From: an uncultured Candidatus Rokubacteria bacterium
Lineage (GTDB): Bacteria; Methylomirabilota; Methylomirabilia; Rokubacteriales; CSP1-6
DNA: 64,000 nucleotides
NCBI GenBank assembly: GCA_963762145.1
Contig: CAVXJS010000009.1
Location: forward strand, 352,001 to 416,000
Direction of reading: 5' to 3'
Position 1 is the stretch's first letter, and every line of letters begins with the position of its first letter. Shown one piece after another: positions 1 through 64,000 of this stretch. The position numbers and the translations under genes are program-made. The notes below the pieces were generated by a model, which had not been told where the DNA came from, did not search any database, and worked only from the letters and a program-made list of their open reading frames with translations.

Positions 1-47
1 TCGGGGGTGATGGTGGCCTTGACGACGAAGAGGGCGGGACGAGTCAT
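1..47 (-). CDS. 5' end of a small protein running off the window (MTRPALFVVKATITP...)
   Basis: ATG at 47 on the minus strand with a GAGGAGG Shine-Dalgarno upstream; open to the window edge. Confidence 0.5.
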   Translation of the reverse strand, partial: MTRPALFVVKATITP

Positions 48-109
48 GCCGTGAGCCTCCTCAATGGGGTGCGCCTCCTGCCGCGCCACGGTAGCAGGTC
101 GCGGGGACG

Positions 110-138
110 TTGCCGAGCTTCGGATGCCGGGGTATAAC
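110..138 (+). promoter_or_regulatory. sigma70-type promoter of a leaderless transcript
   Basis: TTGCCG(110-115)-17 nt-TATAAC(133-138)-7 nt-ATG(146); no SD. Confidence 0.55.
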
Positions 139-145
139 CTCGCCC

Positions 146-1384
146 ATGTCCGCCTTGCCCCGCGACGGTCGGAGCTGGCCCGAGCTCGCCCAGACGCTCC
201 GCGAGCTCAAGCGCGACGACCTCGACTGGCGTCGCGGCCGGCACGCGGCCTTCGTCTGGCACGCCGACGACGCGGTGGAGGAAGTCGCCCGCGAGGCCCA
301 CGCGCTCTTCATGACCGAGAACGGCCTCGGCCTGCGCGTCTTCCCCAGCCTGCGGCGCATGGAGGCCGACCTCGTCGCGATCGTGCGCGACCTCTTGGGC
401 GGTGACGCGGCCACCGCCGGCCACCTCACGTCCGGCGGCACCGAGAGCATCTTCCTCGCCACCCACGCGGCCCGGGAGTGGGCGCGGCGACGGCGCCCGG
501 AGATCGCCGAGCCCGAGATCGTGGCCGCGTGGTCGGCGCATCCCGCCGTGAACAAGGCGGCCCACTACCTCGGCATGACGGTGCGCCGCGTGCCGGTCGG
601 AGCCGGATTCCGCGCCGACGTGGCCGCGATGGCCGCCGCGATCACCCCGCTCACCGTCATGCTCTACGGCTCGGCGCCCACCTATTCGCTCGGGGTCATC
701 GATCCCATCGCGGAGCTGGCCGATCTCGCGCGGGCGCGCGGGCTGTGGCTGCACGTGGACGCCTGCGTGGGCGGCATCCTCGGACCGTTCGTCCGGGCGC
801 TCGGTCACCCGGTGCCCGAGTTCGGTCTGGCGCTGCCCGGCGTGACGTCGGTGTCCGCCGATCTCCACAAGTCGGGCTATGCGGCCAAGGGCGCCTCGGT
901 GGTCCTCTTCCGGACCGCGGAGCACCAGGCGGCGGGGCGCTACGACTTCGACGACTGGCCCACCGGGCTCTACAGCGTCAACACCTTCACCGGCACCCGC
1001 CCCGGCGGCGCCGTCGCCGCCGCGTGGGCGGTGATGCATTTCCTGGGCGAGACGGGATACCGCCGCATCGCGGCCACCGTCATGGCGGCGAAGGCGCGCC
1101 TCGTCGACGGCCTCGCCCGTGTCGGCGGGGGGCTGCACGTCTGGGGCGAGCCCGAGCTCTGGGCGGTGGGCTTCGGCAGTGAGGCCCACGACATCCTCAC
1201 CGTCGCCGATCGGATGACCGCCCGGGGCTGGTCGGTGGGGCGCATCCGCGAGCCGCGCGGGATCCACCTCATGGTGACGCCGGTGCACGCGCCGATCATC
1301 GAGGAGTACCTGGCGGATCTCGCCCGCTCCGTGACCGAGGCCGCGACGGCCACGAGCCCGTCGCCGACGCGCGCCGTCTACTGA
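146..1384 (+). CDS. PLP-dependent group II decarboxylase / sphingosine-1-phosphate lyase-like protein
   Basis: TSGGTESI, HVDACVGG and SADLHK(PLP-Lys)SGY motifs. Confidence 0.85.
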   Translation: MSALPRDGRSWPELAQTLRELKRDDLDWRRGRHAAFVWHADDAVEEVAREAHALFMTENGLGLRVFPSLRRMEADLVAIVRDLLGGDAATAGHLTSGGTESIFLATHAAREWARRRRPEIAEPEIVAAWSAHPAVNKAAHYLGMTVRRVPVGAGFRADVAAMAAAITPLTVMLYGSAPTYSLGVIDPIAELADLARARGLWLHVDACVGGILGPFVRALGHPVPEFGLALPGVTSVSADLHKSGYAAKGASVVLFRTAEHQAAGRYDFDDWPTGLYSVNTFTGTRPGGAVAAAWAVMHFLGETGYRRIAATVMAAKARLVDGLARVGGGLHVWGEPELWAVGFGSEAHDILTVADRMTARGWSVGRIREPRGIHLMVTPVHAPIIEEYLADLARSVTEAATATSPSPTRAVY

Positions 1385-2170
1385 GTGCGGGCCGGGGTCG
1401 CGCTCGCGGTTGCCGCGCTCCTCCTGCTGATCGCCTGCGTCGTGTGGCTCGACCGCTTCATCTTCTTTCCCGACCGGCGGGTCGGGCCGCCGCCCGCCGG
1501 CGTGGAGGAGCGCGGGATCACGACCCCGGACGGCGTCCGCCTGCACGCGTGGTACGTCCCGCCCCGCGACGGCGGCCCCGTGCTCCTGTGGTCGCACGGC
1601 AACGCGGGGAACATCGACTCGCGCCGGGCGCTGCTGGCCGCCCTGGCCGCCCGAGGACTCGGGGTCCTCGCCTACGACTACCGCGGCTACGGGCGCAGCG
1701 AGGGCTCGCCCGACGAGCCCGGCGTCTACCTCGACGCGGCCGCCGCCTTCGACGACCTGGTCACGCGCGGGACGGACCCGGCCACCATCGTGTGCTTCGG
1801 GGAATCGCTGGGCGGGGCGGTCTCCATCGAGGTCGCCACCCGGCGCGCGTGCGGGGCGGTGATCGCCGTGTCGGCGTTCACGCGGCTGGCCGATGTCGCA
1901 CGCCGGCACTACGGCCCGCTCGGCTCGCTCGCGGGCGACCGTTTCGACTCGCTGGCGCGCCTGCCGCACGTGGCGGCGCCGATCCTCGTCGCCCACGGCG
2001 ACCAGGACGAGATCGTCCCCTTCGCGCTGGGAGAGCGGCTGTTCGCGGCGGCCCAGGAGCCGAAGCGCTTCGTCCGCGTCGCCGGCGCCGACCACAACGA
2101 CGCCCTGGGCCACGCCGCCTTGCTCGACGCCATCGCCGCGTTCGCCCGGGAGGCGGTGGGCGCCGATTGA
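1385..2170 (+). CDS. alpha/beta hydrolase (ABHD/BEM46-like) with N-terminal membrane anchor
   Basis: HGNAGN, DYRGYG, GESLG nucleophile, HGDQDEIVP, GADHND. Confidence 0.85.
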   Translation: MRAGVALAVAALLLLIACVVWLDRFIFFPDRRVGPPPAGVEERGITTPDGVRLHAWYVPPRDGGPVLLWSHGNAGNIDSRRALLAALAARGLGVLAYDYRGYGRSEGSPDEPGVYLDAAAAFDDLVTRGTDPATIVCFGESLGGAVSIEVATRRACGAVIAVSAFTRLADVARRHYGPLGSLAGDRFDSLARLPHVAAPILVAHGDQDEIVPFALGERLFAAAQEPKRFVRVAGADHNDALGHAALLDAIAAFAREAVGAD

Positions 2171-2194
2171 CATGACCGGGCGGCCGGGCATAAT
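2167..2194 (+). promoter_or_regulatory. sigma70 promoter of the peptide-binding protein gene
   Basis: TTGACA(2167-2172)-16 nt-CATAAT(2189-2194); AAGGAGG SD before ATG 2229. Confidence 0.5.
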
Positions 2195-2228
2195 CGGGCC
2201 ACCAGACCGTCTCTCCAAGGAGGATCCC

Positions 2229-3782
2229 ATGCGATTTCCGACCTGGGTCCGTCCGCTCGGTCCCGCGCTGATCATCGCGCTCCTTCTCGCCGCCTCCCCT
2301 CCCCTCGCGCGCGCCACCCCCGAGGGCCAGATGACGTGGGCGGTGCACGTGTCGATCGCGCCCACGTGGTTCGATCCCGGCGAGCACCCGGGCATCGTCA
2401 CCAGCATGATGATCTTCTACGCGCTCCACGACGCGCTGGTGAAGCCGATGCCGGGCAAGCCGGCCGCGCCGTCGCTCGCCGAGTCGTGGACGGTGTCGCC
2501 GGACGGGCTCGTCCACGAGTTCGTCCTGCGCCGCGGGGTCGTCTTCCACAACGGCGACCCCCTGACCGCGGAGGACGTCAAGTTCTCGTTCGAGCGCTAC
2601 CGCGGAGCGGCGGCCAAGCTGTTCAAGGAAAAGGTCGCGGCGGTCGAGGTGGTGGATCCCCTGCGGGTTCGCTTCCGCCTGAGCGAGCCCTGGCCCGACT
2701 TCATGGCCTTCTACGCCACCCCCGCGACCGGAGCCGGCTGGATCGTGCCGAAGGCCTACCTGCAGAAGGTGGGCGACGAGGGATTCAAGAAGGCCCCGAT
2801 CGGCGCCGGCCCCTACAAGCTCGTCTCGTTCAATCCCGGGGTCGAGATGGTCCTGGAGGCGCACGAGCGCTACTGGCGCAAGACGCCGCACGTGAAGCGG
2901 CTGGTCTTCCGGGTCATCCCCGACGAGGCGACCCGGCTCGCCGTCCTCAAGCGCGGGGAGGCCGACGTGGCGTACTCGATCCGCGGCGCGCTCGCCGAGG
3001 AGGTGAAGCGCACCGCCGGGCTCAGGCTCGCTCCCACGCTGCTGCCCGCGACGTTCTGGATCGACTTCACCACCGAGCAGTGGAACGCGAAGTCGCCGTG
3101 GCACGATCGGCGGGTGCGCCTGGCCGCGAGCCTGGCCATCGACCGGCAGGCGATCAACCAGGCCGAGACGCTGGGCTTCTCGAAGGTCGCGTCGAGCATC
3201 ATCCCCTCCTCGTACGAGTACTACTGGGGCCCGCCGCCCATCGCGTACGATCCGGCTCAGGCCCGGCGGCTCCTCGCCGAGGCCGGGCACCCCAACGGCT
3301 TCGACGCGGGCGACCTCGCCTGCGACGCCTCCTACACCAACGTGGCCGAGGCGGCGGCCAACTATCTCAAGGCGGTGGGGATCCAGACGCGGGTGCGCCC
3401 GATCGAGCGGGTGGCCTTCCTGGGCCAGTGGCGCGAGAAGAAGATCCGCGGCGGGCTCATGCAGGGCGGGGCGGGCGCGTTCGGCAACGCGGCCACCCGG
3501 ATCGAGAACTACATGACCTCGCGCGGCACCTACGTGTACGGCACGTACCCGGAGATCGACGATCTCTTCGCGCAGCAGGCCCGGGAGACCGACCGCAAGA
3601 AGCGCGAGGCCCTGCTCCAGCAGATCCAGCGCATCGCCCACGACCGCGTCATGTTCGCGCCGATCTGGGAGCTGGCGTTCCTGAACGGGGTCGGCCCGCG
3701 CGTCGACGAGGCCGGCCTCGGCCTCATCGAGCACCATCCCTACTCCTCGCCCTACGAGGATCTGAAGCTCAAGGCCCGCTGA
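2229..3782 (+). CDS. ABC transporter substrate-binding protein, family 5 (DppA/OppA-like); no permease genes adjacent
   Basis: Signal peptide; SLAESWTVSPDG...LRRGVVFHNGDPLTAEDVKFS; PIGAGPYK. Confidence 0.9.
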   Translation: MRFPTWVRPLGPALIIALLLAASPPLARATPEGQMTWAVHVSIAPTWFDPGEHPGIVTSMMIFYALHDALVKPMPGKPAAPSLAESWTVSPDGLVHEFVLRRGVVFHNGDPLTAEDVKFSFERYRGAAAKLFKEKVAAVEVVDPLRVRFRLSEPWPDFMAFYATPATGAGWIVPKAYLQKVGDEGFKKAPIGAGPYKLVSFNPGVEMVLEAHERYWRKTPHVKRLVFRVIPDEATRLAVLKRGEADVAYSIRGALAEEVKRTAGLRLAPTLLPATFWIDFTTEQWNAKSPWHDRRVRLAASLAIDRQAINQAETLGFSKVASSIIPSSYEYYWGPPPIAYDPAQARRLLAEAGHPNGFDAGDLACDASYTNVAEAAANYLKAVGIQTRVRPIERVAFLGQWREKKIRGGLMQGGAGAFGNAATRIENYMTSRGTYVYGTYPEIDDLFAQQARETDRKKREALLQQIQRIAHDRVMFAPIWELAFLNGVGPRVDEAGLGLIEHHPYSSPYEDLKLKAR

Positions 3783-3785
3783 CGA

Positions 3786-5312
3786 TCAGAAATCGGTATC
3801 GGGAGCATCGGCGGCCCCCGCTCCAGTGCGGTGCTGCCGCCGGTGCTGCCAGAGGGCGAGGACGACGGAGACGACCGACAGGAGCAGCATGCCGCCCGAG
3901 ATCGGCCGGGTGAGGAAGAGGAGCGGATCGCCGTCCGTCATGAGGGCGCGCACCAGGTTGACCTCGATCTGGTCGCCGAGGATCACCCCCAGGATCAGCG
4001 GGGCGAGCGGGAACCCGAACTTCACGAGCAGGTACCCCATTACGCCGAAGAGCAGCAGGGCGTAGACGTTCGCCATGACGTTGTTCAGCGCGTAGGCCCC
4101 GATCACGCAGAGCACCAGGATCTGCGGGATCAGGACCGCCTTCGGCACCCGGACGATGCGGAGATACACGCCGGCCAAGAGCCACTGCAGCACGATCATC
4201 ACCGGGTGGGCCAGGATGTAGGCCGCGAAGATCCCGTAGGCCACGTGCGGCTGCTGGCTCATGAACAGCGGGCCCGGCTGGATGCCGTGGATGGTCATGG
4301 CCCCGAGCATCACCGCGGTGACCGCGTCGCCCGGGATCCCGAAGGCCATGATCGTGACCAGCGAGCCGGCCACGTTGGAATTGTTGGAGGCTTCCGAGGC
4401 GATGATCCCTTCCGGGATCCCGGTGCCGAACTTCTCCGGGTGCTTGGAGAACTTCTTGGCCTGATCGTAGGCCATGACGTTGGCCGCGCTGCCGCCGATG
4501 GCGGGCAGCACGCCGATGAGCAGGCCGATGATCGTGGACCAGAGCAGCAGGAACGGCCGGCTCAGGATCTCCCAGATCACCGCGAGGTGGGACACCTTCA
4601 AGTCCGGCGCGTCCACCGAATCGGGCCGCGTCCCCGCCGCGATCCGCTCCAGGTCGGTCATGATCTGGGCGAACGCGAAGATGCCGATCAGCACCGGCAG
4701 GAACTGGAAGCCGGATTGCAAGAAGTCGCTGCCGAACGTGAAGCGCGGCACCGCCATGATGGGATCGGTGCCGATGACGGTGATGACGAGGCCGATCGCC
4801 CCGCTGAGCAGGCCCTTGAGCAGCGAGGCCTCGGTCAGGCCCGCCACCATGGACAGCGCGAAGACGAAGAGCGAGAAGTACTCCCACGGCCCGAACTGCA
4901 GCGCGAAGGCCGCGAGGGGCCCGGTCGCGCCCACCAGGAAGAACGCCCCGAGCAGGCCGCCGATGAACGACGCCCACGTGCCGAGCCAGATCGCGCGGCC
5001 GGGCTCGCCCCGGCGCGCCATCGGAAAGCCGTCGAACGTCGTGGCCACCGCCGACGGCTTGCCGGGAATGCCGAGCAGGCTCGACGTGACGAGCCCGCCC
5101 GACTCGCCGCCCACGTAGACCCCGATCATCGCGGCGAGGCCCGCGAGCGGCTCCAGGCCGAAGGTGAAGGGCAGCACGATGATGATCGTCATGGTGATGG
5201 TCACGCCGGGCAGCACGCCGCCGATCAGCCCGACCGTGGTGCCGATGACGAGCGGCACGAGGTACTGGAGCTGGAGGACCTCGCCGAAGCTCGTGAAGAG
5301 GGGGCCGAACAC
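3786..5312 (-). CDS. tctA: tripartite tricarboxylate transporter large permease TctA
   Basis: GIPGKPSAVATTFDGFPMA, EASNNS, GIQPGPLF motifs; polytopic membrane protein. Confidence 0.9.
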   Translation of the reverse strand: MFGPLFTSFGEVLQLQYLVPLVIGTTVGLIGGVLPGVTITMTIIIVLPFTFGLEPLAGLAAMIGVYVGGESGGLVTSSLLGIPGKPSAVATTFDGFPMARRGEPGRAIWLGTWASFIGGLLGAFFLVGATGPLAAFALQFGPWEYFSLFVFALSMVAGLTEASLLKGLLSGAIGLVITVIGTDPIMAVPRFTFGSDFLQSGFQFLPVLIGIFAFAQIMTDLERIAAGTRPDSVDAPDLKVSHLAVIWEILSRPFLLLWSTIIGLLIGVLPAIGGSAANVMAYDQAKKFSKHPEKFGTGIPEGIIASEASNNSNVAGSLVTIMAFGIPGDAVTAVMLGAMTIHGIQPGPLFMSQQPHVAYGIFAAYILAHPVMIVLQWLLAGVYLRIVRVPKAVLIPQILVLCVIGAYALNNVMANVYALLLFGVMGYLLVKFGFPLAPLILGVILGDQIEVNLVRALMTDGDPLLFLTRPISGGMLLLSVVSVVLALWQHRRQHRTGAGAADAPDTDF

Positions 5313-5315
5313 GGC

Positions 5316-5774
5316 TCAGAACCCGGTGAGGCGCCCGCGAGGCAGGAGCACGTTCAGGTACGCCTCGAAGAGGTGATAGGTGACCAGCATGCAGCCGAGC
5401 GCGCAGGCCACCACGACCGCCGCGGCGCGGACGGTACGCGGCGGATCGAGCGTGGCCTGGAGCGCACCCACGAACAGGACGGTGGCGACGCGGTAGCCGA
5501 CCAGCGGCAGGAGAAACACGTAGACCGTGAAGATGCCGAAGGCGAGGAGCACGAGCCGGTAGCGGCCCGCCGGCCGCGCGGGGTGGCGCCCGCGGCGCCA
5601 GAGGTCGGCCACCAGCAGGGCGGCGCTCAGCACCGCGGTCACCCCGAAGAGGATGCGCGGATAGAACCCGGGCCCGATCGGGACGAGCGCCGGCTGCGGC
5701 AGCCCCCGGCTCACCCACAGAAGCAGCAGCGAGCCGGCGAGGCAGACGAGGCCGGCGACCCCGTCCCGGCTCAA
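5316..5774 (-). CDS. tctB: TTT small permease TctB
   Basis: TTG start overlapping the tctC stop; GPGFYPR motif, 4 TM segments, C-terminal LPRG. Confidence 0.8.
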   Translation of the reverse strand: MSRDGVAGLVCLAGSLLLLWVSRGLPQPALVPIGPGFYPRILFGVTAVLSAALLVADLWRRGRHPARPAGRYRLVLLAFGIFTVYVFLLPLVGYRVATVLFVGALQATLDPPRTVRAAAVVVACALGCMLVTYHLFEAYLNVLLPRGRLTGF

Positions 5775-6718
5775 CGCTTCAGGAGCCCGAGATCGCGCGC
5801 CAGCGCCTTGTTCAGATCGTCGTTCTGCTTGAGGAACTCGCCGTAGCCCTTGCGATCCAGGAAGCGCACGAAGGTGCCCTGCTTGGCCATGTCCTCGGCG
5901 AACTTCGCCTCCGCGGTCGCCTTCCGGCACGCGTCCTCGATCTTCGCGATCACGTCGGCGGGCGTGCCCTTGGGCACCATGATCCCGCGGGTCACCGCGT
6001 AGACCACGTTCACGCCCAGCTCCTTGAGGGTGGGCACGTTGGGCGCGTCGGGCAGGCGCTGCTCGGTGGCGACCGCGAGGAACTTGAGCTGCCCCGCGTC
6101 CACCTTGCCCTTCTGGGTGAGGTTGGAGTCGGTCAGGTCGATGTGGCTGCCCAGGATCGCGTTCATGCGCGGCGCGAGGCCCTCGTAGGAGACGTACTTG
6201 AACTTGATGTCGGCCGACTTCTCGATCAGGGCCGGGAAGAAGTGGCTGGTGGAGCCGAGCGTGGCCCCCACCGTGATCTGGCCGGGCCGCGCCTTGGCGT
6301 CGCCCAGGAGCTCCTGCCAGGAGGACCACTTCGTCTTCGGGCTCGCGGTGAGGACCGAGGGCGTGTTCGACACCGAGCAGATGGCCTCGAAGTCGGTGTA
6401 GGCCACGTCGGCCACGCCGGTGTAGTAGGTCGAGTGGATGTAGTCGTGCACCGCGTAGAGCGTGTAGCCGTCCGCCGGGGAGCCCTTGGCCTCCCGCGCC
6501 CCCGCGGTCCCGGAGGCGCCGGTCACGTTGGCGATGACCACGGTCTGCCCGAGGTGCTTCTGGAGCTGCTGGCCGAAGGGCCGGAAGATCGCGTCGGTGT
6601 CGCCCCCCGCGGCCCACGGCACGATCAGCTTCACGGGACGCTCGGGATAGGCGGCGAAGCCGGCCGACGCCGCGAGGGCGAAGGCGAGCAGACAGGCGAG
6701 AACCGTCAGTCGTCGCAT
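5771..6718 (-). CDS. tctC: TTT substrate-binding protein TctC/Bug
   Basis: Signal peptide; YPERPVKLIVPWAAGGDTD; PNVPTLKELG. Confidence 0.9.
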   Translation of the reverse strand: MRRLTVLACLLAFALAASAGFAAYPERPVKLIVPWAAGGDTDAIFRPFGQQLQKHLGQTVVIANVTGASGTAGAREAKGSPADGYTLYAVHDYIHSTYYTGVADVAYTDFEAICSVSNTPSVLTASPKTKWSSWQELLGDAKARPGQITVGATLGSTSHFFPALIEKSADIKFKYVSYEGLAPRMNAILGSHIDLTDSNLTQKGKVDAGQLKFLAVATEQRLPDAPNVPTLKELGVNVVYAVTRGIMVPKGTPADVIAKIEDACRKATAEAKFAEDMAKQGTFVRFLDRKGYGEFLKQNDDLNKALARDLGLLKR

Positions 6719-6861
6719 GGGAGTAGTCTCCTTTGGCCGGCGATCGCACGCCCGGCGGGCCGATGATAGCAGACCGCGGCGGGCGCGCTATAGGCACACA
6801 TTGTCTTTGACAGCGCCGCCTCTCCTCTCGCACGATGCCATGGGCTCGAGGAGGTGACGCC

Positions 6862-7401
6862 ATGGCCGCGAAGCGCACGCGCAAGCCGAAGCCGCGAACC
6901 CGCCGCCGCCCGGCGCGCCCCCGGATCCGCGCGCAGCGTATCGACGCACGCGCGAAGACCCTCGCCATCGGGGCCGAGCCGCCCATCGATCGCGACCCGG
7001 ATCATCTGGTCCCGGAATTCTGGACCCGTCTCCGCCGCGCGCTCGAGCAGCTCGCGGCGGCGGGCACCCCGTTCCGGTTCCACGAGGGATTCCGCACCGT
7101 CGAGCGCCAGCAGTGGCTCTACGGATCGGGCCGGCCCCGGGCCGCACTCGGGCGGCCGGGCGCCATCGTCACCAATGCCGACGGCGTCACCGTGCGGTCC
7201 AACCACCAGGGCAGCGGCACGGCGGGCTCGGGGCGCGCCGCGGATTGCTACCCGCTGCGCGACGGGCGCGTGATCATCCCGGCGGCCTCGGATCCCCTCT
7301 GGCGGGCCTACGCCGAGGCCGTCCGCGCGCAGGGCCTGACCGCCGGTCTCTACTGGCCGCGGCTCAAGGACGCGCCCCACTGCGAGCTTCCCACCGGATA
7401 A
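6862..7401 (+). CDS. M15 family Zn peptidase (L-Ala-D-Glu peptidase / endolysin-like) with a basic N-terminal tail
   Basis: GAGGAGG SD; EGFRTVERQQWLY, SNH...AAD and DAPHCEL motifs. Confidence 0.8.
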   Translation: MAAKRTRKPKPRTRRRPARPRIRAQRIDARAKTLAIGAEPPIDRDPDHLVPEFWTRLRRALEQLAAAGTPFRFHEGFRTVERQQWLYGSGRPRAALGRPGAIVTNADGVTVRSNHQGSGTAGSGRAADCYPLRDGRVIIPAASDPLWRAYAEAVRAQGLTAGLYWPRLKDAPHCELPTG

Positions 7402-7419
7402 CGACACGGAGGCCTCACC

Positions 7420-9756
7420 ATGGCAAAGACCCGGAAACGGCGCGCGACTCCTTCCCGGACCGCCCAGGCCGGCGCGGCGCACGCCGCGGCCGTCACGGAC
7501 GGCGCGCGGACCATCATCTTCGTCCACGGGATCGGCAACAAGCCGATCCAGTCCGTCCTCAAGTGCCAGTGGGACAACGCTCTCTTCGACTTCGACCTGG
7601 GCGAGCGGAGCCGGCTCGCGTACTGGGTCAACCGCGAGTTCTACCCAGACCCGACCACCGACACGTGCCAGAGCGGCGACACCGTGAAGCTCGAGGACGA
7701 GCCGACCGGGCGGGGCCTCAGCATCCGGAGCCATCTCGAGGCCGTCACCCTGAACGACGAGGTCGCCGCGGTGACCGACAACGAGCGGCAGCAGCGCCTC
7801 CTCCTGTCCATCGCGCGCAAGATGCAGACGAGCGCCGCCGTGCCGAAGGTTCGCGGGGTCGGGGCCCGCGGCGTCGGTGCCAAGGTCCTCCCGTTCGCCG
7901 GGCTGCGCGACTTCGTCACCCGGTCCTTGACGCGCGCGTTTCTCCGCGACGTCAACGACTACTTCTTCGTCCCGGCGCGCCGCGAGGCGATGCGCCGCAG
8001 CGTGCTCGAGCGGATCGAAGCGGGCGGCGGCCCCTTCGTGGTGATCGGGCACAGCCAGGGCTCGATGGTCGCGTACGACGTCCTGCAGAGCCTCCCGGCC
8101 GACGTGGACGTGCCCCTGTTCGTGACGATCGGCTCCCCGCTCGGCATCACCGAGGTGCAGGACCAGGTCAAGCGCCTGACCAACCAGCGGAGCCTCGCGG
8201 TGCCGGCCTGCGTCCGGGAATGGGTGAACGTCGCCGATCCGCTGGACCCGGTCGCGCTCGACAAGGACCTCAGCAACGACTTCGCGCCGTCGTCGCGCAT
8301 CCGCAACGTCCGGCACGGGAACCCGGACAGCCCGCGCAATCCCCACTCGGGCACCGGGTATCTCCGGACCCCGCCGGTCCAGGACGCGGTCCACGACGCG
8401 GTCTCGATCGGCCTGTTCCAGCCGGTCGCCGACTTCGTCGTCACGCGCGATCTGGTCCGGAACCTCGAGAACTGCCCCCCGGAGGAGCGGCACCCGGTCC
8501 TGATCGAGCTCTCCCAGGAGCCGGCCCAGGCCGCCGGGCCCGGCCAGGACCTGGAGGCGGTCCGGCAGACCGTGACCGCCCACGTCCGCCGCCTCACGCG
8601 GGCGTCCGACGAGGTCCTGAACCTGGAGGAGCTGCGGCACTTCGTCGCGGCAAAGCTGAGCCGCACCGAGGTCGAGACGCTCGCCTCCAACCCGGAGCTG
8701 CGCAGCCTCAAGGTCCGGCGCGTCTGGCGGAACGCGGTGAAGCGTGCGCTGCTCGACGTGTCGGTCCACACCGTGCAGGCGTTCCCGGCGCACGCGGGTT
8801 ATCGGGCGAGCGGCCGGGCGATCGACTGGGCCATCCTGGACACCGGCGTCAACGCGGGGCACCCGCACTTCAAGACCTTCGGAAACATCGGACCGCAGTA
8901 CGACTGCACGGCGCGGGGCCCGCTCAAGGTCGGGGTCGCGCCGGACGAGAACGGACACGGCACCCACGTGGCCGGCATCATCGCGGGAACCTACACCGTT
9001 CCCGGGCCGGTCCCTCGCGTGCTCTCCGGCATGGCGCCGGAGGCGCGGCTGCACATCTACAAGGTCCTGGATCGCCGGGGCAACGGCGACGACGCCTGGA
9101 TCATCAAGGCGCTCGATCACATCGCGGAGACGAACCGCAAGGCGGGACGGCCCGTGATCCAGGGCGTGAACCTGAGCCTGGGCGGTCCGTTCGACCAGAG
9201 CGTCTTCGGCTGCGGGCACTCCCCGCTGTGCCAGGAGCTGCGCCGCCTCTGGCAGCAGGGCGTCGTGGTCGTGCTCGCGGCGGGCAACGAAGGGTTCGCG
9301 GTGCTGCAGACCCTGGACGGCACGGTGGACGCGAACATGGATCTCTCGATCGGCGACCCCGCGAACCTCGAGGAGGCGATCGCGGTGGGCTCCATCCACA
9401 AGCAGAATCCCCACACCTACGGCATCTCGTACTTTTCATCCCGTGGCCCGACTGCCGACGGGCGACAGAAGCCCGACCTGGTCGCGCCCGGCGAGCGCAT
9501 TCTCTCGTGCCGCCACCGCTTCGCGGCCGGCGCGCGCACCGCCCAGGATCTCTACGTGGAGATGAGCGGCACGAGCATGGCCGCCCCGCACGTCTCCGGC
9601 GTCCTGGCCGCCTTCCTGTCCATGCGCCGGGAGTTCATCGGCGATCCGGACGCGGCCAAGAAGATCCTCCTGGGCAACTGCACCGATCTGGCCCGCGACC
9701 GCCCCCAGCAGGGCGCGGGGATGCCCAACCTGGTGCGCATGATGCTGAGCACCTAG
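7420..9756 (+). CDS. fusion of an N-terminal alpha/beta hydrolase (lipase-like) and a C-terminal S8 subtilase
   Basis: N-terminal FVHGIG, GHSQG, TIGSP, DPLDPV, NPHS; C-terminal ILDTG, GHGTHVAG, AAGN, GTSMAAP; no signal peptide. Confidence 0.85.
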   Translation: MAKTRKRRATPSRTAQAGAAHAAAVTDGARTIIFVHGIGNKPIQSVLKCQWDNALFDFDLGERSRLAYWVNREFYPDPTTDTCQSGDTVKLEDEPTGRGLSIRSHLEAVTLNDEVAAVTDNERQQRLLLSIARKMQTSAAVPKVRGVGARGVGAKVLPFAGLRDFVTRSLTRAFLRDVNDYFFVPARREAMRRSVLERIEAGGGPFVVIGHSQGSMVAYDVLQSLPADVDVPLFVTIGSPLGITEVQDQVKRLTNQRSLAVPACVREWVNVADPLDPVALDKDLSNDFAPSSRIRNVRHGNPDSPRNPHSGTGYLRTPPVQDAVHDAVSIGLFQPVADFVVTRDLVRNLENCPPEERHPVLIELSQEPAQAAGPGQDLEAVRQTVTAHVRRLTRASDEVLNLEELRHFVAAKLSRTEVETLASNPELRSLKVRRVWRNAVKRALLDVSVHTVQAFPAHAGYRASGRAIDWAILDTGVNAGHPHFKTFGNIGPQYDCTARGPLKVGVAPDENGHGTHVAGIIAGTYTVPGPVPRVLSGMAPEARLHIYKVLDRRGNGDDAWIIKALDHIAETNRKAGRPVIQGVNLSLGGPFDQSVFGCGHSPLCQELRRLWQQGVVVVLAAGNEGFAVLQTLDGTVDANMDLSIGDPANLEEAIAVGSIHKQNPHTYGISYFSSRGPTADGRQKPDLVAPGERILSCRHRFAAGARTAQDLYVEMSGTSMAAPHVSGVLAAFLSMRREFIGDPDAAKKILLGNCTDLARDRPQQGAGMPNLVRMMLST

Positions 9757-9763
9757 GCCAGCC

Positions 9764-11365
9764 ATGACGACCGCGAGCGGCAAGAACATCGTGATCTGCT
9801 CGGACGGGACCGGCAACACCGCGATCAAGGGCCGCGGCACGAACGTGTTCAAGCTCTTCGAGGCGGTGGACCTGAACGGGCACCGCACCGACCCGCGCCT
9901 GCCGCCCCAGGTCGCGATCTACGACGACGGGGTGGGGACCGAGGACTTCAAGCCGGTCCGCGTGGTCGCCGGGGCCACCGGATACGGGCTCAGCCGGAAC
10001 GTCCGGCAGCTCTACAAGGAGCTGGTGCGGATCTACGATCCCGGCGACCGCATCTTCCTCTTCGGCTTCAGCCGCGGGGCGTTCACGGTGCGCACGCTGG
10101 CGGGCCTGATCGGCTTCTGCGGGATCGTGGACGTGCGGCGGCTCCCCACCGTCGACGCATTGACCGCCGCGGTGAAGCGCGCATACCGGGCCTACCGGGC
10201 GCGCTACCGCACCCCCCTCGGCAAGCTGCTCCGCGGCGAGGTCGATCCGCAGGCGATCGAGCGCTTCCGGGCCGAGTGCTGCCACGAGCTCCCGGCCCCG
10301 GTGCACTTCCTCGGCGTGTGGGACACGGTGGACGCGGTCGGCCTGCCGTTCCATCTCGGAGAGGTCATCAACCTGACGATCTACCGGTTCAAGTTCCCCG
10401 ACCAGCACCTCGGGCCCATCGTGCAGACGGCCTGTCACGCGCTCTCGGTGGATGACGAGCGGCACGCCTTCCACCCGCTCCTGTGGCATCACCGCGACGC
10501 GGGTGACGACCGGCGCATCGACCAGACCTGGTTCGCGGGCGCCCATTCCAACGTGGGCGGCGGCTATCCCAAGCAGGGCGTGTCGCTCGTCGCGCTGGAG
10601 TGGATGCTCCAGAAAGCCGAGACCGCCGGGCTCCGGCTGGTCCCGGGCGATCGCGGCTACTACCGCGACCACGCGAACGTGGACGACAAGGTCTACGACC
10701 CGCGGGCGGGGATCGGCATGTTCTACCGGTGGAAGCCGCGCGACGTGGCCGCGCTGTGCGACGCCAATCGGGTGGCGCCGACCGTGCATCTCAGCGTGCT
10801 GGAGCGCATCGCGCACGGCACGGAGGACTACGCTCCGGGCAACCTGGCCCCGAACGCCCGGGTCGTCATCACGCCGTCGGGGGAGGCCACCGCCGACGAG
10901 GCGGCCCGGGCCCGCGCCCGGGGCGTCGAGGCCGTCCTCCACGAGGCGCACCGAGCCGACCCGCGCCCGCTCCTCGCGCGGGTGCGCGGCCCGATCGTGA
11001 TCGGACTCCTCTCGTACTACGTCTACATCGCCGCGTGCGTGGCCGTGGTCGCCGCAGCGTCGGCCCCCGCGGATATTGGCACCACCGGATGGGCCTGGCG
11101 GTGGCTCACCGGCGCGGCCACCCTGATCGGGAACGTCGTGACGCTCCAGGTGGGCGAGCTCTGGAAGACGGTCAAGACGATGGCGACGTCGCCCTGGCTC
11201 TTCGGCCCGCTCGTCGCCGGGTTCTTGCTCTCCTACGCGCTCGCCTTCGTGGCCGACCGCCGCATGAGCCGTGTCTTCTCGGGCTTCTGGTACGAGCAGC
11301 AGCCCCGGCTACGCGCCGCCTTGAAAGCCGCGCGCAAGGAGTCCGGAGGGCCGGCCGGAGGATGA
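9764..11365 (+). CDS. DUF2235 (Tle1-like phospholipase) protein with C-terminal transmembrane segments
   Basis: ICSDGTGN, TNV, YDDGVGT, GFSRGA, GVWDTV, AHSNVGGGY; hydrophobic C-terminal helices. Confidence 0.85.
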   Translation: MTTASGKNIVICSDGTGNTAIKGRGTNVFKLFEAVDLNGHRTDPRLPPQVAIYDDGVGTEDFKPVRVVAGATGYGLSRNVRQLYKELVRIYDPGDRIFLFGFSRGAFTVRTLAGLIGFCGIVDVRRLPTVDALTAAVKRAYRAYRARYRTPLGKLLRGEVDPQAIERFRAECCHELPAPVHFLGVWDTVDAVGLPFHLGEVINLTIYRFKFPDQHLGPIVQTACHALSVDDERHAFHPLLWHHRDAGDDRRIDQTWFAGAHSNVGGGYPKQGVSLVALEWMLQKAETAGLRLVPGDRGYYRDHANVDDKVYDPRAGIGMFYRWKPRDVAALCDANRVAPTVHLSVLERIAHGTEDYAPGNLAPNARVVITPSGEATADEAARARARGVEAVLHEAHRADPRPLLARVRGPIVIGLLSYYVYIAACVAVVAAASAPADIGTTGWAWRWLTGAATLIGNVVTLQVGELWKTVKTMATSPWLFGPLVAGFLLSYALAFVADRRMSRVFSGFWYEQQPRLRAALKAARKESGGPAGG

Positions 11366-11372
11366 GCGTCCG

Positions 11373-11401
11373 TTGCGCCCGGCCGCGGGGCCGGGTAGCA
11401 T
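11373..11401 (+). promoter_or_regulatory. sigma70-type promoter of a leaderless transcript
   Basis: TTGCGC(11373-78)-17 nt-TAGCAT(11396-401)-7 nt-ATG(11409). Confidence 0.55.
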
Positions 11402-11408
11402 CGGCCGC

Positions 11409-12593
11409 ATGACGACGGCGCGCACCGCGGAGGTGGTGATCATCGGGGGCGGCGTGACCGGCGCCAGCACCGCGTTTCACCTGACCCGGCGCGGGATCAC
11501 CGACGTGATCGTGGTGGACAAGGGCGCGATCGCCTCGGGCGGCACCGGGAAGAGCTCGGCGTGCGTACGCCAGCACTACTCGACGGCCGAGACCTGCCGG
11601 ATGATCCGGTACTCGCTCGACTTCTTCCAGCGCTTCGCTGAGCACACCGACGGCGGCTCGTGCGGGTTCCGCCACACCGGCTACCTCCTCGGGGTGGACG
11701 CGAAGATGCGCACGCCGATGGAGGCCTCGGTCGCGCTCCAGCGCTCGGTCGGCATCGACACGCGGCTCGTGTCGCCCACCGACATGCGCGAGATCGAGCC
11801 GCGCCTTCGCGCGGACGACCTGGTGGCCGGCTGCTACGAGCCGGCGTCGGGCTACTGCAACCCCGTCGAGACCGCGCAGGGCTTCGCGCGGGCCGCGCGC
11901 GCGGCGGGCGCGCGCATCCTGGAGGACACCGCGGTGATCGGCCTGCTCGTGGACGGCGACCGCGTGCGCGGCGTCCGCACCGTCGCGGGGGACATCCACT
12001 CTCCCGTGGTCGTCAACGCGGCGGGCCTGTGGAGCGCCCGGGTAGGCGCGATGGCGGGCGTCGAGCTGCCGATCCACGTATGCCGTCACCGGATCAGCAT
12101 CGTGGCCTGGCCGGAGGCCGATCGGCGCCCGCACCCGATGGTGTACGACTTCGTGACGAACATCTACACCCGGCCCGAGATGGGCGAGCACATCCTGGTC
12201 GGCGGGCTCGACGCCGAGGAATCGCAGGCCACCGCCGACCCCGACGCCTACCGGGAAGGCGTGAGCCTCGACGAGTCCACCGAGGCGCTCGCGCGCGTGA
12301 GCCATCGCTTCCCCGCCCTGGCCGACGGACACATCGCCCGCGGCTACGCGGGCTGCTTCGACGTCTCTCCCGACTGGCACCCCATCCTCGACCGGGTGGG
12401 CCCGGAGGGCTATCACGTGGCCGCGGGCTTCTCCGGCCACGGCTTCAAGCTCTCGCCGGCGGTGGGCCACATGATGGCCACCCTCATCGTCGAGGGGCCG
12501 GGCGGGCATCCGGATCTGCCCACCTTCCGCCTGGCCCGGTTCGCGGAGGGCAAGCCGATCCGAGGAACCTATGGCGACTGGCTGATGTGCTAG
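11409..12593 (+). CDS. FAD-dependent oxidoreductase (DAO / sarcosine oxidase beta-like)
   Basis: IIGGGVTG, VVNAAGLWS, GFSGHGFKLSPAVG. Confidence 0.9.
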   Translation: MTTARTAEVVIIGGGVTGASTAFHLTRRGITDVIVVDKGAIASGGTGKSSACVRQHYSTAETCRMIRYSLDFFQRFAEHTDGGSCGFRHTGYLLGVDAKMRTPMEASVALQRSVGIDTRLVSPTDMREIEPRLRADDLVAGCYEPASGYCNPVETAQGFARAARAAGARILEDTAVIGLLVDGDRVRGVRTVAGDIHSPVVVNAAGLWSARVGAMAGVELPIHVCRHRISIVAWPEADRRPHPMVYDFVTNIYTRPEMGEHILVGGLDAEESQATADPDAYREGVSLDESTEALARVSHRFPALADGHIARGYAGCFDVSPDWHPILDRVGPEGYHVAAGFSGHGFKLSPAVGHMMATLIVEGPGGHPDLPTFRLARFAEGKPIRGTYGDWLMC

Positions 12594-13792
12594 CGCCGTC
12601 CCGTCCCTGGCTCGTCGTCGGCGCGGTCTGGATCACGCTCGCGATCGCCTCCGGCCTCTACTTCTCGTTCCCCATCTTCTTCGTCGCGCTCCTGGACGAG
12701 TTCGGCTGGTCGCGCGGCGCGACCGCGGCCGCGTTCTCCATCTCGTCGGTCGTGCAGGGCGTGCTGGCCCCGGTGGTCGGAATCCTCGTCGACCGCCTCG
12801 GGCCGCGGCGGGTGATGCTGGGAGGCGCAGGCGTGCTGGGGCTCGGGTGCGCGCTGTCGAGCCGCGTGGACTCGCTGTGGTCGCTCTACCTGATCGTCGG
12901 CGGGCTGACCGCGGCCGGGGCGTGCGCGGTGAGCTGGGTGCCCGCGGGCGCGCTGATCGCGCGCTGGTTCGCCGAGGGCCGGGGCACCGCGATGGGTGTG
13001 GCGTTCTCGGGCATGGGCGCGGGCGTGCTGACGGTGGGGCCGCTCGCCCAGTGGCTGATCGCGGGATCCGGCTGGCGCACCGCCTACCTCGCCCTGGGGC
13101 TCGGCACCCTCGCCGTGCTCCTGCCCCTCATCTGGCTGGGCGTGCACGACGGGCCGGGCGCGGCCGCGCCCGCGCGCGGCGCGAGCGCGGTCCCCCTCTC
13201 CTGGGGCGCGGAGATCGGCGACGCGCTGCGGACGCGCGCGTTCTGGGCCCTCTTCTTCGCGTACCTGTGCACCCCGCTGGCCGTCTTCTCGGTCGTCACG
13301 CACCAGGTGGCCTTCGCGGTCGACCACGGCTTCCCGCGGCTGTTCGTCGCCTCGATCTTCGGGCTCACCGGGCTGCTCTCGGTGGTGGGCCGCATCGGGT
13401 TCGGCGTCGCGGCGGACCGGATCGGGCGCGCTACCTCGGCCACGATCTCCTACGGCTGCACCGCGGTGGGGACGCTCTGCCTGCTCGGGCTCGAGGTGTG
13501 GCCGCACGTGGCCGCGCTCTACGCCTACGCGATCTTCTTCGGCCTGGGCTTCGGAGCCCGCGGGCCGATCATCACCGCGATGGCCTCCCAGCTCTTTCCG
13601 GGACGCTTCGGGGCGATCTACGGGCTGCTCAGCGTCGGCAACGGCATCGGCGGGGGCGTCGCGCCGTGGTTCGGCGGCTACGTCCACGACCTCACGGGGA
13701 GCTACCGGATCGCCTTCCTCACCGCGGTCGCCTTCTGCGCGGTCGGCGCGACGTGCTTCTGGCTCGCGCGCCCTCCGCGCGATGCGCTATGA
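12587..13792 (+). CDS. MFS transporter (OFA/MCT-like)
   Basis: GTG start overlapping the upstream gene end; GILVDRLGPRRV motif; about 12 TM segments. Confidence 0.85.
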   Translation: MLAPSRPWLVVGAVWITLAIASGLYFSFPIFFVALLDEFGWSRGATAAAFSISSVVQGVLAPVVGILVDRLGPRRVMLGGAGVLGLGCALSSRVDSLWSLYLIVGGLTAAGACAVSWVPAGALIARWFAEGRGTAMGVAFSGMGAGVLTVGPLAQWLIAGSGWRTAYLALGLGTLAVLLPLIWLGVHDGPGAAAPARGASAVPLSWGAEIGDALRTRAFWALFFAYLCTPLAVFSVVTHQVAFAVDHGFPRLFVASIFGLTGLLSVVGRIGFGVAADRIGRATSATISYGCTAVGTLCLLGLEVWPHVAALYAYAIFFGLGFGARGPIITAMASQLFPGRFGAIYGLLSVGNGIGGGVAPWFGGYVHDLTGSYRIAFLTAVAFCAVGATCFWLARPPRDAL

Positions 13793-13800
13793 TCCGCCCG

Positions 13801-14595
13801 ATGCGCCTGGCGGGTCGCGTGGCGGCCATCACCGGAGGAGCGCTCGGGATCGGGCGCGCGACCGCGCGCACCTTCGCCGAGGAGGGCGCCATCGTCGCGC
13901 TCGGCGACGTGCAGGTCGAGGCCGCGGAGGCGGTGGCGCAGGAGATCCGCGGGCGCGGCGGCCGGGCGATCGCGATCGGCGTCGACGTGGGCGACGCGGC
14001 GGCGGTGCAGGCCTTCGTCGACCGCGTGGTCGCCGAGTTCGGGCGCCTCGACGTCATGTTCGCCAACGCGGGGATCGCGCACTCCGCGCCGTTCCTGGAG
14101 CACCCCGAGGCGCAGTGGCACCGGGTCCTGCGCGTCAACCTGACCGGCGTGTTCCTCTGCTGCCAGGCCGCCGCGCGCCAGATGGTGAAGCAGGGCGGCG
14201 GCCGGATCATCACCACCGCGTCGATCAACGCCTTCCGGGGCGTGGAGAACCTCGTCGGCTACAACGCGGCCAAGGCCGGCGTCATCGAGCTCACCCGCAC
14301 CATGGCGGTCGAGCTCGCGCACCATCGCATCGCGGTGAATGCGATCGCGCCTGCCCAGATCGACACCCGGCTGAGCCGGAGCCTCCCCGCGGACGCCCGG
14401 CGCCGGCGGGTGGAGCGCATCCCGATGGGCCGCTTCGGCGAGCCGGAGGAGGTGGCCCGGGTCGCGCTCTTCCTCGCCGGGGACGACGCCAGCTACGTCA
14501 CCGGCCACACGCTCGCGGTGGACGGCGGTTACCTGGCCGGGGGCCTCTGGTCGGGCGCGCCGGATGTCGGCGCCCCCGGCGGCACGCCGGGCTAG
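13801..14595 (+). CDS. short-chain dehydrogenase/reductase
   Basis: TGGALGIG, ANAG, YNAAK; TATGAT 7 nt upstream of the ATG (leaderless). Confidence 0.9.
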   Translation: MRLAGRVAAITGGALGIGRATARTFAEEGAIVALGDVQVEAAEAVAQEIRGRGGRAIAIGVDVGDAAAVQAFVDRVVAEFGRLDVMFANAGIAHSAPFLEHPEAQWHRVLRVNLTGVFLCCQAAARQMVKQGGGRIITTASINAFRGVENLVGYNAAKAGVIELTRTMAVELAHHRIAVNAIAPAQIDTRLSRSLPADARRRRVERIPMGRFGEPEEVARVALFLAGDDASYVTGHTLAVDGGYLAGGLWSGAPDVGAPGGTPG

Positions 14596-14635
14596 CGTCC
14601 GGGCGGCCGTCCCGCGGCCGCTGCCACCGAGCCCG

Positions 14636-15848
14636 ATGGAACAGGCCCTGAGCGACGTCACGGTGATCGACCTCGGCCAGGTCATCGCGATGCCGTTCTG
14701 CACGATGCTCCTCGCCGACCTCGGCGCGCGGGTGATCAAGGTCGAGTCGCGGGAGCGCGGGCGCGAGCGCGTGTCGCTCGGGGTCAAGACGTCGCCGCGA
14801 CGGCGTCGAGGAGCGGGTGCCCGCCGCGCAGTACCGCGATCGCAACAAGCTCGGCGATCACGCTCGATCTGAAGACGCCGAGCCGGCGTCGAGCTCTTCC
14901 GCGAGCTGGTGCGACGCGCCGACGTGGTCACCGAGAACTTCAGCGTCGGCACGATGGCGCGCCTCGGCCTCGGCTACGAGGCGCTGCGCCGTCGTCAACC
15001 CCCGGCTCGTCTATGCCTCGATCACCGCGTTCGGCCAGCACCGGACCCTACGCGCCCCAGCGCGGCTACGACATGCTCGCGCAGGCGATCAGCGGCTACA
15101 TGAGCATCACCGGCGATCCCGACGGGCCGCCCACCCGATCCGGCCAGTCCATCTCCGACTACTACGCGGGCATGCTGTGCGCCTTCAGCATCGTCTCCGC
15201 GCTGCACTACCGGCAGCGCACCGGCCGAGGGCAGCACATCGACCTGGCCCTGCTCGACAGCCTCCTGGTGGCGCTGGACAACCTCGGCGAGCGCTACACG
15301 GTGGGCGGCGAGATCCTCACCCGCGCCGGCAACGTCTCGTTCGCCGGGTCGGCCACCGGGATCTACGCGACCACCGACGGCCACGTCGCCATCGCGGCCG
15401 CCGCGAGCAACGCGGTGTGGGCCCGCTTCTGCGCGGCCATCGGCCGCGGACGAGCTCGACGCGCGCCCCCGCGTTCGCCACCGCGGCGGCCCGGCGCGAC
15501 CGGCGCGACGAGATCGCCGCCATCATCCAGCGGTGGACCGGCGAACGGAGCAAGGCCGAGGCCGTGCGCGCCCTGACCATGGCCGGCGTGCCCGCCGCGC
15601 CGGTCAACAACGTGGCCGAGATGGTCGCCGATCCCCAGGTGCAGGCCCGCGAGATGTTCGTCGAGCTCGACCATCCGGTCTACGGGCCCTTGAAGACGAC
15701 CGGGACGCCGCTGAAGCTCTCGGAGACGCCCGGCCGGGTCCGCTGGCTGGCTCCCATGCCGGGGCAGGACAACCATGAGGTCTTCGTCGATCTCCTGGGC
15801 CACACGCCCGATGATCTCGAGCGCTGGCGCGCCGAGGGCGTGATCTGA
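14636..15848 (+). CDS. CaiB/BaiF class III CoA-transferase, broken by several frameshifts (probable sequencing errors)
   Basis: DLGQVIAMPFCTMLLADLGARVIKVE, ADVVTENF, GYDMLAQAISG and C-terminal PLKLSETP fall in different frames. Confidence 0.8.
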
Positions 15849-15970
15849 CGGCCACCCGCGCGCCCCCGCTCTCTTAGCATTGTTCCGGTCGGCGCCTTGA
15901 CCCCACCTGGGGGCCATGGCCTCCGAGTCTTGGCCGGTTATGTCACGGGCACGGGACCCAAGCCGGGGCG

Positions 15971-15997
15971 CGCCCGCCGCCGGCGGGCGTTTCTGTT
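15971..15997 (+). terminator. putative intrinsic terminator
   Basis: CGCCCGCC-gcc-GGCGGGCG hairpin followed by TTTCTGTT. Confidence 0.55.
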
Positions 15998-16177
15998 GGC
16001 TATTCTCTCCCGCTATAGGACGAAGGTCCCATGGTGCCGCCGGAGCACATGGATACACACTCCCCTGGAAGGCGCGACCTTCGAACCGGCGGACCGCGAT
16101 GTCAGCTATTCGCGGAGATCGGGAGGGAACGTGCACAGCCCAATTGGGTTTCGGATGGGCTTGATGACGCAAGGCCA

Positions 16178-17272
16178 ATGAGCCAGCCGTGGCCGCCTGA
16201 CGACGAGCGCGAAAAGCGAGCGTCGTCGCGCCTTCTCGATGTACTGATCCGTGCCGGCCTGATCGGTGTATTGGCGGTGCTGTGCTACATCATCTTTGCA
16301 CCGTTCCTGGCACTGATGGCCTGGGCGATCATCCTGGCCGTCACGCTCTATCCGTTGCACCGATCGCTCGCCCAGAGGATTGGTGGCAAACAGGGCCTCG
16401 CCGCGACCCTGGTGGTTCTTGCCGGCCTCCTCCTGATCGTCACGCCGTCTGCACTACTGATGAATTCGTTTGGAAGCTCAATCTATGACCTTGCCAGGGC
16501 CGTGCAACACAACACCCTCGACATACCTGCACCGCGCGAGGCCATCAAAGAATGGCCGATCGCGGGCAACAAGATCTACGACACGTGGTCACGGGCCCAT
16601 ACGGACCTACCTGGCCTCGTCGAGCGCCTGCAGCCGAAAATCGGCGAGCTGGCCAGAAAAGCGCTCTTGGCCGTCGCAAGCATTGGTATCGGCATGCTGC
16701 AGTTTCTGGCGTCATTCATCGTCGCCGGCGTATTGATGGCGTACGGTGAGGCGGGCTCGCGCGGGAGTCGAGCGATCTTCGAGCGCATCATCGACAGAGA
16801 ACGAGGCGAACCGTTTGCCAGACTGTGCACGGCAACGATCCGCGCCGTGGCTCAGGGAGTCATCGGCATCGCTTTCGTTCAGGCGATCCTCGTCGGCCTT
16901 GCGCTCCTCCTGGCCGGCGTACCGTGGGCCGGTGTCCTGGCGATGATCACTCTCGTGTTGAGCATCGCCCAGGTGCCGGCGCTCATCGTCATCCTGCCAG
17001 CAGTCGCGTTCATCTGGTCGAGCGGCAACTACGGCCACGGTGCAGCCATCGCCTATACGGTCATCTTGCTGCTCTCCGGGATGGCCGACAATGTCTTGAA
17101 GCCGTTGATGTTGGGTCGCGGAGTCGATGCACCGATGCCGGTCATCCTGCTCGGGGCATTGGGTGGCATGGCGACCGGCGGAATCCTGGGAATGTTCGTG
17201 GGGGCCACGCTCCTGGCCCTCGGCTATCAGATCTTCATGAACTGGGTCGCAACCAATCCAGAAGCGACCTGA
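16178..17272 (+). CDS. AI-2E family transporter (YdiK-like)
   Basis: DNVLKPLMLGRG and GALGGMATGGILGMFVGA motifs; visibly lower GC3 than neighbouring genes. Confidence 0.85.
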   Translation: MSQPWPPDDEREKRASSRLLDVLIRAGLIGVLAVLCYIIFAPFLALMAWAIILAVTLYPLHRSLAQRIGGKQGLAATLVVLAGLLLIVTPSALLMNSFGSSIYDLARAVQHNTLDIPAPREAIKEWPIAGNKIYDTWSRAHTDLPGLVERLQPKIGELARKALLAVASIGIGMLQFLASFIVAGVLMAYGEAGSRGSRAIFERIIDRERGEPFARLCTATIRAVAQGVIGIAFVQAILVGLALLLAGVPWAGVLAMITLVLSIAQVPALIVILPAVAFIWSSGNYGHGAAIAYTVILLLSGMADNVLKPLMLGRGVDAPMPVILLGALGGMATGGILGMFVGATLLALGYQIFMNWVATNPEAT

Positions 17273-17367
17273 AGTCCCTCAGATCGGCCGCGGCAATGGC
17301 TCGACACGAGCGTGTCACGGATTAGCGAGTTGGTGGTCGGCCGGCACGGGTGGCCCGGCGCGCCCGG

Positions 17368-18546
17368 TCACCCCATCGGATCCACGTCGGGGAAGCCCAG
17401 CAGGATCTGTCCGAGACGCTCGTAGGCCGAATCGCTCACCATGAGGTGCTGCGCGCCCGCGTTGATGTCGCGCAGGCAGCGCTGCAGCACGCCGGTGCGG
17501 TAGAGCGCGCCGCCGCCGGCCGCGCGGAAGAGCCCGGTCACGATCTCAACGGCGGTCTCGGTCGCATACGTGGCCACGCTGCGCAACTCGCTCTGCTGGC
17601 GGCGCGTCAGGATGCCGCCCGCGCCGACGGTGGCCCAGGCCGCCTCGAACAGCTCGATCGCGCCGGACCGGACCGCACGTAGCCGGATCTCGCCCTCGCC
17701 GAGCCGGGCCTGGAAGGCGGCACGCGCGGCCAGCGGCGAGGCGGTGACGAGGCCGCGCGACTTCGATTGCGCGAGCTCGGCGGCGGCGCCGAGGGCGCGG
17801 CGCATGATGCCCAGCGCGAAGGCCACGTGCTCGTAGGCCACGAAGGCCGGCATGCCCAGGCGGAACAGCGCGCCGCCCCGGCGCGGCTTCGCGGTGGCGG
17901 GATTCCAGACGAACGCGGCGGGCACGAAGCAATCAGTCACGGAGAAGTCGCTGCTGCCGGTGCCCTCGAGGCCGGCGACCTGCCAGTTGTCGTGGATCTG
18001 CGCGGCCGCCGCCGGGATGACCACGATGTGGCGCTCGCCCGGGTCCTGCGCGTCGCGCCGGACGATCGCGCCGGCGGTGAGCCACTCCGCGTGCCGCACG
18101 CCGCTGGCGAAGGGCCAGCGCCCGGTCAGCCGGTAGCCGCCGTCCACCGGCGTCGCGGTGCCGGTCGGCAGGATGGCGACCGCGGCGGGCGGGACGCGGC
18201 CGCCCGCCAGGATCGTCCCGATCGCCTCGTCGGGCAGGAAGCCGGCGGGCAGGCCCACCGCGGTGGTCGCGACCATGAGACACCAGCCGGCCGAGGCGTC
18301 GATGTAAGTGAGCGCCTCGATCACCTCGAGCTGGGTCACCGGATCGGCCTCGGCGCCGCCGAGTGACTCGGGCACCTTCAAGGCCAGGAGCCCCGAGTGG
18401 GCGAGCGCGCGCACCGTCGCGGGTGGCAACGTGCGCAGGCGCTCTCCTTCCTCCGCGCCCGCCGCGACCACGTCGCGCATCGCGTCCACCGCGGCGAGGA
18501 GACGAGCGCGCTTGGCGTCTCGATCGGCCGGCCGCGCTGCGCTCAT
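17368..18546 (-). CDS. acyl-CoA dehydrogenase-fold flavin-dependent monooxygenase (HsaA-like)
   Basis: DASAGWC, GRWPFASG, WQVAGLEGTGS, LQRCLRDINAGAQH. Confidence 0.85.
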   Translation of the reverse strand: MSAARPADRDAKRARLLAAVDAMRDVVAAGAEEGERLRTLPPATVRALAHSGLLALKVPESLGGAEADPVTQLEVIEALTYIDASAGWCLMVATTAVGLPAGFLPDEAIGTILAGGRVPPAAVAILPTGTATPVDGGYRLTGRWPFASGVRHAEWLTAGAIVRRDAQDPGERHIVVIPAAAAQIHDNWQVAGLEGTGSSDFSVTDCFVPAAFVWNPATAKPRRGGALFRLGMPAFVAYEHVAFALGIMRRALGAAAELAQSKSRGLVTASPLAARAAFQARLGEGEIRLRAVRSGAIELFEAAWATVGAGGILTRRQQSELRSVATYATETAVEIVTGLFRAAGGGALYRTGVLQRCLRDINAGAQHLMVSDSAYERLGQILLGFPDVDPMG

Positions 18547-18691
18547 CTGCCCAGGAACGCGGCGCGGTACCCGCGCCCCGCGCGTCCCTTCATGCGGAGT
18601 CGGTAGGCCTTACCGGAAAGGTCTTCCTGACGAGGCGGCGCGGGACGCCGCACGGGTCGAGAAAGGCCGAACTTTGTGGCGAGGCTCCCGC

Positions 18692-18707
18692 TGGCAATCC
18701 GCTTGCA
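18692..18707 (+). promoter_or_regulatory. sigma54 (-24/-12) promoter
   Basis: TGGCAATCCGCTTGCA with exact GG-N10-GC spacing; ATG 14 nt after the -12 C. Confidence 0.65.
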
Positions 18708-18719
18708 CCCGAGTTTGCC

Positions 18720-19763
18720 ATGCGAGTCGCTCACATCGCTCCGCTTTACGAGCGCGTGCCGCCCACGCTCTACGGGGGCACCGAGCGCATTGTCTCTTAT
18801 CTGGTCGAGGAACAGGTCCGCCGGGGCCACGAGGTCACCCTCTTCGCGAGCGGGGACTCGCGCACCGCGGCGACCATCGTGGCCGCGGTCCCGCGCGCCC
18901 TGCGGCTGGACGCCGGGCACGGCGATCCGATCGCCCCGCACGTGGTAGAGCTCGCGCAGGTGTTCGAGCAGGCGGACGAGTTCGATCTGATCCACAGTCA
19001 CGTGGACTACCTAGCGTTCCCTTTCTCGCAGCTGGTATCGACGCCCACCGTGCACACGCTCCACGGCCGCCTCGATCTCCCGCATTTTCGGCCGATGATG
19101 GCCCACTTCGCCGACATTCCGCTCGTCTCGATCAGCAACGCGCAGCGCCGGCCGCTCGAGCCGCTCCCGCTCAACTGGACGGCTACGGTGTACCACGGGT
19201 TGCCGCTCGATTCCTACAGTCCGGGGCGCGGGGACGGGGGCTACGTCGCGTTCCTGGGACGGATCTCACCGGAGAAGGGCCCCGCGGTCGCCATCGCCGC
19301 GGCCAAGGCGGCCGGGGTACGGCTCAAGATCGCGGCCAAGGTCGACCCGGTGGATCGCCCGTTCTTCGAGTCCGAGATCGAGCCGCTGCTCGACGACCCG
19401 CTGATCGAGTACGTCGGCGAGATCGGCGAGGCCGACAAGCCGAGGTTCCTGGGCGAGGCGATAGCGCTGCTCTTCCCGATCGACTGGCCGGAGCCGTTCG
19501 GGCTCGTGATGATCGAGGCCCTCGCCTGCGGCACTCCGGTGGTCGCGCGGCCGTGCGGCTCGGTGCCCGAGATCATCACGCCGGGCCGCACCGGCTTCCT
19601 CGCGGATACCCTCGACGAGATCGTGGAAGCGCTGCGACGCGTGGAAAGTCTGGATCGGGCGCACTGCCGGCGCGAAGCGGAGGGGCGCTTCAGCGTCGAG
19701 CGGATGGTCAACGACTACGACGCGGTCTACGAGAGCCTCGCCACCGGCGCCCAGCTCACCTGA
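18720..19763 (+). CDS. glycosyltransferase family 4
   Basis: MRVAHIAP...PPTLYGGTER; GRISPEKG; EPFGLVMIEALACGTP. Confidence 0.9.
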   Translation: MRVAHIAPLYERVPPTLYGGTERIVSYLVEEQVRRGHEVTLFASGDSRTAATIVAAVPRALRLDAGHGDPIAPHVVELAQVFEQADEFDLIHSHVDYLAFPFSQLVSTPTVHTLHGRLDLPHFRPMMAHFADIPLVSISNAQRRPLEPLPLNWTATVYHGLPLDSYSPGRGDGGYVAFLGRISPEKGPAVAIAAAKAAGVRLKIAAKVDPVDRPFFESEIEPLLDDPLIEYVGEIGEADKPRFLGEAIALLFPIDWPEPFGLVMIEALACGTPVVARPCGSVPEIITPGRTGFLADTLDEIVEALRRVESLDRAHCRREAEGRFSVERMVNDYDAVYESLATGAQLT

Positions 19764-19781
19764 CCCGACGAGAACGATGAC

Positions 19782-21920
19782 ATGATCGAGCCAATCGACG
19801 AGGCCGGAGACCGCGATCCGTACTACATCCGCTCCTCCGCGACCAGCGCGGACATTCCCCACCTGGTCGTGAAGTGCGACGACGCCTTCGTGGTGGCCGA
19901 CGATCACGGCGACTTCCCGGAGCTGCCCGAGAGCGAGTTCGGCTTCTACGTGGGCGGGACGCGCTACCTGCGGCGACTGGACCTGGCCGTGCACGGTCAG
20001 CGGCCGCTGCTCCTGAGCGCGGCGGTGTCCGACGACGGCCGTCAGCTCGCCGCGGACCTCACGAATCCCGATCTCACCCACGGCGAGGTCGTGGTGCTGA
20101 AGGGCCGGACGCTGCGCCTGGCCCGCCGTCTCGCGCTCGGGCAGTCCGAGCTGACCCAGGTGCTCAGCGTGGAGAACTTCGGCTCCGCCCCGCACGAGCT
20201 GCGGCTCGGCTGGCGCTACTTCGCCGATTTCGCCGACGTCTTCGAGGTGCGCGGCATGGTGCGCGAGCGGCGCGGCGAGCTCCTCCCGCCGATCATCTCC
20301 GCCGACTCGGCGCGCCTGTCGTACCGGGGGCTCGACAGTATCCTCCGGAGCACGACGCTGCGATTCGACCCGCCCCCCGAGAAGGTGAGCGCCGGCGTCG
20401 CCCAGCACCGGCTCGTGATCCCGCCCGGAGGCGCGGTCCAGATCCGCCTGACCATCACCGCCGTCGAGGGCGACGCGGTGGCCGCCTGGACGCACGGCGC
20501 GACCCCGCGGGAAGACCGCGAGCCCGACACACCGGCCCGGGTGGTCAGCGCGAGCACCTCGCTGGACGCGTGGATCGCGCGCGCGTGGGCCGACCTGCAC
20601 ATGCTCACCACCGAGACCCCGCACGGGCGCATCGCCTACGCGGGCATCCCCTGGTTCGTCGCCCCGTTCGGGCGGGACAGCATCATCACCGCGCTCCAGC
20701 ATCTGCCGTTCGATCCGGGCCTGGCCCGCGGCACCCTCCGGTTCCTGGCCGCCTACCAGGGCCGGGAGGACGACGCGTTCACCGACCAGAGCCCGGGGAA
20801 GATCCTGCACGAGTACCGCCGGGGCGAGATGGCGAACTGCCGCGAGATCGCGTTCGTGCCGTATTACGGATCGGTGGACGCCACCCCGCTCTTCCTGATG
20901 CTCGCGGCCGAGTACCTGCGCTGGACCGACGATCGCGAGCTGCTCGCCGAGCTCCGGCCGGCCATCGACGCGGCCCTCGGCTGGCTCGAGCGCTCGGACT
21001 ACGTGTCGTACGTCTCCCGCTCCGCCCGTGGTCTCGTCAACCAGGGCTGGAAGGACTCCCACGACGCGATCATGCACGCGGACGGCGAGGACGCGCCGGG
21101 CCCGATCGCGCTCGCCGAGGTGCAGGGGTACAAGTACGCGGCCCTGCGCGCGGTGGCCGACATCGCCGACGCGGAAGAGCGCCCGTATCCGGCCCGGGCG
21201 CTCCGGGCGGAGGCCGGACGGCTGCGCGAGCAATTCATGCGCGACTACTGGATGGAGCCCGAAGGCTTCTCCGCCCTCGCCCTCGACGGCGACGGGGCGC
21301 CGTGTCGCGTCCTCTCCTCGAACCCCGCGCACTGCCTGTGGACCGGGCTGATCCCGGCCGAGCCGGCGGCGCAGATCGCCCGGCGCCTGATGGACGAGGA
21401 GCTGTTCACGGGCTGGGGCATCCGCACCCTGGGCGTTCACGAGCGACGCTACAACCCGATGAGCTACCACAACGGCTCGGTGTGGCCGCACGACACCGCG
21501 ATCGCCGCCGCCGGCCTCCGTCGCTACGGGTTCACCGAGGGGTTTCTCGCCCTGACCACCGGGCTCTTCGACGCCGCCCGGCATTGCGACGGGTTTCGAC
21601 TGCCCGAGCTCTTCTGCGGCTTTTCGCGCAGCCCCGGCTACGGGCCCACCCGGTATCCGAGCGCCTGCTCGCCCCAGGCCTGGGCGGCCGGGGTCGTCTC
21701 CCACCTCCTGGGCGAGATGCTCGGCCTCGCGCCGGAGGCACGGGAGAACCGGCTGACCTTCGTGCGTCCGGTGCTGCCGGAGTGGCTGCCGTCGATCGAG
21801 GTCCGGGGGCTGCGTCTCGGTCGCTCGCGGCTCGACGTCATGGTGACCGGAGGCCGCGCGGGAGCCGTGGTCGAGGTGCTCGAGTGTCAGGGCGACGCCG
21901 AGGTCGTGGTGAGGCGCTGA
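19782..21920 (+). CDS. amylo-alpha-1,6-glucosidase / glycogen-debranching-like protein
   Basis: AGIPWFVAPFGRDS, PGKILHE, YYGSVDATPLF, NQGWKDS, YHNGSVWPHD, ACSPQAW. Confidence 0.9.
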   Translation: MIEPIDEAGDRDPYYIRSSATSADIPHLVVKCDDAFVVADDHGDFPELPESEFGFYVGGTRYLRRLDLAVHGQRPLLLSAAVSDDGRQLAADLTNPDLTHGEVVVLKGRTLRLARRLALGQSELTQVLSVENFGSAPHELRLGWRYFADFADVFEVRGMVRERRGELLPPIISADSARLSYRGLDSILRSTTLRFDPPPEKVSAGVAQHRLVIPPGGAVQIRLTITAVEGDAVAAWTHGATPREDREPDTPARVVSASTSLDAWIARAWADLHMLTTETPHGRIAYAGIPWFVAPFGRDSIITALQHLPFDPGLARGTLRFLAAYQGREDDAFTDQSPGKILHEYRRGEMANCREIAFVPYYGSVDATPLFLMLAAEYLRWTDDRELLAELRPAIDAALGWLERSDYVSYVSRSARGLVNQGWKDSHDAIMHADGEDAPGPIALAEVQGYKYAALRAVADIADAEERPYPARALRAEAGRLREQFMRDYWMEPEGFSALALDGDGAPCRVLSSNPAHCLWTGLIPAEPAAQIARRLMDEELFTGWGIRTLGVHERRYNPMSYHNGSVWPHDTAIAAAGLRRYGFTEGFLALTTGLFDAARHCDGFRLPELFCGFSRSPGYGPTRYPSACSPQAWAAGVVSHLLGEMLGLAPEARENRLTFVRPVLPEWLPSIEVRGLRLGRSRLDVMVTGGRAGAVVEVLECQGDAEVVVRR

Positions 21921-21923
21921 ACG

Positions 21924-23591
21924 ATGGGTGCGACCCGGAACCGCCCTGGAGCGCGACGCCCGACGCGGCCGAAGACCCGCCGCGCGGCGAAGCCGGCTCG
22001 CCCGAAGTCCCGGCGCCTCCGCGCGCCGGAAACCCCATCCCGCGAGGCCCGACCGGAGAGCGTGTCCCTGTGGATGGCGACCGAGACGATTCCGCCGCGG
22101 CCCCGTCTGACCCGGGGCCGGACCGTCGACGTGTGCGTGATCGGCGCCGGAATCGCCGGACTCAGCGCCGCCTATCAGCTCGCCCGCGCCGGCCAGTCGG
22201 TCGTCGTGCTCGACGACGGGCCCATCGGCGGGGGCCAGACCGGTCGCACCACCGCGCATCTCTCCCACGCGATGGACGTCGGGTACCAGACCATCCGGCG
22301 GCTGCACGGCGAGGAGGGCGCACGGCTGGCCGCGGCCAGCCATTCCGCGGCGATCGACGAGATCGAGACGATCGCGAGCCAGGAGGGCATCGCGTGCGAC
22401 TTCGAGCGGGTGCCCGGTCACCTGTTCGTCCCTCGGGGGGAATCCCCCGCGGTGCTCGAGCGGGAGCTAGAGGCGGCCCACGCCGCAGGCCTCGACCGCG
22501 TGGAGCTCCTCACGACGACTCCGACGCTCGGCGCCGGCGCCGGGCCCTGCCTGCGCTTCCCCGATCAGGCGCAATTTCACCCGCTGCGCTATCTGGCCGG
22601 GCTCGCGGCCGCGATCGAGCGCCGCGGCGGCGCGATCTTCACCAACGTCCACGCCGAGACCGTCGAGCCCAAGGGCGCCACCCAGCGCGTGAAGACCGCT
22701 GCCGGCCGCGCCGGCGTGACCGCGGGCGCGGTGATCGCCGCCACGAATGCCCCGATCCTCGGGCCGCAGACGCTCCACGCCAAGCAGGCCGCGTACCTGA
22801 CCTACGTGATCGGCGCGAGCATCCCGGCCGGCGCGGTGCCCCATGGGCTGTACTGGGACACCGAGGATCCGTACCACTACGTGCGCGTTCAAGCGCGGGA
22901 GCCCGCCGCGGCGGGCGAGGTCCTGATCGTGGGGGGTGAGGATCACAAGACCGGCCAGGCCCCCGGGGGTGCTGACGACAGCGCCAACCGCTACCGGGCG
23001 CTCGAGGCGTGGGCGCGCGCGCGCTTCCTGATGATCGAGGAGGTGGAGTTCCGCTGGTCCGGGCAGGTCATGAACTCGCTCGACGGGCTCGCCTTCATCG
23101 GCCGGGCGTCCGAGCAGGACCCCGGCGTGTACCTGGCCACCGGGGACACGGGCATGGGGATGACCCACGGCACGATCGCCGGCATGCTGCTTCGCGATCT
23201 CATCCTCGGCCGCGAGAATCCCTGGCGGGCCCTGTACGACCCGTCGCGGCTGATGCTCCGGGCCGCGCCGACCCTGGTACGCGAGAACGTGAACGTCGCG
23301 GCTCAGTACGCGGACTGGATCACCCCGGGGGCGGTCTCATCCGTCGACGAGATCCCGCCCGGGCAGGGCGCGCTCCTGCGGCGCGGCCTCGCCAAGATCG
23401 CGGCCTACCGGGATGACACGGGACGCGTGCACGAGCGCTCCGCGGTGTGTCCCCACATGGCCTGCATCGTGGCCTGGAACTCGGCGGAGAAGACCTGGGA
23501 CTGTCCGTGCCACGGCTCGCGCTTCGACGCGGTCGGGCACGTCATCAATGGACCGGCCAATGCCAACCTGGCGCCGGCGGAGGGCGAGTGA
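21924..23591 (+). CDS. FAD-dependent oxidoreductase with C-terminal Rieske domain (YhfW-like)
   Basis: IGAGIAG; Rieske CPHMAC...WDCPCHGSRF; basic N-terminal extension. Confidence 0.9.
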   Translation: MGATRNRPGARRPTRPKTRRAAKPARPKSRRLRAPETPSREARPESVSLWMATETIPPRPRLTRGRTVDVCVIGAGIAGLSAAYQLARAGQSVVVLDDGPIGGGQTGRTTAHLSHAMDVGYQTIRRLHGEEGARLAAASHSAAIDEIETIASQEGIACDFERVPGHLFVPRGESPAVLERELEAAHAAGLDRVELLTTTPTLGAGAGPCLRFPDQAQFHPLRYLAGLAAAIERRGGAIFTNVHAETVEPKGATQRVKTAAGRAGVTAGAVIAATNAPILGPQTLHAKQAAYLTYVIGASIPAGAVPHGLYWDTEDPYHYVRVQAREPAAAGEVLIVGGEDHKTGQAPGGADDSANRYRALEAWARARFLMIEEVEFRWSGQVMNSLDGLAFIGRASEQDPGVYLATGDTGMGMTHGTIAGMLLRDLILGRENPWRALYDPSRLMLRAAPTLVRENVNVAAQYADWITPGAVSSVDEIPPGQGALLRRGLAKIAAYRDDTGRVHERSAVCPHMACIVAWNSAEKTWDCPCHGSRFDAVGHVINGPANANLAPAEGE

Positions 23592-25027
23592 TGAATCGAG
23601 CATGGGGCATCGGCCTGGCGGTGGTGGGGATCGGGGCGTCGATCGCGATGGCGTGGACGCTCAGCGTGCAGGCACAAGGCGGCGCGACGACGGGCGCTCC
23701 GCCGCGCATGCCTCCGGCGCCCGCCAAGTCGAGCTACACGCCGGTCGTGGAGGAGCCGTTCGAGACCGTGTTCAAGCGGATGACCGCCGCGAAGGACGAC
23801 GTGATGAACCGCCAGATGGGCCTGCTCGCCGAGCGCTACGACCTGGCCGATCGTCCGGCCTCCGGCGTGACGATGAGCGGGGGCAAGGCGGTCCAGGCCG
23901 GCGTGCGCGTCAAGCTGCCTCCCGGAGCGACCTGGGACAGCCTGGCCCGCATGAGTCCGGACGAGATCCGCGACAAGAAGTTCTTCCCGTCCGGGTTCCT
24001 CCCCCTGCCCCATCCGAACCATCCGGAGGGCGGGATGGTCTTCCCGAAGTTCCAGATCGACGAGGTCCGCAAGCAGACCGGGCGGGACCTGACCCGGTTC
24101 GATCTCGACTTCGACCTGCCGGACCGATTCTTGCCCGAGTTCCCCGCGCCGATCTTCCTCATCACCCGGCCGGATCTGGGCGACGTCTCGAAGGGCCAGC
24201 TCGTCACGACCGATAACTTCTACGAGCTGTTCAACGGCATCCTGAATCCCAAGCAGATCGAGGGCCTCCGGCTCCTGCTGACCCCGTTCCCGCAGCAGCA
24301 GTTCAACCTGACCGCGGACCGCCGCAGCCCGCATCCGAGCCTCGGCGTGGCGTGCCTCGATTGCCACCAGAACGGCAGCAGCAACGGGGCGACGCACCTG
24401 GTCGGCGACATCCGGCCTCAGGAGTTCCGGCGGCGCATCGACACCCCCGCGCTGCGCGGCCTCAACATCCAGCGCCTCTTCGGCTCCCAGCGGGCGCTCA
24501 AGACGGTGGAGGACTTCACCGAGTTCGAGCAGCGCGCGGCCTACTTCGACGGGGATCCGGTCATCGCCACCAAGAAGGGCGTCAACCCACTCGAGCGCGG
24601 CAGCCAGGTGCACTTCATGGCCGAGTTCCAGGAGCTGCTCGACTTCCCGCCGGCGCCGAAGCTCGACGTCTTCGGGCGCCTGGACCCGAAGAAGGCGACC
24701 CCGGCCGAGCTGCGCGGCCAGGCCCTGTTCTTCGGCCGGGCCCAGTGCGGCACTTGCCACCCGGCTCCCTACTACACCGACAACTCGATGCACAACCTCC
24801 GCGCCGAGCGCTTCTACCGGCCGGTCGTGGTCAATGGCCGGATGGCATCCGCCGATGGCCCGATCAAGACGTTTCCCCTGCGCGGCATCAAGGACACGCC
24901 GCCCTATCTGCACGACGGCCGGCTGCTCACGCTGGACGACACGGTCGAGTTCTTCAGCCTCGTGCTGGGCATCCCGCTGACCGCGGCGGAGAAACAGGAC
25001 CTGGTCGTCTTCCTCCGCGCCCTGTAG
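23591..25027 (+). CDS. exported di-heme cytochrome c (cytochrome c peroxidase/MauG-like)
   Basis: TGATG coupling to the upstream gene; signal anchor; CLDCH and CGTCH heme motifs; TPPYLHDGRL. Confidence 0.85.
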   Translation: MNRAWGIGLAVVGIGASIAMAWTLSVQAQGGATTGAPPRMPPAPAKSSYTPVVEEPFETVFKRMTAAKDDVMNRQMGLLAERYDLADRPASGVTMSGGKAVQAGVRVKLPPGATWDSLARMSPDEIRDKKFFPSGFLPLPHPNHPEGGMVFPKFQIDEVRKQTGRDLTRFDLDFDLPDRFLPEFPAPIFLITRPDLGDVSKGQLVTTDNFYELFNGILNPKQIEGLRLLLTPFPQQQFNLTADRRSPHPSLGVACLDCHQNGSSNGATHLVGDIRPQEFRRRIDTPALRGLNIQRLFGSQRALKTVEDFTEFEQRAAYFDGDPVIATKKGVNPLERGSQVHFMAEFQELLDFPPAPKLDVFGRLDPKKATPAELRGQALFFGRAQCGTCHPAPYYTDNSMHNLRAERFYRPVVVNGRMASADGPIKTFPLRGIKDTPPYLHDGRLLTLDDTVEFFSLVLGIPLTAAEKQDLVVFLRAL

Positions 25028-25095
25028 CCGGCCGGGGTCCGGCACGCTCGGCTTGACGCTGCGCCCGCGGCGGCGTCACTATCCCCCGAGTCCCC

Positions 25096-26268
25096 ATGAC
25101 CTCCGTGTCCCCCTTCGTCCCCGGCTCGGCGGTACGGATCGCCGGCGCCCCCGGCGGCCCGCTCGCCGGCCTGACATTCGCGGCCAAGGACCTCTTCGAC
25201 GTCGCGGGATATCCGACCGGCGGCGGCAACCCGGACTGGGCGCGGCAGCACGCGGTTCCGACGCGGCACGCCTGGGCGGTGCAGCGATTGCTCGACGCCG
25301 GCGCGACGCTGATCGGCAAGACCATCACCGACGAGATCTCGCTCGGCATCCTGGGCGAGAACGCCTTCGACGGCACCCCGCTCAATCCCCACGCGCCCGA
25401 TCGCGTGCCCGGCGGATCGTCCTCGGGCTCGGCCTCGGCGGTGGCCCAGGGTCTCTGCGACACCGCGCTCGGCACCGACACCGGCGGCTCGGTGCGGGTG
25501 CCGGCGAGCTTCTGCGGCCTGCACGGCATCCGCCCCACCCACGGCCGCCTCGACCTCACCGGCATGATGCCGCAGGCGCCCAGCTCGGACACCACCGGCT
25601 GGTTCGCCCGCGACGCGCAGACCTTCGCGCGGGTCAGCGAGGTGATGCTCGGCGAGCCGGTCCCGCCCGCGCTGCCCACGCGCCTCGTCGTCGCACAGGA
25701 CGCCTTCGGCCTGGCCGACGAGGAGACGGCCGGCGCGCTCCAGCCGATGGTGAGTCGCCTCGCCGCGCTCATGAAACACGTCCAGGAGGACGTCATGGCG
25801 CCGCCCGGCCTCACCGCCTGGGCGCGGGCCCAGCGCACCCTGCAGCCGTGGGAGGCGTGGCTCACCTTCAAGGAATGGATCGACCGGGACAACCCGCGCA
25901 TGGCGTTCGGCGTGGCCCGCAACCTCGCGCTCGGCAGCGCGATCCCCGAGAGCGAGCGGCAGTGGGCCGCGCTGGTGCGCGCCGAGGCCCGCGCCCGGCT
26001 CACCACGCTCCTCCCCGCGGGGACGATCCTCTGCCTGCCGACCACGCCGTTCCCCGCGCCGCTCCGGGGCCTGCCCCTCGCGACCCTCGAGCCGCTGCGC
26101 GCCCGCATCACGTGCCTGGCCGCGCACGGTGGCCTCGCCGGCTTCCCGCAGGTGAGCCTGCCCGGCGCGCACGTCGGCGGGCTGCCGGTGGGCCTGTCCG
26201 TCCTGGGCCGGCGCGGCAGCGACGCCACGCTGGTGGCGGTGGCGCAGGCCATGGAGGCTGCTCGATGA
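25096..26268 (+). CDS. amidase signature family protein
   Basis: AAKDLFD, GGSSSGSA, GTDTGGSVRVPAS. Confidence 0.9.
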   Translation: MTSVSPFVPGSAVRIAGAPGGPLAGLTFAAKDLFDVAGYPTGGGNPDWARQHAVPTRHAWAVQRLLDAGATLIGKTITDEISLGILGENAFDGTPLNPHAPDRVPGGSSSGSASAVAQGLCDTALGTDTGGSVRVPASFCGLHGIRPTHGRLDLTGMMPQAPSSDTTGWFARDAQTFARVSEVMLGEPVPPALPTRLVVAQDAFGLADEETAGALQPMVSRLAALMKHVQEDVMAPPGLTAWARAQRTLQPWEAWLTFKEWIDRDNPRMAFGVARNLALGSAIPESERQWAALVRAEARARLTTLLPAGTILCLPTTPFPAPLRGLPLATLEPLRARITCLAAHGGLAGFPQVSLPGAHVGGLPVGLSVLGRRGSDATLVAVAQAMEAAR

Positions 26269-26669
26269 CCGATCTGACGCCCAATCGCCCCGAGGTGGTC
26301 GCCGAGGTCCGCGCGCTGTTCGAGCGCTACGAGCAGGCGCTGATCGACAAGTCGGTCGACGTGCTCGACGCCACGTTCTGGAACAGCCCCCACACGATCC
26401 GCTACGCGCTGCACGAGAACGGCTACGGGTTCGACGCGATCCACGCCCACCGGGTCGCGCGCCCGCCCGGCCCCGGCATCAAGGAGCAGCGCCTGCGCCT
26501 CGAGATCCTCACGCTCGGGCGCGACCTGGCCACCGTGAACCTCGAGTTCAAGGTGCGCGGCCGCGACCTGGTCGGCCGCCAGAGCCAGACGTGGGTGCGC
26601 TTTCCCGATCTCGGCTGGAAGGTCGTCGCCGCCCACGTCTCCACGATGAACGCAGCGCCGCTCTGGTGA
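26265..26669 (+). CDS. AtzH/HpxZ (DUF3225) family protein
   Basis: ATGA overlap with the amidase; FERYEQAL, TIRY...EN, GRQSQTWVRF...WKVVAAHVS. Confidence 0.85.
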   Translation: MTDLTPNRPEVVAEVRALFERYEQALIDKSVDVLDATFWNSPHTIRYALHENGYGFDAIHAHRVARPPGPGIKEQRLRLEILTLGRDLATVNLEFKVRGRDLVGRQSQTWVRFPDLGWKVVAAHVSTMNAAPLW

Positions 26670-26715
26670 GCCCGGCGCCACCCTCCGCCGACCGACCGCT
26701 CGGGCCTTCTCTACG

Positions 26716-27144
26716 TCAGCGCGCGCCGCGCGATCGCCCCACGGGAAGCGCCTCGAGGGCGGCCTTGATCAGGAACGCGGCCGCCGCCGAGCCCGCCGCC
26801 GCGAGGATCCGCTGGGTGACCGTAGGCTCCGTCGCCACACGCTCGGGCCGATCGATCATGCGACCGACGGCCTCGCGCAGGCGGCCGCCGCGGGCGAGCA
26901 GGGTGTTCCGACGGCGGGCCCGCCAGACCCCGAGCGCAATCGCGCCCGCCGTCACGGCCCCCATGGCCAGCACGGTCGTGGTGACGCCCAGGGCGTGGCG
27001 CCGAACCTGGAGCCCGACGTCGGTGAGCTCGTGGCCCCGCTGGCTCAATTCCGCGACCCGCGCGGTGAGCTCCTGCCGCTGGCGCATGATCCCGGCCTCG
27101 ATCTGCCGGGGATCGCGCGGCGGCTCCTCCCGGATGTCGGTCAC
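26716..27144 (-). CDS. DUF3618-like small coiled-coil/membrane protein
   Basis: GTGA overlap with the upstream gene; N-terminal PRQIEAGIMRQRQELTARVAEL followed by a TM segment. Confidence 0.6.
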   Translation of the reverse strand: MTDIREEPPRDPRQIEAGIMRQRQELTARVAELSQRGHELTDVGLQVRRHALGVTTTVLAMGAVTAGAIALGVWRARRRNTLLARGGRLREAVGRMIDRPERVATEPTVTQRILAAAGSAAAAFLIKAALEALPVGRSRGAR

Positions 27145-28592
27145 GCCACCTGGTCCTTGAGCCATTTCCAATCCGCCTTCAGTGACTTCCGCGTGAGCGC
27201 GAGGGCCGAGCGAGGACGCTGCGCCCAGCCGATGAAGCCGGCGGTCGCCCCCCCGACGAGCACGACTCCGCCCACGAGCAGCGCGGCCAGCCAGCCCGGC
27301 ATGAACGGGACGAGTGCCAGGACCACCGCCACCAGCAGGAGGGTGACGCCGATGATGGCCGCCACCACGGCCAGCACAAGCCCGACCGCGGTCCGGCGCG
27401 CGGCCTTCAGGTCGCTCGCCAGCTCCGCGCTCGCCAGCTCCACCTCGCTCTGGGCGAGCTGCAGGAGCCGGCCACCGACCTCGCCGACCAGCTTCCAGCT
27501 ACTCGGGCCGCCCTCCGTCCGCTTCGTCCCGTTCGTGCGCGCCCGGTCCTCGTATCGCTCCATCGTTTCCTCCTGGTGAATCAACCCGGCGAGCAGCTGT
27601 GGCTTGCCCTCGAGGGCACGGCTCACCTGCAGCGCCTTGCGATAGATGATCTGCCATTCGTCGTACGCGATGGGGAGGGCCTCGATCTCGCGCACGATCT
27701 CCCGGAGGCGCGCCGCGGGCACCGATTCCGGCGGCCCGGTCGTGGTTCCCCGCGCCGCCTGCCACAGGCGCGCGATCCGCCGCTCGATCGCCTGCGCCCG
27801 CGGGTCGGATGTCTGCCAGACGTCGAGATCGCTCACCCCTTCCACGACGAGACCCTGAGCCGGCGCCAGCACATCCGGCCGGCCCCGGATCAGGAGCCCA
27901 CTCGGGTAGAGCGCCAGGGTCAGATCCCGGCCCGCGAAATACGCGAGGTCGGCCGGAACACGGCTCTGGAAGGCGTCGTGATCCATGGCGCTGAGCACCC
28001 GCAGTGGGGCGGTCAGCCACCAGGGAGGCCGGGCACGTCCCACCACCCGGCCATGCTCTTCCAGGATGGTCGGTATCCGCTGCGCGACCTGCGCATACGA
28101 GGCCGCGTCGGTCAGCAGCGGCACCTGCACGTCCTTCCGCCGCCTCGCCGCGGAAATCAATCGCAGGACGGGCACGGTCACCAGGGTGATCGAGAGCGCG
28201 GCGGAGAGGCCGACGGTGATCGGGAACCCGCGGAGGAGCCGGATCGGCCATGACCGCTTCGGCCGATCCTCGGGCTGCCGGGCCGCCATGGCCGCTCCGA
28301 CCGCCAGGGGCACCGCCAGAGCCAGGCCGATCCAGAACCAGCGGACGACCGAGGACGGAACCCACTCTGGAATCGGCACGAACGCCAGCACGTACGCCGC
28401 GACCTTCGGCGCCGCCACCCCCAGGAGCAGCAGCGGCCAGGCGCCGGCCGCCGCCAGCAACGCGGACAGGAAGACCTTCTCGGTCCCACTCGCGTACCCG
28501 AAGATCGCGACGACGGCCCAGTCGAACAGCGCGCTCAGGATCTTCCCGAACGAGCGACTGACGAAGGCGACGAGGGCCTGGATGATCGCCAT
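27141..28592 (-). CDS. membrane protein with a C-terminal phage-holin-family (YqjE-like) domain; possible internal start at 27563
   Basis: N-terminal TM helices; C-terminal LAQSEVELASAEL plus 2 TM segments; internal AGGAGG-N5-ATG. Confidence 0.65.
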   Translation of the reverse strand: MAIIQALVAFVSRSFGKILSALFDWAVVAIFGYASGTEKVFLSALLAAAGAWPLLLLGVAAPKVAAYVLAFVPIPEWVPSSVVRWFWIGLALAVPLAVGAAMAARQPEDRPKRSWPIRLLRGFPITVGLSAALSITLVTVPVLRLISAARRRKDVQVPLLTDAASYAQVAQRIPTILEEHGRVVGRARPPWWLTAPLRVLSAMDHDAFQSRVPADLAYFAGRDLTLALYPSGLLIRGRPDVLAPAQGLVVEGVSDLDVWQTSDPRAQAIERRIARLWQAARGTTTGPPESVPAARLREIVREIEALPIAYDEWQIIYRKALQVSRALEGKPQLLAGLIHQEETMERYEDRARTNGTKRTEGGPSSWKLVGEVGGRLLQLAQSEVELASAELASDLKAARRTAVGLVLAVVAAIIGVTLLLVAVVLALVPFMPGWLAALLVGGVVLVGGATAGFIGWAQRPRSALALTRKSLKADWKWLKDQVA

Positions 28593-28604
28593 GCCGGATC
28601 ACAT

Positions 28605-28620
28605 AGCAAACGCCGTGCCC
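28605..28620 (-). promoter_or_regulatory. sigma54 (-24/-12) promoter
   Basis: Minus strand GGGCACGGCGTTTGCT; ATG (28592) 14 nt after the -12 C. Confidence 0.65.
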
Positions 28621-28678
28621 GGACAGAACACGAGCGCCGAGAAGCCTCTCGACGCTCGCGTGTCCCTGGAGTCGTGCG

Positions 28679-29140
28679 CTACGGCTTCAGCTGACCGCGA
28701 ATCTCGCCCGCCGGGTTGGCCGCGCTGTGCACGTTGACGTAGAGGTTCCCCGACCGGTAGGAATCGAACTGGGAGCTCGACAGGACCGTGTTGCCGGGAA
28801 CCGACCAGACGTTCGCGCCCGTCTTGACCAGCGGGATGATGACCGGGCCGTTCTGCCCGCTCGCACCCTCGTGGATATGCGCGGCGGTGGCGTTGATGTT
28901 GCTGGTCTCCACCTGCCCGGTGATGACCTTGTCGCCGACGACCGTGATCGAGCTGCGGCCCGACGCCTGGGTGTTCACGGGCGGAACTTCCTGAGCGCCA
29001 CTCAGGACCATCAGGGTCTTGGCGCCGGACGCCTCCATCTTCTTCTCGACCCCTTCCATCTTCGCGCACCCGCTGAGGGCAAGGACCGCCGCGAGGACCG
29101 TTCCCGCCGTCCACATCGTCCGATTCCGTGAAACGCGCAT
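28679..29140 (-). CDS. CHRD domain lipoprotein
   Basis: GGAGG SD; lipobox LSGC; LSGAQEVPPV, AAHIHEG, LYVNVHSAANPAGEIRGQL. Confidence 0.9.
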   Translation of the reverse strand: MRVSRNRTMWTAGTVLAAVLALSGCAKMEGVEKKMEASGAKTLMVLSGAQEVPPVNTQASGRSSITVVGDKVITGQVETSNINATAAHIHEGASGQNGPVIIPLVKTGANVWSVPGNTVLSSSQFDSYRSGNLYVNVHSAANPAGEIRGQLKP

Positions 29141-29205
29141 TGTCGCCTCCAAGAGTGCTGGGGTTAATAACGGATGGATCGCCGATTTCGCACGCACCGC
29201 CACTT

Positions 29206-29221
29206 AGCAATCGATGTGCCG
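29206..29221 (-). promoter_or_regulatory. sigma54 (-24/-12) promoter of the CHRD gene
   Basis: Minus strand CGGCACATCGATTGCT, close to consensus. Confidence 0.65.
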
Positions 29222-29334
29222 CGCGTGCCGAGGCTGCAAGGTCTCGGAGAGATTCGGGTCGGGCCCCCTCGAGTCCGAGCGTCGACATCGGACCCCGGTC
29301 AGGACAACCCGGAAATATCTTCCGGGGGACTCCG

Positions 29335-29363
29335 TTGACAGCCCGGCCGGCCGCCCGTATGGT
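29335..29363 (+). promoter_or_regulatory. sigma70 promoter of the MBL-amidohydrolase pair
   Basis: TTGACA-17 nt-TATGGT; upstream palindrome CCCGGAA-atatc-TTCCGGG (29308-29326). Confidence 0.65.
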
Positions 29364-29386
29364 GCGGGCACGAGGAGGCCCAACCC

Positions 29387-30256
29387 ATGCTGCAGCGCCA
29401 GGTCGGTGAGGTCGTCATCAATCGCGTCATCGAGTCCGAGCGGCCGGACTTCGACGCCGCCGGGTTCTTCCCGAAGGTCACGCCCGAGCAGTGGGCGCCC
29501 TACCGGGAGCGGCTCGCGGGCTGGGCCATGGACGTAGGCCTGAACGGCCTGGTCTTCCCGATGCAGTCGTTCCTGCTCCGCACGCGGCATCACACCATCG
29601 TGGTGGACACCTGCGTGGGCGACCACAAGGAGCGCGCGCGGCCCAACTGGAACATGACGTCGAGCGGCGACTACCTCAAGCGCTTCGCCGAGACCGGCGT
29701 CCGGCCGGAGCAGGTGGACTTCGTCATGACCACCCACTTCCACACCGACCACGTGGGCTGGAACACGCGGTGGGAGAACGGGCGCTGGGTGCCGACCTTC
29801 CCCAATGCGAAGTACGTCATGTCCGAGAAGGAGTGGACGTACTGGTCGGCCATGCACAAGGAGACGCCCCAGAACCAGATCGCGGACAGCGTGATCCCGA
29901 TCGTCGAGGCGGGCCGCGCCCAGCTCGTGCGCAACGACTTCGCGATCGACGACGAGGTCCGCTTCGAGTCGACCGCCGGGCACACCCCCGACCACATGAG
30001 CGTGCACGTGGAGTCCAATGGCCAGCACGCGGTGATCACGGGCGACCTGATCCACTCCCCGGTGCAGCTCCAGGAAACCGCGTGGGTCACGCGCCCCGAC
30101 TTCGACCCCCAGCAGGCCGCCGCGACCCGGCGCTCCTTCCTCGAGCGCTACTGCGAGCAGGACGTGCTCGTGTGCGCCTCGCACTTCCCCTCGCCCTCCT
30201 TCGGGCGCGTGGTGCGCGAGGGCAACGGGTTCTGGTTCGAGTACGCGAAGGCCTGA
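29387..30256 (+). CDS. MBL-fold metallo-hydrolase
   Basis: THFHTDHVGWN, GHTPDH, GDLIH, SHF. Confidence 0.9.
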   Translation: MLQRQVGEVVINRVIESERPDFDAAGFFPKVTPEQWAPYRERLAGWAMDVGLNGLVFPMQSFLLRTRHHTIVVDTCVGDHKERARPNWNMTSSGDYLKRFAETGVRPEQVDFVMTTHFHTDHVGWNTRWENGRWVPTFPNAKYVMSEKEWTYWSAMHKETPQNQIADSVIPIVEAGRAQLVRNDFAIDDEVRFESTAGHTPDHMSVHVESNGQHAVITGDLIHSPVQLQETAWVTRPDFDPQQAAATRRSFLERYCEQDVLVCASHFPSPSFGRVVREGNGFWFEYAKA

Positions 30257-31284
30257 TGGCCGCCCGGAAGAAGAACCACGACTGGCTCGCCCTGACCGTC
30301 GAGGAGCCCATCGAGCCTGACCTGCCGATCTGCGACCCGCACCACCACCTGTGGGACGGCGAGACCGCCCGCGTCGTCCCGCGCTATCTCCTCGACGAGA
30401 TCCTGGAGGACACCGGGGCCGGTCACAACGTCGTCTCCACCGTGTTCATCGAGTGCGGCGCGATGTTCAAGCCCGACGGGCCGGAAGCGCTCCGCTCCGT
30501 CGGGGAGACCGAGTTCGTGAACGGCATCGCGGCGATGAGCGCCTCCGGCCTCTACGGCAAGACGCGCGTCGCCGCCGGGATCGTGGGCACCGCCCAGCTG
30601 CGCCTGGGCGCGGCCGCCGCGCCGGTGCTCGACGCGCAGATCGCGGCCGGCGGGGGCCGCTTCCGCGGCATCCGCCTGGGCGCGGCCTGGGACGCCGATC
30701 CGGCGGTACCCAATCATCGCACCCGCCCCCCGCAGGGGATGCTCGGGCACGACGACTTCCGCGCCGGCTTCGCCTTGCTGGCGCCGCGACGACTCACCTT
30801 CGAGGCCTGGTGCTATCACCGCCAGATCCCCGACGTGACCGCGCTGGCCCGCGCCTACCCCGACACCACGATCATCCTCGACCACTTCGGCGGGCCGCCG
30901 GGCGTCGGCGCGTATGCGGGCCGGGCCAAGGAGGTCTACGCGGAGTGGCGCGGCTTCGTCACCGAGCTCGCCACGTGTCCCAACGTGGTGGCCAAGCTCG
31001 GCGGCATCAACATGGAGGTCAACGGCTTCGCCTGGCACGAGCGGCCCCGGCCGCCGTCCAGCCAGGAGCTGGCCGACGCCACGCGGCCCTACTACGAGTA
31101 CACCATCGAGAGGTTCGGCGTGGACCGCTGCATGTTCGAGTCGAACTTCCCGGTGGACGCGGTGAGCTGCAGCTACACGGTCTTGTGGAACTCGTTCAAG
31201 CGCCTCACCGCGAAGTACTCGGCGGCCGAGAAAGCCAAGCTCTACCACGACACCGCGGCGCGAGTGTACCGGCTCGCGTCCTAG
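30256..31284 (+). CDS. amidohydrolase-2 family protein (lactonase-like)
   Basis: TGATG coupling; [29 protein letters not shown]. Confidence 0.9.
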
Positions 31285-32213
31285 TCGGCCAGGTCGGCGA
31301 AGAGCGGCGTGCTCAGGTAGCGCTCGCCGAACGAGGGGATGATCACGACGATCAGCTTCCCCGCGCTCTCCGGCCGGCGCGCGACCTCCACCGCGGCCCA
31401 CAGCGCGGCGCCCGACGAGATCCCGACCAGGAGCCCTTCCTCGCGCGCGGCCCGGCGGGCGGTCGCGAAGGCGTCGTCGTTCTTCACCCGCATGATCTCG
31501 TCGTAGATCTTGGTGTTGAGCACCTCGGGCACGAACCCCGCGCCGATGCCCTGGATCGGATGCGGGCCCTTCGCCCCGCCCGACAGGACCGGCGAGGCGT
31601 CGGGCTCCACCGCCACGCAGCGGAAGCTGGGCTTGCGCGCCTTCAGCACCTCGCCGACCCCGGTGATCGTGCCGCCGGTGCCGATGCCGGCCACCAGCAC
31701 GTCGGCCCGACCGTCGGTGTCCCGCCAGATCTCCTCCGCGGTGGTCCGGCGGTGGATCTCCGGGTTCGCCGGGTTCTGGAACTGCTGGGGGATGAAGTAG
31801 CGTGAGTCGCCGGCCGCCAGCTCCTCCGCCCGCTTGATCGCGCCCGCCATGCCCTCGGCGGCCGGAGTGAGGATGAGCTCGGCCCCGTAGGCGCGCAAGA
31901 GCAGCCGCCGCTCCTTGCTCATGCTCTCCGGCATCGTGAGCGCGAGCTTGTAACCCCGGGCCGCGCAGACGAACGCCAGCCCGATGCCGGTATTGCCGCT
32001 GGTCGGCTCGAGGATGATCGTGTCGGGCTTGATCCGACCGGCCTTCTCGGCCGCGTCGATCATGGCCACCCCGATGCGGTCCTTCACGCTGTGGGCCGGG
32101 CTGTAGAACTCGAGCTTGGCCACCACCTGGCCCGCGGCGCCCTCGGTCAGCCGCCGGATGCGCACCAGCGGCGTGTTGCCGACGAGCGCGGTCACGTCCT
32201 CCGCGATGCGCAC
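31281..32213 (-). CDS. cysK: cysteine synthase A
   Basis: VGNTPLV, SVKDR PLP-Lys motif, [34 protein letters not shown]. Confidence 0.95.
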
Positions 32214-32215
32214 GG

Positions 32216-32965
32216 TCAGCGCAGGCCGCCGGCGACGAGCAGCGTCTCGCCGCTCACCCAGCCCGCGTCCTCCGAGGCCAGGAAGACCACCGCCGGGGCG
32301 ATGTCCCCGGGCTGGCCGATCCGGCCGAGCGGCGTCTTGTTCTCGATCTCCTTGCGGAAGTCGCTCTCCATGATGCCGGCGGCGTGGACGCCCTCGGTCT
32401 CCACCATGCCGGGATTGACCGCGTTCACGCGGATGCCGCGCGGACCGAGCTCCTTGGCCAGCACCCCGGTGATGGCGTCCACCGCGGCCTTGGTGGCGGT
32501 GTAGACCGCGGTGTTGGGCGGCATGAGCCGGCTGGCGGTCGAGCTGACGTTGACGATGCTGCCGCCCGTGGCGCCGAAGTGCTTGACCGCTTCCTTCGAG
32601 GCCAGGAGCAGCCCCAGGACGTTCACGTCGAACTGCCGGTGGAAGTGCTCCTCGGTGATGTCCTCGATCGGCTGGAACTCGTAGACCCCCGCATTGTTGA
32701 CGAGGATGTCGAGGCGCCCGAAGGCGCTCCGCGCCTCCGAGAAGAGCCGCGTGATGTCGGCCGGCCGCGCCAGGTCCGCCTGCACCGCGATGGCCCGGCC
32801 ACCGTCGCGGGTGATCTCGGAGACCACGCGGTCCGCTCCGGCCCGGCTCGACGCGTAGTTGACCACGACCGCGGCGCCTTCCGCGGCCAGGTGCTTGGCG
32901 ATCGAGGCGCCGATCCCCTTGGATGCTCCGGTCACGACCGCCACCTTGTCCTTGAGCTTGCCCAT
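32216..32965 (-). CDS. short-chain dehydrogenase/reductase (glucose 1-dehydrogenase-like)
   Basis: [17 protein letters not shown]. Confidence 0.9.
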
Positions 32966-33093
32966 GTCCCAGGTCCTCCGTGTCTCTTTGGATGTCCGGG
33001 AGGCGGCCGGGGTTCCCGCGCGAGGCCGGGGGGAAGTAGAATCCCTCGGGCACGAGGATCCATCTCAACCCACGACGAGTGTTTGGAGGCCGC

Positions 33094-34089
33094 ATGGACC
33101 CCGCTGGCAGCTTGCAGTTCCTCGAGCAGTACGGCGTCCTGATCCTCCCGGCCCTGGTGATCGCCGAGCAGATCGGCATTCCGCTGCCCGCGGTGCCGGC
33201 CCTCCTCGGGGCCGGGGCCCTCGCCGCGCACGGCCGCATCGACGTCCCGCTGCTGGTCGTCGCCATCTCGATCGCGGCCCTGACCACCGATCTCGTCTGG
33301 TACGAGCTCGGCCGGCGGCGCGGCGCGGTGGTCCTGTCGACGCTCTGCCGCCTCTCCCTCGAGCCGGACTCGTGCCTGCGCCGGGCCGAGGACACGTTCG
33401 TCCGTCACGGAGTGCGGGGCATGCTCATCGCGAAGTTCGTCCCCGGGCTGACCACGGTGATGCCGCCCCTCGCAGGGGTCTTCGCGGTCGGCCGCGTGCG
33501 CTTCGTCCTCTACGACCTCGCGGGGGTGCTCCTCTGGGCGGGCACGTGGCTGACGCTGGGATACGTCTTCGCCGACGCCATCACCCTGGTGACCGCCCGG
33601 GCCACCGCCCTCGGGCAGATGCTCGGACTGGTCGTGGTGGGCGCGCTCGCGGCCTACGTCCTGCTCAAGCTGGTGCGCCGCCGTCTCTTTCTCCGGAAGC
33701 TCCGCATGGCGCGCATCTCGCCCGCGGCGCTGAAGCTGCGCCTCGACGGCGGAGAGGACGTCGCGATCATCGATCTGCGGACGCCGCTCGACGTCGCGGC
33801 CACCCCGTACGCGATTCCCGGGAGCCGCTGGCTGGCCGTCGAAGCCATCGACGCGGCGGAGGCGGCGCGGCTCCGCACCCGCGAGGTGGTGCTCTACTGC
33901 GCGTGCCCCAACGAGGCGACGAGCGCCCGGGTGGCGCTGCTCCTCCAGCGGCAGGGCATCACGCGGGTCCGTCCGCTCGAGGGCGGCCTCGCCGCCTGGA
34001 TGGAGCTGGGCTTTCCGGTGCTCGCGGTCGACCCGCCCGCGGTCGCGGTCGACGAGCGCGCGGGCCGCGTCCCGTCGCGAGCCGCGTAG
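33094..34089 (+). CDS. DedA/VTT membrane protein fused to a rhodanese domain
   Basis: [14 protein letters not shown]; C-terminal IIDLR...LYCACPNE...PLEGGLAAW. Confidence 0.9.
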
Positions 34090-34098
34090 CGGTCCGGT

Positions 34099-34677
34099 TC
34101 AGCGCACCCGCAGACCGATCCGGCCCCACCGCGTGTTGCCTCCCGCGTCCGAGGACCAGTAGATCCGGTCCGCCCGTCCGATGATCTGGGTCTGCGCGAC
34201 GGGCCCCCAGTGGCGGCTGTCCTCCCCGGCATTCCGATTGTCGGCCATCAGGAAGACGGCACCGGGTGGAATCTGCAGTGGTCCGACGTCCTTGGCCGCG
34301 CGCACCTCGTCGGAGAAATCCGCGTAGGGCTCGGCGAGCGGCCGGCATCCCTCCATCCGGGGCTCGCAGTTGATGTACACGTCGCGTCCCTGGACCACGA
34401 TCTCCTCCCCGGCCAGGCCCACGATCCGCTTCACCAGGGTCTCGCTCGCGTCGGCCGGATCGGTGAAGACGACGAGGTCGCCCCGCTTCCGCCAGTGTGC
34501 CGCCTTGTCCATCATGACGTAGTCCCCCACCAGGAGCGTCGGGGCCATCGACGTCGACGGGATCCAGACACCCTCGAAGCGGTGACGGACGGCGAGCGGC
34601 AGCGCGACGACGAGCGCGAGGACCGCGAGGAGTGCCAGCGTCCAGAAGACGCGGCTGATGGCCATGCGTTCACTCAT
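34099..34677 (-). CDS. lepB: signal peptidase I
   Basis: IPSTSMAPTLLVGD (Ser), LVKRIVG (Lys), DNRNAGEDSRHWG; TATAGT 6 nt before the ATG (leaderless). Confidence 0.9.
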   Translation of the reverse strand: MSERMAISRVFWTLALLAVLALVVALPLAVRHRFEGVWIPSTSMAPTLLVGDYVMMDKAAHWRKRGDLVVFTDPADASETLVKRIVGLAGEEIVVQGRDVYINCEPRMEGCRPLAEPYADFSDEVRAAKDVGPLQIPPGAVFLMADNRNAGEDSRHWGPVAQTQIIGRADRIYWSSDAGGNTRWGRIGLRVR

Positions 34678-34754
34678 GCGTTCACTATAGATGATGGCGG
34701 GTGGCGGCTATATCATGTCTCGCGGAGGGAGCCGGCCATGAGGATATCCGCGAC

Positions 34755-35540
34755 GTGCTGAGGACAGGATTTGTCGGCCTGATTCTGCTAGCATCTGGCG
34801 CCATGACCGACATCACGCCCGCCGTCCGCGCCGACCTCGCTCCGACCGGGAAGCTCCGGGCCGCCATCAACTACGGCAACTTCATCCTCGCCACCAAGGA
34901 CAAGGCGACCGGCGAGTCGAGGGGCGCGGCGATCGACCTGACGCAGGAGATCGCGAAGCGCCTTGGCGTCCCGGTCGAGATCGTCGCGTACGACAGCGTG
35001 GCGGTCATGGGCGACGCCGCGCCGAGCGGGGTGTGGGACATCGCGTTCCTCGGGTCCGACCCGGCGCGCGAGAAGATCATGAGCTTCACCGCCGCGTATC
35101 TCGAGATCGAGGCCACCTATCTCGTGCCCGGCGCCTCCCCGCTGCGCACCGCCGCGGAGGTCGACCGGGAGGGTGTGCGGGTGGCCGCGCCGGCGCGGGC
35201 GAACTACGAGCTCTACCTGAGCCGCAACCTCAAGCGCGCGCAGCTCGTGTCCGCGCCGAGCGCGGACGCGGCGTTCGAGCTGCTCGCGACCGGCAAGGTG
35301 GAGGCCCTGGCCGGCCTGACCCAGGGCCTGCTCGGCCTCGCGCCGAAGCTGCCCGGATCGCGCGTGATCGACGGGCGGTTCATGGGCGTGCAGCAGTCCA
35401 TCGCGGTGCCGAAGGGCAAGGACGCCGGCCTGCTCTACCTGCGCGGCGTCGTCGAGGACGCCAAGACGTCCGGGCTCGTGGCCCGCGCCATCGAGCGGAC
35501 CGGCGCGAAGGGCGTCTCGGTGGCGCCGGCCGCGAGGTAG
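34755..35540 (+). CDS. PBP2 / amino-acid ABC-type substrate-binding protein (start uncertain: 34755 or 34803)
   Basis: LAPTGKLRAAINYGN, WDIAFL; hydrophobic leader FVGLILLASGA. Confidence 0.8.
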   Translation: MLRTGFVGLILLASGAMTDITPAVRADLAPTGKLRAAINYGNFILATKDKATGESRGAAIDLTQEIAKRLGVPVEIVAYDSVAVMGDAAPSGVWDIAFLGSDPAREKIMSFTAAYLEIEATYLVPGASPLRTAAEVDREGVRVAAPARANYELYLSRNLKRAQLVSAPSADAAFELLATGKVEALAGLTQGLLGLAPKLPGSRVIDGRFMGVQQSIAVPKGKDAGLLYLRGVVEDAKTSGLVARAIERTGAKGVSVAPAAR

Positions 35541-35579
35541 CGCGGTGGCCACCCCTAACGACCGACAAGGAGAGAGAGC

Positions 35580-36647
35580 ATGGAGATCCCCCGCACGATG
35601 AAGGCGACCGTGCTCGTCGCCCCGCACCGCTTCGAGCTGCTCGAGCAGCCGGTGCCGGTGCCGGGCGACGAGGACGTCCTCGTCCGCGTGCGCGCCTGCG
35701 GCGTCTGAGGGACGGACCTGAAGATCATCCACACCGGCATGCCGAAGATGCCGCCCTACGGCGAGTTCATCTTCGGTCACGAGTACGCGGGCGACGTGGT
35801 CGCCATCGGCCGGACGGTGGACGAGTTTCGGGTGGGCGACCGGGTGGTCGTCGAGGCGCACATGGGCTGCCGCCGCTGCGAGAACTGCATCCGTGGGCTC
35901 TACACCGCCTGTCTGAACTACGGCAACACGAAGCGTGGGCATCGCGCCAACGGGTTCACGACCAACGGGGGGCTCGCCGAGTACGCGGTGAACCACGTCA
36001 ACACGCTGTATCGCATCCCCGACGGGGTGGACTACGACGAGGCGACCGTGGTGATGACCTCGGGCAGCCCGCTCTTCGGCCTCGAGAACGCGGGCGGCTA
36101 CTTCGCCGGCGAGACGGTGGCGGTCCTCGGCCCGGGCCCGATCGGCCTCATGGCCATCCAGCTCGTCAAGGCGCTCGGGGCCACGCGCGTGATCCTCACC
36201 GGCACTCGCCCCTCCCGCCTGGCCATGGGCCGGCAGCTCGGCGCCGACGTCCTCGTCAACAGCCGGGAGACCGATCCGGTGGCCGCGGTGATGGAAGCGA
36301 CCGCCGACAAGGGCGCCGACCTCGTGATCGACTGCGCGGGCGGCGACGATACGTTCGACCAGTCCATCAAGATGGCCAAGTCCGGCGGCAAGGTGCTGCT
36401 GGTGGCCTTCTACCACGGTCCCGTGACCGCCGACGTGAGCCACGCGGTCCGGCGCAACATCACGATCTACACGGAGCGCGGCGAAGGCGGCACCAGCGTG
36501 GGCCGCGCGCTGGCGCTGCTGGCCGCCGGGCGGCTCACCGCCAAGCCGCTCATCACGCACCACTTCCCGCTCAGCCGCGTCCACGAGGCGATGGAAGTCC
36601 TCGAGAAGCGCATCGGCGACCCGCTCAAGGTGGTCTTGCTGCCGTGA
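35580..36647 (+). CDS. Zn-dependent alcohol dehydrogenase (MDR family), predicted selenoprotein with Sec43 at in-frame TGA 35706-35708
   Basis: AAGGAG SD and ATG 35580; MKATVLVAP...VLVRVRACGV-TGA-GTDLKI...GH67E68 reads in frame into ORF 35739-36647; structural-Zn CRRCENC-x7-C; GPGPIG. Confidence 0.85.
35709..35756 (+). promoter_or_regulatory. candidate bacterial SECIS element of the ADH gene
   Basis: CGGCAT(35735-40)-GCCGAAG loop-ATGCCG(35748-53); loop begins with G, 32 nt after the UGA. Confidence 0.45.
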
Positions 36648-37603
36648 GGCGCCCGGCGTGCCGCCGCCTGATTGCGGCCGTGCTCGCGGCGGTCTGCCTG
36701 GTGGCGGGACCGGCGGCCGCGTTTCCCGACCGGCCGCTGGAGCTGACCGTGCTGTTCGGCGCGGGCAGCGCCGCCGACCTCCTCGCCCGCAAGCTGGCCG
36801 AGCTGGCCGGCAAGGGCTTGGGGCAGCCGGTCGCGGTCGTCAATCGCACCGGCGCGGGCGGGGCGCTCGGCTACACGCACGTGAAAGGTCAGAATGCGGA
36901 CGGCTACGCGCTCGTCTGGAACTCCAACAGCGTCAGCACCGCGTATCACGCCGGCAACATGAAGCTCGACTACACCGCGTTCGCCGGGGTGGCGGCGCTG
37001 ACCAGCGAGCCGGTCTCCCTCGCGGTCAAGGCCGACGCGCCGTGGAAGGACATCCGGGATCTGCTCGCTCACGCGAAGGCGAATCCGGGCCAGGTGCGCG
37101 TCGGCAACTCCGGCCGGGGCAGCTTCACCCATCTCATGGCGGTCGCGCTCGAGAACCGGGCCGGCGTCAAGCTCACCCACGTGCCGTTCGGCCGTGAGCT
37201 GGCGGTGACCACGGTGCTCGGCGACAAGATCGAGGCGAGCGTGCAGCTTCCGGCCGAGATCATGACTCAGGTGACCGGCCGCCAGGTGCGGGTGCTCGCG
37301 ATCACCGGGGACCGGCGGCTGGCCAGCCTCCCGGAGGTCCCCACCCTGAAGGAGAGCGGGGTGGATCTCACCATGTCGCTCTGGCGCGGCATCGCGGTGC
37401 CGAAGGGCACGCCGGAGGCGGTGATCGCGCGGCTCGAGCGCGCATTCACGCAGGCCGCCCAGGACGCCGAGTTTCGCGACTTCGCGGCCCGCATGGGAAC
37501 GGTGATCGACGTCCGGGGCGCCCGGGACTTCGACGCGTTCATGGCGCGCGACGACCGGGACATCGCGGCGCTGATGGAGCAGATCGGGCTCAAGAAACAG
37601 TAG
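36644..37603 (+). CDS. tctC: TTT substrate-binding protein TctC/Bug
   Basis: GTGA overlap with the ADH; FPDRPLELTVLFGAGSAAD, NRTGAGG, PEVPTLKESG. Confidence 0.9.
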   Translation: MRRPACRRLIAAVLAAVCLVAGPAAAFPDRPLELTVLFGAGSAADLLARKLAELAGKGLGQPVAVVNRTGAGGALGYTHVKGQNADGYALVWNSNSVSTAYHAGNMKLDYTAFAGVAALTSEPVSLAVKADAPWKDIRDLLAHAKANPGQVRVGNSGRGSFTHLMAVALENRAGVKLTHVPFGRELAVTTVLGDKIEASVQLPAEIMTQVTGRQVRVLAITGDRRLASLPEVPTLKESGVDLTMSLWRGIAVPKGTPEAVIARLERAFTQAAQDAEFRDFAARMGTVIDVRGARDFDAFMARDDRDIAALMEQIGLKKQ

Positions 37604-37604
37604 C

Positions 37605-38045
37605 GTGAGCCCGCGCTCCGCCGCGCGCCGCGATCAGTGGAGCGCCGTCGGCCTGGCGGTCCTCGCGCTGGGCTACCTGCTCGCCGGCCGCCGCTACCCG
37701 CTCGACACGCTCGCCACGCCCGGGCCGGGCGTCTTCCCCCTCGCGGCCGGACTCGCGCTGCTGGCACTGGCCGTCTGGCAGCTCCTCGCGGCCCGGCGCG
37801 CGGCGCCGGACCCCGCCGACGGCGGCGCCGTGCCGCGGGCCCCGCTGCTCATGGCCGCGGTGCTCGCGCTCTACGCGGCCACCCTGCCCGTGCTCGGCTT
37901 CATGCTCACGTCGCTCGGGCTCGTGTTCGTCGCCGCCCGGCTCATGGGACTCGGCGGCTGGTGGCGACCGGCCGCGCTCGCGCTCGGCGTCACCGCGGCC
38001 AGCCGTCTGCTCTTCGGCACCTGGCTGGGTGTGCCCCTGCCATGA
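37605..38045 (+). CDS. tctB: TTT small permease TctB
   Basis: PGPGVFP motif, 4 TM segments, C-terminal LGVPLP. Confidence 0.85.
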   Translation: MSPRSAARRDQWSAVGLAVLALGYLLAGRRYPLDTLATPGPGVFPLAAGLALLALAVWQLLAARRAAPDPADGGAVPRAPLLMAAVLALYAATLPVLGFMLTSLGLVFVAARLMGLGGWWRPAALALGVTAASRLLFGTWLGVPLP

Positions 38046-39523
38046 GCGAGCTGTTCGTCGCGCTGACGCCCGGCAACCTCCTGGCCTGCTTCGCGGGCGT
38101 CGTCCTCGGCACCATCGTGGGCGTGCTGCCCGGGCTGGGGCCGGCCGGCGCCATGGCGCTCGTCCTGCCGCTGACGATCAAGCTCGGGCCGACGGCCGGG
38201 CTCATCATGCTGGCCGGGATCTACTACGGCTCGATGTACGGAGGCTCGACGACGTCGATCCTCGTCAACGTCCCCGGGGAGGCGGCCAGCGTCGTCACCA
38301 CCATCGACGGCTATCGTCTCGCGCGGAAGGGACGGGCCGGGGCCGCCCTGGCCATCGCCGCGATCGCGTCCTTCGTGGCCGGCACCTTCAGCGTGGTCGC
38401 GCTTCAGGTCGCGGCGCCGCTCGTCTCCCGCCTCGCGCTGGCCTTCGGCCCCGCCGAGTACTTCGCGTTCGCGCTGCTGGGCGTCACCGTGCTGGCCAAC
38501 CTGACCGGCGGCGCGCGCGCGAAGTCGCTGGCCATGGTCGTGACCGGCGTCATGCTGTCCACCGTCGGCATGGATCCCCTCGGCGGCACCGTGCGCTTCA
38601 CCTTCGACGTGGCGGGCGCCCAGGCCGGGCTCAGCTTCATCGCGGTGACGGCCGGCCTGTTCGGGGTCGCCGAGGTGCTGGCCACGATGGCCGCGCCGGG
38701 GGCCGCCGCGCCGGTGGCGCGCGTGCGCTTCCGCGCGCTGTACCCGAGCCGCGAGGAGCTGCGGCGCTCGGTGCCGCCGATGCTGCGCGGCACCGTGCTG
38801 GGCTTCCTGGTCGGCCTCATCCCCGGCCCGGCGGCGACGATCGCGTCCTTCGTGTCGTACGGCGTGGAGAAGCGCGTGTCGCGCTACCGGCACGAGATCG
38901 GGACCGGCGCCATCGAGGGGGTGGCCGGGCCCGAGGCGGCCAACAACGCGGCGGCCGGCGGCGGCATGGTCCCGCTGCTTGCGCTCGGCCTGCCGTTCAC
39001 GCCATCCACCGCCGTCCTGCTCAGCGGCATGCTCCTCATGAGCGTCACGCCGGGTCCGTTCCTGCTCCGCGATCACCCCCAGGTGTTCTGGGGGGTCATC
39101 GGCAGCTTCTACATCGGCAACGTGATGCTGCTGCTCCTCAACCTGCCGCTGGTCGGCATCTTCGCCCGGGTGGCCACCGTCCCGCCGCGCTACCTGATGC
39201 CGGGCGTCCTGGTGCTGTGCGCGGTCGCGGCCTACTCCGACAACAACAACGCGTTCGACGTCTGGGTGATGGTGGGCGCCGGCGTCCTCGGCTACGCGAT
39301 GCGCGGGCTCGGTTATGATCCGGCGCCCCTGGTGCTCGGCCTCGTGCTGGGCCCGGTCCTGGAGCGCTCGCTGCTCCAGGCGCTCACGATCGGGCGCGGC
39401 GACCTGCGTGAGCTGTGGTCATCGGCGCCCGCCACGATCATGCTGGCCGCCACCGCGGTGGTGCTCCTGGCGCCCGCCGCTCGGGCGGGCCTGCGACTCT
39501 GGACCCGCGCGCGCGTGTCGTGA
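38042..39523 (+). CDS. tctA: TTT large permease TctA
   Basis: IYYGSMYGGSTTSILVNVPGEAASVVTTIDGY; GPEAANNA. Confidence 0.9.
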   Translation: MSELFVALTPGNLLACFAGVVLGTIVGVLPGLGPAGAMALVLPLTIKLGPTAGLIMLAGIYYGSMYGGSTTSILVNVPGEAASVVTTIDGYRLARKGRAGAALAIAAIASFVAGTFSVVALQVAAPLVSRLALAFGPAEYFAFALLGVTVLANLTGGARAKSLAMVVTGVMLSTVGMDPLGGTVRFTFDVAGAQAGLSFIAVTAGLFGVAEVLATMAAPGAAAPVARVRFRALYPSREELRRSVPPMLRGTVLGFLVGLIPGPAATIASFVSYGVEKRVSRYRHEIGTGAIEGVAGPEAANNAAAGGGMVPLLALGLPFTPSTAVLLSGMLLMSVTPGPFLLRDHPQVFWGVIGSFYIGNVMLLLLNLPLVGIFARVATVPPRYLMPGVLVLCAVAAYSDNNNAFDVWVMVGAGVLGYAMRGLGYDPAPLVLGLVLGPVLERSLLQALTIGRGDLRELWSSAPATIMLAATAVVLLAPAARAGLRLWTRARVS

Positions 39524-39582
39524 GGAGCCGGTCACGTCCTCGAGGATTCGGCTCCGGGTAGGGTCACTTCACGTTTCGCAGG

Positions 39583-41634
39583 TCAGAACTCGAGCCGGTA
39601 CAGCCGCACCCAGAAGTCCGGCTCGGTGCTACCTTCCTTCTTCACGTTGAAACGAGGCCCGCCGTCTGGCGACGCTATCATCGTAGTGCGCCAGAGCGAC
39701 GGCTTCTGCAAGAGCTCGTGCCGGAACTCCTCGGTCGCCCAGATCTGTCCCGGCTCGACGTGAGGTTCGACGCGCGCCGTACAGAGAATGGCGTCGCCGC
39801 CCGCGATCTCGGGCGAGAGGTCGCCGTCACGCTGGCGCGTCTGCACGTCACCGTGGTGGAGCGCGATCCGGAGCCGGGGCTGGCTCGGTGCCTGATAGAC
39901 TTCGTCCATGATGTGTCGCGCAACCTCCGCGAGCGCGGCGGGGTCCTCGTGCGCGATCCACAACGCATCCCCGCCCCGGGCCTCCACGATGGCCGCTCCC
40001 CGGGCCCACCGGTTGGCCGCATCCTCCAGCGCCTTGCGGACCGGGGCATCCTGGCCCGCGCGCATCAGGTTGCCGAAGCCGTAGACGTCCGCCTTCAGGA
40101 CACAGTACGGGCGGACGCTGGTGGGCACATCCGCGCCCTCGATCTCACGCCACAGCCGGCCGTAGCCCACGATATTGAAGCGGTCGATTCGCGTGAGAAA
40201 TTCGGGATTTACCCGCCCGATCACGTCCGACAGAACGGGGTGGACGAGGTAGTGGGTCGCCCGTGGCAGCACGCCGTCCGGCTCCAGGGTCGCCTCGCCG
40301 GGGCGGAGGAAGCGCTGGGCCCATTGCCCGCGCACCCGGTCGAGGTGCACATGGCCGAGGAGGCCTACGCGGTAGAGCGCGCAGAAGACGTGCTTGTCCT
40401 CGTGGCCGGAACCCATCCGGCTATGATCGCGGAAGAGGTCCTCGACCTCCCCGCGCGTCAGGACCTCGCCGGGCAGCCGAGGGAGGAGCCGCTCCAGATC
40501 GAGATCACCGACGTGCGGCGCGATCTCGGTCAGGTATTCGTGGGCGATCTCGGTGGCCGCCTGGTTCACCAGCTCCTTGAACCGATGCTCGTTGCGACGC
40601 TCCTCCGGCCGGAGCGCGGCCAGCCGGTCGCCCGTGGTCATGAGATCGCGCGGGCGAAGCAGCGTGTGTCGACACAGATAGTCGAAGGCATCCTCCTGCT
40701 CGCGCGTGTACGTGTGCGTCACGTGGGTGCGGCCGAGGAAAGCCTCGAGCGGGTCGGCGCGCAGCCGACCGGGAAGCACCATGCGGTCAGCCTTCATGAG
40801 CCGGATGTTGTTGACGAAGATCTCACGGAGGCTCTCGGTCGAGTACACGATGTCGACCGCGCTACCCCGGTACTGCTGGGACATGGCGGTGCGTTCGGGC
40901 AGGCGCGCGTAGGCTTCCTTGCGCACCGCCGCGAACACCTTGAGGTGGTGGTTGATGCGGCGGAGCTGGTAGGCGACCTCGACCAGGCCGAGCTGGGCGA
41001 AGTGCCAGATGTTGGGTGAAAGCTGGCCGGTGACGCTCGGCGGCGTCCCCACGCTCTCCACGTGCTTGTTGAAGTACTCATCCACGCCGTCGATGAAGAT
41101 GGCGAGTGGAGCTTTGATGGCCCGGAGCCGCGGCACGAGGTGGCCGTCGGTGTCGGTGGCCACGCGCTGCAGCTCGCTCGGGGTAAAGTCCAGGAGCCGC
41201 ACGAAGTGGTCGATAACACCGTGGAGCTGCGCGTCGGTCATCAGAGTGGTGAGCTTCGATCCCACCTGCAGGCCGGCGGCCGCGCCGGTGTGCTTGAGCA
41301 CGGCGGCGGAGATCGCGGTGAGCCAGAGCTTCGACCACGGCAACGTGGACGCCGCGAAGAACGTCAGCGCTTCACTGCCGAAGATCTTGTCGCCGATCGG
41401 CTTGTCGAGCAGATTGCCGGAGGGCAGACACGCCGCGCGCGCCTCGCGCTGGTAGAGGATGCGCTTGGCCTTGAGCAAGAGCGTCTTACCGAACCCCTTG
41501 GTCCCGATGACGATGAACTTGTCATCCCGGTCCGGGGTCAGGAAGCCATCGATCTCGGGCGTCCGGTGGAGCAGGGACTCGTCGAAGTCCTCCGCCACGC
41601 GGATGTCGTCGGCGTCCACCGTCCACGCTCGCAT
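39583..41634 (-). CDS. P-loop NTPase fused to a C-terminal class III nucleotide cyclase-like domain
   Basis: Walker A GTKGFGKT, Walker B IFIDGVDE, LRPRD; C-terminal VLKADVYGFG, RGGDA, LRIALHHG, GDAILCTARVE, GQIWATEEF. Confidence 0.75.
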   Translation of the reverse strand: MRAWTVDADDIRVAEDFDESLLHRTPEIDGFLTPDRDDKFIVIGTKGFGKTLLLKAKRILYQREARAACLPSGNLLDKPIGDKIFGSEALTFFAASTLPWSKLWLTAISAAVLKHTGAAAGLQVGSKLTTLMTDAQLHGVIDHFVRLLDFTPSELQRVATDTDGHLVPRLRAIKAPLAIFIDGVDEYFNKHVESVGTPPSVTGQLSPNIWHFAQLGLVEVAYQLRRINHHLKVFAAVRKEAYARLPERTAMSQQYRGSAVDIVYSTESLREIFVNNIRLMKADRMVLPGRLRADPLEAFLGRTHVTHTYTREQEDAFDYLCRHTLLRPRDLMTTGDRLAALRPEERRNEHRFKELVNQAATEIAHEYLTEIAPHVGDLDLERLLPRLPGEVLTRGEVEDLFRDHSRMGSGHEDKHVFCALYRVGLLGHVHLDRVRGQWAQRFLRPGEATLEPDGVLPRATHYLVHPVLSDVIGRVNPEFLTRIDRFNIVGYGRLWREIEGADVPTSVRPYCVLKADVYGFGNLMRAGQDAPVRKALEDAANRWARGAAIVEARGGDALWIAHEDPAALAEVARHIMDEVYQAPSQPRLRIALHHGDVQTRQRDGDLSPEIAGGDAILCTARVEPHVEPGQIWATEEFRHELLQKPSLWRTTMIASPDGGPRFNVKKEGSTEPDFWVRLYRLEF

Positions 41635-41986
41635 GAACCTTCGACCTCCACGTTGAGGGGCCCAAATCGGCGACCCAAACGATAGCGCTCTTTGAACCTA
41701 TTTTCCAGCCAGATCCCTGCTCGTCGTCGGTTCCACATCACGGCGCGAACCCAGCGGGCAGTATTCCCGGGCGGCCCGGGCAGAAGAGCGGAGCCTTCGC
41801 CGCCGGCGGCGACCAACTACGCGAATTCCATGCGAACACCGAACCGGTGGTCGCTTGGCACTGGTTGCGCATCGCGAGGCAGGCCCGATCGCAAGGGAGG
41901 TGATGCTCGAAGACCGCACCGCTTCCACTGCGCCCGTGCGCGCTCCATGTCGCTCTTCCTCGACAACCGCACAGGAGGATCGAGTC

Positions 41987-43321
41987 ATGATGCACGCCCT
42001 CAGAGCCATCGGTAGCCTGGTCCCGACCGCCAGCCTGGTCGCCTGTCTATGGGCTCTCATCCTTGCCCCGCCCGCCTTCGCCAACGAGGTCGTCCAGTGG
42101 AACGAGACGACCATGAAGGCCATCGTGGCGAACGGGCAGAACAACATCGTGTCGACGCGCACCATCGCCATGGTGCAGGTGGCGGTGCACGATGCGCTGA
42201 ACGCCATCGATCGCCGCTACGACGCCTACTATTTCGAGGGGCCCGGAGACGGCGGCGCGTCGCCCGATGCCGCGGTCGCGGCCGCCGCCCACACGGTGCT
42301 CGTCGGGGTGATCGGAGGCTACGGGACACCCGCCCAGAAGGGTGCGACGTTCGCCCTGGTCGATCAGGCTTACGCGGCCTCGATGGCCCGCGTCACCGAC
42401 GGCCCCGCCCGGAACAAGGGCGTGGCGGTCGGGCGCGCGGCCGGGGCCGCGATCCTTGCGCTTCGCAAGGACGACGGCGCCTTCCGCGACGCGCCCTACA
42501 CGCCGGGCATGGGTCCCGGCAAGTGGCAGCCGCACCCGAACCCGGTTCCGGCCAACCCGCCCATCGGTAACCCGGACCTGGTGCGCGGCTACGCGCCCGC
42601 GGCCGTCCCGGGCTGGGGGAACGTCACGCCGTTCACGCTCCTTTCTGCCTCGCAATTCTGGCTTCCGGGGCCCCCGGCCTTGGCGAGCGCGACCTACGCG
42701 CGCGACTACAACGAGGTGAAGAACATCGGCGGCAAGGTCAGCACGACCCGTACGGAGGACCAGACCCAGATCGCGCGCTTCTGGTTCGAGGGGCCGGGCA
42801 ACTGGAACACGATCGCGCGCACGGTGGCCACCACGCGCCGCCTCGATGCTCGGGACAGCGCCCGGGTTCTCGCCCTCATGAACATCGCGATGGCCGACGC
42901 CTACATCGCGGGCTTCAAGATCCGCTACGTGTACGACCTGTGGCGCCCGGTGACCGCCATCCGGGAGGGCGACAACGACGGCAACGACGCCACCGTCGGC
43001 GATCCGACCTGGGACAGCCATCAGAATACGCCGTCGGTCTCGGACTATCCGTCCACCCAGAGCACCTTCAGCGCGGCCGCCGCGGTGGTCCTCGCCAGTG
43101 CCCTCGGCGGCGACCAGGCCAGCTTCACCGTCACGAGTGGGAAGCCCTTTGACGGCATCACCCGATCGTTCACGAGCTTCTCCCAGGCGGCTCGGGAGAG
43201 CGCCGACTCCCGAGTCTATGCCGGCATCCACTTCCGGAGCGCCTGTGAGGACGGGCTCGGCCTGGGCCGAAAGGTCGGACAGCGAACCGCCACGCTCTAT
43301 CTCCAGCCTGTGAAGAAGTGA
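41987..43321 (+). CDS. secreted vanadium haloperoxidase / PAP2-superfamily protein with an atypical active site
   Basis: Signal peptide; AVHDALNAI, YARDYNEVK, LWRPVTAI, DYPSTQS, SRVYAGIHF. Confidence 0.8.
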   Translation: MMHALRAIGSLVPTASLVACLWALILAPPAFANEVVQWNETTMKAIVANGQNNIVSTRTIAMVQVAVHDALNAIDRRYDAYYFEGPGDGGASPDAAVAAAAHTVLVGVIGGYGTPAQKGATFALVDQAYAASMARVTDGPARNKGVAVGRAAGAAILALRKDDGAFRDAPYTPGMGPGKWQPHPNPVPANPPIGNPDLVRGYAPAAVPGWGNVTPFTLLSASQFWLPGPPALASATYARDYNEVKNIGGKVSTTRTEDQTQIARFWFEGPGNWNTIARTVATTRRLDARDSARVLALMNIAMADAYIAGFKIRYVYDLWRPVTAIREGDNDGNDATVGDPTWDSHQNTPSVSDYPSTQSTFSAAAAVVLASALGGDQASFTVTSGKPFDGITRSFTSFSQAARESADSRVYAGIHFRSACEDGLGLGRKVGQRTATLYLQPVKK

Positions 43322-43411
43322 AGCCGGGGTGAGAGGCCGCCGGACGTCTGCCAAACGCAAGGCGTCCGGCGGTATCCATCTCCCGGTCCAGCACTTCGGG
43401 AGGGCCGCGCC

Positions 43412-44333
43412 ATGTCTTATCTCGCAACGAGGCGCAAGAGCAGACCGCTCGACCGGCCGTCGCCTGGCCCAGCTAGCGAGCCGGCGGTGGCGCCGGACGT
43501 CACCGCGATCCACTGGATCCTGCGTGTGGCGGTGGCGGCCTGCTTCATCGGCCACGGAGCCTTCGGCATCATCACCAAGGCCGCGTGGCTGCCGTACTTC
43601 GCGATCTTCGGCATTCCGGAAGCGTGGGCGTGGAGGCTCATGCCCCATCGTCGGGACCGTCGACATCACGGTGGGCGTGCTCACACTGTTCCACCCGGTT
43701 CGCGCGATTGTCCTCTACATGGCGTTCTGGGGGTTCCAGACTGCCTGCCTCCGCCCCCTCGCTGGACAGGGTGGGTGGGAGCTCCTCGAGCGCGCCGGCA
43801 ACTACGGTGTCCCTCTGGCCTTCCTCGTCTTGCTCGGTGCGGGTCGGTCGCTGCCTGACTGGTTCTCGACGCGGCCGATGCCCGCGCTCACCCACGAGCG
43901 GGCCGTGGCGATCGGCTGGATTCTTCGGGTGACGACCGCGCTGTTGCTGATCGGGCACGCCGGCTTCGATTTCGCCATGCACAAGGACTGGACCGGCTAT
44001 GCCGCGGCGATCGGAATCAGCCCGACCACGCTCGCGGATCATCCGCTCCGACTCTGGGCGGGATGGCTCGAGTGTGCCCTCGGTCTCCTCGTCCTCGCCT
44101 GGCCGGGGCGCGGCCTGCTGGTCTTCGTCTTCGTCTGGAAGGTCGGGACCGAGGCCCTCCGGCCGCTGGCCGGGGAGCCGATCTGGGAGTTCATCGAGCG
44201 GGGTGGCAGCTACGGAGCGCCGCTGGCCCTCGCGTGGCTGCAGAACTTCCAGGTGAAGCACTCCGGAGGATGGAGTAACATGCCGCCGAGCGATCGACCG
44301 CCCGACCCTCTTGCTCTGGAGGCCCCGACATGA
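43412..44333 (+). CDS. internally duplicated DoxX-like membrane protein; one frameshift near 43645
   Basis: Two copies of WILRVxxAxxxIGH...WExxERxGxYGxPLA, spread over two frames. Confidence 0.6.
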
Positions 44334-45800
44334 GCCACAACGGCCACCTGGACGCCCGGACCCTTCACGGTCGCCTCTCCCACCCGGTCATCGACGCCGA
44401 CGGCCACTGGCTGGAGTACGGGCCCGTGATGCGCGAGGAGTTCCGCCGCATCGGGGGGGAGGCCGCCGTCGAGGGCCTGGCCCTGGCCAGCCAGCGGGTG
44501 CCCAACGCGCTCAAGATGACGGTGGCCGAGCGGGCGCGGCGCCGGGTCGGCCAGGAGGCGTTCTGGTCCTCGCCGTGCGAGAACACGCTCGACCGCGCGA
44601 CGGCCATGATGCCGCGGCTCATGTACGAGCGTCTCGACGACCTCGGCATCGATTTCTCGCGTGGTCTATCCGACCGCGGGGCTCAGCTACCACCGCATGC
44701 AGGACACGCGGCTGCGGCGGGCCATCTGCCGCGCCTACAACGTCTTCGCCGCCGACCAGTTCCGCGGCCTCCAGGACCGGGTCATCCCGGCCGCGATCAT
44801 CCCGATGTACACGCCCGAGGAGGCCATCGAGGAGATCGAGTTCGCGGCCACCCAGCTCGGCTACAAGGTCATCATGGTCGGCGGGATGATGCGGCGGCCG
44901 GTGCCGGCGCTGGCGGAGGAGCGGCCGGACGCGGCGAGTCTGGTCGAGTGGTACGACGTCGTCGGCCTCGACAGCCCGTACGACTACGACCCGGTGTGGC
45001 GCAAGTGCCAGCGAGCTCAAGCTGGCGCCCACCTTCCACAACGGCGCCCGCTCCATCCTGCTGCGGAACTCGCCGTCGAACTTCTGCTACAACCACATCG
45101 GCCACTTCGCCTCCGCCGGCCACGCGGTGGCCAAGGCCCTCTTCTTCGGCGGCGTCACCCGCCGGTTCCCCGACCTCAACTTCGCGTTCCTCGAGGGCGG
45201 CGTCGGGCTGGGCCTGCATGCTCTACGCGGACCTGATCGGCCACTGGGAGAAGCGCAACGGGCAGGCCATCCAGTCCACGCATCCGAGCAAGCTCGACCG
45301 CGGCGAAGCTCCTGGAGCTGCGCCGCAGAAGTACGGCCGGCCCGAGGTCATCGAGGCGGTGCGCCGGGGCGAGGGCCTCGAGGGCGACTCGAACTCGACG
45401 CTCACCGGCGGGGTGGAGGACGTGGACGACTACTTCCGCTGCCGCATCGAGCGGAAGCAGGACATCCGCGATCTCTTCGTGCCGCGCTTCTACTTCGGCT
45501 GCGAGGCCGACGATCCCGCGAACGCGTGGGCCTTCAACACCAAGGCGAATCCCATGCGCGCGCGCCTGAACGCGATCTTCAGCTCCGACATCGGCCACTT
45601 CGACGTGCCGGACATGACCGAGGTGGTGCCCGAGGCGTACGAGCTGGTCGAGCACGGGCTGCTCGACGACGCCGACTTCCGCGACTTCATGTTCGCGTAA
45701 CGCGGTGCGCTTCTGGGGCGAGGTCAACCCGGACTTCTTCAAGGGCACCGTCGTCGAGAAGGCCGCCGCCGCGGCCCTCGCGCAGCCGGCCGCGCGCTAG
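44330..45800 (+). CDS. amidohydrolase family protein, multiply frameshifted
   Basis: VIDADGHW, FAFLEGG, FYFGCEADD and SSDIGHFD lie in different frames. Confidence 0.75.
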
Positions 45801-46216
45801 CGACCCGCCGGGGCGTGAGTGAACGGGATCTTGGCGAACTTCGCCCGGTCCACCTCGATGACGAGGGTCACCGCGTCGGGATTCCGCCACGGGAAGTCCT
45901 TGCCCGTGTACTTGCGCGCGGTGCCGTCCTTCACCACGAAGGATGGGTCCGGCCGCCGCTCCACCACCCGGCCCCGGAGCTGGGCCTCGGTGTAGGGATC
46001 GGCGAAGTCCACGATCGAGAGCGCCACCCGGGGATCCCGTCGGGTGTTCCTCGCCTTGAGGGAGCCCTCGCCGGTCCCGACGAGGACGTGGTCACCTTCC
46101 CGGGTCACCCAGACCGGCGCTGATTGCGGCGAGCCGTCCGACATGATGGTCGCGAGGTGGGCAAAGTTGGGTCCGTCGATCAGCTTCTTGACGCCGTCGG
46201 GTAGCTCCATGGCCAT
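45797..46216 (-). CDS. PPOX-class (F420-dependent type) split-barrel oxidoreductase
   Basis: AHLATIMSDGSPQSAPVW, KARNTRRDPRVALS. Confidence 0.85.
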   Translation of the reverse strand: MAMELPDGVKKLIDGPNFAHLATIMSDGSPQSAPVWVTREGDHVLVGTGEGSLKARNTRRDPRVALSIVDFADPYTEAQLRGRVVERRPDPSFVVKDGTARKYTGKDFPWRNPDAVTLVIEVDRAKFAKIPFTHAPAGR

Positions 46217-46281
46217 GCGCTCCTCTTCGCGACGATTTGGGCGACGCTCTGATTTCCGGCGCCCATTCTGCTCCCGAAGCG

Positions 46282-46308
46282 CCCGCGTTGCCACCCCCCG
46301 CGTTGCCA
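46282..46308. repeat. 12-bp direct repeat CCCGCGTTGCCA x2 between divergent genes
   Basis: Copies at 46282-46293 and 46297-46308. Confidence 0.7.
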
Positions 46309-46312
46309 GTCG

Positions 46313-46840
46313 ATGACGCGCCCCACCCGCACCAGGCGCCTCGCGCCCCGGATCGGGCCCCGCCCGCGCATCCTCTTCGTCGGCATCAATCCGTCACTGC
46401 GCTCGGCCGAGGTCGGCCACCACTTCGCCGGCCCCGGCAATCCCTTCTGGCGGCTCCTCCACGCGGCCCGGTCGATCCCCGGTCCCCTCACCTACGAGGA
46501 CGATGCGCGCCTGCCCTCGTTCGGACTGGCCCTGACCAACATCGTGCCCCGCGCAACCCGCGCCGCCTCCGAGCTCACCCGCGCCGAGTTCGCGGCGGGA
46601 CGCACGCAGCTCGCCCGCCTGATCAGGCGGGTGAAGCCGCGGACGGTGGCCTTCGTCGGCGTCACGGTGTACCGGGCCTTCTTCGGCCCGGCCGCGAGCC
46701 CGGGGCCGGGGGCCAAGCCGGAGCGGATCGGCGAGGCGCGGGTCTTCGTCCTGCCGAATCCAAGCGGCCTGAACGCGGCCTACCCCGGCTTCCGCGACAA
46801 GCTGGTCTGGTTCGCGCGGCTCCGGCGGTTCGCGAAGTGA
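46313..46840 (+). CDS. mug: G/U mismatch-specific DNA glycosylase
   Basis: FVGINPS, GHHFAGPGNPFW, LTNIV, LPNPSGLNA. Confidence 0.9.
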   Translation: MTRPTRTRRLAPRIGPRPRILFVGINPSLRSAEVGHHFAGPGNPFWRLLHAARSIPGPLTYEDDARLPSFGLALTNIVPRATRAASELTRAEFAAGRTQLARLIRRVKPRTVAFVGVTVYRAFFGPAASPGPGAKPERIGEARVFVLPNPSGLNAAYPGFRDKLVWFARLRRFAK

Positions 46841-46890
46841 TAGACTCTGGCCCATTTCACGCCGGCCCATCTCACTCAGGAGGATTCGCG

Positions 46891-47676
<786 letters not shown>

Positions 47677-47696
47677 CCTTCACCAAGGAGACCCCG

Positions 47697-48163
47697 ATGC
47701 CGACGCACGCGCCGCTGGCGCCCCAGATCGAGCAGTTCATCCACGACAACCCGCAGGGCGTGCTGACCTCGTTCCGGCGGAACGGCATGCCTCAGCTCAG
47801 CATCGTCACCGTCTACCCGCGCGATGGAGGCGTGGGGATCTCGATCACCGAGAACCGGATGAAGTTCAAGAACCTGCTGCGCGACCCGCGCTGCTCGCTG
47901 CTGGTCTCCCACGCCGACTGGTGGTCCGGGTTCCTGGTCTTCGAGGGCAAGGCCGAGCTCACCCACTCGGGCAACACCGATCCCGACGCGCTGCGCCTGG
48001 CGCGCCGGCACATCTTCAGCGCCACCACGCGGCGCCGCAGCCGGGACTGGGCCGAGTACGACCGGATCACCGAGGCCGACAAGCGGGTGGCGATGGTCGC
48101 TGCGGCCCGAGCACGTCTACGGCTCGGCGCTCGGCCAAGATGCGCGAGGCGCTGGCGAAGTAG
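47697..48163 (+). CDS. PPOX-class (F420-dependent type) oxidoreductase; frameshift near the 3' end
   Basis: GVLTSFRRNGMPQLS, KFKNLLRDPRCSL. Confidence 0.75.
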
Positions 48164-48199
48164 GCGCCGGGATGCTTGCGTTCGCCGGGAAGCTCGGGC

Positions 48200-52141
<3,942 letters not shown>

Positions 52142-52209
52142 TCCGGCAGATCGCTCCCGGCTAGCCCCTTGACCGTCACGGAGCGTGGACTCGAAGCTCT
52201 CGAACGCCC

Positions 52210-53680
52210 ATGACCGAGACGCCATTCGGGGTCCTGATCGGCCAGCTCGCGCAGGCGGAGCCGACGCGTCCCGGCCGTCACGTGCGACGAGGTGACGATC
52301 TCGCGGGCGGAGCTCGAAGCGCGCACGAATCGGCTGGCCCGGGCCTACCGGGCGCTCGGCGTGAGCCGGACTCGCTCGTCACCATCGGACTCCCGAACGG
52401 GATCGAGCTTCTTCGAGGCGACGATCGCGGCCTGGAAGCTCGGCGCGACGCCGCAGCCGATCTCCTCGCGGCTGCCCGCGGCGGAGCGCCGCGCCATCAT
52501 CGATCTGGCGAACCCGGCGCTCGTCGTCGGCGTGGATCCCGCCGAGGCATCGGGCCGGCCGACCGTCCCCGCCGGCTTCGAGCCGGACGCGTCGCTGTCC
52601 GCGGAGCCGCTGCCCCCCGTGGTGGCCGCGTCGTTCAAGGCGCCGACCTCCGGCGGCAGCACCGGCCGGCCGAAGCTCATCGTCGCGACGCAGGCGGGCG
52701 ATGTGGGAGGCCCTCGGTCGACTACACGACGCTGCTGCGGATGCCGGCGGACGGCGTGCACCTCGTCACCGGGCCGCTGTACCACAACGGGCCGTTCACG
52801 AGCTCGGCCGCTCGCCCTGCTCAAGGGCAACCACCTCGTGGTGATGCCGCGCTTCGACGCGGCCCGCGCCCTCGATGCTCATCGAGCGCCATCGCGTCGA
52901 CTGGATGTACGCGGTGCCCGACGATGATGCACCGCATCTGGCGGCTGCCCGAGGCCGAGCGCACCCGCTTCGACCTCTCGAGCCTGCGCGTGGTGTTCCA
53001 CATGGCCGCGCCGTGCCCGCCGTGGCTCAAGGAGGCGTGGATCGAGCTGGCTCGGCGGCGAGCGCATCCTCGAGCTCTACGGCGGCACCGAGGCGCAGGC
53101 CATCACGTTCATCACCGGCGACGAGTGGCTCGCGCATCGCGGCTCGGTCGGGCGGCCCTCCTCGGCGAGATGCGCGTGCTCGACCCGGACGGCCAGCGAG
53201 CTGCCCGCCGGCCAGGTCGGGCGAGATCTGGATGCGCCGCGGCGCCGGACGCGCCGCCGACCTACCGGTACGTCGGCGCCAGGCCAAAGTCGCGGCCGGG
53301 CAACTGGGAGTCGCTCGGCGACATGGGCTGGATGGACGAGGAGGGCTACGTCTACCTGAGCGACCGCGAGACCGACATGATCCTGGTCGGCGGCAGCCAA
53401 CGTGTACCCCGCCGAGGTGGAGGCCGCGCTCGACGAGCATCCGGCCGTGGCGTCGTCGTGCGTGATCGGCCTGCCCGACGAGGAGTACGGCAACGCGGTC
53501 CACGCCATCGTGCAGGCGCTCGCGCCGCTGACCGCCGCCGAGCTGGAGCGTTCCTGGCGCTCGCGGCTCGCGAAGTACAAGCGGCCGCGCACGTACGAGT
53601 TCGTGGCCGAGCCGCTGCGCGGCGACGACGGCAAGGTCCGCCGATCGGCGCTGCGCGCGGAGCGCGTCGCCGGGCGGTAG
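52210..53680 (+). CDS. AMP-binding acyl-CoA synthetase (bile acid-CoA ligase-like), frameshifted
   Basis: TSGGSTGRPK, PLYHNGP, YGGTE, SLGDMG, NVYPAEVE, DDGKVRR. Confidence 0.8.
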
Positions 53681-53686
53681 GAAGCC

Positions 53687-54241
53687 CTATAGGAAGAACG
53701 TGAGGTTCTTCGCGAGCAGGACGTTCTGGTCGAGGATGATCTTGCGGCGGGCGATGCGCCAGCCGCCGTCGACCCGGCGCAGGAGATCCTCGCGCTTGCC
53801 GACGAGCAGGTCGGTCTCGGTCTCGACGCGGTTGCGGTAGACCAGGAAGCGGCTCTTCACCGCGACCTCGGTCGGCGCGGCCCGGCCGGCGTCGCCGAGC
53901 GATCTGGACGTTCGACACCATGTGGCAGATGCGCGACGGCGGCTCCTCCGCCCAGTGCACGCCGGTCCGGATCTGCCGCACCCGCCGGGTCAGGGTGTCC
54001 TTGCCCTCGTCGAACCAGTTCACGTCGAGCCCCGCGCGCGTGAACTCGCGCGCGCGGCTCGTCGCGCGGGCACGTTGCGCCGCATGCGGCATCCAGTAGT
54101 GCACGTCCTCGGTGAAGAGATCGAGCCACTCCTCGTAGCGGCGCTCGTCGAGCAGCTCGGCCTCCCGGTAGAGGAAGTCCTCGATCTCCTTCCTTGAACG
54201 AGCAGCGCGCGTCGATGTCGGCCGAGTCGCGCCGCGCTCAC
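53687..54241 (-). CDS. aromatic ring-hydroxylating dioxygenase beta subunit, frameshifted
   Basis: EIEDFLYREAELLDERRYEEWL, HWAEEPPSR, C-terminal LDQNVLLAKNLTFFL. Confidence 0.85.
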
Positions 54242-55597
54242 CGCGGCACGAGCTCCGCCCAGCTCTTGGCCTCCATGAGCTGGCGCCAGCGCGTGTAGAA
54301 GCCGCGCTGGTTGTTCTCGCTCGCGGTGCCCGGTGCACCTCGCTGATCCGGCCCGGCAGCGCGAGCCCGTGGTCCTCGAAGCGCGTCGGTGGCGCGGCCC
54401 GAGCCCCATCTCGTAGTTGTAGGGTGCTGCCGCGCGATGGTCCCCGGCTCGCCGTCGTGCGCGTAGTTCCAGTTCTCCATGTCGTCCTGCTCGGTGAGCC
54501 CCGACGGCCCCGAGTAGCGCATGTAGTAGTGGCGCAGGAAGTCCTTGACCTCGCCGGCGCGTCGGCGTCGACGAGGTACCAGCGCCACACCTCGGTCTGA
54601 TGCGGGCCCGCGCGGGTGCCAGACCGCGATGCGTGCGCGGCTGGCGCGCGAGCGGCGAGACGTTGGGGAACACGGTGCCGGGCCCGCCGAACAGGCGCCA
54701 CGCCGTCGCCGCGGCGGCGCTTGCGCTCCTCCTCGCACCGCCGGAAGTAGTCGGCGACCACGGGCGCGTCCTGGTACGCGGGCGCGATCGGCGCGTCGGG
54801 CGGCCGGAGAAACGCGATCATCGAGTGCCCGAGGTCGGGAAAGCGTCACGTCGAGCCAGCGCGCCTCGTTGCGCTCCCGGTTGTCGCGGCGGCCCTTGCC
54901 GCTCGGGCCGATGCCGACCATGTCGACCGAGCGGTGGCTCACGCCGTGGTAGCGGTCGCCGGAGAAGTTCTCGGCGGGGAACTTCCAGTTGCAGGGGATC
55001 GCGCCACTTGTGGACGCCGCCGATCACCTCCGTGCCGCCCTCGCGGCCGTCCCAGGCGTCGAGCAGCAGGTCGAGGTAGATCTTGTAGCCGCCGAGGTAG
55101 TCCTCGAAGGACGGCGCCGTCGGGGTCCCAGGTCGCCCAGATCGAGCCCTTGTAGTTCTCCATCTGCGGCACCTCGACCAGGCCCCACTGGGTCTTGTCG
55201 AGCTCGCCGCCGTAGGCGTCCTTGGCGTGGGGCACGCCGACGAGCGCGCCGTCGGTGGCGTAGCTCCAGCCGTGGTAGGGGCACAGGAACACGACGGTGT
55301 TGCCCTCGTCGTAGCGGCAGACCTTCATGCCGCGATGCCGGCAGGTGTTGAGGAAGACGTGGATCTGGCCCGCGCGCGTCCCGGCACAGGATGACCGACT
55401 CCTCGCCCATGCGAGAGGCGACGAAGTCGCCCGGGTTCGGGATCTGGCTCTCGTGGCCGACGAAGAGCCAGGCGCGCGCGAAGATGCTGCTCCTGCTCCT
55501 GCTGGTAGATCTCCTCGTTGACGAAGATCTCGCGGCTGATGATGCCGCGCTCCACGTCGACCAAGCCACCCACGCTCCCGAGCCTTCCGTCGAGCAT
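54238..55597 (-). CDS. aromatic ring-hydroxylating dioxygenase alpha subunit (Rieske), frameshifted
   Basis: NTCRHRG...CPYHGWSY Rieske ligands; ENFSGDRYH...SH; EQDDMENW; SENNQRGFY. Confidence 0.85.
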
Positions 55598-55615
55598 CGC
55601 GTGTCCTCCGTCGGG

Positions 55616-56014
55616 CTACCCCGGCTGCGCCCGGCGTACGGGCACGTCGACCGGGACCTTCATCGCGCGGCTGATCCGGCAGCCCTCGGCCGCCTCCTGG
55701 AGTCGGGCGAGCTGGGCGTCGTCGAACGTGCCCTCCACGACCAGCTCTCCCTCGACGCCGGTGATCTGCCCCTGGGCCTCCGTCGCGGTGAGGCGGGCCC
55801 GGAGGCCGCGCACCACCCACTGCTGGCGCTCGGCGAACCGCCGAACGTTGTTGATGCGTCAGGCGCCGATGGCGCCCAGGAGGAGCTCCGCGGGCGAGGG
55901 CGCCGCGTCCCCGCCCCCGGCCTCCGCCGGGGCGTCCATCTCCAGGCGGTGCGGGCCCGCCGCTCCCTCGACCTTCATGCCCGCCACCCACTGCACCGTC
56001 ACCGCTCTGCCCAT
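55616..56014 (-). CDS. OsmC/Ohr-like protein, predicted selenoprotein with Sec52 at in-frame TGA 55861-55859
   Basis: AGGAGG SD and ATG 56014; [42 protein letters not shown] in frame with ORF 55616-55816, which carries the second Cys ([11 protein letters not shown]). Confidence 0.85.
55827..55858 (-). promoter_or_regulatory. bacterial SECIS element of the OsmC-like gene
   Basis: UGA, 11-nt spacer, then a 9-bp stem CGUUCGGCG/CGCCGAGCG (one G-U pair) with a GUU apical loop. Confidence 0.7.
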
Positions 56015-56034
56015 AGGTCCGCGCCTCCTGCGCG

Positions 56035-57267
56035 TCACGCCTGCGCGGCCAGCACCTTGCGCCCCACGGCGTGTCCTCGAGGCGGAAGAAGTCCAGCATG
56101 TTGCCGCGCGCGATCTTGAACGCCTCGTCGGCCGGCACGCCCGCGAACAGCCGCTCGGCGAACGGCCGCGTGTTCGGCCAGTCGCACTCGATGTGCGGGA
56201 AGTCGGTGGCGAACATGATGCGCTCGACGCCCATGTGGTGACGCAGCTCGACCGCCACCCGCTCCACGTGCTGCACGCTGAAGAAGATGTGCTGGCGCAC
56301 ATAGTCGCTCGGCCGCTGCTTGAGCGGCTTGAAGTTCGAGCAGCCGCTCCGCCCAGTGGCGATGGCGCTCGTACCAGTAGTCGGCCTCCTCCATCCAGAA
56401 CGGCACCCAGCCCAGCCGGGTCTCGGCGAAGAAGATCTGGAGGTCGGGAAGGCGATCGAAGACGCCGGACAGGATGAGCTGGGCGAGGCTCATCGACGGC
56501 GCCGTGCCGAGGAACGGCAGAGCCACCCACTCGACGAGCTTGCGCGGGCCGAGCTTCTTCGAGCACCTCCGGGTCGGCGCCCGGGTACTCGAACGTCGGC
56601 TGCGATGCGCGCGGCCCGAGGCGGTCGAAGCCGACGTGCACGGTCAGCGGCATCTGCATGTCGATCGCGGCCGCCCAGAAGCGGTCGTCCTCGGGCGTCG
56701 GATACGACTTGCCGCTCGGGAACACGCCGAGGTTGACGCCCTTGAGTCCGAGCTTCGTGCAGTGCTCGAGCTCGGCGATGGCGTCGTCGACGTTGGTCCA
56801 CGGGATGACGCCGAGGCCGATCAGGCGATCGCGCGACACCGCGCAGTATTCCTCGCCGAGCCAGTCGTTGTAGGCGCGCACCGTCGCGCGATAGAGATCG
56901 TCGTCGGTGATCCCGCGCCAGAGCCGCGGCCCGACCTGCATGTTGGGAAAGAGCACCTCGGCGTGCAGGCCGTCCATGTCCTGCTCGCGCAGCCGCTGCT
57001 CCGGCGGCCCGACGCCGGCGGTGTCGTCGACGGTGACGCCGAAGGGCTCCCAAGTCTCGTTGGTCCGGCCGGCCCTGAGGTCGAGGAACGGCGCCGGATA
57101 CGGCGGCTGTCCCTCGACGACGAGCGCGTCGCCGCCGTCCGGCAGCTTGACCGTCTGCGGCGCGCGATCCCGGAAACTTCGCCGGCATGCGCGGCGACCA
57201 GCGCTCGGGGCGGACTTCGAGATGACCGTCGCTCGAGATCAGCGGCGGAAGTTCTCGGCGCGGTCAT
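56035..57267 (-). CDS. amidohydrolase-2 family protein, frameshifted
   Basis: ISSDGHLE, DGLHAEVLFP, AYNDWL, PLTVHV, FAETRLGW, IMFATDFPH. Confidence 0.8.
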
Positions 57268-58136
57268 CAGCGGAACCGCGCGATCACATCCTTGCCGTAG
57301 CGCAGCACATCGTCGGGCGTCTTGACCTGCGCGGGCAGGCCCGCCGCGGCGCTGACCGGCACCGCGACGCGCGCCACGCCCTGGCGCGCCAGGGCTTCGA
57401 TCTCGGCGAGGTCGGTGGGCGCCGCGACCGTGATCTCGATCGCCTTCGGGTCGCGCCCCGCGGCCAGGGCCGCGCGCCGCATCTCGTCGAGCAGGCCGGG
57501 CGACGGCGTGCGAGCCGGGAAGTAGCCGTCGCCGAGCCGGCCCGCGCGCCGCGCGGCCGCCACCGTGTCCCCGCCCACGATGATCGGGATGCGCCGCTCG
57601 GGCGGCAGCGGCCGGCAGAACACCCGATCGAACGAGATGAACTGCCCCTTGAACGACGCGCACTCCTGGCTCCACAGCGCGCGCATCGCCTCCACGTACT
57701 CGTCGGTGCGCGGCCCGCGGTCGGCGAACGGCAGGCCGAGCGCCGCGAACTCCTCGGCGAGCCATCCCACCCCGATGCCGAGCAGGACGCGGCCGCCGCC
57801 GGCCATATGGTCGAGCGTCGCCACCGCCTTCGCGGTGACCACCGGGTTGCGCTGCGGCAGGATCAGGATCGCGGTGCCAAGCTTGATCGTGCGCGTGGCT
57901 CCCGCCACGTAGGCGAGCCAGATCAGCGGATCCGGGATCGGGAAGTCTTCGAGCCCGGAGCCCATGCGTCCCGAGGCCGAGTACGGATAGCGCGACTGGT
58001 AGCCGTGCGGCACCACCACGTGCTCCACCGTCCACATCGACTCGAAGCCCGCCGCCTCGGCGGCCTGCGCCAGCTCCACCGCCGCCGGGCCGTTGCCGTA
58101 GCGCCCGAGGCTCGCGTAGCGGAGTCCGAACTTCAT
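57267..58136 (-). CDS. LLM-class F420-dependent oxidoreductase
   Basis: GFESMWTVEHVV, PDPLIWL, LPQRNPVVTAKAVATLD, GIGVGWLAEEF. Confidence 0.9.
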   Translation of the reverse strand: MKFGLRYASLGRYGNGPAAVELAQAAEAAGFESMWTVEHVVVPHGYQSRYPYSASGRMGSGLEDFPIPDPLIWLAYVAGATRTIKLGTAILILPQRNPVVTAKAVATLDHMAGGGRVLLGIGVGWLAEEFAALGLPFADRGPRTDEYVEAMRALWSQECASFKGQFISFDRVFCRPLPPERRIPIIVGGDTVAAARRAGRLGDGYFPARTPSPGLLDEMRRAALAAGRDPKAIEITVAAPTDLAEIEALARQGVARVAVPVSAAAGLPAQVKTPDDVLRYGKDVIARFR

Positions 58137-59485
58137 GGCTGTCCTCCTTTGAACGTCAGGGCCAGGAGCCCGTCGACATCGGGAAGCGCGGGCAGACGCC
58201 CGAGGGTCTCGAGGAGCCGCCCGACCTGCGGGGCGGGCAGCACGACGCCGGCGAGCCGGCGGAACTTCTCCTCGACTTCTTGCCGAGAGACCGGGCGGCC
58301 CGGGGTGCCCCGGGCGGCGCGCACCGTCTCGTCGAGCACGCGCCCGTCGCGGAGCCGGACCCGTATCCGCGCCTCGGGGATACGGAGCGCCGGGTCCGCG
58401 ACCGGCCGGACCCGGCCGGCCAGCGCGACCAGGCCCGGATCGGGCGCCGCGAAGTCCGACTCCGTGGCCACGCCGCCGGTCAGCGCCAGCGCCGCACAGT
58501 ACGCGGCGCTGAACTTGGCCTCGAGCCCGGTGCGGGGCTCGGGGATCGCCGCGACCTTCACCGCGAGCGGATGCACGTGGCACTCGACCTCCTCGATCGC
58601 CTCGACGGCGGGGGCCGCGCGCTCCCGGATCGCGCGGCCGGCGTCGATCGCGGCGTGGAGCAGGTGGCACGCGGCGTAGAGCTTCGTGCTGTTGTCGAGG
58701 ATCTCGAATCGGGTACCGAGGTCCGCGAGCGCGGGGCTCAGATCGGTGACTCCGACGAACGTGCCGGGCAGCCCCGCGTGGCCGTCCAGGATGCCGGTCG
58801 GGCCGGTGAACCCCTCGCGCGCGAGCAGCGCGGCCAGGATGCCGTTCATCGCGGCCTTGCCGGGATGGAGCGGCTTGCTCATGGTGCCGAGCGATTGCTC
58901 GAGCCCCGCCGCCTGGGTGCCCGCGATCCCGAGCGCCCGCCCGAGCTGCTCGGCGGTGAGGCCCAGCAGCTTGCCGGCCGCCGTGACCGCGCCGAAGTGG
59001 CCCAGCATCGCGGTGACGTGCCAGCCCCGGTCGGCGAGCTTGGGGCCGATCACCCGCCCGATCCGCGTCTCCACCTCGAAGCCGGCCACGAACGCCTCGA
59101 TGACCGCCGCGCCCGGCCGGTGACGCCACTCGGCGATCGCGAGCGCCGCGGGAGCCACCGGCGCCGAGCCGTGGACGATCGAGGCCAGGTGCGTGTCGTC
59201 GAAGTCCAGCGCATGGCCCTGGGCGCCGTTGGCCAGCGCGGCCAGCAGCGCGCTCGTGCGCCGGCCCCGCCCGATGACCGTCGCCTGCGGGTCGCCGCCG
59301 GTCGCGCCCACCACCGCGTCGAGCGCGGCGGCGAGCGGCTCGGTCGAGCCGCGGACGGCGGCGCCGAGCCAATCGGTGAGGCAGAGCCCCGCGGCCTCGG
59401 TGACGGCGGCAGGGAGCGACCGGAGGTCGAGCGCCAGCACGAACTCGACCAGCGCGTCCGCCACCGGCGTGCCCCGGTCGCTCAT
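58133..59485 (-). CDS. MmgE/PrpD family protein
   Basis: GHALDFDDTH, HGSAP, GWHVT, KPLHPG, KLYAACHLLH, EAKFS. Confidence 0.9.
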   Translation of the reverse strand: MSDRGTPVADALVEFVLALDLRSLPAAVTEAAGLCLTDWLGAAVRGSTEPLAAALDAVVGATGGDPQATVIGRGRRTSALLAALANGAQGHALDFDDTHLASIVHGSAPVAPAALAIAEWRHRPGAAVIEAFVAGFEVETRIGRVIGPKLADRGWHVTAMLGHFGAVTAAGKLLGLTAEQLGRALGIAGTQAAGLEQSLGTMSKPLHPGKAAMNGILAALLAREGFTGPTGILDGHAGLPGTFVGVTDLSPALADLGTRFEILDNSTKLYAACHLLHAAIDAGRAIRERAAPAVEAIEEVECHVHPLAVKVAAIPEPRTGLEAKFSAAYCAALALTGGVATESDFAAPDPGLVALAGRVRPVADPALRIPEARIRVRLRDGRVLDETVRAARGTPGRPVSRQEVEEKFRRLAGVVLPAPQVGRLLETLGRLPALPDVDGLLALTFKGGQP

Positions 59486-60153
59486 GGGACGATCACGTGC
59501 TCGGTGGTGATGATGATCGGCAGGTCGCCGGGCGCGATGAAGTTCGGCTCGTCGGCCCGGACGCGCGCGTACTGGGCGGTCGCGGCCGACGCGCGCATCG
59601 CCTGCGTGTCGTCGAACCACGTGATGGCCAGGCCGTCGTACGCGGGGGTGCGCCCGCGCTCGTAGGCCGACTGGCGCGTGGGGCTCTGCACGTACCGCCG
59701 GATCATCGGGATCCGCGCCGCGAGCGGACCATGCACGTCCTTCCAGTAGCGCCGGAACTCGTCCGGCCCGAGGCCGGGCTTCCGGGTGACGAACTCGACG
59801 TTCTTCGCGGCCCCGGGCGGCACCGGATCGTCCTTGATCACGTGCTCGTCGGTGACGATCACACGCTTCGTCGAGGAGTCCATGAAGCGGGGCTCGTCGG
59901 CCTCGACCGCGGCCAGCGCGTCGGTGCCCCGGAGGGCGTGCATCGCGCCGCTGTCGTCGAACCAGACCTCGGCGATGCCGTCGTAGATCGGCTCGCCCTT
60001 CCGGTAGCCGCCCGGCCGTGTGTGCGACTGCACGTATCGCCGCAGGCCCGGCAGCCGTACGACCACCGCGGGATGACGGTCGCGCCAGTAGGCCTGGAAC
60101 TCCTCCACCGGCATCCCCGCCTTCCGCTTCAAGCACGTCACGACCTTGATCAC
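59482..60153 (-). CDS. tandem EthD-domain protein
   Basis: Two copies of RKxG...EFxxYW...H...RRYVQS...YDGxAxxWFDD; extended -10 TGCTATAGT 6 nt before the GTG. Confidence 0.85.
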   Translation of the reverse strand: MIKVVTCLKRKAGMPVEEFQAYWRDRHPAVVVRLPGLRRYVQSHTRPGGYRKGEPIYDGIAEVWFDDSGAMHALRGTDALAAVEADEPRFMDSSTKRVIVTDEHVIKDDPVPPGAAKNVEFVTRKPGLGPDEFRRYWKDVHGPLAARIPMIRRYVQSPTRQSAYERGRTPAYDGLAITWFDDTQAMRASAATAQYARVRADEPNFIAPGDLPIIITTEHVIVP

Positions 60154-60215
60154 GCGGGGACTATAGCAGCCGGCCGCGCCTTGACGCCACCGCGGGCGCC
60201 GTGCAGTATCGGCCC

Positions 60216-61358
60216 ATGCCCGAGGCCGCCACGGGACGAGTCGTCGATGCCGACGGTCACGTGCTGGAGCCCGCCGACACCTGGGTCCGGTACCTCGACC
60301 CGTCGTACCGGGATCGCGCCATCCGCATCGCCACCGACGCGGACGGCTACGAGGTGCTGCTGATCGACGGCCGGCCCCTCAAGACGCTGCGAGGCCAGCT
60401 CGGCTCGCTCGGCGGCATCGAGATGGACATGGAGCGCCTGCTGACCCGGGGGCAGGTGACCTACGCCGAGGGCAGCCCGCCCGGCGGCTACGATCCGCAC
60501 GCACGGCTTGCCGTCATGGACGCGGAGGGCATCGACAGCGTCCTGCTGTACCCGACCATCGGCATCTGCTGGGAAGGACACGTCAGCGATCCGGGCCTGG
60601 CCACCGCATACACCCGGGCCTACAATCGCTGGCTCGCCGAGTTCTGCCGCGCCGACCCGAAGCGCCTGCACCCGGTCGCCCACATCTCGCTGCTGGACGC
60701 CGAGGGCGCCGTCGAGGAGACGCTGCGCGCCCGCGCGGAGGGGTGCGTGGGCGTCTTCCTCTCGCCGGACGTCGCGGCCCGGGGCGGCCGTCACTTCGAC
60801 GACCCCGCCTTCGCCCGGTTCTGGGAGACGGTGCAGGATCTCGAGATGCCGGTCGCGTTCCACGTGGTGGTGCGCGACCATCAGTGGTTCCGCCCGTGGC
60901 AGCGGTACGATCCCTCGGACGGGCTGTTCGGCTTCGCGTTCCTGGCCATCGACGTCATGGCGGCCTTCACGCAGATGCTGACTTCCGGCATGTTCGAGCG
61001 ATACCCGCGCCTGCGGTGCGCGGTGCTGGAGGCGGGATCGAACTGGATCGCCTCCTGGCTCGACCGGCTCGACCACAAGCATCGCGTGATGGCCCACCGC
61101 ACGCCGATCCGCATGGCCCCGAGCGCCTACTTCTATCGCCAGTGTCTGATCTCGGCCGACCCGGACGAGTCGCTGACCGCCCAGATGGTCGAGCACCTGG
61201 GGGCGGACTACTTCATCTGGGCCTCGGACTATCCCCACATCGACGCGTCGATGGGCGTCGTCCGGGAGCTACGCGAGCGGCTCGCGCCTCTCCCCGCCGA
61301 GGCGCGCCGGAAGGTGCTGGGCGACAACGCGCTCCGCTTCTACAAGCTGGCCGGCTGA
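60216..61358 (+). CDS. amidohydrolase-2 family protein
   Basis: VVDADGHVLEP, LLYPTIG, AYNRWL, LEAGSNW, WASDYPH; TTGACG-17 nt-CAGTAT-6 nt-ATG. Confidence 0.9.
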   Translation: MPEAATGRVVDADGHVLEPADTWVRYLDPSYRDRAIRIATDADGYEVLLIDGRPLKTLRGQLGSLGGIEMDMERLLTRGQVTYAEGSPPGGYDPHARLAVMDAEGIDSVLLYPTIGICWEGHVSDPGLATAYTRAYNRWLAEFCRADPKRLHPVAHISLLDAEGAVEETLRARAEGCVGVFLSPDVAARGGRHFDDPAFARFWETVQDLEMPVAFHVVVRDHQWFRPWQRYDPSDGLFGFAFLAIDVMAAFTQMLTSGMFERYPRLRCAVLEAGSNWIASWLDRLDHKHRVMAHRTPIRMAPSAYFYRQCLISADPDESLTAQMVEHLGADYFIWASDYPHIDASMGVVRELRERLAPLPAEARRKVLGDNALRFYKLAG

Positions 61359-61624
61359 TCCCCCGCCCCGCCCACCCGACGAGCGGGCCCTGGCTGAGGC
61401 GCCTGGATGATCTCGCCGGGCCGTCTCGCCAGGAGGCGCGCCGCGACCACCGAGACGACCAGGAGGACGGACAGCGCCGGCCAGCGGAGCGCCAGGCGCA
61501 GCGCGCTCGCGGCGGCGAGACGACTCAGGAGGGCCCCGCCCGGCCTCCGGGGCCGGACCACGCCGAGCGTCGCGTCGATGCGATCCATCATCCGGCTCCG
61601 GATCGCGCTGGTGAGGATGCTCAT
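61340..61624 (-). CDS. small hypothetical membrane protein
   Basis: ATGA overlap with the upstream small ORF; one hydrophobic segment. Confidence 0.45.
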   Translation of the reverse strand: MSILTSAIRSRMMDRIDATLGVVRPRRPGGALLSRLAAASALRLALRWPALSVLLVVSVVAARLLARRPGEIIQAPQPGPARRVGGAGDQPASL

Positions 61625-61872
61625 CCCACGTTCCTGGACCCTTCTGCGGTACCGCCCGTGCGAACCCGCTCCCGGGCCGATTCGAGTCGCGAGGACAGCT
61701 GCGCCTTGGCCTGATCGAGCAGCACCTCGGACTTCTCCTGCATCGTCCGGAGCAGCCCGTCGATCGTGTCCCGCGTCGGCCCCGAGTTTCCGTTCACGTA
61801 TTCGCGGAGCGTGTCCCGGTACTTCCACAAGACCATCCCACCTGCGACTGCCACGAGGACTCTGCCCAGCAT
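61621..61872 (-). CDS. small membrane-anchored coiled-coil protein (YtxH-like architecture)
   Basis: AAGGAGG SD; N-terminal TM followed by a helical charged region. Confidence 0.6.
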   Translation of the reverse strand: MLGRVLVAVAGGMVLWKYRDTLREYVNGNSGPTRDTIDGLLRTMQEKSEVLLDQAKAQLSSRLESARERVRTGGTAEGSRNVG

Positions 61873-61901
61873 GTGTAGCCTCCTTGAGTTGAGCGGTTGA
61901 G

Positions 61902-62417
61902 TTAGAACTTCCAGCGCGTCTGGCTGAACTCCTTGCCCTTCCGGAAGCCGAACGCGGTCATCGGGGCGAGCCCGTAGACCACCACGGGGCTCGCGCCGCC
62001 GGGTGCGCTCGCGTGAAAGAAGAATCCGTCGCGGACCTCGAAGCGCCAGTCGCTGCCATACTTGGACTCGTACGATTCCGCGATCCGTCGAAGCTCCACG
62101 TCATTGCTCACGCGCACCGCGTCACCTTCGACCACGAGGTCGAGACCGTGATCGAAGTCACTACAGCCGGTGGTCAGGATGCAGTGCGGGTTGCGCTCGA
62201 GGTTCTTGGCCTTCCGCTCGTTCTGCCCGGTACAGAAGTACAGGGCGTCGTCCAGCCATACCGAGATGAGGGGCGTCACGTGAGGCCGGCCGTCGGGACG
62301 GACCGTGGACACCCAGAAGACGGCCGCCTCCTGTAAGTGCTTCCGGGCCTCGGGCCACGGGGTCGCGGGCGCGCCCGGGCTGCTGTATCGCGGATCCAGC
62401 TTGGTCGTCGGTTCCAT
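61902..62417 (-). CDS. pyridoxamine 5'-phosphate oxidase-like (split-barrel) protein
   Basis: FWVSTVRPDGRPHVTPL, KAKNLERNPHC, FSQTRW. Confidence 0.85.
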   Translation of the reverse strand: MEPTTKLDPRYSSPGAPATPWPEARKHLQEAAVFWVSTVRPDGRPHVTPLISVWLDDALYFCTGQNERKAKNLERNPHCILTTGCSDFDHGLDLVVEGDAVRVSNDVELRRIAESYESKYGSDWRFEVRDGFFFHASAPGGASPVVVYGLAPMTAFGFRKGKEFSQTRWKF

Positions 62418-62551
62418 GGTCGCGGCCTCCCTCCCGGAGGGAGCAAGGCCCGTGCCGCCACGAGAACCGCCTTCTTCTACAGATTCGGCTCGATTCTGAA
62501 CCCACGAGGAGGCCGCCGGCGCCCCCGTCGGTAGGAAGGAGCCAGACCTTT

Positions 62552-63304
62552 CTACACGGTGCGATCCACCACGCTCAGACCTTCCAGGGCGAGGCCGTAG
62601 CCCAGATAGTCGACGAGCTGCTTCTTGAGCGGCTGGGTGAACAGCACGCGCGTGTAGCGGAGGAGAAGCGCGGGCTGCCGCGCGATCTGCTCGGCGAGCG
62701 CCCAGGCGCGGGGCAGCAGATCGGGCCGCGGGAGCAGCTCGCTGACCAGTCCCAGCTCGAGGGCCTTCGCCGCGTCGAGGATCTGCCCGGTCAGCAGAAA
62801 GTACCGGCCTCGGTTCCAGCCCAGCAGCAGAGGGTAGATGATGTGCATGCCGTCGCCCGGCACCATGCCGTTCGGGAAATGCGCCGAGTCCTGGAACCGG
62901 ACGTCATCGGCGGCCAGCACGATGTCGCACAGCAGCGGGATCTCGGAGTGCCGCCACGCCGGCCCGTTGATCGCGCTGATCATCGGGACCTCGATGTCGA
63001 GCAGGCTCATCAGCAGGTGCTTGCCCTCCCAGTAGACGCGATCCCACTGGGCCGGTGTGCTGCGCATGCCGGTGCCCCCCGCGGCCTGGGGCCCGGAGAA
63101 CACGTCGCCGGTACCCGTGAGGATGACGACCTTGTTCTCGGGATCGGCGCCCACATCGCGGAAGGCCTGGGGAAACTCGCCGTGGGGCAGCAGCCCCCAC
63201 TGGAGCGGCCCGCCGTCGGTGTGGAAGGTCATCTGGAGGATGCCGTCGCGGCGCTCCATGCGAATGGTCCGGTACTTCGTCGCGTAGTCGGTGAGACGCG
63301 TCAT
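62552..63304 (-). CDS. crotonase-superfamily enzyme, beta-diketone (6-oxocamphor) hydrolase-like
   Basis: ISAINGP; PHGEF, WRHSE, DSAHF, VPGDG and LALEG motifs. Confidence 0.8.
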   Translation of the reverse strand: MTRLTDYATKYRTIRMERRDGILQMTFHTDGGPLQWGLLPHGEFPQAFRDVGADPENKVVILTGTGDVFSGPQAAGGTGMRSTPAQWDRVYWEGKHLLMSLLDIEVPMISAINGPAWRHSEIPLLCDIVLAADDVRFQDSAHFPNGMVPGDGMHIIYPLLLGWNRGRYFLLTGQILDAAKALELGLVSELLPRPDLLPRAWALAEQIARQPALLLRYTRVLFTQPLKKQLVDYLGYGLALEGLSVVDRTV

Positions 63305-63409
63305 GATAATCTCTCCAGGATCTGTCCATTTGCGGCGGTCCAGGTGGAGCCGACGCGGTTTGCGTCCGCCGAGTACTATACGCGACCATATGACACGAGG
63401 AAGATCTCG

Positions 63410-63901
63410 ATGAGCCTGGCGCAGACGGTGAAGCGCGAGCTGAAGGAAGTGGGACTGGTGACGGTCTACTTCCTCGTCTGCTTCGGCATCATGCTCTTGC
63501 TGAAGAAGCTGGTTCTCGCGGAATACGACGTGGAGTTCTACGCCCTGTGGGCGGTGGTCGTCGGTGCACTCGTGGCCGCGAAGGTCGTCGTGATTCTCGA
63601 CAAGACGCGGGTCGGGACCCGGTTCGACGAGAGCCACTCGGTCGGCGTCGCGGCCATCTACAAGACGGCCTGGTACGCGGTCGCGACGTTCATCGTTCTC
63701 TTCGCGGAGAAGCTCTTCCACGCCTATCCCGAGACGGGAGCGCTCGGCCCGGCGGTCGTGGACGTGTGGGAGAATCGAGACCGCAACGTCATGCTCGCCA
63801 AGGTGATCGTCATCGGGATCGCCTACGTCGGGTATCACCTCTACGCCGGGGTCGATCGCCGGCTGGGCCAGGGCAAGCTCTGGCGGACGATCTGGAGCTA
63901 G
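63410..63901 (+). CDS. hypothetical 4-TM membrane protein
   Basis: Hydrophobic segments; GALVAAKVVVILD; GAGG SD. Confidence 0.65.
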   Translation: MSLAQTVKRELKEVGLVTVYFLVCFGIMLLLKKLVLAEYDVEFYALWAVVVGALVAAKVVVILDKTRVGTRFDESHSVGVAAIYKTAWYAVATFIVLFAEKLFHAYPETGALGPAVVDVWENRDRNVMLAKVIVIGIAYVGYHLYAGVDRRLGQGKLWRTIWS

Positions 63902-64000
63902 CCGAGACGTCGAGCGCGAGGCTATTGGCTCTGTCGGTCGCCCGGTGAGAGGGCCCGCGGACCCGACCGCGCGCCCCGGCTGGCGGGCGCGGCTCGCCGA

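Follow-up and report, generated by a model that had tools for sequence, protein, structure and literature searches.

A zinc-dependent MDR dehydrogenase of Rokubacteria with UGA at its catalytic-zinc cysteine: very probably a new family of selenoproteins, with a proposed looped-out SECIS of atypical kind

The Cys-type MDR dehydrogenases TDH (L-threonine 3-dehydrogenase), sorbitol dehydrogenase and IolM (scyllo-inosose 3-dehydrogenase), represented in the PDB by 2d8a, 2dfv, 1pl6, 1e3j and 5vm2, form the comparison set for the gene described here. According to the available text of PMC9512048, the Cys, His and Glu of their signature motifs are the catalytic-zinc ligands in the polyol/threonine dehydrogenase branch. 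Our gene shares with these enzymes the ADH_N and ADH_zinc_N domains, the GHE motif, the four-Cys zinc lobe and the GxGxxG motif; it differs in that its first zinc ligand is encoded by UGA, and in lying in an operon with a TTT transporter. A selenocysteine (Sec) replacing a metal-binding Cys in an oxidoreductase, with Cys-type orthologues coexisting, is a situation known from FdhA (Mo/W) and [NiFeSe] hydrogenase (Ni) (PMC13188914), although here the metal would be zinc, a redox-inert Lewis acid. The earlier note on this DNA suspected an undescribed or barely described family, and indeed no MDR dehydrogenase figures among the 119 selenoprotein families tabulated in a 2026 review (PMC13188914). 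A literature search found no paper describing an MDR or zinc-ADH selenoprotein, and the available text of the deep-Sep and BSepDB papers makes no mention of one, though their supplementary tables could list such a protein.

The consensus bacterial SECIS (bSECIS) has an apical loop of 3-9 nucleotides with a G in its first two positions, an upper stem of 4-16 bp, a minimum free energy (MFE) of -7.5 kcal/mol or lower, and a UGA-to-loop distance of 16-37 nucleotides (PMC13188914; bSECISearch model). An engineered SECIS was grafted onto helix h16 of the 16S rRNA in E. coli and, as far as the available text goes, SelB can act from an element that is non-contiguous with the UGA if this element is near the mRNA entrance (PMC10945757). 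While that displaced element is artificial, the one proposed below is natural, lies within a coding region and would be held in place by base-pairing of the mRNA itself. Su et al. (2005) reportedly also had SelB acting from an element non-contiguous with the UGA in E. coli, a SECIS in the 3'-UTR. In the literature that we could consult, no bacterium was described with a looped-out SECIS of natural origin.

The window, by which we mean the whole 64,000-nucleotide stretch of Rokubacteria DNA that was analysed, carries the dehydrogenase gene on its forward strand (Table 1). The frame extends from the ATG at 35580 to the TGA at 36645-36647, and its single interruption is the TGA at 35706-35708. 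Our reading of the sequence agrees with the earlier note that the gene starts at this ATG, preceded by a Shine-Dalgarno sequence, while the table-11 list of open reading frames starts it at 35739; it also agrees that the 355-residue gene is otherwise intact, with the GHE, four-Cys and GPGPIG motifs all in frame. Pfam recognizes ADH_N at residues 29-148 (PF08240, 97 bits) and ADH_zinc_N at residues 187-298 (PF00107, 101 bits) of the read-through protein. The best NCBIfam matches are IolM (NF041097, 212.9 bits for a cut-off of 450) and TDH (TIGR00692, 209.5 bits for a cut-off of 458.35), both under the equivalog cut-off. Our best explanation of the gene product is an NAD(P)-dependent MDR dehydrogenase, made in full length with 355 residues and belonging to the threonine/sorbitol/inosose-dehydrogenase branch.

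Table 1. Coordinates of the dehydrogenase gene, its neighbours and the predicted RNA elements in the window
Feature	Positions	Strand	Basis or remark
SBP_bac_3 solute-binding protein gene, upstream	34701..35540	+	Pfam
Shine-Dalgarno-like AAGGAG	35567..35572	+	7 nt 5' of ATG
MDR zinc-dependent dehydrogenase gene, 355 codons and TGA stop	35580..36647	+	translation, Pfam
P0 closing helix, 5' strand	35698..35702	+	pairs with 35866-35870; RNAalifold
In-frame UGA, codon 43, proposed Sec	35706..35708	+	catalytic-zinc Cys column
P1 long-range helix, 5' strand	35715..35732	+	9-26 nt after the U of UGA; RNAalifold and single-sequence MFE
Local hairpin CGGCAT/ATGCCG of the earlier note, 6 bp, 7-nt loop	35735..35753	+	inside the P1-enclosed domain
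G66-H67-E68, remaining catalytic-zinc ligands	35775..35783	+	invariant in alignment; aligned to GHE of solved homologues
P1 3' strand, codons 80-85 including TTT Phe83	35817..35834	+	nt 111-128 after UGA
P2 hairpin GGCGACCGGGTGGTCGTC, 7-bp stem, 4-nt GGGT loop	35835..35852	+	nt 129-146 after UGA
P0 3' strand	35866..35870	+	RNAalifold
Structural-zinc lobe Cys97, Cys100, Cys103, Cys111	35868..35912	+	all four invariant in alignment
GPGPIG dinucleotide-binding motif	36129..36146	+	G184, P185, G186 and G189 invariant in alignment
tctC	36644..37603	+	PF03401, 164 bits; GTG start overlaps dehydrogenase stop codon
tctA, tripartite tricarboxylate transporter large membrane subunit	37637..39523	+	PF01970, 491 bits

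The coupling to tctC described in the earlier note also holds, with the GTG at 36644 overlapping the dehydrogenase stop and PF03401 identifying the product as TctC. This arrangement recurs in the clade: TctC lies 3' of the dehydrogenase in 22 of 35 loci, and TctA too where the locus extends far enough. Since the gene is co-transcribed with a TctC-TctA uptake system, the substrate of the dehydrogenase is probably an imported polyol or hydroxy-acid.

The UGA stands in the context A-C40-G-V-[TGA]-G-T-D-L-K, and column 43 aligns with the Cys in the CGTD or CGSD motif of TDH and ADH chains of solved structure, an invariant Cys in the alignment of homologues. His67 and Glu68 are invariant; the Cys of the catalytic triad is a UGA in the window gene, so the triad is complete only if this codon is read as Sec or Cys. 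Far from being private to this genome, a prospect raised in the earlier note, the TGA at the catalytic-zinc Cys is common to 76 of 109 distinct full-length orthologues; the other 33 have TGC or TGT, and no other codon occurs. (These 109 are distinct coding sequences from Rokubacteria/Methylomirabilota after duplicate removal, with at least 79% identity.) Counted by genome locus, TGA occupies column 43 in 30 of 89 rows and TGC or TGT in 59, with no other codon; the 90th row, L120, was omitted as it does not cover the column. Among 78 full-length metagenome loci (80 in total, less the partial L153 and L202), we count 56 TGA, 19 TGC and 3 TGT. Metagenomic relatives number at least 499. All homologues examined at 61% identity or less have Cys, and there are natural Cys orthologues with 92-94% identity. 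A Sec/Cys pair, one of the criteria for a bacterial selenoprotein gene, is thus found at this position.

Is the TGA a trace of gene decay or an assembly error, or does the enzyme simply start at Met54 or Met57? Public gene callers give products of 299, 302 and 309 residues for the TGA forms, databases hold hundreds of entries starting at Met54 or Met57 and labelled as ordinary dehydrogenases, and the list of open reading frames for the window follows the same reading. However, that 76 distinct orthologues out of 109, from many assemblies, share this TGA at codon 43 is beyond chance, and the 109 coding sequences have no further internal stop or indel. A Met54-initiated product would moreover have lost both its first zinc ligand and a part of ADH_N. 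Both sides of the TGA are under purifying selection in the 76 TGA forms, with a dN/dS of 0.171 over codons 1-42, 0.165 over codons 44-53 and 0.116 over codons 54-355 (0.117 for the region downstream of the UGA). The low values on both of the first two stretches show that the N-terminus and the segment between TGA and Met54 are translated in frame; conservation of the protein on both flanks of the UGA is another mark of bacterial selenoprotein genes. We give practically no credence to a pseudogene, a truncated enzyme or an assembly error.

In a tree built with column 43 masked, every basal branch of the clade consists of TGA forms, and the outgroups have Cys. The tree involves six state changes, at least five of which are forced by starred branches. 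On this careful tree, the starred branches provide four independent contrasts between TGA and Cys forms, in which U at codon 83 (see below) changes in the same direction in about 3.9 of 4 and in the opposite direction in none (p = 0.125); a quick DNA tree of the 109 rows yields only two contrasts.

Which RNA feature distinguishes the TGA forms? RNAalifold, run on 57 distinct TGA-form segments, predicts a closing helix (P0), a long-range helix of 16-17 bp (P1) and a hairpin (P2), and the single-sequence MFE structure of the window segment likewise contains all three. Of the cells, 98.4% are paired in the TGA forms vs 86.0% in 28 Cys forms. For P0 the figures are 98.6% and 92.9%, and this helix is mostly fixed by the amino-acid sequence and therefore constitutes weak evidence. 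P1 is paired in 97.6% of the cells of the 57 TGA forms and presents compensatory changes at two pairs, one being C-G in 34, U-G in 16 and U-A in 6 forms, the other A-U in 44, G-U in 10 and G-C in 3. None of 500 shuffles matched the observed covariation, although shuffle controls on related sequences can overstate and phylogenetically independent TGA/Cys contrasts are few. Among the 28 Cys forms, key pairs of the structure are disrupted in 27 and in 18 sequences. P2 is paired in 100% of cells vs 86.7% in the Cys forms; it is invariant in all 76 TGA forms and decayed in the Cys forms.

Synonymous sites point to the same elements. At codon 83, 72 of 73 TGA forms use TTT and 32 of 33 Cys forms use TTC, the largest difference among 298 codons, and the A-U pair that this codon makes in P1 cannot form in 27 of 28 Cys forms. 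The codons that differ most between the two groups are 83, 45, 48 and 47 (ranks 1, 2, 3 and 5 of 298), of which 83, 47 and 48 sit in P1 pairs, while at codon 45 the base that differs has no partner in the model. The purine preference at codon 45 falls outside what the structural model accounts for. In P2, synonymous diversity among the TGA forms is 0.000, the lowest of 320 windows along the gene (gene mean 0.301), vs 0.347 in the Cys forms. A recent sweep is not the cause of this invariance, since unpaired sites between the UGA and P2 remain diverse (0.47-0.62). The Cys outgroup L030 makes only 9 of the 16 pairs of P1 and 5 of the 7 pairs of P2. The TGA-specific discriminating element is the long-range helix together with the hairpin located 129 nucleotides downstream of the UGA.

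Thermodynamic stability depends on the segment considered. P2 alone has an energy of -10.2 kcal/mol (z = -3.12). The 138-nucleotide domain comprising P1 and P2 reaches -70 kcal/mol with z = -3.39, none of 200 shuffles being as stable, but its boundaries were picked after the structure was seen. The whole 174-nucleotide segment is unremarkable (z = -1.14), and the 91 nucleotides after the UGA are uninformative when folded alone (z = -0.44). Another small hairpin contains the UGA (alignment columns 4-8 with 14-18) and is paired in 94.8% of cells in the TGA forms vs 76.3% in the Cys forms; the difference is due to one site, the third base of Thr45, and the hairpin has no real covariation and competes with nothing. 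We set it aside.

By the bSECIS criteria (PMC13188914), P2 is suitable in stem, loop, leading G and energy, but its loop lies 133 nucleotides after the UGA instead of 16-37. Its closeness to the UGA would come from the long-range helix rather than from linear spacing. P2 is also similar to the local SECIS hairpins of the FdhA, SelD and OsmC genes of this genome. We regard P2 as the best candidate for a SelB-binding SECIS core. The Rfam SECIS families have no match in 35600-35950, even at E-values up to 10; four Rfam matches in this interval belong to unrelated families and were dismissed as chance.

The earlier note had pointed to a hairpin nearer the UGA (35735-35753). This hairpin exists with the features given there and could itself be the functional SECIS of a selenoprotein, in which case P1 and P2 would be accessory, slowing the ribosome or hindering RF2, or would serve some other purpose. 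In the window's own sequence it fits every bSECIS criterion: a 6-bp stem, a G-initial loop of 7 nucleotides, a spacing of 32 nucleotides and an energy of -7.8 kcal/mol (z = -3.26). Its closing pair also covaries (C-G in 21, G-C in 8 and U-G in 2 forms). However, it is kept equally well in the Cys forms (91.4% of cells paired vs 90.9% in the TGA forms), owing to the conserved Gly-Met-Pro-x-Met-Pro codons of which it is made, and is therefore not the discriminating element. Among the TGA forms, its closing pair is mismatched in 15 of 46 and two stem pairs are broken in 5 of 46, while the strongest TGA-specific constraints all fall in P1 and P2. Conservation of a downstream structure specifically in the TGA forms thus holds for P1 and P2 and fails for the local hairpin, whose role as the working SECIS appears unlikely.

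The genome has what Sec insertion demands. It contains selA (577 bits), selB (363 bits) and selD (341 bits, itself with one in-frame TGA), and a single tRNA-Sec (69 bits) with anticodon UCA is the only UCA tRNA among 68. Other genes with an in-frame TGA, besides selD, are fdhA and three OsmC-like genes. The complete machinery, a further criterion for a selenoprotein, is therefore found where the earlier note had advised looking for it. Elsewhere, 19 of the 22 genomes with a TGA form have selA above the cut-off, and one more (G073) combines a partial selA with selB and tRNA-Sec; in the remaining two of the 22, G064 and the unpublished G077, we found none of selA, selB and tRNA-Sec. As these three genes form one cluster in the genome of the window (G000), where selB and selC lie at C9:751777-756726, a single missing contig could explain both cases. 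Split selA matches in three long-read MAGs resemble assembly frameshifts. The Cys forms also occur in Sec-competent genomes, and Sec is therefore dispensable for the enzyme: of 11 Cys-form genomes, 8 have a selA that passes the cut-off, and of 5 searched for FdhA, 4 have one with an in-frame TGA. We found no link between Cys forms and Sec machinery in these genomes (11 for selA, 5 for FdhA). Since the gene's own stop codon is TGA, UGA recoding must be context-dependent.

Alternatively, a near-cognate tRNA or programmed read-through could carry the ribosome past the UGA with no selenium involved, with Trp, Cys or Arg at position 43 and the RNA acting as a read-through stimulator. The two MAGs lacking detectable Sec machinery would be in line with this, as would an RNA element that is atypical as a SECIS. 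However, Cys codons are the sole alternatives at column 43, a signature of Sec/Cys exchange, and neither Trp nor Arg could bind the catalytic zinc. The sole UCA tRNA being tRNA-Sec, the presence of Sec genes in 20 of the 22 genomes and the SECIS-like shape of P2 likewise speak against selenium-free decoding, which we consider very improbable.

The reading that we favour is that the UGA at codon 43 is decoded as Sec, at a zinc-ligand position, with P1 and P2 as a looped-out recoding signal; we put its probability at roughly 0.8. SelA, SelB, SelD and tRNA-Sec of the organism would carry out the decoding, so that Sec43 would replace the Cys that binds the catalytic zinc together with His67 and Glu68. 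Pairing of nucleotides 9-26 with nucleotides 111-128 after the UGA would loop out about 84 nucleotides of coding sequence and bring the stable 7-bp, GGGU-loop hairpin beside the UGA; SelB could then bind the hairpin at the ribosome mRNA entrance. This reading would entail selenium insertion at residue 43 and SelB binding to P2, and alignment to solved homologues suggests a Zn-selenolate ligand at Sec43. The benefit of Sec may lie, for example, in a zinc ligand that withstands irreversible oxidation or in tuning of the Lewis acidity of the zinc. It is also a possibility that C40-x-x-U43 forms a reversible selenenylsulfide that releases or protects the zinc, making the enzyme redox-switched.

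Taken as a whole, the sequence evidence makes it very probable that the gene represents a new family of selenoproteins, in which the SECIS is looped out and atypical. All metal-binding selenocysteines known to us are bound to a redox metal, either Mo, W or Ni. A Sec that binds the Lewis-acid zinc in the classical alcohol-dehydrogenase fold would be new. The broader proposition, that no other natural enzyme is known to have a selenolate on a catalytic zinc and that the gene also reveals a new class of looped-out bacterial SECIS whose distal hairpin is docked by a long-range helix, is tentative, and we would rate it at a little under even odds. The natural Cys orthologues, at 92-94% identity, are ready controls for the role of selenium. 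The RNA evidence suggests that a bacterial SECIS need not adjoin the UGA in primary sequence, which would loosen a rule on which both selenoprotein-finding software and the design of recombinant selenoproteins are based. If looped-out SECIS elements are general, a class of bacterial selenoproteins systematically escapes scans limited to 16-37 nucleotides after the UGA. The gene is common in Rokubacteria from soil, whose phylum is uncultured, and would add a catabolic enzyme to their selenoproteome.

The predicted dehydrogenase gene begins at an ATG preceded by a Shine-Dalgarno sequence, as the earlier note had proposed, and its frame stays open to the stop codon apart from a single TGA at codon 43; table-11 ORF calling gives the later start at 35739. 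Around the TGA the product reads A-C40-G-V-[TGA]-G-T-D-L-K, followed by G66-H67-E68, and the remainder of the gene is intact, with Cys97, Cys100, Cys103, Cys111 and GPGPIG all present in the read-through product together with the ADH_N (residues 29-148) and ADH_zinc_N (residues 187-298) domains. The top NCBIfam matches, scyllo-inosose 3-dehydrogenase and L-threonine 3-dehydrogenase, both score below half of their cut-offs, so we place the protein, within the MDR superfamily, in the polyol/threonine-dehydrogenase branch, with no named equivalog. The Cys of the CGTD/CGSD motif, a His and a Glu are the catalytic-zinc ligands in this branch. In alignments to the solved structures 2d8a and 5vm2, residue 43 falls on the motif Cys and GHE on GHE; a passage of PMC9512048 describes binding of the catalytic zinc by these residues. 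Database entries for orthologues with TGA at codon 43 (TGA forms) are 299-, 302- and 309-residue 'zinc-binding dehydrogenase' or 'L-iditol 2-dehydrogenase' proteins, and none of the 120 matches listed bears a selenoprotein name.

Features of the dehydrogenase gene and of other genes of the same genome (G000; C9, C11 and C14 are its contigs)
Feature	Position	Strand	Remark
AAGGAG	35567-35572	+	read in sequence
Dehydrogenase start ATG	35580	+	read in sequence
In-frame TGA, codon 43	35706-35708	+	sole interruption before stop TGA 36645-36647
P1, long-range helix	35715-35732 with 35817-35834	+	nt 9-26 after the U of UGA with nt 111-128
P2, hairpin GGCGACCGGGTGGTCGTC	35835-35852	+	18 nt, directly 3' of P1; 7-bp stem, GGGT loop
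OsmC-like gene, one in-frame TGA	55643-55915 (C9:407643-407915)	-	known selenoprotein family
FdhA gene, one TGA	C11:726951-730043	+	candidate selenoprotein gene
SelD gene, one TGA	C11:419505-420437	+	candidate selenoprotein gene
Second SelD copy, no TGA	C14:136744-137655	-	

Among 61 related genomes, six (five genera, two families, 81-100% identity) carry an orthologue with exactly one TGA, and a homologue at 69% identity has no stop. A scan of species-representative genomes, which named the lineage Candidatus Rokubacteria/Methylomirabilota, gave 80 loci; in the 90 genome-locus rows scored at codon 43, excluding L120, a locus whose coverage does not reach residue 43, we counted 30 TGA, 59 TGC/TGT and no other codon. 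From metagenomes, 80 loci were retained out of at least 499 relatives, and the 78 left after removal of two partial ones gave TGA 56, TGC 19 and TGT 3. Cys is found in every homologue of 61% identity or below (Desulfobacterota, Spirochaetes, Bacillota and Bradyrhizobium). Deduplication left 109 distinct full-length coding sequences, 76 with TGA (including L028, identical to L075, from a genome flagged unpublished) and 33 with Cys, all of 1068 nt with zero indels and zero further internal stops. The TGA is thus not private to this genome, and its alignment with Cys in one column clearly indicates a Sec/Cys codon pair.

On a careful tree built with column 43 masked, all basal branches of the clade are TGA and the outgroups Cys. 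Six changes of state are needed, at least five of them forced by starred branches, and the simplest history is a single gain of Sec on the clade stem followed by several reversions to Cys. One TGA form, L056 (the same as L026, genome G034/G063), has GAT (Asp) at codon 67, giving G-D-E for G-H-E; a close metagenome sequence, L164, has CAT (His) there, and Asp67 either comes from an error in the assembly or is a natural variant of the zinc ligand. Four loci (L071, L080, L081 and L082; three TGA, one TGC) come from MAGs labelled Anaeromyxobacter, Sulfotelmatobacter, Miltoncostaeaceae and Actinomycetes. The tree places L071 and L080 within the Rokubacteria clade, and the odd labels reflect either mis-binning or recent transfer.

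In the 76 TGA forms (pS about 0.33-0.39) purifying selection acts on both sides of codon 43: dN/dS is 0.171 over codons 1-42, 0.165 over 44-53 and 0.116 over 54-355. The first 53 codons would not stay under such selection if this were a pseudogene or if translation began at Met54, and the pattern argues firmly for translation through the UGA.

The Sec system of the genome (88% complete) is competent: selA, selB and tRNA-Sec form a single cluster on the window's own contig, selD is present in one copy with TGA and one without, and tRNA-Sec alone among 68 tRNAs has a UCA anticodon. At least seven candidate selenoprotein genes bear a TGA, counting the dehydrogenase and three OsmC-like genes, of which the one in the window has a strong local hairpin after its TGA (8-bp stem, GTT loop some 23 nt downstream of the first base of the UGA) and the others, on contigs C14 and C19, have one TGA each. 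Because the dehydrogenase's own stop is also TGA, decoding at codon 43 must be context-dependent. Of the 22 other TGA-form genomes, 19 have selA above cut-off, and G073 has a contig-end selA fragment with selB and tRNA-Sec. Searches for selA, selB and tRNA-Sec in G064 and the unpublished G077 found none; these two TGA-form genomes count against a selenocysteine reading, although one missing contig could remove the cluster. Genomes with Cys forms are also Sec-competent (selA above cut-off in 8 of 11, FdhA with in-frame TGA in 4 of the 5 searched), so reversion to Cys is not due to loss of the Sec trait. In three long-read MAGs with Cys forms (G083, G089, G093) the selA match is split into two adjoining pieces, one with a TAG, and FdhA matches are fragmented too, with TGA retained; this looks like assembly frameshifts, not decay of the Sec system. 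We put the probability that the dehydrogenase is a real selenoprotein gene at about 0.85-0.9.

As a SECIS, the earlier note had proposed a hairpin at 35735-35753 (CGGCAT/ATGCCG, 7-nt loop). This hairpin is real and, in the gene studied here, agrees with the consensus bacterial SECIS (bSECIS) rules summarised in PMC13188914 (-7.8 kcal/mol, 32-nt spacing), but conserved Gly-Met-Pro-x-Met-Pro codons make up its sequence, and it is kept equally in both forms (cells paired: Cys 91.4%, TGA 90.9%). The expectation of a downstream hairpin specific to TGA forms holds instead for P2. We compared synonymous codon use at 298 codons, and the most differentiated include Phe83 (TTT in 72/73 TGA forms, TTC in 32/33 Cys forms), Thr45 (ACG or ACA in 72/76, ACC in 27/33), Lys48 (AAA in 57/76, AAG in 33/33) and Leu47 (CTG in 75/76; Cys forms CTC 16, CTG 15). 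P1 accounts for three of these four, Phe83, Lys48 and Leu47. For 57 distinct TGA-form segments RNAalifold yields exactly P1 and P2 plus a closing helix, P0, an arrangement not predicted for Cys forms; it is also present in the minimum-energy folds calculated for the window's own sequence.

Paired cells amount to 98.4% in the 57 TGA forms and 86.0% in 28 Cys forms (P1, 97.6% and 83.5%; P2, 100% and 86.7%), against at most 49.4% and 50.3% when the partner columns are shifted by 1-3 positions. One pair occurs in TGA forms as C-G 34, U-G 16 and U-A 6, another as A-U 44, G-U 10 and G-C 3, the G-C cases being three Leu83 CTT variants, all with AAG. None of 500 shuffles reached the observed covariation score or double-change count; the sequences are related, and such controls may overstate. 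In the 28 Cys forms the Phe83 A-U pair is broken in 27, the Leu47 G-C pair in 18 and two P2 pairs in 10 and 11, and a 69%-identity Cys outgroup forms 9/16 P1 and 5/7 P2 pairs. Third-position diversity over codons 86-91 (P2) is 0.000 in TGA forms, the lowest of 320 six-codon windows (gene mean 0.301), and 0.347 in Cys forms; because unpaired sites between UGA and P2 keep values of 0.47-0.62, a recent sweep of this stretch is an unlikely cause. For the isolated P2 hairpin the folding energy is -10.2 kcal/mol (z = -3.12). The 138-nt P1+P2 domain, whose boundaries were picked after the structure had been seen, reaches -70 kcal/mol (z = -3.39, 0/200 shuffles as stable, centroid identical to the MFE), and a 174-nt segment only z = -1.14. 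Comparative evidence thus clearly supports a TGA-form-specific RNA fold, and the P1/P2 domain is probably the functional recoding element. Starred branches provide only four phylogenetically independent Sec/Cys contrasts; codon-83 U changes in the same direction in about 3.9 of them and exact P2 in about 3.4, neither ever in the opposite direction (p = 0.125 to 0.25); a quick 109-row DNA tree offers only two such contrasts. The purine preference at the third base of Thr45 (35712-35714) lies outside the P1/P2 explanation: the model leaves this base unpaired, in the junction, 6 nt downstream of the UGA.

Is the position of P2 compatible with a role as a SECIS? Its loop, stem, leading G and energy are within the bSECIS rules. 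However, its loop lies 133 nt from the UGA, while bSECIS spacing is 16-37 nt and the FdhA, SelD and OsmC-like genes of the same genome have ordinary local hairpins with loops 21-28 nt downstream of the U; Rfam SECIS families give no match at 35600-35950. With the UGA in the A site, the first P1 bases would lie inside the ribosome and the remainder would keep P2 a few nucleotides off the mRNA entrance, where SelB with Sec-tRNA-Sec could bind it and deliver Sec. P2 is, by a slight balance, our candidate SelB site. Su et al. in 2005 reportedly described a SECIS in a 3'-UTR in E. coli. Engineered ribosomes with a SECIS grafted on 16S helix h16 are, from passages of PMC10945757, a precedent for physical nearness to the entrance sufficing.

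In the protein, Sec43 would join His67 and Glu68 as a ligand of the catalytic zinc. By analogy, selenium might lower the pKa, soften the ligand or protect it from irreversible oxidation; this conjectural advantage would parallel FdhA and [NiFeSe] hydrogenase, for which comparable benefits of Sec are described (PMC13188914). C40-x-x-U43 could also form a selenenylsulfide.

The gene order in the window is SBP_bac_3, dehydrogenase, TctC, TctA, and the coupling to tctC is confirmed by a GTG at 36644 that overlaps the dehydrogenase stop and opens the TctC gene. In 22 of 35 clade loci, TGA and Cys forms alike, the next gene product after the dehydrogenase is TctC (with TctA as well if the locus is long enough); one Rokubacteria subclade has an SBP_bac_5 protein downstream instead, and the Spirochaetia Cys homologue L104 is followed by a xylose-isomerase-like TIM barrel, TctC, TctB and TctA. 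Upstream neighbours in the window are a VTT-domain/rhodanese fusion protein (33079-34089, +) and a long ORF with a PLP-dependent (PALP) domain at its end (31281-33395, -). Rhodanese domains occur widely in the trafficking of sulfur and selenium. Our best guess is that the dehydrogenase helps to break down a polyol, sugar acid or hydroxy-acid taken up by the cell.

The suggestion that this family is undescribed is borne out in the sources searched: the 119-family prokaryotic selenoprotein table of the 2026 review PMC13188914 has no MDR or PF08240/PF00107 entry, passages of the deep-Sep and BSepDB papers make no mention of an MDR selenoprotein, and full-text literature searches aimed at an MDR/zinc-ADH selenoprotein found none; supplementary lists could hold one. 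We rate the dehydrogenase as very probably a new selenoprotein family, unusual in two respects: a proposed Sec at the catalytic zinc and a putative looped-out SECIS.
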